Part shown: positions 1 to 14,221 of the stretch, piece after piece
How positions within the stretch are numbered: the first letter of the stretch is position 1
How the letters are laid out: each line of letters opens with the position of its first letter
Virus genome (UHGV): UHGV-0217885
From: a virus
Strand: one strand, 5' to 3'
Length of the DNA stretch: 14,221 bases
Program-made: the position numbers and the translations under genes
The notes under the pieces: generated by a model
The model's database searches: none
Seen by the model: the letters and a program-made list of their open reading frames with translations, nothing else
Told to the model about the DNA's origin: nothing

Positions 1-123
1 AATACAATCTCCGTTGACCGAAGGAGATCAGTGAAGGTAATTTAAAAACGGTTCTGTGAAAGTGACACGAACCGATCTCCATCGATGTTACTCACCGATC
101 TCCTTCACGGTAATACGCAGTCG

Positions 124-154
124 TTATCAAACACCTGTTAAACCACATTAGAAT
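124..154 (+). promoter_or_regulatory. Weak candidate sigma70-type promoter upstream of the small ORF
   Basis: TTATCA at 124..129 and TAGAAT at 149..154, but the spacer is about 19 bp, which is longer than optimal. Position is appropriate for the ORF at 181..282. Judged by eye only. Confidence 0.2.
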
Positions 155-180
155 GCACAAATAAAAGGATCTATATCAAT

Positions 181-282
181 ATGTTATCTCTCGTTTATGA
201 AAATCGGTGGACGACGATTTTTCTGCTGATTTTTGCCAGCATGTGCCTCAATAGTGTTATTGGCGCATTACACGCCCAGTAA
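181..282 (+). CDS. Small hydrophobic protein, 33 aa (MLSLVYENRWTTIFLLIFASMCLNSVIGALHAQ), predicted single transmembrane helix
   Basis: ATG at 181 and TAA at 280..282. AAGGA at 165..169 lies about 11 nt upstream of the ATG. An intrinsic terminator follows about 20 nt downstream. Too short to appear in the supplied ORF track; translated manually. Confidence 0.3.
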   Translation: MLSLVYENRWTTIFLLIFASMCLNSVIGALHAQ

Positions 283-301
283 TCGCGACAAAACCAGCCC
301 C

Positions 302-329
302 AAACCGGCACCGTGAATGCCGGTTTTTT
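302..329 (+). terminator. Rho-independent terminator (GC-rich hairpin followed by a T-run)
   Basis: Left arm AAACCGGCA (302..310), loop CCGTGAA (311..317), right arm TGCCGGTTT (318..326), T-run 324..329. Confidence 0.55.
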
Positions 330-488
330 ATGCCATTTTTCCGCGATTTCCCCGTTTTTAGCCGTGCATGCAACAGGTGCATGCTTTTGCATTCGCAGGG
401 GTTGCCCGTTCTGACCGTGCGCCGCCAGAGCTGGCGCGGATCCCGAGTGTTCATGCAACTGCATTAAAACCGCCCCGTAAAGCGGGCA

Positions 489-507
489 GGCGTGGCGGGG
501 AAAGCAT
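489..507. other. cos: cos site (cosN-like 19-nt cohesive-end sequence) of a P2/186-family phage
   Basis: GGCGTGGCGGGGAAAGCAT at 489..507 matches the P2 cohesive end GGCGAGGCGGGGAAAGCAC, as I recall it, at 17 of 19 positions, and the following TGCGCGC is also shared. Orientation relative to the minus-strand portal gene matches the P2 left end. Confidence 0.7.
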
Positions 508-523
508 TGCGCGCAGCACACAC

Positions 524-553
524 TTGCAATTTGATATTTTTGGTGTAAAAAAT
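524..553 (+). promoter_or_regulatory. Weak candidate promoter for the cargo operon
   Basis: TTGCAA at 524..529 followed about 16 to 18 bp later by an A/T-rich -10-like stretch (TAAAAA/AAAAAT, 546..553). Poor match to consensus; position only. Confidence 0.2.
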
Positions 554-615
554 CGGTGTCAATGAGTAGAAGATGAAAAATAATAACCAAAGGTTACTAA
601 ATCAAGGATGTGCCG

Positions 616-1434
616 ATGAAAGTTAGCTATGACGTTGTCATCAAAAGTGGTGATCAAGAAGTTGATATGGAGTATGGCCTTGATACCCTCTCTGGAACGG
701 CTGAGGTGACATGCATACTAGCAGAGGCAATACTCAGAAAAAAAATTATTAAGCGCCGCACTCATGTTAACCCTGCGCGAGCGGTTCTCAAACAAAGCTT
801 TAAAAGTTCTTATGGTCAAAACTTCGACTTGATTGTTAATGAGCCGGAATTAGCTGCCGAATTAAAAAAAATGACCCGTTCTGTGTTCTCGGAAGTCATG
901 GGGTATTTTATTTCTGAATCTCTATATCTGGAAACTAAGGAGCTATCTCCAAAAGCTGCAGGAATTATTGAGGAGCTTGAGGAAATTGAAGATGAACTTA
1001 TTGATCGTATCAGACAACCTTTGGTAAGGATGCATAGGATAAATCTTCAAAAAAACTTTGATGTTGAACTTAACTATAAAAAACCTGCTGGAAAACAAAG
1101 AATAGCAAAGTTAGACACAATGACTGCTACAAACTTGACACAATCAAAAATAAAGCCCGGTCAAGTTAATATTAACGCAGTTATTACTCGATTTAATGCG
1201 AGAACTGGAAATGGTAGGTTAGTTATCGAAGGTGAAGATGATACAGTAGCCTTTGGTTTTTACATGCCTTTAAAGGCTATACCCGCCGCTCAAAAAAGAT
1301 TGGTCTCATTAAATTTACACAATAATAATGGCAGGCAAGATAACTACACATATCTAAAACTTACTGTTAGCAAAGTTGTAGTAAAAAGTGGTGATGTGGT
1401 GAAATATCTAATCCGTATGGTTGAAACTGTATGA
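616..1434 (+). CDS. Hypothetical cargo protein, 272 aa, no transmembrane segment, family not recognised; candidate sensor or partner of the downstream membrane protein
   Basis: ORF-track entry 610..1434 begins at a GTG. The ATG at 616 is preferred because AAGGA at 604..608 sits 7 nt upstream. AT-rich, unlike the phage structural genes. Stop overlaps the next start (ATGA at 1431..1434). Confidence 0.8.
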   Translation: MKVSYDVVIKSGDQEVDMEYGLDTLSGTAEVTCILAEAILRKKIIKRRTHVNPARAVLKQSFKSSYGQNFDLIVNEPELAAELKKMTRSVFSEVMGYFISESLYLETKELSPKAAGIIEELEEIEDELIDRIRQPLVRMHRINLQKNFDVELNYKKPAGKQRIAKLDTMTATNLTQSKIKPGQVNINAVITRFNARTGNGRLVIEGEDDTVAFGFYMPLKAIPAAQKRLVSLNLHNNNGRQDNYTYLKLTVSKVVVKSGDVVKYLIRMVETV

Positions 1435-2156
1435 GAAAGGTGTTGCTGTCTTCGGCTGGCGTGATTGTAGCTGTGTGCGCCTTGTATTACTTCAACTTCG
1501 GAGTAAACGGACATTTATCCAGCAAGACTGATGTTTGGGCGCAGTTTGGTGATTATTTGGGTGGTGTCGTCAACCCTATACTTTCATTTATTACAATTTA
1601 CCTCCTTATAAATTCAATAAAACTTCAAAGGGAGGCTAATTCCAGCCTGATCGATGAAGTAAAAAGGCAAGAATCTTTAGAAGAGTATAAAAAATTTGAA
1701 GTGAGATTTTTCCATTTGGTTGAATGTCAGGATTCTAACTTTGAAAGGTTTTGTGTTCAAGTTGGTGATATTGATGGACAAACTGACGGGGTGGTCGAAG
1801 AATTTACAAGTGGTGCAGCCGTAACTTATCTTGAAGATAATATTGTAATTTTAGTTAAAGCCAAGGTAAAAAAAGAGGTAATAACAAAGTGGTTAAGTGA
1901 AGTGGATGCTAATGATTGCATTTTTTCAGTGGTGCGTCGCTTTTATTTGATTGTGAAGTTGATAGATAATTGCGGGGTTGAACGGGAAGATTATTATGAA
2001 ACATTAGTTAACTTAACTGACATAAAAATAATATCTTTAGTTGCAATGGCTTGTACATACTACGAGTGGGATATCGTAAAGTATATCCATGACAGTAAAA
2101 TACTTGAACGAGATGGAGTTAAAGAGTTTGTTTCGCAAATATCCACTCACGATTGA
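1431..2156 (+). CDS. Hypothetical membrane protein, 241 aa, two N-terminal transmembrane helices plus a soluble C-terminal domain of about 175 aa; candidate effector
   Basis: Hydrophobic segments VLLSSAGVIVAVCALYYFNF and LGGVVNPILSFITIYLLINSI near the N-terminus. AT-rich. Start overlaps the upstream stop, implying translational coupling. Converges on the portal gene. Confidence 0.8.
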   Translation: MRKVLLSSAGVIVAVCALYYFNFGVNGHLSSKTDVWAQFGDYLGGVVNPILSFITIYLLINSIKLQREANSSLIDEVKRQESLEEYKKFEVRFFHLVECQDSNFERFCVQVGDIDGQTDGVVEEFTSGAAVTYLEDNIVILVKAKVKKEVITKWLSEVDANDCIFSVVRRFYLIVKLIDNCGVEREDYYETLVNLTDIKIISLVAMACTYYEWDIVKYIHDSKILERDGVKEFVSQISTHD

Positions 2157-2157
2157 G

Positions 2158-2176
2158 AGCCGCCATGCTGGCGGCT
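2158..2176. terminator. Palindromic hairpin between the convergent cargo operon and portal gene; possible bidirectional terminator
   Basis: AGCCGCCA (2158..2165), loop TGC, TGGCGGCT (2169..2176). No clear U-tract on either strand, so terminator function is uncertain. Confidence 0.3.
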
Positions 2177-2186
2177 AGAGTGGTGA

Positions 2187-3233
2187 TTATTCCGGATTAT
2201 CGAGGGTGTACTCTTTGAACCTGATGACCTCCATGCCGAGCCAGTCGTTTACCTCCCTGAACCTGTCCTGTAGCGGCGACAGCTCATTGCGCACAAATAC
2301 CTTTGCCACCTTCTCAACGTCACCGAGTGAACCGATATTCTCGGGCTTGCCGCCCATGAGCTGGAACGGTACGCGGTGCGCGTCCATCAGGTCGGCGGCG
2401 CTGGCTTTCTTAATGTTGAAAAAGTCATCCTTTGTGGCGACCTCGCTCAGTGGCACGATTTTGATGCCGTCCGGTTTTCCGCCGGGGGCGTAGAAAAACA
2501 GGTTCTTAAAGTTGCCGAGTCCCTTCGAGTTACGCATCGCCTCGCGCAGCGATTCGACGTCGGTCGCACTTTGCGCCGGGTCAGTCACATACATGATGTA
2601 GCCTGCGTGCGCGCCGTTCTGATAATACTTGCGGCGGAACAGCGTCGCGGATTCATTCAGCCAAGCGGAATTAAGCGCGCTGAGATATTCCGGCAGACCG
2701 TAAATCTCCTGATTAATGTCGGGCTCCAGCAGGTGAAACACGGTATCAGGCGCGAACTCGTGCGGCTGGGTGAAGTTTTCCACAAACCAGAAAATCGAAT
2801 CGTCGACTCCGCGTCGGGTGTATTTGGCTGGCGAGGCCAGCAGTTTGATTAACTGGCCGGTGACGCTGTGGCGCTGCTCAAGAAAGGCGTTACCGAACAC
2901 CAGATAATCGAGCGCAAAGCGGCTGAAATCCTGACGGGATAACAACGGGTGCGGAATGTAGGTGCTCGCGAGCACGTTACGCTTAACATAAATTGGCGAG
3001 CTGTGATGCACGGCAGAGCGCAGGCTCTTTGCCAGCCCTGAGAAGCTGACCGGCGGCTCGTACCATTTGCCGTTACTGATGCATTCGACGTAATCCAGAA
3101 TGTCGCGCTTATCGAGTACCGGCACCGGCTCGCCGAAGGTGAACGCTGTCGTTTTTGGCGGTGCGCTGGCGGTCAGTTGTTGTGGTTTGCTGGCCTTTTG
3201 TGCGTTGGCTTTACGGGATTTTTGTTTACCCAT
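2187..3233 (-). CDS. Q: Portal protein (P2 gpQ family), 348 aa
   Basis: Length and sequence resemble P2 gpQ (about 344 aa) as recalled. Lies immediately downstream of P on the minus strand, as in P2. Confidence 0.93.
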   Translation of the reverse strand: MGKQKSRKANAQKASKPQQLTASAPPKTTAFTFGEPVPVLDKRDILDYVECISNGKWYEPPVSFSGLAKSLRSAVHHSSPIYVKRNVLASTYIPHPLLSRQDFSRFALDYLVFGNAFLEQRHSVTGQLIKLLASPAKYTRRGVDDSIFWFVENFTQPHEFAPDTVFHLLEPDINQEIYGLPEYLSALNSAWLNESATLFRRKYYQNGAHAGYIMYVTDPAQSATDVESLREAMRNSKGLGNFKNLFFYAPGGKPDGIKIVPLSEVATKDDFFNIKKASAADLMDAHRVPFQLMGGKPENIGSLGDVEKVAKVFVRNELSPLQDRFREVNDWLGMEVIRFKEYTLDNPE

Positions 3234-3234
3234 T

Positions 3235-5004
3235 TTAGTTGAACTCCAGAATAGATTTAGGCTGCATGCCGCTACCGGCAGAAAGCGGTTCGTTTAACAG
3301 GGCGTGCATGGTCGCCCATGCGATATCGGCGTGGCTGGCTTCCTCGGTGCGGCTGGCCTCATAGGTGGCGCTGCGCCCGCTGCTAGTCATGGTTTTGCGG
3401 ATGGACATAAACGACTGCGTGACGTCGGTTGCTCCGGCGTCGTACTCCAGACAGCCACGGCGAATGGTGTCTTTCGCCTTGAGTACCATTGCGGTTTTCA
3501 TTTCAGGTGTGTAACGGATGCCGCGTGCCGCCGGGTAAAATGAGCGCACCAGCTGGAACACGCCGAGACCGAGGCCGGTTGCGTCAATGCCGATGTATTC
3601 AACGTTGTATTTCTCGGTCAGCTTGCGGATGCCCTCTGCCTGTGCTGCAAAATCCATGCCCTTCCACTGGTGGCGCTCCAGCATGCGGAACTTGCCACCA
3701 GAGACCACCGGCGGCGCGAGCACGACGCACCCGGCACTGTCGCCGGTGTGTGACGGGTCGTAGCCAATCCAGACAGGACGAGAGCCGAACGGATGGTCGG
3801 CGAACGGGGCAAAGTCCTCCCATTCCTCCATCACATCGACCATGCAGCGCTGCAGCTCCTCGAACGGGAATACCGACGCTTTATCGTCGACAAACTCGCA
3901 CATAAACAGGTTCTTAAAGTCCTCATCACTGTTTTCGCGTTTGAGCTGGTCGAGGTCGAACAGGGTGCAGCCACCCGCAAGGGCGTCCTCAATGGTGACA
4001 ATCTGCCGCCACTGGCCATCGTCGCAGAGCTGGCCACCGGCGAGCGCGCTGTGACTGATGTCGATTTCGATGCGGTCGGCAATCCGGCTGCGCCCCTTGT
4101 TGAACAGCTCGCCAGACCAGAAGGGGTAAGCGCCGTGCGCCAGCGTGGAAGGTGTCGAAAAATAGGTCGAGCGCAGGTGCTTTTGCGAGGCCATGCCCGA
4201 GGCGACTTTGCGCAGTTTCTGAAAATTCGGGATCCAGAATATTTCATCGACATACAGATCGCCGTTATGGCTCTGCGCGGTGTTGGAATTGGTACCGAGA
4301 AAAATCAGTTTTGCGCCGTTGTTACCGATGACAATCGGGTCGCCAGTCAGGTCAACGTCGACCAGTCGCGCAAACTGGATGATGTATTCGCGGAACACGT
4401 AAGCCTGCGTTTTACTGGCTGATAAAAATATCTGGTTATGGCCGGTTTTGAGTGCGCGCAGCAGTGCCTCGCGGGAGAAATAGAATGTCGCGCCAATCTG
4501 GCGGGATTTGAGAATGTCACGAATACGGTGCTCCAGTCCTGCGCGGTACCACTGCAACTGGTACTCGAAAGACTGGTCGAAAAATAATTCCTCTAGTTTA
4601 TCGATAGACTCGTCGCTGAAAAAATTCTTTTTCGGCTTTTTGCGCTCCCCTTTGTTGCGGTTGGCGACGTTGGGGTTAAGGTCGGCTTCGTTGCCGGTCT
4701 GGCTGTAGCGGTTGACTCGCGCCAACCGTTCAATCTGCCGTCCGAGCAGGTCAATCTCTTTGAAATCACCCCCTGTCTTTTGCGGCTTGGCGATGAGCTG
4801 AATCAGCCTAGCCTCAAGGCTGCTTTCAACGCGGGAAATCGGCGCGATGCCGTCCCAGCCGTCGCGCTGCTTCCAGCTCTGCACGGTCGGGCGCTTGACC
4901 TGCAGCATTTCGGCAATCTGTGGCACGGAAAAACCCTGCCAGTAAAGCAGCGATGCCTGCCGTCGCGGGTCATGCAACAAGGTTGTATCTGTGGAAATGG
5001 TCAT
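3235..5004 (-). CDS. P: Terminase large (ATPase) subunit (P2 gpP family), 589 aa
   Basis: N-terminus MTISTDTTLLHDPRRQASLLYWQGFSVPQIAEMLQ closely matches recalled P2 gpP (about 590 aa). Divergent from O across a 165-bp intergenic region. Confidence 0.95.
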   Translation of the reverse strand: MTISTDTTLLHDPRRQASLLYWQGFSVPQIAEMLQVKRPTVQSWKQRDGWDGIAPISRVESSLEARLIQLIAKPQKTGGDFKEIDLLGRQIERLARVNRYSQTGNEADLNPNVANRNKGERKKPKKNFFSDESIDKLEELFFDQSFEYQLQWYRAGLEHRIRDILKSRQIGATFYFSREALLRALKTGHNQIFLSASKTQAYVFREYIIQFARLVDVDLTGDPIVIGNNGAKLIFLGTNSNTAQSHNGDLYVDEIFWIPNFQKLRKVASGMASQKHLRSTYFSTPSTLAHGAYPFWSGELFNKGRSRIADRIEIDISHSALAGGQLCDDGQWRQIVTIEDALAGGCTLFDLDQLKRENSDEDFKNLFMCEFVDDKASVFPFEELQRCMVDVMEEWEDFAPFADHPFGSRPVWIGYDPSHTGDSAGCVVLAPPVVSGGKFRMLERHQWKGMDFAAQAEGIRKLTEKYNVEYIGIDATGLGLGVFQLVRSFYPAARGIRYTPEMKTAMVLKAKDTIRRGCLEYDAGATDVTQSFMSIRKTMTSSGRSATYEASRTEEASHADIAWATMHALLNEPLSAGSGMQPKSILEFN

Positions 5005-5169
5005 TGATGCCTCGCCGTAGTGGATTCAGGGCAAGGCTACTTAATGGCCGTCAGTGATTCGCTAAGGTGCTGTTGTGTGGGCGGTTGTCCAGTCGTCATT
5101 GGTGGTCTGGCGTGTCCTGAGTCTGGAAACTGGCGGTGACCAGTAACCTTAACCTCAGGACTCCTGACA
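5005..5169. promoter_or_regulatory. Divergent late-promoter region between P and O
   Basis: Inferred from the conserved P2 arrangement, where activator-dependent late promoters drive P-Q leftward and O-N-M-L rightward. I did not find a perfect TGT-N12-ACA activator box; only a TGT-rich segment near 5067..5084. Confidence 0.4.
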
Positions 5170-6024
5170 ATGGCAAAAAAAGTCTCAAAATTCTTTCGCA
5201 TCGGCGTCGAGGGTGACACCTGCGACGGCCGCATTATCAGCGGCAACGATATTCAGGAAATGGCCGAATCGTTTGACCCTCGCGTCTACGGTTGCCGCAT
5301 TAACCTTGAGCATATTCGCGGTCTCTTTCCTGATGGCGACTTCAAACGCTTAGGCGATGTGGTTGAACTGAAAGCTGAAATAATTGACGACGATTCTGCG
5401 CTTAACGGCAAATGGGCGCTGTTCGCCAGAATCACCCCAACCGACGACCTGATTGCGATGAATAAAAAATTGCAGAAGGTCTACACCTCAATGGAAATTC
5501 AGCCGAATTTTGCCAATACCGGCAAATGCTACCTCGTCGGCCTTGCTGTCACCGATGACCCGGCGAGCCTCGGCACTGAATACCTCGAATTCTGCCGCAA
5601 CGCGAAGCACAACCCGCTGCAGCGCTTTAAGGCCAACCCTGAAAACGTCTTTTCCGCTGCCACTCTGGCCGAGCTGGAGTTTGAAGACGTTCCCGACACG
5701 GTGCTCAACAGCCTGGCCGATAAGGTGAAAGCCATTTTCAGCCGTAAGCAGGTCAGCGACGATGCGCGCCTGAATGATGTGCATGAAGCGGTGACCACCG
5801 TCAGCGAACATGTGCAAACCAACCTGACAAAACAGGACGAGCGCCTTTCCGCTATGGAAACCGCGTTTGCCACTTTCAAACAGGAACTGACCGGCAAGGT
5901 TGAAGAAACCAGCCAGGCATTTTCCGACCTGAAAACCACCCTCGATAAAACCGAAAGTTTCAGCCAGCCGCGACGCACGAAAGCCAGCGGCGGTGGTGGC
6001 GATGAGCTGCTGACCGACTGCTGA
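5170..6024 (+). CDS. O: Capsid scaffolding protein (P2 gpO family), 284 aa
   Basis: Same length as P2 gpO (284 aa); N-terminus MAKKVSKFFRIGVEGDTCDGR; position between P and N. Confidence 0.93.
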   Translation: MAKKVSKFFRIGVEGDTCDGRIISGNDIQEMAESFDPRVYGCRINLEHIRGLFPDGDFKRLGDVVELKAEIIDDDSALNGKWALFARITPTDDLIAMNKKLQKVYTSMEIQPNFANTGKCYLVGLAVTDDPASLGTEYLEFCRNAKHNPLQRFKANPENVFSAATLAELEFEDVPDTVLNSLADKVKAIFSRKQVSDDARLNDVHEAVTTVSEHVQTNLTKQDERLSAMETAFATFKQELTGKVEETSQAFSDLKTTLDKTESFSQPRRTKASGGGGDELLTDC

Positions 6025-6100
6025 TAAACCGCAGACCAGAAACCGGGCGGCATCCCCGCCCGATGCAGTGACTAACCGATAAATTCAAACAGGAAATACT

Positions 6101-7168
6101 ATGCGCCCGGATACCCGTTTTAAGTTCAATGCCTATCTGACCCGCGTCGCTGAGCTGAACGGCATCAGCACTGATGACGTCAGTAAAAAATTCACCGTCG
6201 AGCCGTCCGTCACGCAAACACTGATGAACAAAGTGCAGGAGTCATCCGCGTTTCTGCAGACGATTAATATTCTGCCGGTCGCAGAAATGAAGGGTGAGAA
6301 AATCGGCGTCGGTGTGACCGGTACTATCGCCAGCACGACCGACACCTCGGGCGATGATGAGCGTAAGACCGCCGACTTCACCGCGCTTGAGTCCAACAAG
6401 TACGAGTGCGACCAAATTAATTTTGACTTCCATCTGAAATATAAAACCCTCGACCTGTGGGCGCGTTTTCAGGACTTCCAGCGCCGCATCCGCGACGCCA
6501 TTGTCAAACGTCAGGCACTGGATTTCATCATGGCCGGTTTTAACGGTACCACCCGCGCCGCCACCTCTGACCGCACCAAAAATCCGATGCTGCAGGATGT
6601 GGCCGTCGGCTGGCTGCAGAAATACCGCAATGAAGCCCCGACGCGCGTGATGAGCAACATCACCGACGCTGACGGTAAGGTCGTTTCAGCAGTGATTCGT
6701 GTAGGTCGAAACGGCGACTATGAGAACCTCGACGCGCTGGTGATGGACGCCACCAACAACCTGATTGACGAGGTTTATCAGGATGACCCGAAACTCGTTG
6801 CCATCGTTGGCCGTAAGCTGCTAGCCGACAAATATTTCCCGCTGGTGAACAAGCCGCAGGAAAACAGCGAGGCGCTTGCGGCAGATATCATCATCAGCCA
6901 GAAGCGAATCGGCAACCTGCCTGCTGTGCGTGTGCCGTACTTCCCGGCGAATGCCGTGTTAGTGACCACGCTGGAAAACCTCTCTATCTATTTCATGGAT
7001 GAGAGCCACCGCCGCAGCATTGATGAAAACCCGAAAAAAGACCGCGTTGAAAACTACGAGTCGATGAATATCGACTATGTGGTCGAGGCGTATGCCGCCG
7101 GGTGCCTGCTGGAAAACATCACCCTGGGCGATTTCACCGCACCTGCAGCACCGGAAAGCGGAGCCTAA
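6101..7168 (+). CDS. N: Major capsid protein (P2 gpN family), 355 aa
   Basis: Strong similarity throughout to recalled P2 gpN (357 aa), e.g. RFKFNAYL, ECDQINFDF, AVGWLQKYRNEAP, SQKRIGNLPAVRVPYFPA. Confidence 0.95.
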   Translation: MRPDTRFKFNAYLTRVAELNGISTDDVSKKFTVEPSVTQTLMNKVQESSAFLQTINILPVAEMKGEKIGVGVTGTIASTTDTSGDDERKTADFTALESNKYECDQINFDFHLKYKTLDLWARFQDFQRRIRDAIVKRQALDFIMAGFNGTTRAATSDRTKNPMLQDVAVGWLQKYRNEAPTRVMSNITDADGKVVSAVIRVGRNGDYENLDALVMDATNNLIDEVYQDDPKLVAIVGRKLLADKYFPLVNKPQENSEALAADIIISQKRIGNLPAVRVPYFPANAVLVTTLENLSIYFMDESHRRSIDENPKKDRVENYESMNIDYVVEAYAAGCLLENITLGDFTAPAAPESGA

Positions 7169-7171
7169 ACC

Positions 7172-7921
7172 ATGACGAGCCCCGCACAGCGTCACATGAT
7201 GCGGGTCTCGGCCTCTCAAGCCGCGCAGCGGGAGCAAGCCCCGCTGCGCCATGCAACCGCCTATGAGCAGATGCTGGTTAAGCTGGCCGATGACCGCCGC
7301 ACGTTAAAAAACATCCGTTCAAACGAACGTAAAGCCGAGAAAAAGCGCGAGCTGCTGCCGTTCTATGCGCCGTGGGTCGCCGGTGTGCTGGCTGATGGCC
7401 GTGGTGCGCAGGATGACATTGTCATGACCGTCATGCTGTGGCGTCTCGATGCCGGTGATATCGCTGGCGCGCTGGAAATTGCCCCGTACGCGCTGAAATA
7501 CGGCCTCACCTCTGACCACCACCGCACAACACCTTACATGCTGGTTGAGGAAGTGGCGCTTGCTGCACAGCGCCTGCGCGATGCCGGTGAGTCTGTCGAC
7601 CTTTCCTGGCTGCAGACCACTATCGACCTGACCGACGGCGCTGACGTTCCCGATATGGTGCGCGCCCGTCTGCATAAGGTGACAGGCCTGACCCTGCGTG
7701 ATGCCGGTATGAATGCAGAGGCGCTGGCGCAGTTTCAGCGCGCGATGCAGCTCGACCGCAATGCCGGTGTGCGCAAGGAGATTGAGCGACTGGAACGGGC
7801 ATTGAAGCCAAAGCCAGAGGCCGCGCCCCGTAAAACGACTAAACCGCGCACGCGCAAACCTGCCAACAAACCGGCGGCAAAGCGCGGGCGTCCACCAAAG
7901 GCGGTAAAAACCGCCGGTTAA
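7172..7921 (+). CDS. M: Terminase small (endonuclease) subunit (P2 gpM family), 249 aa
   Basis: Position after N, length close to P2 gpM (247 aa), basic Lys/Arg/Pro-rich C-terminal tail. Confidence 0.9.
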   Translation: MTSPAQRHMMRVSASQAAQREQAPLRHATAYEQMLVKLADDRRTLKNIRSNERKAEKKRELLPFYAPWVAGVLADGRGAQDDIVMTVMLWRLDAGDIAGALEIAPYALKYGLTSDHHRTTPYMLVEEVALAAQRLRDAGESVDLSWLQTTIDLTDGADVPDMVRARLHKVTGLTLRDAGMNAEALAQFQRAMQLDRNAGVRKEIERLERALKPKPEAAPRKTTKPRTRKPANKPAAKRGRPPKAVKTAG

Positions 7922-8014
7922 CTGAACGCTCCCCGAGCCGGGCGGCACGCCGGTCAAAGCAGGTTTTGACCCTGACGGCGACCGGCGTCCACCGCCCAAC
8001 CTAATGAGGTTGTC

Positions 8015-8524
8015 ATGACGACAGTAATACTGAATCAGCCCGACGAACCGCAGGACGTACCGGGCGTGGTGATTCCCGCACCGGAGACGGGCGACGCAGT
8101 GATTAAAAACACGTTCTTTTTCCCTGATGTGGATCCGAAGCGGGTGCGCGAACTGATGCGCCTTGAGCAGACGGTTTCCGATGCGCGCCTGCGCAACGCC
8201 ATCAAGACCGGCATGGCGGAAACCAATGCGGAGCTTTACGACTACCGGCTGCGCCAGATTGCCGCAGGGTTTAAGACACTGGCCGACGTGCCTGACGCCG
8301 AGGAAATCGACGGCGAGAATGTGCGCGTTTTCCACTACCTCAGCGCCGTGACGGCGATGGCGACCGCCACCCTGTATGAGCGTTATCGCGGGGTTGAGGC
8401 CACGGGTAAGGGTGACAAAAAAGCCGACAGCGTCGAAACCACCATTGATGACCTGTGGCGGGATATGCGCTGGTCGGTCTCGCGTCTGCAGGACAAGCCG
8501 CGCTGCATCGTGGGTCAGCTCTGA
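8015..8524 (+). CDS. L: Head completion/stabilisation protein (P2 gpL family), 169 aa
   Basis: Same length as P2 gpL (169 aa); position between M and X; stop overlaps the X start (TGATG). Confidence 0.9.
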   Translation: MTTVILNQPDEPQDVPGVVIPAPETGDAVIKNTFFFPDVDPKRVRELMRLEQTVSDARLRNAIKTGMAETNAELYDYRLRQIAAGFKTLADVPDAEEIDGENVRVFHYLSAVTAMATATLYERYRGVEATGKGDKKADSVETTIDDLWRDMRWSVSRLQDKPRCIVGQL

Positions 8525-8727
8525 TGAAAGTCTACGCGATGCAGGGTGACACCCTCGACGCGCTTTGCGCCCGGTATTACGGGCGCACTGAGGGCGTGGT
8601 CGAGACGGTGCTGCAGGCTAATCCCGGTCTGTCTGAGCTGGGCGTCATTCTGCCGCATGGCACGGCGATTGACCTGCCCGACGTGGCATCGTCACCCGTA
8701 ACAGAAACTATCAACCTTTGGGAGTAA
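8524..8727 (+). CDS. X: Small tail protein (P2 gpX family), 67 aa
   Basis: ORF-track entry 8455..8727 is in frame; the internal ATG at 8524 gives a 67-aa product (MKVYAMQGDTLDALCARYYGRTEGVVETVLQANPGL...) matching P2 gpX in length and sequence. Confidence 0.85.
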   Translation: MKVYAMQGDTLDALCARYYGRTEGVVETVLQANPGLSELGVILPHGTAIDLPDVASSPVTETINLWE

Positions 8728-8730
8728 ACC

Positions 8731-9027
8731 ATGACAGAAGGGGAAAAAGGCGTCCTGTCACTGTTTGTGATTGGCGTGATGATTGTTGTCGGAAAAGTGC
8801 TGGCGGGTGGTGAGCCCATTACCCCGCGCCTGTTTATCGGCCGCATGCTGCTCGGCGGTTTTGTTTCAATGGTCGCCGGTGTTGTTCTGGTGCAGTTTCC
8901 AGATATGTCACTGCCTGCCGTTTGTGGGATTGGATCCATGCTCGGCATTGCAGGTTATCAGGTGGTGGAAATCGCCATTCAGCGCCGCTTTAAGTCACAA
9001 CAGGGGGATAGCGATGCCGATCATTAA
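8731..9027 (+). CDS. Y: Holin (P2 gpY family), 98 aa, hydrophobic membrane protein
   Basis: Hydrophobic segments and a charged C-terminus; located immediately upstream of the endolysin, as in P2. Confidence 0.85.
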   Translation: MTEGEKGVLSLFVIGVMIVVGKVLAGGEPITPRLFIGRMLLGGFVSMVAGVVLVQFPDMSLPAVCGIGSMLGIAGYQVVEIAIQRRFKSQQGDSDADH

Positions 9028-9511
9028 TACTCACCAGAATATCGCCGCATTTCTGGACATGCTGGCCTATTCCGAAGGGACGGCGACGCATCCGCTGACG
9101 AAAAATCGTGGTTACGACGTCATTGTCACTGGCCTTGATGGCAAGCCGGAAATTTTCACCGACTACACCGACCACCCTTTCGCACATGGCAGACCAGCGA
9201 AAGTGTTTAATCGACGCGGCGAAAAATCCACGGCATCAGGGCGTTACCAGCAGCTTTATCTCTACTGGCCGCATTATCAGAAACAACTCGCATTGCCTGA
9301 TTTCAGCCCGTTGTCGCAGGACAAACTTGCGATTCAGTTAATCCGCGAACGCGGTGCCATTGAGGATATTAAGGCGGGGCGTATTGAGCGGGCAATTTCA
9401 CGGTGCCGCAATATCTGGGCGTCGTTACCGGGTGCCGGTTACGGCCAACGTGAGCACAGCCTCGACAAACTGGTCACCGTATGGCGCACCGCTGGCGGGG
9501 TAATGGAATGA
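9014..9511 (+). CDS. K: Endolysin (P2 gpK family), 165 aa
   Basis: ORF-track entry 8783..9511 is in frame; the internal ATG at 9014 (MPIINTHQNIAAFLDMLAYSEGT...) gives the P2 gpK length of 165 aa. The lysozyme-like motif region LAYSEGT is present. Start overlaps the end of Y. Confidence 0.9.
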   Translation: MPIINTHQNIAAFLDMLAYSEGTATHPLTKNRGYDVIVTGLDGKPEIFTDYTDHPFAHGRPAKVFNRRGEKSTASGRYQQLYLYWPHYQKQLALPDFSPLSQDKLAIQLIRERGAIEDIKAGRIERAISRCRNIWASLPGAGYGQREHSLDKLVTVWRTAGGVME

Positions 9512-9921
9512 AAATCCTGATTACACTTCTGGTGCTGACTGTGCTCGGGATGTTGTGGTTGCGCCATGAGAACAGCAATTTATCCCGCTCCTTTGAGACA
9601 GCAAACCGCGTCGCGAGCGAACAAAAGACGACGATTGGCATGCTGAAAAATCAGCTCAGTGTTGCCGGTCAGCTTGCCAGACGTAATGAATCTGCACAGG
9701 TGGCACTGCGTGAACAGCTCGCAAAGGCCAGCGAGGAAGCCAGCCGCCGCGAGCAATCAATAACGAGGTTACTTAATGAAAATGAAGCCTTTCGCCGCTG
9801 GTATAACGCTGCTTTACCTGATGTTGTGCGTCGGTTGCACATCCGCACCGCCTGCGCCAGCGCCGGTGATTGTGGTCAACGGATGCCCGAGAGTGAGCCT
9901 TTGCCCGATGCCGGGAAGTGA
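9508..9921 (+). CDS. lysB: Inner-membrane spanin (Rz-like; P2 LysB equivalent), 137 aa
   Basis: In-frame ATG at 9508 overlaps the K stop (ATGGAATGA). N-terminal transmembrane helix ILITLLVLTVLGMLWL followed by a charged, coiled-coil-like periplasmic region. Contains the embedded out-of-frame o-spanin start. Confidence 0.75.
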   Translation: MKILITLLVLTVLGMLWLRHENSNLSRSFETANRVASEQKTTIGMLKNQLSVAGQLARRNESAQVALREQLAKASEEASRREQSITRLLNENEAFRRWYNAALPDVVRRLHIRTACASAGDCGQRMPESEPLPDAGK

Positions 9922-10066
9922 CCCGAAAACCAATGGTGACCTGAGCGCAGATATCCGCCGCCTTGAGGGCGCGCTGATCGCCTGCGCGCTACAGGTCAAA
10001 ACCGTCAAACACTGTCAGGATGAACTCGATGCAGAAGCACAAAAGCCTGCGCAAAGCGCTGATTAA
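9776..10066 (+). CDS. lysC: Outer-membrane lipoprotein spanin (Rz1-like; P2 LysC equivalent), 96 aa
   Basis: Signal peptide with lipobox-like LCVGC, Pro-rich mature region with several Cys. GAGG at 9765..9768 sits 7 nt upstream of the ATG. Starts inside lysB in another frame and ends inside R. Same length as P2 LysC (96 aa). Confidence 0.7.
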   Translation: MKMKPFAAGITLLYLMLCVGCTSAPPAPAPVIVVNGCPRVSLCPMPGSDPKTNGDLSADIRRLEGALIACALQVKTVKHCQDELDAEAQKPAQSAD

Positions 10067-10496
10067 CGCCGTGCCGCAGCTCCGAAACAACCCCGATATG
10101 CTGCGCCTTTTTGCCGACAACGGCCATACCGATTCCAGACTGGCGAGCTCGCTGTCGTTTGAAAAGGTGTACGTGCTTAACGTGGTGGTGACCGACTTCA
10201 CCGGTGACCTTGATTTGATATTCGTGCCGGTGCAGGCGTGGCTGCGTGAACATCAGCCGGACATTATGACCACCGACGACGGGCGGGAAAAAGGATTCAC
10301 CTGGATTATTGATATCAATAACGACGATTCGCTCGATATCAGTATCAGCCTGAGGCTCACCGAGCGCACGCTCGTCAAAGAGGTCGACGGCGCGCTGCAT
10401 GTCAGCTATGCCCCTGAGCCGCCGCTGCCTGAGCCGGTGACGCGCCCGGTCGAGCTGTACGTTAACGGCGAACTGGTGAGTAAGTGGGATGAGTGA
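10029..10496 (+). CDS. R: Tail completion protein (P2 gpR family), 155 aa
   Basis: ORF-track entry starts at 10020. The ATG at 10029 is preferred because AGGA lies 8 nt upstream and it gives the P2 gpR length (155 aa). Motifs NPDMLR, LSFEK, NVVVTDFTGD, HQPDIMTT, PVELYVNGELVSKWDE resemble P2 gpR. Confidence 0.85.
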   Translation: MQKHKSLRKALINAVPQLRNNPDMLRLFADNGHTDSRLASSLSFEKVYVLNVVVTDFTGDLDLIFVPVQAWLREHQPDIMTTDDGREKGFTWIIDINNDDSLDISISLRLTERTLVKEVDGALHVSYAPEPPLPEPVTRPVELYVNGELVSKWDE

Positions 10497-10938
10497 GTTA
10501 ACCGCACTGCAGGAACGCCTTGCCGGTCTGATTGCCAGCCTGTCACCGGCGGCGCGTCGGCAAATGGCGGCTGAGATTGCGAAAAAGCTGCGTACCAGTC
10601 AGCAACAGCGTATCAAGCGCCAGCAGGCACCAGACGGCACCCCGTATGCGGCACGAAAGCGCCAGCCGGTGAGGAGCAAGAAAGGTCGGATTAAACGTGA
10701 AATGTTCGCCAAACTGCGCACCAGTCGCTTTATGAAAGCCAAAGGCAGCGACAGTGCGGCGGTGGTGGAGTTTACCGGCAAGGTGCAGCGCATGGCGCGG
10801 GTGCATCAGTACGGGCTCAAAGACAGACCAAACCGCAACAGCCGGGATGTGCAGTACGAGGCGCGCCCGTTACTCGGTTTCACCCGCGACGATGAGCAGA
10901 TGATTGAAGACGTCATTATCAGGCATCTCGGCAAATAA
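10489..10938 (+). CDS. S: Tail completion protein (P2 gpS family), 149 aa
   Basis: Overlaps the end of R by 8 nt; length matches P2 gpS (about 150 aa). Confidence 0.88.
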   Translation: MSELTALQERLAGLIASLSPAARRQMAAEIAKKLRTSQQQRIKRQQAPDGTPYAARKRQPVRSKKGRIKREMFAKLRTSRFMKAKGSDSAAVVEFTGKVQRMARVHQYGLKDRPNRNSRDVQYEARPLLGFTRDDEQMIEDVIIRHLGK

Positions 10939-11006
10939 ATATTGTGTGAACCACCACCGGAGCCGCGCGAATTGGCGCGACTCCAGACCAGAGGCATCCT
11001 TGCACT

Positions 11007-11642
11007 ATGAATACGTTATCCACGATACAGGAGCTCGCGCGTGCGATTCGCAACCTCATCCGCTCAGGTGTGGTGACTGAGGTTGATACCGTGCAGGGGC
11101 TGTGCCGCGTACAAAGCGGCGGGATCCAGACTACATGGCTGAACTGGCTGACCACCCGCGCCGGTCGTTCGCGGACGTGGTGGGCTCCCTCGGTCGGTGA
11201 GCAGGTTCTGCTGCTGGCAATCGGTGGCGAGCTTGATACCGCTTTCGTGCTGCCGGGTATTTTCTCCGACGATAACCCCGCCCCGTCTGCCTCGGCGGAT
11301 GCGTGGCATGTGGCTTTCCCTGATGGTGCGGTCATTGAGTACGAGCCCGAGACCGGCGCGCTGACGGTCAGCGGTATCAAAACGGCCGACGTGACGGCAT
11401 CGGAGTCCATCACTGCAACCGTACCGCTGGTACTGGTGAAAGCCTCGACCAGTATCACCCTCGACACCCCGGAGGTGATTTGCACCAATAAGCTGACGAC
11501 AGCGACGCTTGAGGTACAAAAAGGCGGCAAGATGAGCGGCAATATCGAACATACCGGCGGGTCACTGTCGTCTAATGGCAAGGTACTCCACACCCATAAA
11601 CACCCGGGGGACAGCGGCGGGCAAACGGGGACACCGTTATGA
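11007..11642 (+). CDS. V: Baseplate central spike protein (P2 gpV family), 211 aa
   Basis: Same length as P2 gpV (211 aa); N-terminus MNTLSTIQELARAIRNLIRSG and C-terminus HTHKHPGDSGGQTGTPL closely match recalled gpV. Confidence 0.95.
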   Translation: MNTLSTIQELARAIRNLIRSGVVTEVDTVQGLCRVQSGGIQTTWLNWLTTRAGRSRTWWAPSVGEQVLLLAIGGELDTAFVLPGIFSDDNPAPSASADAWHVAFPDGAVIEYEPETGALTVSGIKTADVTASESITATVPLVLVKASTSITLDTPEVICTNKLTTATLEVQKGGKMSGNIEHTGGSLSSNGKVLHTHKHPGDSGGQTGTPL

Positions 11643-11986
11643 CGGCGCGCTATCAGGGTATGAACCGAAATACCGGCCTCGGCATCAGCGATACCGAGCA
11701 TATCAGCCAGAGCATGCGCGATATTCTGCTGACGCCGGTCGGTTCGCGGGTAATGCGTCGAGAATATGGCTCGCTTCTGTCGGCGCTGATTGATATGCCG
11801 CAAAACCCGGCGCTCAGGCTGCAAATTATGGTGGCGTGCTATTCGGCTATCCAGAAGTGGGAACCGCGCATCAGGCTTACCGCCATCAGCTTTGAGACCG
11901 GCGACGCTGGCGAAATGTATGTCGATATTACCGGGATGCGTACCGATACCGGTGCGTCAGTTTCAACCACTGTTTCACTGAGTTAA
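11639..11986 (+). CDS. W: Baseplate wedge protein (P2 gpW family), 115 aa
   Basis: ATGA overlap with the V stop; same length as P2 gpW (115 aa). Confidence 0.9.
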   Translation: MTARYQGMNRNTGLGISDTEHISQSMRDILLTPVGSRVMRREYGSLLSALIDMPQNPALRLQIMVACYSAIQKWEPRIRLTAISFETGDAGEMYVDITGMRTDTGASVSTTVSLS

Positions 11987-11992
11987 ATCACT

Positions 11993-12901
11993 ATGGCAAC
12001 CGTTGACCTGAGTCAGTTACCCGTTCCCGATGTAGTTGAGGAACTGGACTATGAAACCATCCTTGCGGAACGCAAAGCGATACTGATTTCGCTCTATCCC
12101 GAAGACCAGCAGGAGGCCATTGCCCGGACGCTCGCACTTGAGTCAGAGCCGATTGTTAAGCTGCTGCAGGAAAACGCCTACCGTGAAATTATCTGGCGTC
12201 AGCGGGTGAACGAAGCCGCGCAGGCGGTAACGCTGGCCTATTCTGCCGGTAACGATCTCGACGTCGTGGCCGGGAACAACAATACCGAGCGCCTGACCAT
12301 CACCCCGGCGGATGACACTACCATCCCGCCGACGCCTGCCGTTATGGAATCAGATACTGACCTGCGACTGCGCACGCAACAAGCGTTTGAGGGCTTGAGT
12401 GTGGCGGGGCCGGTCGGAGCATATGAGTATCATGGTCGCAGTGCCGACGGGCGGGTCGCTGACGTTTCGGTCGCCAGTCCGTCGCCAGCCTGCGTGACGA
12501 TTACTGTGCTATCACGTGAGGGCGACGGCACCGCCAGCCCTGATTTACTGGCGATTGTTGATAAAGCGCTGAATGCCGAAGATGTGCGCCCGGTGGCTGA
12601 CCGGGTGACCGTCCAGTCAGCCGAGATTGTGCCGTACCAGATTGACGCGACGCTCTACGTTTACCCCGGCCCCGAGTCTGAGCCCATCAGGCAGGCATCA
12701 GAACAAAAGCTGCAGAGTTACATCAGCGCGCAGCACCGCCTCGGGCGTGATATCCGTCTGTCGGCCATTTACGCGGCGCTGCATGTTGAGGGGGTGCAGC
12801 GTGTCGAACTGGCATCACCGCAGGCCGACATTGTGCTGAGTAAGTCGCAGGCGTCGAATTGTACTGAGTACCAGATAACTATCGGGGGCTCGGATGAGTG
12901 A
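11993..12901 (+). CDS. J: Baseplate protein (P2 gpJ family), 302 aa
   Basis: Same length as P2 gpJ (302 aa); position after W. Confidence 0.92.
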   Translation: MATVDLSQLPVPDVVEELDYETILAERKAILISLYPEDQQEAIARTLALESEPIVKLLQENAYREIIWRQRVNEAAQAVTLAYSAGNDLDVVAGNNNTERLTITPADDTTIPPTPAVMESDTDLRLRTQQAFEGLSVAGPVGAYEYHGRSADGRVADVSVASPSPACVTITVLSREGDGTASPDLLAIVDKALNAEDVRPVADRVTVQSAEIVPYQIDATLYVYPGPESEPIRQASEQKLQSYISAQHRLGRDIRLSAIYAALHVEGVQRVELASPQADIVLSKSQASNCTEYQITIGGSDE

Positions 12902-13502
12902 CCGGCTATTACCCGTTGGCTCGTCGCCGCTGGAGGTTGCCGCCGCTGCCGCGCTCTCTGAGATTCAGCGTGTGCCGGTACCGCTGCGCACTCTGTGGAA
13001 CTGGCGCACCTGCCCGGTAAAACTGCTGCCGTATCTGGCGTGGGCGCTGTCGGTCGACAGGTGGGATGAGAAATGGCCGGAGGCGACAAAGCGTAGCGTC
13101 TGCGCGTCCTCGTTTTTCGTCCATCAGCACAAAGGCACCATCAGCGCATTGCGTCGGGTGGTTGAGCCGCTCGGCTTTCTGATTGAAGTGCGCGAGTGGT
13201 GGCAGCTCAACGAGGAGCCAGGCACATTCCGCCTCGTTGTCGGCGTGCTCGATAGCGGCATTACTGACGAAATGTATCAGGAGCTTGAGCGCCTGATTGA
13301 AGACGCCAAACCGGCAAGTCGCCACCTGACCGGGCTGGCTATCAGTCTGAGCTCGACCGGCGAACTGTATGTCGGCGCGGGATGCTATCACGGCGACGCG
13401 CTGACTGTTTACCCCTACACCCCCGAGGAGATTGTCGTCGGCGGTGAATATTACCCGGCCTCGGCCATCCATTTGATTGATAACCTGAGAGTGAACGCAT
13501 GA
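12894..13502 (+). CDS. I: Baseplate protein (P2 gpI family), 202 aa
   Basis: Overlaps the end of J by 8 nt. Longer than P2 gpI (176 aa as recalled). Stop overlaps the H start (ATGA at 13499..13502). Confidence 0.88.
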   Translation: MSDRLLPVGSSPLEVAAAAALSEIQRVPVPLRTLWNWRTCPVKLLPYLAWALSVDRWDEKWPEATKRSVCASSFFVHQHKGTISALRRVVEPLGFLIEVREWWQLNEEPGTFRLVVGVLDSGITDEMYQELERLIEDAKPASRHLTGLAISLSSTGELYVGAGCYHGDALTVYPYTPEEIVVGGEYYPASAIHLIDNLRVNA

Positions 13503-14221
13503 CCGCAAAATATTTTGCCATTCTGACCAATCAGGGCGCGGCGCGGCTGGCGAACGCGGCGGCACTCGGTACCAAACTCAACCTGACGCAGATGGCCGTC
13601 GGTGATGCGAATGGTACGTTGCCGACCCCTGACACGGCGCAGACGAAGCTCATTAACCAGAAACGCATCGCGCCGCTGAACCTGCTGACCGTTGACCCGG
13701 CCAATACCAGTCAGATTATCGCGGAACAGATTATTCCCGAGAATGAAGGTGGTTTCTGGATCCGCGAGATTGGTCTCTATGACGATGATGGTATTCTGAT
13801 TGCCGTGGCGAACTGTCCGGAGACCTACAAGCCACAACTGCAGGAGGGAAGCGGTCGCACGCAGACCATTCGCATGATTCTGATTGTGTCGAGCACATCG
13901 GCAATCACCCTGAAAATCGACCCGGCAGTCGTGCTGGCAACGCGCCAGTATGTCGACGGCAAGATTATCGAGGTGAAAGGATATGCTGATGACCTGATGA
14001 AAAAACATGTTGAGGCCGCCAATCCACACAAGCAGTACCCGTTAATCGCTAATGCTCTGAAAGAAATGGTTGACGCGGGACTGGCCGGCGACGTTCTTAA
14101 AAACCTTGGTTTGGGAGAAGCGGCAAAACGGAATGTGGGCAACGGGGAAAACCAAATCCCTGATATGTCTTTCTGGACGGTTACTGGTGGCAATGGAAAT
14201 TTTGTGATTCGTCAACCTGAC
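13499..14221 (+). CDS. H: Tail fibre protein (P2 gpH family), 5' partial: the first 241 codons, continuing past the window end
   Basis: Not in the ORF track because no stop is reached. Manual translation from ATG 13499 (MTAKYFAILTNQGAARLANAAALGTKLNLTQMAVGDANGTLPTPD...GGFWIREIGLYDDDGILIAVAN...) matches the conserved N-terminal domain of P2 gpH. Confidence 0.9.
   Translation, partial: MTAKYFAILTNQGAARLANAAALGTKLNLTQMAVGDANGTLPTPDTAQTKLINQKRIAPLNLLTVDPANTSQIIAEQIIPENEGGFWIREIGLYDDDGILIAVANCPETYKPQLQEGSGRTQTIRMILIVSSTSAITLKIDPAVVLATRQYVDGKIIEVKGYADDLMKKHVEAANPHKQYPLIANALKEMVDAGLAGDVLKNLGLGEAAKRNVGNGENQIPDMSFWTVTGGNGNFVIRQPD

What the first reader, a model, noticed from the sequence alone, without database searches (positions are those of the whole stretch)
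124..329. Compact small-protein gene with its own SD and terminator, resembling a type I toxin or small membrane protein
A 33-codon ORF at 181..282 encodes a strongly hydrophobic peptide with one predicted transmembrane helix. It is preceded by AAGGA (165..169) and a weak promoter-like pair, and followed by a clean intrinsic terminator (302..329). Size and hydrophobicity recall Hok, Ldr, Ibs or TisB-type toxins or small membrane regulators, though it could be a chance ORF in AT-rich DNA. No antisense RNA could be identified by eye.
Basis: seen in the sequence. Interest (0 to 1): 0.45.

Follow-up and report, generated by a model that had tools for sequence, protein, structure and literature searches.

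The report
Conserved 33-residue prophage membrane peptide gene
The 33-codon reading frame is very probably a real but uncharacterised gene for a tiny membrane-spanning peptide, carried as the last gene before the packaging site in phage-186-like prophages of enteric bacteria; nothing supports it being a toxin with an antisense-RNA antidote.

Summary
The pair scores no better than shuffled sequence.

The window is a phage-186-like prophage. Bases 1-119 are the end of an ISEc12 insertion sequence. It has cut a 63-codon upstream gene and separated the small ORF from its native upstream DNA. The terminator is the counterpart of phage 186 t95b, which ends the LexA-controlled SOS operon. The packaging site cos follows about 200 nt later.

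I collected about 45 distinct related DNA stretches from E. coli, Salmonella, Klebsiella and Citrobacter prophages.
- Nearly all keep the same ATG and a 33-codon frame without indels.
- Most keep the Shine-Dalgarno sequence.
- Synonymous changes are in excess (omega about 0.38, P = 2e-4).
- The spacer after the stop codon is variable and carries indels.
- A few lineages show decay or deletion, as expected for an accessory gene.
- Annotated antisense ORFs use different frames in different phages and are artefacts.

No known protein or RNA family matches. No antisense promoter, antitoxin RNA or complementary partner was found.

Best reading: this is a new small single-pass membrane protein, the distal cistron of the prophage SOS operon. 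Its function is unknown. Interest is moderate.

The parts
1..119 (+). Right end of an ISEc12 (IS21-family) insertion sequence, ending in ...CGCA at 119. It holds the istB stop and the terminal repeats. It is not part of the gene, but it cuts the gene off from its native upstream DNA.
   Evidence: 100% identity to IS copies in phage PhiR12_1 and in 1,782 E. coli genomes. The matching sequence is annotated as the IS21-like ISEc12 helper ATPase IstB. Prophage homology starts exactly at base 120.
120..164 (+). The last 14 codons plus the TAA stop of a disrupted 63-codon gene (h63, phrog_2454, function unknown). In intact relatives this gene immediately precedes the small ORF.
   Evidence: The intact gene is WP_001407038 in E. 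coli S3 at L005 3354..3545. It matches phrog_2454 at E = 1e-39. See also the alignment.
149..154 (+). TAGAAT, a -10-like hexamer inside the h63 tail. It is a possible weak internal promoter in this lineage. There is no good -35.
   Evidence: PWM score 7.6 against a shuffle best of 9.0 +/- 1.7. Across 25 distinct upstream sequences the hexamer is CAGAAT in 16 (two of them displaced one base by a 1-nt deletion), TAGAAT in 5 and AAGAAT in 1. It is absent from the SEN1-type upstream sequence. It is TATAAT in the 2 loci where h63 is destroyed and an opposite-strand gene lies upstream.
165..169 (+). Shine-Dalgarno sequence AAGGA, with 11 nt between it and the ATG.
   Evidence: A GGA core is kept in 23 of 25 distinct upstream sequences. 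In phage SEN1, homology to the other phages begins exactly at ATAAAAGGA.
181..282 (+). p33: a 33-codon gene for a single-helix hydrophobic peptide. The window allele is MLSLVYENRWTTIFLLIFASMCLNSVIGALHAQ. The family consensus is MLSLVYENPWTTVFLLIVASMCLNSVIGALRGQ.
   Evidence: The frame, the ATG and a 33-codon length are kept in almost all full-length relatives. Omega is about 0.36-0.38 and synonymous excess gives P = 2e-4. Thr12 uses all four ACN codons. AF2 predicts a helix. The peptide is annotated as a 33-aa hypothetical protein in Klebsiella phage ST147-VIM1phi7.1. It is present as 33-aa clusters seen on hundreds to over 1,000 contigs.
283..301 (+). Variable spacer between the stop codon and the terminator.
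   Evidence: Column entropy is 0.81 here, against 0.26 in the ORF and 0.20 in the terminator. The spacer contains indels.
302..329 (+). Intrinsic terminator, the homologue of phage 186 t95b, which ends the p95 SOS-operon transcript.
   Evidence: 186 annotation. Coordinate mapping. Hairpin of -12.8 kcal/mol followed by U6. Conserved in all relatives.
330..488 (.). Right-end region next to cos. Homology to the right end of the linear 186 genome stops at about 488. Shown for context only.
   Evidence: Window 292-488 aligns to 186 30426-30624, which is the end of that record. The right ends of Midge, SEN1 and EtG align in the same way.

Best explanation
The ORF at 181..282 is a real protein-coding gene, which I call p33. 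It encodes a 33-residue peptide that forms one transmembrane helix in the inner membrane. It belongs to a narrow, so far unnamed family found only in 186-like (Peduoviridae) prophages of Enterobacteriaceae.

In intact relatives it is the last cistron of the rightward operon that starts at a LexA-boxed promoter after the replication gene A. The order there is a 60-aa ORF with a DinI-like gene (or tum, sometimes with orf97), then variable genes, then the 63-aa ORF, then p33. The operon ends at the t95b terminator just before cos.

Inferred mechanism: DNA damage removes LexA and the operon is transcribed. p33 is translated from its own SD and inserts into the membrane while the prophage is switching to lytic growth. 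There it acts either on the membrane or on a membrane protein. Conserved small and polar residues (S20, C22, N24, S25, G28) lie within the helix, so helix-helix association is plausible. It would be kept silent by LexA repression, not by an antisense RNA.

In this window an ISEc12 insertion at 119/120 has severed p33 from that promoter. Expression here could come only from read-through out of the IS or from the weak TAGAAT element.

Shown: the gene structure, the conservation pattern, the synteny, the LexA box, the terminator identity and the IS disruption. Inferred: translation, membrane insertion, SOS control and any cellular effect.
For: Coding status:
- The same ATG and an indel-free 33-codon frame are kept in 36 of 39 full-length distinct sequences at 82-100% nucleotide identity. 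The stop is at the same codon in 34; in L064 it falls one codon early and in L047 it is lost.
- The frame is also kept in more distant E. coli O157:H7 and 81%-identity variants found by DNA similarity alone.
- NG86 dN/dS is 0.36, the lowest of the six frames.
- A per-codon minimum-spanning count gives 27 synonymous against 35 non-synonymous changes on 21.6 and 74.4 sites (omega 0.38, P = 2e-4).
- Non-synonymous changes are mostly conservative: I/V, L/M, A/T.
- The ORF and the terminator are conserved (entropy 0.26 and 0.20), while the 22-nt spacer between them is not (0.81, with indels).
- The SD is conserved, and SEN1 homology begins at the SD.
- Where selection has evidently lapsed (L070 type), the start codon is lost, a stop appears and the frame shifts, yet the terminator stays intact.
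- Antisense ORFs use different frames in different phages.

Membrane helix.

Operon context:
- The 186 annotation shows p95, a LexA site, tum, orf97, t95a and t95b.
- A perfect LexA box, CTGTATAAACATACAG, lies upstream of the 60-aa ORF in E. coli S3.
- The gene order is consistent in about 45 loci, and p33 always lies 0.5-2.7 kb from the portal gene.
- No plus-strand terminator lies between the LexA box and p33 in TW10598 or SW9, apart from a weak hairpin inside p33 itself.
- In the 186-like Salmonella prophage BTP5, tum was the most highly expressed prophage transcript under stress (PMC7067206).
Against: - There is no direct evidence of transcription or translation.
- NCBI's PGAP pipeline does not call the ORF.
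- With 33 codons and related sequences, the selection statistics are modest.
- The family has no distant homologues: phmmer against 1.84 billion representatives returned only its own cluster. Conservation therefore rests on a shallow tree.
- Several lineages have lost or broken the ORF (L070 type, L072, L028, L063, P0039).
- In the S3/Midge-type arrangement from which this window derives, a 143-codon gene on the opposite strand lies between DinI and h63. Read-through from the LexA promoter is therefore less certain there.
- In L043 and L055 an opposite-strand gene lies upstream and the -10-like hexamer is TATAAT, which hints at an own promoter.
- The window allele carries four unusual changes (P9R, V18F, R31H, G32A). 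Close relatives L046 and L042 add A19D and a weakened SD, which could mean relaxed constraint in this sub-lineage.
Confidence: 0.6

Rival explanations
1. p33 is an autonomous moron: a promoter-gene-terminator cassette expressed on its own, possibly in the lysogen, rather than as the distal cistron of the SOS operon.
For: - The layout is compact: SD, ORF and terminator.
- A -10-like TAGAAT lies at 149-154 in the window lineage.
- The same hexamer is a perfect TATAAT in L043 and L055, where h63 is reduced to a remnant and the nearest upstream gene is on the other strand.
- In SEN1-type phages, homology starts at the SD.
- In the S3/Midge type, an opposite-strand gene interrupts the operon.
Against: - No candidate promoter exceeds shuffled sequence.
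- Most relatives have CAGAAT, which lacks the -12 T.
- There is no acceptable -35 at 16-18 nt.
- The ORF starts 16 nt after an upstream same-strand stop codon, which is typical of an operon.
Confidence: 0.2
2. The conserved sequence is a non-coding element and the open frame is incidental. It could be the 3' untranslated part of the SOS-operon transcript, a 3'-derived small RNA, or a DNA site used near cos.
For: - PGAP does not annotate it and there is no known protein family.
- Nucleotide conservation is very high from the SD through codon 10, with almost no synonymous change there.
- The ORF sits against a terminator and close to cos.
- Some lineages lack an intact ORF.
Against: - Synonymous excess in codons 11-33 (omega 0.36, P = 2e-4).
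- Thr12 uses all four codons.
- There are no indels in 99 nt, while the adjacent spacer has several.
- The start, the SD and the 33-codon length are maintained.
- There is no Rfam match.
- The whole-region fold is not unusual (z = -1.36).
- The hairpin inside the ORF shows uncompensated changes.
- 186 itself has no p33 sequence, and P2 did not appear in either phage search, so p33 is not needed for packaging.
- The contrast between codons 2-10 and 11-33 is not significant (Fisher P = 0.13-0.22).
Confidence: 0.15
3. p33 is the toxin of a type I toxin-antitoxin system of the Hok, Ldr, Ibs, TisB or DinQ kind, held in check by an antisense or trans-acting small RNA.
For: - The size, hydrophobicity and single helix resemble those toxins.
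- The probable LexA control parallels tisB and dinQ (established knowledge of those loci).
- The nucleotide sequence around the SD and start is highly conserved.
Against: - No toxin family matched at E <= 1.
- No antitoxin RNA family matched at E <= 10.
- No minus-strand promoter exceeds chance.
- Nothing in the 14-kb window is complementary to the region.
- There is no long structured 5' leader: the ORF follows another ORF by 16 nt.
- The helix is uncharged and weakly amphipathic (muH 0.68), unlike TisB, DinQ, ZorO and ShoB (0.9-1.6 with 2-3 charges).
- Broken copies persist without obvious loss of the neighbouring sequence.
Confidence: 0.08
4. It is a chance open reading frame in AT-rich DNA.
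For: Short ORFs are abundant here (24 of at least 20 aa in 1.5 kb). The ORF is unannotated in RefSeq.
Against: The frame, start, stop and SD are conserved across about 45 distinct sequences down to 81% identity, with synonymous excess. All other frames carry stops or are inconsistent between phages.
Confidence: 0.03

Closest known systems
Phage 186 SOS operon (p95 - tum - orf97 - t95a/t95b; Brumby et al. 1996, as annotated in U32222)
   Same: Same genome position: after gene A and before cos. The terminator is the same (t95b homologue at 302-329). A LexA box lies at the operon start in relatives. p33 coexists with tum and orf97 in some prophages (L049, L066).
   Different: 186 itself has no p33. 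Its homology to the window begins only at about 292. Orf97 is a 243-aa protein unrelated in sequence. No p33 function is known.
TisB/IstR-1 and DinQ/AgrB, the LexA-controlled type I toxins of E. coli (from my own knowledge)
   Same: They are hydrophobic single-helix peptides of about 27-33 residues whose transcription is probably under LexA control.
   Different: There is no sequence similarity. No antisense or partner RNA was detected. p33 is the distal cistron of a polycistronic prophage operon rather than a monocistronic locus with a long leader. Its helix lacks the charged, amphipathic pattern.
Hok/Sok, Ldr/Rdl and Ibs/Sib type I systems
   Same: A small hydrophobic ORF followed by a terminator.
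   Different: There is no Pfam hit to Hok, Ldr or Ibs and no Sok, Rdl or Sib Rfam hit. There is no overlapping antisense promoter.
Small single-pass membrane regulators such as MgtS, AcrZ and MgrB, and the SOS-induced division inhibitor SidA of Caulobacter (from my own knowledge)
   Same: Similar length, an uncharged transmembrane helix and low amphipathicity. Polar and small residues within the helix could mediate binding to a partner membrane protein. SidA is also LexA-controlled.
   Different: There is no sequence relationship and no known partner. p33 is phage-borne and confined to 186-like prophages.
Phage morons (promoter-gene-terminator cassettes at module boundaries)
   Same: It is an accessory gene, dispensable in some lineages, that sits at a variable region next to cos and has its own terminator.
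   Different: No convincing own promoter in most lineages. The terminator is the operon's terminator, not one private to p33.

Membership tests
Protein-coding gene (generic comparative criteria) | The reading frame, start codon and stop position are maintained across diverged relatives, with no frame-breaking indels. | tested here: met
   36 of 39 full-length distinct sequences keep the same ATG and an indel-free frame; 34 of them keep the stop at the same codon, with L064 one codon short and L047 reading through. The intact O157:H7 and 81%-identity variants add to this. Indels occur in the flanking spacers but not in the ORF. Exceptions: L028, L063, the L070 type and L072.
Protein-coding gene (generic comparative criteria) | Excess of synonymous over non-synonymous change in the proposed frame. 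| tested here: met
   dN/dS is 0.36, the lowest of six frames. The minimum-spanning codon count gives omega 0.38, P = 2e-4. In the subset of nine sequences outside the IMG/VR loci, omega is 0.46 and P = 0.04; two of the nine (L018, L023) were themselves fetched with the pattern.
Protein-coding gene (generic comparative criteria) | Conserved ribosome-binding site at a suitable distance. | tested here: met
   A GGA core lies 10-11 nt upstream of the ATG in 23 of 25 distinct upstream sequences.
Protein-coding gene (generic comparative criteria) | Direct evidence of translation. | not testable with these tools
   No Ribo-seq or proteomic data were accessible. A full-text search for the peptide sequence found no paper.
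Type I toxin-antitoxin system (Hok, Ldr, Ibs, TisB, DinQ type) | A small hydrophobic, membrane-targeting peptide. | tested here: met
   33 aa, an uncharged 18-mer with KD 2.3, and one predicted helix.
Type I toxin-antitoxin system (Hok, Ldr, Ibs, TisB, DinQ type) | Sequence membership in a known toxin family. | tested here: not met
   No hits in Pfam, NCBIfam, PHROGs or PADLOC at E <= 1, apart from noise.
Type I toxin-antitoxin system (Hok, Ldr, Ibs, TisB, DinQ type) | An antitoxin RNA gene, either cis-antisense or nearby with complementarity, with its own promoter. | tested here: not met
   No Rfam family matched. The best minus-strand promoter candidates are at shuffle level. No inverted repeat in the window involves 120-340. 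Limitation: a weak or non-sigma-70 promoter, or a partner encoded outside the window, cannot be excluded.
Type I toxin-antitoxin system (Hok, Ldr, Ibs, TisB, DinQ type) | Toxicity on expression, neutralised by the RNA. | not testable with these tools
   This needs an experiment.
Phage 186-type SOS operon (p95 to t95b) | Ends at the t95b terminator immediately before cos. | tested here: met
   Window 302-329 aligns to 186 30436-30463, annotated as t95b.
Phage 186-type SOS operon (p95 to t95b) | A LexA-boxed promoter at the head of the same-strand gene string. | tested here: met
   A perfect CTGT-N8-ACAG box lies 22 nt upstream of the 60-aa ORF in E. coli S3, and one is also present in TW10598. 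It is not present in the window itself, because the IS cuts the locus at 119/120.
Phage 186-type SOS operon (p95 to t95b) | Uninterrupted co-transcription from the promoter to p33. | tested here: inconclusive
   No plus-strand terminator intervenes in TW10598 or SW9. The S3/Midge type, however, has a 143-codon gene on the opposite strand and a weak plus-strand hairpin in between. This needs RNA data.
Moron (autonomous promoter-gene-terminator cassette) | An own promoter directly upstream. | tested here: inconclusive
   TAGAAT in the window lineage scores at chance level. The hexamer is TATAAT in 2 lineages and CAGAAT in most.

The most novel reading that the evidence does not exclude
p33 is an SOS-triggered, phage-encoded membrane effector that needs no RNA antitoxin because LexA keeps it off. 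On prophage induction it depolarises or remodels the inner membrane, or binds a host membrane protein. The result would be to halt division, block superinfection or tune the timing of lysis. This would be a phage counterpart of TisB, DinQ or SidA, and a new small-protein family.
Probability: 0.2. Interest if true: 0.6.

Novelty: new member of a known kind. Interest (0 to 1): 0.35.

Why it matters
Small proteins are systematically missed by annotation. Here RefSeq calls non-conserved antisense ORFs instead of the conserved 33-codon frame.

If p33 is translated, it adds an uncharacterised membrane peptide to the best-studied SOS-inducible P2-family switch, the 186 tum operon. It is present in about 2% of complete E. 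coli genomes, including some O157:H7 strains, and in Salmonella and Klebsiella prophages.

It offers a simple, testable case of what a phage gains by co-expressing a tiny membrane peptide with its antirepressor.

It is not a new kind of system. Its distribution is narrow and it is dispensable in some lineages.

Tried and rejected
- The degenerate collection pattern had too few specified bases.
- The exact-core pattern scan of genome contigs gave 14 loci, of which only Citrobacter and Escherichia sp. were real.
- phmmer against 1.84 billion representatives found only the family itself, one frameshifted 58-aa variant and one spurious repeat protein.
- Pfam, NCBIfam, PHROGs and PADLOC gave no family. 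Rfam gave only noise at E > 1.
- The literature gave no paper holding the peptide sequence. Papers on the 186-like Salmonella prophage BTP5 describe tum and orf97 expression but no small ORF.
- A hairpin plus T-run inside the ORF (codons 5-12) was considered as an attenuator. I rejected it because V5I and Thr11 changes break pairs without compensation.
- The apparent lack of synonymous change in codons 1-10 was considered as a sign of an overlapping RNA element. It is not statistically significant and is partly imposed by my fetch pattern.
- The antisense 89-131-codon ORF, annotated by PGAP and in phage Midge, was considered as the real gene. I rejected it because different phages use different antisense frames across p33, joined by indels in the T-run and spacer.
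- p33 as a remnant of a larger gene was rejected because no longer homologue exists.
- p33 as a replacement for 186 orf97 was rejected because the two coexist in L049 and L066.

Full report
**What is in the sequence**

The window reads ATG at 181 through TAA at 280-282. It encodes MLSLVYENRWTTIFLLIFASMCLNSVIGALHAQ. AAGGA lies at 165-169.

A 9-bp G+C-rich hairpin followed by U6 lies at 302-329, with an energy of -12.8 kcal/mol and z = -2.35.

Residues 13-30 form an uncharged stretch with mean Kyte-Doolittle 2.3. AlphaFold2 on the single sequence gives one helix over residues 2-32 with pLDDT 92.

It exists but scores below the best hit of shuffled sequence: 7.4-7.6 against 9.0 +/- 1.7. The consensus scan found nothing there on either strand.

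The window is a 186-like, P2-family prophage.
- The portal gene (2187-3233) and the terminase gene (3235-5004) lie on the minus strand, followed by late genes.
- Window 292-488 aligns to the last 199 bases of the linear 186 genome. The hairpin at 302-329 is the counterpart of the annotated terminator t95b, which ends the LexA-controlled p95 SOS operon (tum, orf97).
- cos therefore lies near 488.

Bases 1-119 are not phage DNA.
- They are the right end of ISEc12, an IS21-family element. They are 100% identical to thousands of copies.
- In relatives without the IS, such as E. coli S3, which is 100% identical over 120-620, the insertion point falls inside a 63-codon gene (phrog_2454). Its last 14 codons and TAA remain at 120-164.
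- The ORF's isolated look is therefore partly an artefact of the insertion.

**Is the ORF more than chance?**

I collected homologous DNA from four sources:
- phage records (Midge, FSL SP-004, SW9, SI22, SEN1 and Klebsiella ST147-VIM1phi7.1);
- E. coli complete genomes;
- one Citrobacter and one Escherichia sp. genome;
- 43 IMG/VR loci.

Frame maintenance. Of 39 full-length distinct sequences, 36 keep the same ATG and an indel-free frame. The stop (TAA or TGA) falls at the same codon in 34; in L064 it falls one codon early and in L047 it is lost, extending the frame. More distant copies found by DNA similarity alone are also intact. These are the O157:H7 strains at 83.5% identity and a group at 81%.

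Pattern of variation along the region:

| Segment | Column entropy | Indels |
|---|---|---|
| ORF | 0.26 | only the two frameshifted copies (L028, L063) |
| Stop-to-terminator spacer | 0.81 | present |
| Terminator | 0.20 | T-run length varies |

Selection statistics:

| Test | Result |
|---|---|
| Pooled NG86 dN/dS | 0.36, lowest of six frames |
| Per-codon minimum-spanning count, all intact sequences | 27 synonymous / 35 non-synonymous on 21.6 / 74.4 sites; omega 0.38, P = 2e-4 |
| Same count, subset of nine sequences outside the IMG/VR loci (two of them, L018 and L023, also pattern-fetched) | omega 0.46, P = 0.04 |

Thr12 uses all four ACN codons. Most amino-acid changes are I/V, L/M or A/T.

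The SD core is kept in 23 of 25 distinct upstream sequences. In SEN1 the upstream gene is different, and homology starts exactly at ATAAAAGGA.

Antisense ORFs. RefSeq and the Midge record annotate antisense ORFs across this stretch. Different phages use different antisense frames over p33, joined by indels in the T-run and spacer. No conserved antisense protein exists.

Prevalence of the peptide. The 33-aa peptide is present in the big protein collection as several 33-aa clusters, seen on hundreds to more than 1,000 contigs from E. coli, Salmonella and Klebsiella. It is always labelled hypothetical.

**Counter-evidence**

Some lineages have lost the gene:
- The L070 type is 77.6% identical. 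The 60-80% identity band that contains it, together with partial matches such as L072, holds 24 of the 97 E. coli genomes with a match. In this type ATG has become CTG, there is an in-frame stop and there is a frameshift. The neighbouring 63-codon gene is also unannotated there, yet the terminator is intact.
- L072 lacks the 5' two-thirds of the ORF.
- L028 has a frameshift and has lost its stop.
- L063 has a 1-nt deletion in a T-run.
- P0039 is a frameshifted 58-aa variant.

This is what a dispensable accessory gene looks like. The decay also shows how fast the frame is lost when it is not maintained.

The family is shallow. phmmer against 1.84 billion representatives found nothing outside it, and tblastn found it in only 15 of 50,697 phage records.

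**How it is probably expressed**

In intact relatives the same-strand string runs in this order:
1. gene A;
2. a 60-aa ORF plus a DinI-like gene, or 186-type tum with or without orf97;
3. variable small genes;
4. the 63-codon ORF;
5. p33;
6. t95b;
7. cos.

A perfect LexA box, CTGTATAAACATACAG, overlaps the promoter region upstream of the 60-aa ORF. No plus-strand terminator intervenes in TW10598 or SW9. By synteny with 186, p33 is the distal cistron of the SOS operon. In the 186-like Salmonella prophage BTP5, tum is the most highly expressed prophage transcript under stress (PMC7067206).

Two caveats apply:
- The S3/Midge type, from which this window derives, has a 143-codon opposite-strand gene (phrog_2266) between DinI and the 63-codon ORF. 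Its start codon overlaps the start codon of the 63-codon ORF.
- In L043 and L055 the 63-codon ORF is a remnant, the upstream gene is on the other strand, and the -10-like hexamer is a perfect TATAAT.

An internal promoter is therefore possible in some lineages, including the window (TAGAAT). In this window the ISEc12 insertion leaves only that element, or read-through from istB.

**Type I toxin hypothesis**

The physical resemblance is real, but the defining features are not found:
- There is no toxin-family match.
- There is no antitoxin RNA family.
- No antisense promoter exceeds chance.
- There is no complementary partner in the window.
- There is no leader region.
- The helix is uncharged and weakly amphipathic, unlike TisB, DinQ, ZorO and ShoB.

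I rate this reading at about 0.08.

**Verdict**

p33 is a real, previously unnamed small membrane-protein gene of 186-like prophages. It is probably SOS-operon-borne. In this window it is cut off from that operon by an IS. Its function is unknown. The most likely action is at the inner membrane during prophage induction. It is a new member of a known kind, of moderate interest.

Noticed in passing
window 1-119: This is the right end of an ISEc12 (IS21-family) element, holding the istB stop and the terminal repeats ACCGATCTCC. It is inserted into the 63-codon phrog_2454 gene of the prophage. No complete E. coli genome in the collection carries this particular insertion: the best matches cover only 120-620.
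   Followed up: yes
L071 (E. coli CE0021a, NZ_CP119006.1) about 1620-1830: A second, independent ISEc12 insertion lies immediately after the p33 stop codon and replaces the terminator. That makes two ISEc12 insertions within about 170 bp of the same prophage region in different strains, which may indicate a target preference.
   Followed up: partly
window 610-2156: A two-gene cargo (274 aa, phrog_13337; 241 aa, phrog_8999, with an N-terminal hydrophobic segment) sits between cos and the portal gene. Relatives have nothing there (portal about 0.5 kb from p33) or different cargo (AAA ATPase and others). There is no PADLOC, Pfam or NCBIfam assignment, only faint DUF7946/DUF7947 and ZorB-like hits. 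This is a candidate unknown defence or accessory module in the P2-family hotspot.
   Followed up: partly
window 195-590 minus strand, 368-565 plus strand; L005 3576-3946: RefSeq and the Midge record annotate hypothetical proteins across the terminator and cos region, partly antisense to p33. Their frames are not conserved between phages, so they look like spurious calls.
   Followed up: yes
L005 2924-3545 (upstream of the window's IS junction in intact relatives): The 143-codon gene (phrog_2266, minus strand) and the 63-codon gene (phrog_2454, plus strand) are divergent, and their start codons overlap (GGACATGCAT). Each gene's SD and promoter must therefore lie inside the other's coding region. 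This pair plus p33 forms a module conserved next to cos, while the cargo upstream of it varies (reverse transcriptase, GNAT, DinI and others).
   Followed up: partly
L043 and L055 (IMG/VR), 27-32 nt upstream of the p33 ATG: Where the 63-codon gene is reduced to a remnant, the hexamer equivalent to window 149-154 is a perfect TATAAT. It is CAGAAT in most phages and TAGAAT in the window.
   Followed up: partly
window 181-210 (codons 1-10 of p33): Almost all variation in the first ten codons is non-synonymous, while codons 11-33 carry many synonymous variants. The contrast is not significant (Fisher P = 0.13-0.22) and is partly imposed by the fetch pattern.
   Followed up: yes
window allele of p33 (codons 9, 18, 31, 32): The window/S3 allele differs from the family consensus by P9R, V18F, R31H and G32A. 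This moves the only basic residue from the C-terminal to the N-terminal side of the helix. Close relatives L046 and L042 additionally have A19D and a weakened SD (AATGA).
   Followed up: no

Follow-up and report, generated by a model that had tools for sequence, protein, structure and literature searches.

Is the short sequence at positions 489–507 of this prophage a genuine cohesive-end (cos) site, and if it is, how can genes that look foreign to the phage lie almost against it? The window—the whole 14,221-nucleotide stretch of DNA analysed here, from virus genome UHGV-0217885—had been given a sequence-only reading in which a cos site of the P2/186 type was placed beside a small 'cargo' operon. 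The questions that follow are what the site is, how far it extends, what has been inserted next to it, and how unusual the arrangement is.

The 19-mer GGCGTGGCGGGGAAAGCAT occurs once in the window, on the + strand at 489–507, with the heptamer TGCGCGC directly after it (508–514); in 200 dinucleotide-preserving shuffles no match to it arose (0/200), even with three mismatches permitted. It is identical, 19/19, to nucleotides 1–19 of phage 186 (U32222), which are annotated 'cos; cohesive end; top strand cut at 5' end and bottom strand cut at 3' end'. The equivalent nucleotides 1–19 of P2 (AF063097), annotated cosL, are GGCGAGGCGGGGAAAGCAC, and the mismatches to the window are positions 5 and 19, exactly as the sequence-only reading had it. 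The cohesive end of the window is 17/19 identical to P2 and to P4, and matches the family pattern GGCG(A/T)GGCGGGGAAAGCA(C/T). When window 300–620 is compared by BLAST with phage records, the match to 186 runs to base 30624, where that linear record ends, and this base lies opposite window 488. Erwinia phage EtG and Salmonella phage SEN1 have records that terminate at the same aligned point, which places the predicted top-strand cut at 488/489. On sequence grounds, window 489–507 is the exact 186 allele of the P2/186-family cos (cosN), and the type first assigned to it is borne out by alignment with P2, 186 and P4, in which the family blocks are common to all. The prophage that harbours it is a 186-like (Peduoviridae) E. 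coli prophage.

The cohesive end lies within a larger site. When the window is aligned with 186, P2 and the satellite P4, the two ends of each of these three being joined, two shared blocks appear, one from -126 to -95 and the other from -37 to +26. The distal block, ~95–126 bp left of the cut, is TGCAT-rich (GGTGCATG...TTTGCAT). The proximal one comprises a contiguous stretch, (CATGCAAC)TGCATTAAAACCGCCCCGTAAAGCGGGC, directly left of the cohesive end, then the cohesive end, and then (T/C)GCGCGC. Beyond the heptamer that ends at +26 the window, 186, P2 and P4 have no similarity in this alignment. In phage 186 the 189 bp left of the cut are 84.5% identical to the window, and the cohesive end and TGCGCGC are the same.

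The same limits emerge from a wider sample, consisting of 80 prophage loci from species-representative genomes, gathered with the portal protein as query; 79 of the 80 fetched loci have one cos-like 19-mer downstream of the portal gene. When 84 loci are anchored on the cohesive end, information content runs at 1.3–2.0 bits per position from -36 to +26, and reaches 1.8–2.0 bits in the heptamer (+20 to +26); every position past +26 carries 0.9 bits or less. TGCATTAAAACCGCCCCGTAAAGCGGGC, cosN and TGCGCGC are near-invariant from -36 to +26. A gapped alignment of 86 sequences, expressed in window coordinates, finds conservation at 364–371, 376–384 and 386–393, moderate conservation at 423–440 and strong conservation at 452–514, and from 515 on conservation collapses.

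Judged in this way, the complete conserved cos region is window ~363–514, all on the + strand, and it can be read from left to right as follows. The distal block, at 363–394, consists of GTGCATGC, GGTGCATGC and TTTGCATT repeats that are conserved in 70–99% of the 86 cos regions and are present also in 186, P2 and P4; these would be candidate terminase-binding repeats. TGCAT/ATGCA sites number 6 between 355 and 470, where 0.25 would be expected from their density in the window as a whole. An inverted repeat, GCGCCGCCAGAGCTGGCGCGG, follows at 423–443; its columns are moderately conserved (60–80%), and it is found in 186 and partly in P4, but not in P2. The core side of the site, 452–488 (CATGCAACTGCATTAAAACCGCCCCGTAAAGCGGGCA), would form the right end of the virion DNA; it stops at the top-strand nick site, 488/489, is near-invariant in 84–86 loci, and in alignment matches the right-hand ends of 186, P2 and P4. 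Then come cosN itself (489–507), identical to that of phage 186, and the heptamer (508–514), the final conserved cos element by both the bits profile and BLAST, which the left junction of the cargo adjoins. A ~55-bp conserved core in P2 and P4 cos is credited to Ziermann & Calendar (1990) in passages of PMC9594776, PMC5694545 and PMC2231350, and the contiguous conserved part of the window corresponds to it. A terminator scan picked out a hairpin at 470–489, which we rejected as a conserved structure; because the substitutions in 186 do not compensate one another, we treat 470–489 as conserved sequence, instead.

Several small features overlap or flank the left side of this region. Two 'hypothetical proteins' of strain S3 in RefSeq, WP_073507529 and WP_073507270 (window 195–464, - strand, and 368–565, + strand; L004 6076–6345 and 6249–6446), overlap one another and span the non-coding cos, cohesive end included; they are probably spurious gene calls. 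At window 181–281 there is an ORF of 33 codons for a very hydrophobic peptide, MLSLVYENRWTTIFLLIFASMCLNSVIGALHAQ, that could be a small membrane peptide or toxin, and after it, at 303–330, a hairpin and T-run that align with the 186 terminator t95b. Further left, in the accessory region, window 1–119 is the right end of ISEc12, an IS21-family element (the part downstream of istB), ~370 bp upstream of cos; hundreds of copies on plasmids and chromosomes are 99% identical to it. None of the 14 E. coli genomes that match the window from 120 or 301 onward has ISEc12 here, and hence the element is a strain-specific insertion. With the element this close to cos, the present copy of the prophage may be decaying or too long to package.

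The genes around the site are of the kind expected beside a P2-type cos. The portal gene, homologous to P2 Q and 186 W, lies on the - strand at 2187–3233 (Pfam Phage_portal; RefSeq 'phage portal protein'), and on the same strand, at 3235–5004, lies the gene for the large (ATPase) subunit of the terminase, homologous to P2 P, with Pfam domains Terminase_5, Terminase_6N and Terminase_6C; this subunit is part of the enzyme predicted to cut cos. The small, endonuclease subunit, homologous to P2 M, is encoded on the + strand at 7172–7921 (by its counterparts: RefSeq 'terminase endonuclease subunit' in strain S3; PF05944 Phage_term_smal in L096–L098). Full-length ORFs are present for the portal, scaffold and capsid and for both subunits of the terminase. 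In syntenic genomes, replication endonuclease and DinI genes lie upstream of cos. The site thus occupies the position expected of it, between the replication/accessory arm and a convergent portal–terminase operon, with terminase genes of the P2 type present.

What lies between cos and the portal gene is another matter. In BLAST comparisons, homology to 186-like phages and E. coli prophages does not extend past window 514, which is +26 counted from the first cohesive-end base, and with 186 it picks up again at 2158–2176, in the terminator hairpin of the portal operon. Nucleotides 27–167 of 186, a non-coding spacer of 141 bp, have been replaced by window 515–2158, 1,644 bp long. From cos to the portal stop codon there are 1,679 bp in the window, where 186 has 176 bp and P2 has 167 bp. 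The sequence-only reading had put cargo ~100 bp to the right of cosN, and the first cargo ORF does begin 102–108 bp after the cohesive-end sequence, at GTG 610 or ATG 616; the ATG is the more likely start of cargo gene 1, being the RefSeq start and having AAGGA at 604–608. That this interval is normally short holds as well: the 45 cargo-less relatives described below have a median of 172 bp. Since nothing is conserved past +26 among the 86 sequences, the cargo takes over at the point where the conserved cos signal stops, and because all of the family-conserved sequence up to +26 has been retained (~363–514), the replacement fits with recognition by the terminase. The earlier proposal that the insertion must be compatible with such recognition is consistent with these facts.

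The inserted DNA is low in GC, 33–44% versus 50–63% in the phage backbone of the adjacent portal and terminase genes. As marks of foreign origin go, this drop in GC is clear, the candidate promoter is a consensus match only, and the terminator is shared with the portal operon. The leader of the cargo (515–615, + strand) is AT-rich and unrelated to 186, P2 or P4. It contains the AAGGA that would serve as ribosome-binding site and two sigma-70-like consensus matches: TTGCAA-N16-TAAAAA at 524–551, found by eye, and GTGTCA-N17-AATAAT at 556–584, found by scanning. At the right junction, the tW hairpin that terminates the portal/terminase operon (2158–2176; AGCCGCCATGCTGGCGGCT) is the same as nucleotides 167–185 of 186, within the annotated tW at 164–187. 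The cargo abuts this hairpin so closely that, although the hairpin itself is as in 186, the T-run on the portal strand is gone: TTTTTCAT of 186 has become TCTCAATCG in the window (2150–2176). To judge from the letters, this loss may weaken termination of the portal/terminase operon at tW, and antisense read-through into the cargo during lytic growth is then a possible consequence.

How often does this slot carry cargo? The cos-plus-cargo sequence of the window is found in 14 of 5,426 complete E. coli genomes. Eleven of the 14, from different sources, are 100% identical from window 120, and the other three are 98% identical from window 301, differing to the left of it; the strain S3 prophage is 100% identical to window 120–2400. 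Other 186-like E. coli prophages have the same cos and the same portal gene, and different genes in the interval, or none. Depending on the prophage, a filled interval encodes an nSTAND1 NTPase, or else a DUF2188 protein, an AAA ATPase, or two to three hypothetical proteins together. Across 79 loci of different species, the interval between cos and portal is 149–228 bp long (median 172) in 45, and expanded to 380–4,244 bp in the other 34 (43%), in which it is filled by unrelated sets of ORFs, mostly of low GC. Lamassu (LmuA/LmuB, at two loci), Avs5 and Olokun (OloA/OloB) are among the expanded intervals. The prophages that carry Lamassu, Avs5 or Olokun in the cos–portal slot (L050, L086, L062 and L087) belong to Citrobacter, Pantoea, Phytobacter and Mixta. 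Variable genes are thus found between conserved flanks in syntenic prophages, and in that sense the interval is a hotspot. Among the sampled loci, L046, L063 and L055 are assigned to a Vagococcus sp., a Chryseobacterium sp. and a Bacillota MAG, and yet their P2-like prophages are of enterobacterial type, with portal proteins 75–78% identical and a P2- or 186-type cos; they are probably contamination or mis-binning. Phage vB_EcoM-613R3, in which cargo lies between portal and cos, we did not count as evidence for packaging; the record is a 45-kb 'partial genome'.

Arrangements of this kind have precedents. By its title, and as cited in PMC5694545, the study of Dodd & Egan (1996) concerns foreign DNA that has taken the place of the spacer from cos to the terminator in a prophage related to 186; the architecture appears to be the same as that of the window, with a retron there and an uncharacterised two-gene module here. 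According to the passages of Rousset et al. (2022; PMC9122126) that deal with it, P2-like phages have a hotspot beside cos, between gpA and gpQ, with 1,650 gene arrangements in E. coli, and the same A-to-Q hotspot figures in the corresponding passages of Vassallo et al. (2022; PMC9519451). Those passages treat A-to-Q as one region, without separating the two sides of cos, whereas the cargo of the window is on the portal (Q) side. P2 carries its own old and tin on the A side, instead. In the Pseudomonas phage phiCTX the order is like that of the window—cosL (1–21), its own promoter, ctx toxin gene (362–1222, + strand), terminators, and convergent portal gene—but the host, the cargo and the cos allele, with its 21-nt cohesive end, are different. 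The satellite P4 has gop, beta and cII to the right of cos, with variable genes from 247 bp past the cohesive end; again host, cargo and cos allele differ from those of the window, and P4 lacks a portal gene.

The cargo pair itself has been catalogued. Table S5A of PMC9122126 includes WP_073507269 and WP_073507268, under which RefSeq has the two proteins in the strain S3 prophage, and among the supplementary files of that paper the pair appears in Table S5 only, not in Table S2, which holds the systems that were evaluated. Cargo in the cos–portal slot is an ordinary, known type of insertion, then, and the suggestion that its position here is special is not borne out: the arrangement is common (34/79), and it has long been described, from the 1996 report and phiCTX to Rousset et al. 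in 2022.

What of the cargo itself? Gene 1 (616–1434, + strand; WP_073507269) encodes a protein of 272 aa with an N-terminal alpha/beta domain and a C-terminal OB-fold domain; gene 2 (1431–2156, + strand; WP_073507268) encodes one of 241 aa with two N-terminal hydrophobic helices and an all-helical body. The start of gene 2 overlaps the stop of gene 1 (ATGA), making a two-gene operon. Scans of both proteins against Pfam, NCBIfam and PADLOC gave no match above threshold. Against the defence models of PADLOC-DB v2, gene 1 matched nothing and gene 2 matched only ZorB (E 0.002), through residues 28–84 of the hydrophobic N-terminus, so that neither protein matches a known defence family. Both fall into PHROG families of unknown function, and a fold search with gene 2 returned generic helical bundles and nothing else. 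Gene 1 has sub-threshold Pfam matches, in the correct order, to DUF7946 (residues 10–139) and DUF7947 (186–214), and a few of its distant homologues have precomputed matches to PF25678. Literature searches for the protein accessions and for the names DUF7946 and DUF7947 found no paper.

Each cargo protein has ~70–110 homologues, nearly all unnamed, in Enterobacterales and Aeromonas; those of gene 1 occur additionally in Chromobacterium, Pseudomonas and Cupriavidus. The genes travel as a pair, with adjacent locus tags. The slot holds this two-gene module in a Pectobacterium prophage too, where the aa identities are 62% and 45% and gene 1 starts 109 bp from cos; in a commoner 186-like prophage of E. 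coli it is occupied by a divergent allele, with 58% identity in gene 1. The Pseudomonas veronii pair belongs to a chromosomal island, next to a resolvase, and P2-like genes are absent from its neighbourhood; the module is therefore mobile and not phage-bound. That copy (L093–L095, 8001–9555) comprises overlapping ORFs of 274 and 245 aa, after ligA and a Peptidase_Mx-family gene and beside Rap1a and the resolvase. Among records of isolated phages, matches to the cargo DNA are confined to 35–39 bases around cos (window 480–518); the module is therefore in no phage of that collection. This context makes it most likely that the cargo is a self-sufficient module of use to the lysogen; that it acts against phages, through a sensor and a membrane effector, may reasonably be guessed. 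That the OB-fold protein and the two-helix membrane protein make up an anti-phage system not described before is a tentative proposal, which we rate at somewhat less than an even chance.

We put the probability at roughly 0.9 that window 363–514 is a complete 186-type cos and that 515–2158 is an acquired operon that has replaced a non-conserved spacer with the family signals kept. The main competitor accepts the intact site and makes a fossil of it: the prophage would be cryptic, its packaging blocked by the cargo, by the IS insertion, or by both. The ISEc12 end at 1–119, left of cos and missing from the 14 related genomes, gives some substance to this, as does the length that the element adds to a genome already enlarged by ~1.5 kb, and a head-completion gene is disrupted in the related prophage of strain S3. 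Against it, every family-conserved cos element is present, and the portal, terminase, scaffold and capsid ORFs are full-length. The cos-plus-cargo junction recurs, moreover, at 100% identity in 11 complete genomes and 98% in three more; cargo is found here in 43% of the sampled relatives; and phiCTX, a working phage, has the same layout. We think it unlikely that the site is a fossil.

Proximity to cos raises a different thought, that the two cargo genes are phage genes of the lytic cycle, with a role in packaging or injection, for example. Both do fall into PHROG families, and the pair recurs in the slot in E. coli and Pectobacterium prophages. The genes are absent, however, from 186, from P2 and from the 45 sampled prophages whose interval is basal; their GC is 15–20 points below that of the backbone; they are transcribed convergently with the late portal/terminase operon; and in Pseudomonas they form part of a chromosomal island, by a resolvase and away from P2-like genes. 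A lytic role is accordingly very improbable. For the notion that the cos match is coincidental, or a short captured fragment with no part in packaging, we found no supporting point. Identity at 19/19 positions that shuffling never approached, ~150 bp of cos-region homology around the match, and a conserved gene order from the replication-side accessory genes to the portal and terminase genes reduce its likelihood almost to nothing; the alignments refute it, and we reject it.

If, as we believe, the site is a complete cos with an acquired operon at its side, its workings can be sketched by analogy with P2 and 186. The terminase of the prophage (7172–7921 together with 3235–5004) would attach to the conserved repeats and core, on the side of the replication genes (A), and would nick the two strands at staggered points around 489–507 to leave 5' cohesive ends of 19 nt. 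The virion DNA would then start with position 489 as its base 1 and, by the convention for cos sites, would have the cargo at its left end. Window 515–2158 would be a horizontally acquired, low-GC operon of two genes, substituted for ~141 bp of spacer that runs from +27, just past cos, to the terminator. The slot would tolerate cargo, in the form of varied and often anti-phage genes, because the replacement removes nothing that the family conserves.

The slot on the Q side might be more than tolerated. On the premise that the terminase binds the flank of cos that becomes the right end, a placement to which the one-sided conservation points, and that P2-like phages follow lambda in packaging from the terminase-bound end and in ejecting first the end that was packaged last, the end bearing the cargo would be the first to enter the host. 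Were that so, left-end cargo could be expressed in the new host ahead of the remaining genome, a situation reminiscent of the anti-defence genes that conjugative plasmids carry in their leading regions. Literature searches on packaging polarity in P2 and 186, or on the DNA end at the tail side, returned nothing usable. Taken jointly, first entry from a favored slot and an undescribed anti-phage system as the cargo make a long shot, and of the two the undescribed anti-phage system is the more likely.

As a discovery the site has little value: the cos is the textbook 186 cos, and cargo between cos and portal has been known since 1996 and was catalogued at scale in 2022. The two-gene module, conserved and mobile, is a reasonable candidate for defence screening. 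For the family, the coincidence of two boundaries, with cos conservation ending at +26 and cargo starting at +27, offers a reason at the level of sequence for the tolerance of insertions here. And the A-to-Q hotspot of P2-like prophages can be regarded as two slots split by cos, the Q-side one of which is filled in ~43% of the 79 prophages sampled from different species.

Follow-up and report, generated by a model that had tools for sequence, protein, structure and literature searches.

What do two AT-rich genes do that lie between the cos site and the portal gene of a 186/P2-type phage? They are found in a window of 14,221 nt, which is the whole stretch of the virus genome UHGV-0217885 analysed here, and an initial annotation had described them as translationally coupled and suggested a defence or exclusion module. 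Both open reading frames are present (272 and 241 aa), and they are coupled through an ATGA overlap at 1431..1434. We lean modestly towards reading the cassette as a self-contained two-gene anti-phage module, acting by abortive infection or exclusion, in which an AbiC-like gene 2 works with a gene 1 partner. The coordinates of the features are collected in Table 1.

Table 1. Features of the cos-portal interval and of the two proteins encoded in it, in window coordinates.
Feature	Position	Strand	Basis
cos cohesive-end sequence GGCGTGGCGGGGAAAGCAT, 186/P2-type phage	489..507	+	unique pattern match
AT-rich cargo cassette, 1,643 bp, 36.6% GC	515..2157	.	blastn junctions, left-junction alignment, composition
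Sigma-70-like promoter candidate, GTGTCA, 17-nt spacer, AATAAT	556..584	+	consensus scan, 9/12 matches
Shine-Dalgarno-like AAGGA	604..608	+	7 nt ahead of gene 1 ATG, by sequence reading
Gene 1, 272-aa soluble protein, WP_073507269, PHROG 13337	616..1434	+	ORF, translation, RefSeq
Gene 1 N-terminal alpha/beta domain, residues 1-177, weakly DUF7946-like	616..1146	+	secondary structure, Pfam signals
Gene 1 C-terminal OB-fold domain, residues 178-272, basic, weakly DUF7947-like	1147..1431	+	fold
Gene 2, 241-aa inner-membrane protein (predicted), WP_073507268, PHROG 8999	1431..2156	+	ORF, translation
Gene 2 two-helix membrane module, ~residues 5-62	1443..1616	+	hydropathy, invariant columns, hhalign
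Gene 2 acidic all-helical C-terminal domain, residues 85-241, predicted cytoplasmic	1683..2153	+	
Backbone hairpin AGCCGCCA-TGC-TGGCGGCT	2158..2176	.	fold -15.3 kcal/mol, z -2.6
Portal gene (P2 Q / 186 W), right border of hotspot	2187..3233	-	Pfam Phage_portal E 5e-13; RefSeq and phage-record annotation

The cos-like site that had been proposed was recovered as the single match in the window to an 18-specified-base cos pattern, with 0 expected by chance, and the same sequence GGCGTGGCGGGGAAAGCAT stands just upstream of cargo in related P2-like loci. In the left-junction alignment the conserved backbone runs past cos to 514, ending ..TTGCGCGC. The cassette junctions were set by blastn against the empty-site Yersinia phage vB_YpM_MDG94-186 (L043) and against phage 613R3 (L001). 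Homology to the Yersinia phage stops at 514 and restarts at 2158, and the window has 1,643 bp where that phage has 141 bp. The boundaries, at 515 and 2157, are sharper than the annotation's estimates of about 600 and 2160. Its reading of the composition holds on calculation: GC is 0.366 for 515..2157 versus 0.562 for the portal plus terminase genes and 0.572 for the remaining phage genes, or 36.6% against 56-57%.

The insert fits exactly between cos and the portal-gene terminator. A hairpin between two convergent genes is the first conserved phage sequence beyond the cassette; 186-like phage homology restarts at its first base, 2158, and the phage 186 record has the portal-gene terminator under the match. 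The cassette is not flanked by terminal direct or inverted repeats, i.e. there are no transposon-like ends, and a swap by recombination in the conserved flanks is more likely. The short stretch from cos to the portal terminator is itself a swap point within the P2 hotspot. A search for structured RNA in the region gave none, only one sub-threshold chance match. Inside the cassette and upstream of gene 1 there is a promoter candidate, which is a consensus match only. Gene 1 starts at the ATG at 616, the GTG at 610 being the mechanical start of the open reading frame, and its stop codon is at 1432..1434.

The cassette adjoins cos, with the replication gene gpA on one side and the portal gene gpQ on the other, and the order at an identical locus in E. 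coli S3 (NZ_CP010228) runs from gpA through DinI, small ORFs and cos to gene 1, gene 2 and the portal gene. The annotation had drawn an analogy to old and tin; it concerns the hotspot rather than the genes, and old and tin are on the opposite side of cos from the cassette. It had also expected the cos-to-Q interval to be short in relatives and variable, which it is: the slot has 141 bp in the Yersinia phage, is filled by another cargo, of 1.29 kb, in vB_EcoM-613R3, and in other E. coli prophages carries an allele of the pair that is 57% identical. The window's own allele was found in 14 of 5,426 complete E. coli genomes and is missing from close relatives, which supports the view that the cassette is accessory cargo and not part of the conserved P2-family core. 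The gpA-gpQ cos-adjacent P2 hotspot was defined and experimentally validated for anti-phage systems, and its cargo also includes genes outside defence, partition systems and toxins among them (Rousset et al. 2022, PMC9122126).

The locus has been recorded before. Rousset et al. 2022 (PMC9122126) include the exact accessions, WP_073507269 and WP_073507268, among the P2 loci of their supplementary tables, where homologous pairs appear as P2 system #77 and P4 system #31, unannotated and with no domains or name. Table S2 of that paper, which covers the cloned and tested systems, has no protein with the pair's motif. The pair fits none of the newly validated systems of a 2026 P2/P4 preprint, compared by their descriptions, and no publication was found in the literature on the Pfam names, accessions and PHROG ids of the pair. 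What the present analysis contributes is the link to AbiC, the OB fold, and the pair's spread to plasmids and to other bacterial classes.

The two genes travel together. A gene 2 homologue lies directly downstream of gene 1 on the same strand in 25 of 26 species-level loci, the contig of the remaining one ending there, and the gap between the genes is -26 to +3 nt across the 25 loci. Conversely, members of the gene 2 subfamily are always found behind a gene 1 homologue (25/25 informative loci). The proteins diverge together as well, with pairwise identities of gene 1 and gene 2 proteins correlating at r=0.90 (Mantel p<=0.0005). The pair keeps a GC content of 33-45% even in hosts of 60-68% GC, and it is spread across Gamma- and Betaproteobacteria on P2-like prophages, P4-like satellites, ColE1-type and IncX plasmids, an unrelated Klebsiella phage, and small islands which contain integrase or resolvase genes. 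Neighbour contexts, taken from called genes, include a P4-like locus (L038) with the pair between delta and int, and a Marinomonas locus where it adjoins an Mrr nuclease gene and ParDE. These observations support the pair being an autonomous, horizontally mobile unit.

Gene 1 had been called a soluble protein of no recognised family. It has no segment as hydrophobic as the membrane segments of gene 2, in line with the first part of that description. As for families, gene 1 belongs to PHROG 13337 (E 7e-113) and gene 2 to PHROG 8999 (E 7e-83), both sizeable, and weak DUF7946 and DUF7947 signals are seen in gene 1. These PHROGs are function-unknown, and no significant named family emerged for either protein from Pfam, NCBIfam or PADLOC; searching solved structures by sequence gave no match. 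Gene 1 has 457 homologue clusters, and the matches listed by a protein search with its alignment are close family members only. Against DUF7946 and DUF7947 (PF25678 and PF25679) it scores 12.9 and 14.5 bits versus a cut-off of 27, with the domains in the right N-to-C order. Of 50 family members, 37 match DUF7947 (best 6e-5) and 15 match DUF7946 (best 2e-6), and some homologues have a precomputed PF25678 assignment. PADLOC models gave no match to gene 1. The soluble protein of P4 system #30, which has a weak DUF7946 match, was considered as a relative of gene 1 and rejected because the hhalign probability was 4.7%; that system, "HP + 4TM", was inactive when tested by Rousset et al. 2022 (PMC9122126).

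AlphaFold predicts the structure of gene 1 with a pLDDT of 90. The fold check that had been proposed succeeded for the C-terminal domain, a five-stranded barrel with a helix between strands 3 and 4 as in OB folds, and did not find a relative of the N-terminal domain among solved structures (Foldseek PDB and sequence search). With gene 1 as query, Foldseek against the PDB gave no match at E<=0.001. Invariant residues of the N-terminal domain include M18, G27, E37, F62, S65, G67 and H140. The OB domain carries the invariant motif T-R-F-N-x-x-T-G-N-G-R-L, plus F213, K263 and Y264. It is basic (median pI 9.6) and has invariant Arg, Lys, Phe and Tyr residues, and it looks like an OB domain whose ligand would be single-stranded nucleic acid or a protein; its top structural match binds metal, not nucleic acid. 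Across both families the OB domain of gene 1 is basic and the C-terminal domain of gene 2 is acidic.

Gene 2 shows the two N-terminal transmembrane helices that had been predicted for it, both as hydrophobic segments at ~residues 3-25 and 42-63 and as helices at 2-24 and 33-104 of an AlphaFold model with a pLDDT of 86. On the second helix is an invariant motif, W-x-x-FGD-x-x-GG-x-x-NP (W36, F39-G40-D41, G44-G45, P49), and the core of the C-terminal domain has the motif RRFYLIvKLID.

By profile comparison, gene 2 appears to be a remote relative of putAbiC/AbiC-like proteins, and the affinity to abortive infection suspected for the membrane protein is seen at this distance in hhalign and profile matches. 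Aligned with hhalign to an E. coli putAbiC protein, gene 2 gave a probability of 98.9%; that reference protein itself matches Pfam PF16872 (1e-18) and the PADLOC models AbiC (9e-6) and AbiP (3e-4). The membrane module matches the N-terminus of this same protein at 99.1% (E 4e-19). The C-terminal domain, compared with a profile built from 6 putAbiC C-domains, scores 88.9% (E 2.4e-6, 144 columns), and against the single putAbiC sequence it reaches 3%, which is not significant. HMMER alignments of the gene 2 family to putAbiC-positive proteins extend through the C-domain, 7 of the 10 remote profile matches tested carry putAbiC above the Pfam threshold, and the FGDxxGG motif is found in 21 of 23 remote relatives. 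Searched directly, gene 2 and 42 family members gave no match to Pfam putAbiC (PF16872) at E<=1, and the gene 2 family gave none to the PADLOC AbiC and AbiP models.

What could such a pair do? The cassette is a credible anti-phage candidate because of its hotspot location and because an OB-fold protein is paired with an AbiC relative. The PADLOC check proposed for the locus returned no system-level match, so we infer the defence function from context and remote homology. Homologous pairs in a second hotspot, that of P4 satellites (system #31, L038), count for the anti-phage reading; non-defence cargo in the hotspot and chromosomal contexts without other defence genes count against it.

A working model would run as follows. 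Gene 2 would be an N-in two-helix hairpin with its invariant Asp embedded in the membrane, within the Gly/Pro-rich motif, and an acidic helical domain in the cytoplasm, and gene 1 would be its cytosolic partner with the basic OB-fold domain. In a lysogen both proteins would be made from one transcript in a fixed ratio, probably from the cassette's own promoter, and would form a resting complex. When another phage infects the cell, the protein of gene 1 would recognise a phage-made nucleic acid or protein, and the gene 2 protein would then be released or activated. It may compromise the membrane, by ion leak or depolarisation, or otherwise arrest the cell before the invader's cycle ends. The role given to gene 1 is a conjecture, because lactococcal AbiC and AbiP act as single-gene systems. 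A bolder version, that the pair is a new two-component abortive-infection class in which a cytosolic OB-fold detector of phage single-stranded nucleic acid or of a phage protein frees an AbiC-like Asp-hairpin that assembles a proton or ion leak, seems to us rather doubtful.

The plasmid and prophage contexts also bear on a different role. Gene 2 could be a membrane toxin restrained by co-translated gene 1, so that the pair is a toxin-antitoxin-like addiction module stabilising its carrier. On a 6.1-kb ColE1-type plasmid the pair accounts for about a quarter of the sequence, on IncX plasmids its neighbours are partition genes and type I toxin genes, and a degraded Enterobacter prophage which has lost its portal-to-tail genes has kept it; a soluble gene upstream and a membrane gene downstream with conserved coupling is also the layout of antitoxin-toxin operons. 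However, domain scans gave no known toxin or antitoxin domain in either protein, both proteins exceed the size of typical type II pairs, the Azotobacter pair is pseudogenised without obvious consequence, and the enrichment in two defence-validated hotspots points elsewhere. Addiction is unlikely on this evidence but keeps a real chance of being right, and it is compatible with an anti-phage role because many abortive-infection systems are toxin-antitoxin-like.

Two other roles have less to recommend them. The pair might be non-defence cargo serving host physiology or the life cycle of its carrier, for example in packaging, lysis timing, membrane stress or transport. It matches no validated defence model in PADLOC, its hotspot houses non-defence genes too, and some chromosomal contexts hold only housekeeping genes, as at a Chromobacterium locus where the pair lies between them with no other defence gene nearby. 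This is distinctly improbable, given that most 186/P2 relatives, which are viable phages, do not carry the pair, that the plasmids, satellites and islands which carry it share no life cycle, and that the searches turned up no domain of an enzyme, a transporter or a lysis protein. Envelope superinfection exclusion, in which the membrane protein would bar the entry of phage or conjugative DNA without killing and gene 1 would be an accessory, suits a predicted inner-membrane protein encoded by a prophage as cargo adjoining cos, and also its presence on conjugative plasmids. It would leave unexplained why there is an obligate cytosolic OB-fold partner that co-diverges with gene 2, the predicted periplasmic loop has only ~10 residues, and gene 2 is remote kin to the AbiC/AbiP group, in which PdpSau spares adsorption and AbiP acts at DNA replication. 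We hold exclusion of this kind to be very improbable.

If the anti-phage reading is right and the pair protects, a widespread defence module would be added, one that is carried by prophages, satellites, plasmids and islands, and the opaque Gram-positive AbiC/AbiP group would be linked to a tractable E. coli system. The sensing part and the membrane part would be separate polypeptides, so trigger and effector would be separable by genetics. The AbiC/putAbiC superfamily has more than 6,000 representative clusters and, to our knowledge, has had no known mode of action since 1992; the OB-sensor and Asp-hairpin leak reading, if true, would be the first mechanistic handle on it as a whole. If the pair is inert against phages, it joins the other accessory gene pairs that have no explanation.

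Several known systems resemble the pair in part. PADLOC ZorB/MotB transmembrane profiles match 36 of 42 gene 2 family members weakly, and the N-terminal transmembrane part of Zorya ZorB3 matches the second helix of gene 2, including the invariant membrane-embedded Asp. Of the 215 positions in the profile only 8-59 are matched, with weak E-values (best 3e-5), and gene 2, unlike ZorB and MotB, is without an OmpA-like peptidoglycan-binding domain and has an all-helical C-domain; the cassette has no gene for a MotA/ZorA-like partner. Homology to ZorB/MotB was rejected, the match being limited to the transmembrane helix, and for the same reason the ZorB likeness is only a hint of ion handling. RexAB of phage lambda is likewise a prophage pair of a ~270-aa soluble protein and a small membrane protein, and is generally regarded as a sensor plus a membrane-depolarising effector. 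RexB is a four-helix channel protein, whereas gene 2 has two transmembrane helices and a large cytoplasmic domain. No homology to RexA or RexB was found in sequence or fold, and RexA is absent from the solved-structure matches to gene 1.

Among the closest counterparts are systems #77 (P2) and #31 (P4). They consist of the same two families, a two-transmembrane-helix protein and a ~270-aa protein with SYGQNF and TGNGRL motifs, in the same cos-adjacent kind of hotspot, and their representatives are only ~46-48% identical to the window's allele. With AbiC/putAbiC the likeness is in the two-helix module, whose WGQFGDxxGGxxNP motif is common to gene 2 and E. coli putAbiC proteins. AbiC, with two transmembrane helices, and AbiP, with one, belong to the same structural group; AbiP is a nucleic-acid binder that responds to a phage protein as its trigger, and it acts at DNA replication and early-transcript switch-off (PMC13064643). 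PdpSau, an AbiP-like prophage protein, depolarises the membrane of infected cells, with adsorption unaffected and phage DNA inside the cell (PMC10127798). The known members of this AbiC/AbiP/PdpSau group are single-gene and Gram-positive, whereas the pair has two genes, with a partner protein strictly required by conservation. In AbiP and PdpSau a membrane anchor goes together with a nucleic-acid-binding or OB-like region, and the pair has an anchor and an OB fold too, but places the OB fold on a separate protein, that of gene 1. In the working model the pair would be a divided form of AbiP and PdpSau, which are membrane-anchored and bind nucleic acid.

The window covers the end of a 186/P2-type (Peduoviridae) E. 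coli prophage that encodes packaging and morphogenesis. The initial annotation described an AT-rich two-gene operon between cos and the portal gene, and this is borne out by the two reading frames, their ATGA overlap, and a GC content of 36.6% for 515..2157 versus 56.2% for portal and terminase and 57.2% for the remaining phage genes. Gene 1 encodes a soluble protein (WP_073507269) and gene 2 a membrane protein (WP_073507268). Of 5,426 complete E. coli genomes, 14 carry the 1.64-kb cassette (99.5-100% identity), always on the chromosome with a phage portal gene adjoining. The gene order in E. coli S3 is CI, CII, Fil, replication endonuclease gpA, a small ORF, DinI, small ORFs, cos, gene 1, gene 2, portal, terminase and capsid genes.

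Coordinates of the cassette and its flanking elements in the window
Feature	Position	Remark
cos cohesive-end sequence GGCGTGGCGGGGAAAGCAT	489..507	single occurrence within window
Promoter-like site	556..584	within cassette; consensus match only
AAGGA upstream of gene 1	604..608	
Gene 1	616..1434	272 aa from ATG; GTG at 610 is a mechanical ORF start only
Gene 2	1431..2156	241 aa
Right-border hairpin	2158..2176	-15.3 kcal/mol

RefSeq places small hypothetical ORFs across cos on both strands (window 195-464, minus; 368-565, plus), and a 131-aa ORF at 195..590 matches phrog_6595 (E 3e-14); because they overlap the packaging site, these may not be genuine genes. Just left of the window start, between DinI and cos, E. 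coli S3 encodes a 143-aa hypothetical protein (L002 4984-5415, minus strand) with no match in Pfam or PADLOC. It is conserved in prophages with either allele of the pair, and stands alongside them in the table of Rousset et al.

The cassette is an insertion with exact borders. Homology to Yersinia phage vB_YpM_MDG94-186 runs up to window 514 and returns from 2158, with 1,643 bp in the window standing in place of 141 bp. The left border lies eight bases past the cos sequence in all elements compared, and in the phage 186 record the portal-gene terminator is annotated under the match to the right-border hairpin. Terminal repeats were sought at the cassette flanks and none were found, and no known RNA families are present in the region. 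The cos-to-portal interval had been expected to vary among P2-like prophages, and it does: it is empty in the Yersinia phage, filled by a different 1.29-kb cargo in phage vB_EcoM-613R3, and occupied by diverged alleles of the pair in P2-like prophages of other E. coli, Citrobacter, Pectobacterium and Enterobacter. The 613R3 slot (L001 3161-4449, ON470592.1) holds a 61-aa ORF and, on the opposite strand, a 334-aa hypothetical protein without a Pfam match, and may be another candidate hotspot cargo. In the Yersinia phage, the gpA-to-cos part of the hotspot carries an orf97-like gene (L043 672-1403) whose record notes that plasmid expression blocks 186 infection, which would put exclusion-type cargo on both sides of cos in this phage group.

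This location is a well-known hotspot, and the pair is already catalogued there without a name. For Rousset et al. 2022 (PMC9122126), the P2 hotspot is the gpA-gpQ region beside cos; they found several of its cargoes protective against phages, and entered WP_073507269 and WP_073507268 as "hypothetical" in Table S5A. System #77 of Table S5B (50 loci, remark "2 TM in protein 1") and P4-hotspot system #31 of Table S1B (49 loci) are pairs homologous to gene 1 and gene 2. The pair and systems #77 and #31 are absent from the cloned-system tables of that paper. The soluble protein of P4 system #30 ('HP + 4TMs', Table S1B), which has a weak DUF7946 match (E 0.018), was rejected as a gene 1 relative at a profile comparison probability of 4.7%. 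In a 2026 preprint on the hotspots of P2 and P4, other P4 loci lacking annotation are validated, and 6 of 8 unknown loci picked at random protect, which raises the prior for the pair; none of the systems it describes resembles the pair. No literature mentions of the accessions, PHROG ids or DUF names were found.

One genome per species was scanned for the pair, giving 26 loci in Gamma- and Betaproteobacteria. In 25 of them the gene directly downstream is a gene 2 homologue in the same orientation, spaced -26 to +3 nt from gene 1, and at the exception the contig ends immediately after gene 1. Pairwise identities of the two proteins are correlated (r=0.90, Mantel p<=0.0005), and the pair has 33-45% GC in every host, including hosts of 60-68% GC. 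Gene 1 and gene 2 are one unit. In Azotobacter vinelandii CA (L031 8001-9553, NC_021149.1) the pair is seemingly pseudogenised, with gene 1 truncated (only residues 1-215 matched) and gene 2 broken into two ORFs.

Outside P2-like prophages, the pair lies between delta and int in a P4-like satellite, in an islet beside ligA with a resolvase gene in Pseudomonas, between housekeeping genes in Chromobacterium, in an integrase islet in Dickeya, in an integrative mobilisable element in Pseudoduganella, alongside ParDE and the gene of an Mrr-type nuclease in Marinomonas, and in a prophage-like region in Aeromonas. It is also carried by a 6.1-kb ColE1-type plasmid, IncX1/X3 conjugative plasmids and Klebsiella phage Kp4865-4. 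On IncX1/X3 plasmid NZ_CP024261.1 (L050 1993-7004), the homologous pair at 4986-6541 is flanked on either side by a DinQ-like type I toxin gene; with partition and recombinase genes nearby, it occupies the part of the plasmid given to maintenance and accessory functions.

Hydropathy indicates no transmembrane segment in gene 1, and its AlphaFold model is confident (pLDDT 90.2), with an alpha/beta N-terminal domain (residues 1-177) followed by a C-terminal barrel (residues 178-271) of five strands, the third and fourth separated by a helix. Foldseek returned cold-shock domains at probability 0.96-0.97, with no match at E<=0.001 and none at all for the N-terminal domain. Pfam gave sub-threshold DUF7946 (N-terminal) and DUF7947 (C-terminal) matches in the correct order, signals that appear in 15 and 37 of 50 homologues, respectively. 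Family members have a basic barrel (median pI 9.6) with an invariant T-R-F-N-x-x-T-G-N-G-R-L motif plus F213, K263 and Y264; N-domain invariants include E37, S65, G67 and H140. A 21-nt direct repeat within the gene (window 634-654 and 1375-1395) has copies that are 86% identical and code for the peptide VV(I/V)KSGD near both termini.

Gene 2 has two hydrophobic segments, and Lys/Arg at its extreme N-terminus, together with the shortness of the loop, would point to a topology with both ends inside (N-in, C-in). The second helix contains the invariants W36, F39-G40-D41, G44-G45 and P49, and the remaining domain is acidic (median pI 4.75 across the family) and all-helical, with no informative relative among solved structures. 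Direct Pfam and PADLOC searches were empty save for one weak ZorB/MotB transmembrane match, to the second helix, a match that 36 of 42 family members share. A putAbiC protein in the Rousset et al. supplementary tables shares the WGQFGDYIGGVLNP motif of gene 2; it matches Pfam PF16872 at 1e-18, PADLOC AbiC at 9e-6 and PADLOC AbiP at 3e-4, and its alignment with the gene 2 family has an hhalign probability of 98.9%. When the alignment is split, the membrane module by itself reaches 99.1% and the C-domain, compared with this one sequence, only 3%. Among 1.84 billion representatives, a profile search picked up 6,213 relatives at E<=1e-3 (94 close), and 7 of 10 remote matches tested carry putAbiC above the Pfam threshold. 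Against a profile of remote putAbiC-type C-domains, the gene 2 C-domain scored 88.9% (E 2.4e-6) over 144 columns that take in the RRFYLIvKLID core. By these profile comparisons gene 2 is a divergent AbiC-like relative, certainly so in the membrane module and probably so in the C-domain, and belongs, remotely, to a known abortive-infection group.

The locus noticed in the initial annotation is real, and reading it as a defence or exclusion module is reasonable. The account we favour, at somewhat better than even likelihood, makes the pair an abortive-infection or exclusion module of two genes, in which a cytosolic OB-fold partner, gene 1, would sense infection and control the AbiC-like membrane protein. 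Possible, testable details are suggested by the invariant membrane-embedded Asp of gene 2, by the weak resemblance of its helix to the plug helices of MotB/ZorB, and by the OB domain and the cytoplasmic domain of gene 2 being oppositely charged. In Enterobacter roggenkampii CP099308.1 (L047 9001-13458), a degraded P2-like prophage has lost its portal-to-tail genes and kept the pair, which now adjoins gpU, gpD and ogr; this suggests retention by selection or by addiction. A toxin-antitoxin-like addiction role, which is compatible with defence, is rather unlikely, non-defence cargo is improbable, and superinfection exclusion at the envelope slightly more improbable still.

The favoured module has counterparts among known systems. 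A 2026 review (PMC13064643) places lactococcal AbiC, with two transmembrane helices, and AbiP, with one, together in one structural group whose mechanism is not known; AbiP is a nucleic-acid binder, and its trigger is a phage tail protein. PdpSau, an AbiP-like, membrane-anchored S. aureus prophage protein with a reported OB-like region, depolarises infected cells (PMC10127798). AbiP and PdpSau have on one polypeptide the arrangement that gene 1 and gene 2 seem to split over two.

What the first reader, a model, noticed from the sequence alone, without database searches (positions are those of the whole stretch)
1431..2156. Gene 2 has a 2-TM anchor plus soluble domain, consistent with a membrane-acting effector
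Two hydrophobic helices lie within the first 65 residues (VLLSSAGVIVAVCALYYFNF; LGGVVNPILSFITIYLLINSI), followed by a charged, Cys-containing domain of about 175 aa. Small membrane-anchored proteins in defence operons often act as pores or membrane disruptors, and prophage membrane proteins can also mediate superinfection exclusion. Coupling to gene 1 suggests the two act together.
Basis: inference. Interest (0 to 1): 0.55.

Follow-up and report, generated by a model that had tools for sequence, protein, structure and literature searches.

The report
Two-gene AbiC/P-like prophage defence cassette
The gene encodes a real two-helix inner-membrane protein that is a distant, previously unrecognised relative of the lactococcal AbiC/AbiP abortive-infection proteins, always paired with an OB-fold partner, and it sits in the known anti-phage hotspot of a P2/186-like E. 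coli prophage, so it is most likely the membrane effector of an uncharacterised two-gene phage-defence system.

Summary
ORF 1431-2156 (+) encodes 241 aa with two hydrophobic helices (aa 3-23 and 42-63) and a 178-aa acidic helical domain. Its ATG overlaps the stop of gene 1 (616-1434) as ATGA.

The window is a P2/186-like E. coli prophage. The low-GC (37% vs 57%) pair lies between the cos site (489-507) and the portal gene, inside the gpA-gpQ defence hotspot. Rousset et al. 2022 catalogued these exact proteins there as "hypothetical + hypothetical".

Gene 2 matches no Pfam or PADLOC Abi model directly. An exhaustive profile search links it over its full length to proteins carrying Pfam putAbiC and PADLOC AbiC/AbiP (hhalign 99.9%, E 5e-32). 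They share a W-x2-FGD-x2-GG-x3-P motif in TM2, the most conserved region.

Gene 1 (weak DUF7946/DUF7947 matches) is a basic cytoplasmic protein with a C-terminal OB fold. The two genes co-occur in every locus examined. Solo AbiC/P-type genes lack gene 1 (0/29).

Best reading: a two-component variant of the AbiC/P abortive-infection family, with gene 1 as sensor or regulator and gene 2 as membrane effector. Defence activity and membrane damage are inferred, not shown.

The parts
489..507 (+). 186-type cos cohesive-end sequence GGCGTGGCGGGGAAAGCAT. It marks the left boundary of the cargo slot, so the cassette lies between cos and the portal gene.
   Evidence: 2 mismatches to the P2 cos sequence, with 0.01 matches expected by chance. 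Read directly.
556..584 (+). Sigma-70 promoter-like site (GTGTCA-17-AATAAT) 32 nt upstream of gene 1; candidate cassette promoter.
   Evidence: This is a consensus match only (9 of 12 positions) and is not evidence of function.
616..1434 (+). Gene 1: a 272-aa soluble, basic (pI 9.2) partner protein. RefSeq calls the ATG at 616 as the start (WP_073507269); a GTG at 610 is also possible. An AAGGA Shine-Dalgarno sequence lies at 604-608. The protein has an N-terminal alpha/beta domain (aa 1-175, weak DUF7946 match) and a C-terminal OB fold (aa 184-271, weak DUF7947 match, pI about 10).
1165..1428 (+). OB-fold domain of gene 1, carrying the invariant residues R192, T197, G198, G200, R201, F213, N233, L234, N237 and K263 (motif TRFNxRTGNGRL ... 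AFGF ... NLHxNN ... VKY).
1431..2156 (+). Gene 2 (the finding): a 241-aa 2-TM inner-membrane protein (RefSeq WP_073507268), a divergent member of the AbiC/AbiP superfamily.
   Evidence: (phrog_8999, E 7e-83).
1437..1499 (+). TM helix 1 (aa 3-23).
1536..1619 (+). Signature motif W36-x2-F39-G40-D41-x2-G44-G45-x3-P49 plus TM helix 2 (aa 42-63). This is the most conserved stretch of the family and of the wider AbiC/P superfamily.
   Evidence: the same motif appears in the putAbiC set; majority-residue fraction 0.88 here versus 0.59 for the C-terminal bundle.
1620..2153 (+). Cytoplasmic part (aa 64-241): a stalk helix continuous with TM2 (to aa 104), a hairpin and a helical bundle. It is acidic (pI 4.75, net charge about -12). 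The region around aa 160-230 corresponds to the Pfam putAbiC domain of distant relatives.
2158..2176 (.). 8-bp GC-rich hairpin between the convergent gene 2 and the portal gene. The homologous spot in phage 186 is annotated as the W terminator.
   Evidence: H26/H27 feature 'W: terminator'; -15.9 kcal/mol, z -1.55; weak on its own.
2187..3233 (-). P2/186-type portal gene (gpQ/W), the right boundary of the cargo slot.

Best explanation
Genes 1 and 2 form a mobile, translationally coupled two-gene cassette carried as cargo in the cos-proximal defence hotspot of a P2/186-like prophage. Gene 2 is a divergent member of the AbiC/AbiP abortive-infection superfamily. It is an N-in/C-in inner-membrane protein whose highly conserved 2-TM module (W-x2-FGD-x2-GG-x3-P) is the likely executing part. 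Its acidic cytoplasmic helical domain is the likely regulatory part. Gene 1 is a basic cytoplasmic protein with an OB fold that serves as the obligate partner. It most likely senses infection (a phage nucleic acid or a phage protein) or holds gene 2 inactive. On infection by another phage, gene 1 would release or activate gene 2, which would then compromise the membrane or arrest phage development, aborting the infection and protecting the lysogen population. Shown here: the ORF and its helices, the homology to AbiC/P, the OB fold of gene 1, the strict pairing, the hotspot position and horizontal mobility. Inferred: anti-phage activity, the sensor/effector division of labour, and membrane damage as the killing step.
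For: Family link:
- The profile of 42 gene-2 homologues finds 6268 representative proteins (E <= 1e-3) in an exhaustive search.
- Eight of ten of its more distant hits that were scanned carry Pfam putAbiC (PF16872), seven of them at 50-76 bits against a 22-bit cut-off.
- Three of eight such hits match PADLOC AbiC and AbiP.
- hhalign between the two alignments gives probability 99.9%, E 5e-32, over 234 columns including the TM module, stalk and C-terminal bundle.
- Both sets share the W..FGD..GG...P motif.

Pairing:
- Gene 1 lies immediately upstream, on the same strand, in 10 of 10 GTDB genome loci with a full-length gene-2-type match.
- It is absent from 0 of 29 loci that share only the AbiC/P N-terminal module.
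- 30 of 30 evaluable IMG/VR loci with gene 1 have gene 2 downstream.
- The pair is also present in Pseudomonas, Marinomonas, Pseudoduganella, Methylobacter, Chromobacterium, in other E. coli P2 prophages at 45-50% identity, and in the non-P2 Klebsiella phage Kp4865-4.

Context:
- The cassette lies between cos (489-507) and the portal gene of a 186-like prophage. This is inside the gpA-gpQ hotspot shown to hold old/tin and other validated defences (PMC9122126).
- Rousset et al. list WP_073507269 + WP_073507268 there as hypotheticals.
- Cassette GC is 0.37 versus 0.57 for the phage. It is lower than the flanks in all six other loci, whose flanks are all different and include TA modules, Mrr, PIN, Mob and a resolvase.
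- Only 14 of 106 E. coli genomes that match the flanks hold the cassette.

Mechanistic hints:
- TM2 plus the motif is the most conserved part, while C-terminal domains vary across the superfamily.
- Gene 2's soluble part is acidic (pI 4.75). Gene 1 is basic, with an OB domain of pI about 10 and invariant Arg/Lys/aromatic residues.
- Relatives: AbiP needs its TM anchor, binds RNA/ssDNA and is triggered by a phage major tail protein. The AbiP-like PdpSau depolarises and permeabilises infected cells (PMC13064643, PMC12184496, PMC10127798).
Against: - There is no experimental evidence for this cassette, and it was not among the systems tested by Rousset et al..
- Gene 2 itself does not reach any Pfam, PADLOC or NCBIfam Abi model. 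Only 3 of 47 intermediate relatives hit putAbiC. The family link is therefore transitive, and A2 was selected from hits of the A1 profile.
- The mechanism of AbiC and AbiP is itself unknown. AbiC, AbiP and PdpSau are single-gene systems whose cytoplasmic domains are described as nucleic-acid-binding or positively charged, whereas this one is acidic.
- Hotspot position is suggestive, not proof. Rousset et al. note that the same hotspot also carries partition systems and toxins.
Confidence: 0.6

Rival explanations
1. The cassette is an AbiC/P-type defence, but gene 2 does not damage the membrane. As reported for AbiP, the membrane-tethered complex (here with the OB fold supplied in trans by gene 1) would bind phage or cellular RNA/ssDNA at the membrane and block phage DNA replication or the early-to-late transcription switch.
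For: AbiP binds RNA and ssDNA, needs its TM anchor, arrests replication and prevents switch-off of early transcripts (PMC13064643). Gene 1 has a basic OB fold with invariant Arg/Lys/aromatic residues.
Against: The most conserved part of the whole superfamily is the TM2 motif, not a nucleic-acid-binding surface. A mere anchor would not need invariant W, G, G and P residues. Gene 2's own soluble domain is acidic.
Confidence: 0.2
2. The pair is a toxin-antitoxin or addiction module that stabilises the prophage or island. Gene 2 would be a membrane toxin and gene 1 its protein antitoxin, with no dedicated anti-phage role.
For: The layout is a tight two-gene operon with overlapping stop and start codons, a small membrane protein, complementary charges, and neighbours that are often TA modules (ParDE, PIN).
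Against: The upstream gene is larger than the putative toxin and has a two-domain sensor-like architecture. The effector is homologous to proteins with demonstrated Abi phenotypes. The location is a hotspot enriched for defence. TA behaviour and abortive infection are also not mutually exclusive.
Confidence: 0.12
3. Gene 2 is a superinfection-exclusion protein that constitutively blocks DNA entry of incoming phages at the inner membrane.
For: It is a prophage-encoded small inner-membrane protein with a short conserved periplasm-facing loop and motif.
Against: The cassette also occurs outside prophages in chromosomal islands of Pseudomonas, Methylobacter, Marinomonas, Pseudoduganella and Chromobacterium. 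It needs a cytoplasmic OB-fold partner. Its relatives act after DNA entry.
Confidence: 0.06
4. Gene 2 is a MotB/ZorB-like proton-channel stator subunit.
For: There is a weak PADLOC ZorB3 hit (E 0.002, 15.7 bits, aa 28-84) and a weak NCBIfam PRK09040 hit (E 0.03). An acidic residue (D41) lies next to TM2.
Against: There is no ZorA/MotA-like gene in the window or in any related locus. The protein has two TM helices with a cytoplasmic C-terminal domain instead of one TM plus a periplasmic peptidoglycan-binding domain. The Asp is replaced by Ser in the Chromobacterium orthologue. The hit covers only the TM segment.
Confidence: 0.02

Closest known systems
Lactococcal AbiC and AbiP (the 'AbiC/P group'; Pfam putAbiC PF16872; PADLOC AbiC/AbiP)
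   Different: Gene 2 falls below the Pfam and PADLOC model thresholds. It is strictly paired with an OB-fold partner, whereas AbiC and AbiP are single-gene systems and solo relatives lack gene 1 (0/29). Its soluble domain is acidic rather than a basic nucleic-acid binder. The hosts are Proteobacteria and the carrier is a P2 prophage rather than a lactococcal plasmid.
PdpSau of S. aureus prophages (AbiP-like by predicted structure)
   Same: It is a prophage-encoded, membrane-anchored Abi protein that protects the lysogen against unrelated lytic phages. It provides the only experimental link from this protein type to membrane depolarisation and permeabilisation (PMC10127798).
   Different: PdpSau is a single gene with one TM helix and a positively charged cytoplasmic domain carrying a claimed OB-like region in cis. 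Here the OB fold is on a separate protein.
Lambda RexA/RexB
   Same: It works in a similar way: a prophage-encoded pair of a roughly 270-280-aa cytoplasmic sensor and a small inner-membrane effector that depolarises the cell on superinfection (own knowledge; Rex is cited in PMC10127798).
Other cargo of the P2 cos-proximal hotspot (old, tin, retrons, the 2TM+1TM+TIR system of phage AC1, DprA+PRTase)
   Same: The genomic slot is the same, between gpA and gpQ next to cos. The cargo is short, low in GC and swappable, and some of it uses TM effectors (PMC9122126).
   Different: The proteins are unrelated. This cassette is listed there only as 'hypothetical + hypothetical' and was not tested.
Pfam DUF7946 / DUF7947 (gene 1)
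   Same: The domain order is the same, and 12 and 14 of 54 family members match at E <= 0.01. Precomputed PF25678 hits exist on several homologues.
   Different: The window protein scores only 12.8 and 14.4 bits against a cut-off of 27. No literature exists on either DUF.

Membership tests
AbiC/P abortive-infection superfamily (Pfam putAbiC PF16872; PADLOC AbiC, AbiP) | N-terminal transmembrane anchor (two helices in AbiC, one in AbiP) | tested here: met
   Hydropathy peaks at aa 3-23 and 42-63. AF2 helices at 2-23 and 33-104. Both peaks pass threshold in five of six distant orthologues checked; the Methylobacter copy passes only for the first.
AbiC/P abortive-infection superfamily (Pfam putAbiC PF16872; PADLOC AbiC, AbiP) | Direct match to the Pfam putAbiC model above its 22-bit cut-off, or to the PADLOC AbiC/AbiP profiles | tested here: not met
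   No Pfam family at E <= 1. PADLOC gives only ZorB3 at E 0.002. Only 3 of 47 wider-family members hit putAbiC.
AbiC/P abortive-infection superfamily (Pfam putAbiC PF16872; PADLOC AbiC, AbiP) | Full-length remote homology to proteins that do carry putAbiC / AbiC / AbiP | tested here: met
   The profile search reaches putAbiC proteins. hhalign A1 vs A2 gives 99.9%, E 5e-32 over 234 columns. Caveat: A2 was drawn from the hits of A1.
AbiC/P abortive-infection superfamily (Pfam putAbiC PF16872; PADLOC AbiC, AbiP) | Shared TM2 signature W-x2-F-G-D-x2-G-G-x3-P | tested here: met
   W, F, G, D, G, G and P are all invariant in A1. In A2, W, G, G, G and P are invariant and F and D are nearly invariant (>= 90%). 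D is not universal: Chromobacterium has FGS.
AbiC/P abortive-infection superfamily (Pfam putAbiC PF16872; PADLOC AbiC, AbiP) | Acts as a stand-alone single gene | tested here: not met
   A gene 1 homologue is always adjacent: 10/10 genome loci, 30/30 viral loci, plus 7 further loci. Solo AbiC/P-type genes lack it (0/29; L014).
AbiC/P abortive-infection superfamily (Pfam putAbiC PF16872; PADLOC AbiC, AbiP) | Abortive-infection phenotype against phages | not testable with these tools
   This needs plaque, ECOI and MOI-dependent growth assays.
Cargo of the P2-like cos-proximal defence hotspot (Rousset et al. 2022) | Located between the replication gene gpA and the portal gene gpQ, next to cos, in a P2-like prophage | tested here: met
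   The RefSeq context reads replication endonuclease - DinI - ... - cassette - portal, with cos at 489-507. The exact protein accessions are listed in Table S5 of PMC9122126.
Cargo of the P2-like cos-proximal defence hotspot (Rousset et al. 2022) | Variable cargo: present in some and absent from other otherwise similar prophages, with atypical composition | tested here: met
   106 E. coli genomes match the flanks, but only 14 hold the cassette. Isolated P2/186-like phages match only the flanks. GC is 0.37 versus 0.57.
Zorya ZorB / MotB stator proteins | Single N-in TM helix followed by a periplasmic peptidoglycan-binding domain, with a MotA/ZorA partner gene | tested here: not met
   The protein has two TM helices, a cytoplasmic C-terminal helical domain and no OmpA-like domain. 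No ZorA/MotA gene is present in any locus.
Pfam DUF7946 + DUF7947 (gene 1) | Matches to both models above the 27-bit gathering score | tested here: inconclusive
   The window protein scores 12.8 and 14.4 bits. 12 and 14 of 54 homologues match at E <= 0.01. The domain order is consistent with the two-domain AF2 model.
OB-fold proteins (gene 1 C-terminal domain) | Five-stranded closed beta-barrel superposable on known OB folds | tested here: met
Lambda RexAB-type exclusion | Sequence or fold homology to RexA / RexB | tested here: not met

The most novel reading that the evidence does not exclude
The cassette is a previously unrecognised two-component branch of the very large AbiC/P superfamily (more than 6000 representative clusters share the 2-TM module). 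In it the sensing function has been split off onto a separate basic OB-fold protein. In uninfected cells this protein would dock on the acidic, possibly nucleic-acid-mimicking, cytoplasmic domain of the membrane protein. During infection a phage ssDNA/RNA or structural protein would titrate it away, freeing the conserved W-FGD-GG-P helices to oligomerise and collapse the membrane potential. If so, it would provide the first genetically separable sensor/effector pair for a 30-year-old Abi family whose mechanism is still unknown.
Probability: 0.3. Interest if true: 0.7.

Novelty: new variant of a known kind. Interest (0 to 1): 0.55.

Why it matters
AbiC (1992) and AbiP (2004) are classic abortive-infection genes whose mode of action is still unknown. 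The 2026 review could assign them no function from structure.

This analysis shows three things:
- The family's conserved 2-TM module is very widespread.
- A proteobacterial clade of it is invisible to Pfam, PADLOC and NCBIfam.
- That clade is obligately coupled to an OB-fold protein.

A two-gene version separates the likely sensor from the likely effector. That makes trigger identification, toxicity control and membrane assays straightforward in E. coli with standard coliphages.

It also gives a testable identity to one of the many 'hypothetical + hypothetical' entries in the P2 defence hotspot, and it would extend defence-annotation tools. For the lysogen, it would mean this prophage protects its host against other phages.

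Tried and rejected
- Direct family scans of gene 2 against Pfam, NCBIfam and PADLOC gave only weak TM-segment hits to ZorB3 and PRK09040. I rejected these as MotB/ZorB homology on topology, the missing partner and the non-universal Asp.
- A PDB sequence search with both family profiles found nothing.
- Literature searches for DUF7946/DUF7947, putAbiC/PF16872, the RefSeq accessions, the PHROG ids and 'AbiC-like/AbiP-like' returned no relevant description. The newly named P4 systems in PMC13586616 (Bandua, Aernus, Toga, Reve, Crouga, Hailong) have different domains.
- I considered a holin or lysis role. I rejected it because the P2-type lysis block lies elsewhere in the window (about 8731-10066) and the cassette occurs outside phages.
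- I considered the Cys residues as a functional clue. I rejected this because they are not conserved.
- I tried to retrieve authentic lactococcal AbiC/AbiP sequences through the plasmid collection, using a putAbiC protein as query. This returned only Bacillus, Vibrio and other 'putative phage abortive infection protein' genes, so no direct pairwise comparison with AbiC, AbiP or PdpSau was made.
- The hairpin after gene 2 is not statistically remarkable on its own (z -1.55).
Full report
**1. The observation**

Kyte-Doolittle 19-residue averages exceed 1.6 only for windows within aa 1-23 and 42-63. The upstream protein has no such window.

An AlphaFold2 model built on 42 homologues (mean pLDDT 85.7) shows these elements:
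- helix 2-23;
- a short loop;
- one continuous helix 33-104, which is TM2 running into a cytoplasmic stalk;
- a small hairpin at 108-126;
- a helical bundle at 127-237.

Across the 42 sequences, the segment before TM1 carries 1.2 K+R and no acidic residues. The inter-helix loop has a net charge of -1.6. The 20 residues after TM2 carry 3.7 K+R. By the positive-inside rule the protein is N-in/C-in, so the 178-residue soluble part is cytoplasmic. That part is acidic (pI 4.75).

The six cysteines are conserved in only 2-18 of 42 sequences, so "Cys-containing" carries no information. The start codon overlaps the stop of the upstream gene (GTATGA).

**2. Where it sits**

The window is a P2/186-like E. 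coli prophage. To the right of the gene lie the portal, large terminase, scaffold, capsid, small terminase, head completion, lysis and tail/baseplate genes.

In the RefSeq context the order is integrase - CI - CII - ... - replication endonuclease - DinI - small hypotheticals - gene 1 - gene 2 - portal. A 186-type cos sequence (GGCGTGGCGGGGAAAGCAT) lies at 489-507. The cassette therefore fills the roughly 1.7 kb between cos and the 3' end of the portal gene. In phage 186 that interval is about 170 bp.

The cassette has 37% GC, against 57% for the rest of the window. Of 5426 complete E. coli genomes, 106 match the flanks but only 14 hold the cassette. Sequenced P2/186-like phages match only the flanks.

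Rousset et al. (PMC9122126) showed that the cos-proximal region between gpA and gpQ is a hotspot with 1650 gene arrangements, including old/tin and several validated anti-phage systems. Their Table S5 lists exactly WP_073507269 + WP_073507268 (genes 1 and 2) at this locus as "hypothetical + hypothetical". They are not among the tested systems.

**3. What gene 2 is**

Direct scans gave little:
- no Pfam family;
- PHROG 8999, of unknown function (E 7e-83);
- a weak PADLOC ZorB3 hit and a weak NCBIfam PRK09040 hit, both confined to the TM2 region.

Close homologues form a small family of 71 clusters at 90% identity, from Enterobacterales and Aeromonas, all "hypothetical". The alignment shows an invariant W36-x2-F39-G40-D41-x2-G44-G45-x3-P49 motif at the periplasmic end of TM2, plus Q66, N70, Q80, E90, R169 and W213.

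An exhaustive HMM search of 1.84 billion representatives with this profile returned 6268 proteins at E <= 1e-3 and 94 at E <= 1e-30. Of ten hits at the tail of the listed top 150 (280-500 aa) that were scanned:
- eight carry Pfam putAbiC, "Putative phage abortive infection protein", seven of them at 50-76 bits against a gathering score of 22;
- three of the eight scanned against PADLOC match the PADLOC AbiC and AbiP profiles.

These proteins have the same TM motif. Profile-profile comparison of the two alignments gives probability 99.9%, E 5e-32, over 234 columns that span the TM module, the stalk and the bundle. The Pfam putAbiC region maps to about aa 160-230 of gene 2, which includes the conserved FS-x-RRFYLI-x-KLID segment.

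Only 3 of 47 intermediate relatives reach the Pfam model. The gene 2 clade is therefore a divergent subfamily that current annotation models miss.

No solved structure resembles it:
- the PDB sequence search found nothing;
- BFVD found nothing.

**4. What gene 1 is**

Gene 1 (616-1434; 272 aa from the RefSeq ATG) is soluble and basic (pI 9.2). It has only sub-threshold matches to DUF7946 (N-terminal) and DUF7947 (C-terminal). Among its homologues, 12 and 14 of 54 match these models at E <= 0.01.

Its family is broader than that of gene 2. It includes 462 clusters in the profile search, from Pseudomonas, Chromobacterium, Cupriavidus, Methylobacter, Marinomonas, Hahella, Dickeya and Pseudoduganella.

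The barrel is very basic (pI about 10). It carries the family's invariant residues R192, T197, G198, G200, R201, F213 and K263, together with the nearly invariant Y264. That pattern is compatible with nucleic-acid binding but does not prove it.

**5. The two genes are one unit**

| Search direction | Source | Result |
|---|---|---|
| Gene 1 homologues | Pseudomonas veronii, Marinomonas, Pseudoduganella, Methylobacter, Chromobacterium | Each followed, at -14 to +1 nt, by a 234-246-aa gene 2 homologue (30-39% identity) with the same TM2 motif sequence; both hydrophobic segments pass the threshold in all but the Methylobacter copy |
| Gene 2 profile | One genome per GTDB species | 10 of 10 loci with a full-length gene-2-type match have a gene 1 homologue immediately upstream |
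| Gene 2 profile, N-terminal module only | Same scan | 0 of 29 loci have a gene 1 homologue within 4 kb |
| Gene 1 profile | IMG/VR viral contigs | 30 of 30 evaluable loci have gene 2 downstream; in 22 of 32 a P2-type portal gene follows convergently, down to 35% gene 1 identity |
| Gene 2 protein | Klebsiella phage Kp4865-4 (46 kb, not P2-like) | Carries the pair |
| putAbiC protein P0297 | A phage-like contig | Solo, no gene 1 |

In the first group the flanks are unrelated to each other and include ligA, a resolvase, Mrr, ParDE, PIN, Mob and M78-peptidase modules. The cassette GC is always below that of its flanks.

The pair is thus an autonomous, horizontally mobile cassette. It is a long-term resident of the P2 cos-portal slot, and it is specific to one clade of the AbiC/P superfamily.

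**6. Mechanism**

*Established elsewhere:*
- AbiC has two TM helices and reduces capsid-protein production (PMC13064643).
- AbiP has one TM helix and needs it. It binds RNA and ssDNA, blocks phage DNA replication and the early-transcript switch-off, and is not toxic by itself (PMC13064643).
- AbiP is triggered by a phage major tail protein (PMC12184496).
- PdpSau is an AbiP-like protein of S. aureus prophages. It causes membrane depolarisation and propidium-iodide uptake within 10 minutes of infection (PMC10127798).

*Shown here:*
- TM2 plus its motif is the most conserved segment. Its majority-residue fraction is 0.88, against 0.59 for the bundle; in the wider family the values are 0.65 and 0.35.
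- Many superfamily members share only this module and have different C-terminal domains.

*Inference:* the membrane module is the executing part and the cytoplasmic domain is the regulatory part. In this clade, sensing or control is delegated to the OB-fold protein. The opposite charges (gene 2 soluble part pI 4.75; gene 1 OB domain pI about 10) suggest a resting complex that a phage ligand could disrupt.

I put the probability that the cassette is an anti-phage system at about 0.7. That gene 2 is an AbiC/P homologue I put at about 0.95. The specific sensor-releases-membrane-effector model I put at about 0.3-0.4.

The rivals are:
- an AbiP-style nucleic-acid or replication block without membrane damage;
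- a plain toxin-antitoxin addiction module;
- superinfection exclusion at DNA entry;
- a MotB/ZorB-like channel. This last one is rejected because the topology is wrong, there is no ZorA gene, and the Asp is replaced by Ser in Chromobacterium.

**7. Novelty and verdict**

The protein kind is known (the AbiC/P group), and the genomic slot is known (the P2 hotspot). Three things are new:
- this "hypothetical" belongs to that group;
- a whole proteobacterial clade of the group escapes Pfam, PADLOC and NCBIfam;
- that clade is an obligate two-gene system with a DUF7946/DUF7947 OB-fold partner.

No paper in the searchable library describes it. I classify it as a new variant of a known kind, with interest 0.55. 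It is a solid and easily testable defence candidate that could open up an old, mechanistically opaque Abi family. Every functional claim remains computational.

Noticed in passing
window 489-507: A 186-type cos cohesive-end sequence (GGCGTGGCGGGGAAAGCAT) is present. The cassette therefore lies on the portal side of cos, at the extreme left end of the packaged genome, rather than on the gpA/old side where P2 carries old and tin.
   Followed up: partly
window 195-590 (both strands): Short overlapping ORFs across the cos region are annotated as hypothetical proteins in RefSeq (WP_073507529, minus strand; WP_073507270, plus strand). They overlap each other and cos, have normal phage GC, and are probably not genes. 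A hairpin at 366-384 followed by a T-run looks like a terminator.
   Followed up: no
L001 14702-18355 (E. coli DETEC-S565): In this otherwise identical prophage the P2-type major capsid gene is split by an IS21-family ISEc12 insertion, so that copy is defective. The capsid gene in the window (6101-7168) is intact.
   Followed up: no
L023 3145-3987 (Marinobacterium rhizophilum): The gene 1 homologue is split into two ORFs (profile positions 1-158 and 162-272) while gene 2 downstream is intact. This is either a pseudogene or a sequencing error, and it is the only imperfect pair seen.
   Followed up: no
L024 1036-2639 (Pseudomonas gessardii): This pair is intermediate. Its membrane protein scores equally well with the gene 2 profile and the putAbiC-set profile (115 vs 128 bits). 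Its upstream protein is only a distant gene 1 relative (76 bits). Paired AbiC/P systems may therefore extend further into sequence space than sampled here.
   Followed up: no
L013 4824-5528 (Chromobacterium haemolyticum): In this orthologue the otherwise invariant FGD of the TM2 motif reads FGS and NP reads GP, so the Asp is not essential family-wide.
   Followed up: partly
L042 and L043 (Leptospira sp. 'Mane'); phages LE1 and CZ214-LE1: Proteins that share only the AbiC/P 2-TM module occur twice about 10 kb apart in one Leptospira chromosome and in Leptospira phages. A Shewanella Mu-like phage annotates its copy as a 'two helix-containing protein'. The module is widely reused in phages of distant hosts.
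   Followed up: no
L006/L008/L009 3055-3795 (other E. coli P2-like prophages): In prophages that carry the 45%-identity version of the cassette, a DUF4145 gene sits on the opposite strand just upstream in the same hotspot. It may be a second cargo module stacked with the pair.
   Followed up: no
window 7319-8335 (-) and several other long antisense ORFs: A 338-aa ORF lies antisense to the small terminase and head-completion genes. It is probably an artefact of the high GC content (60-64%) rather than a gene.
   Followed up: no
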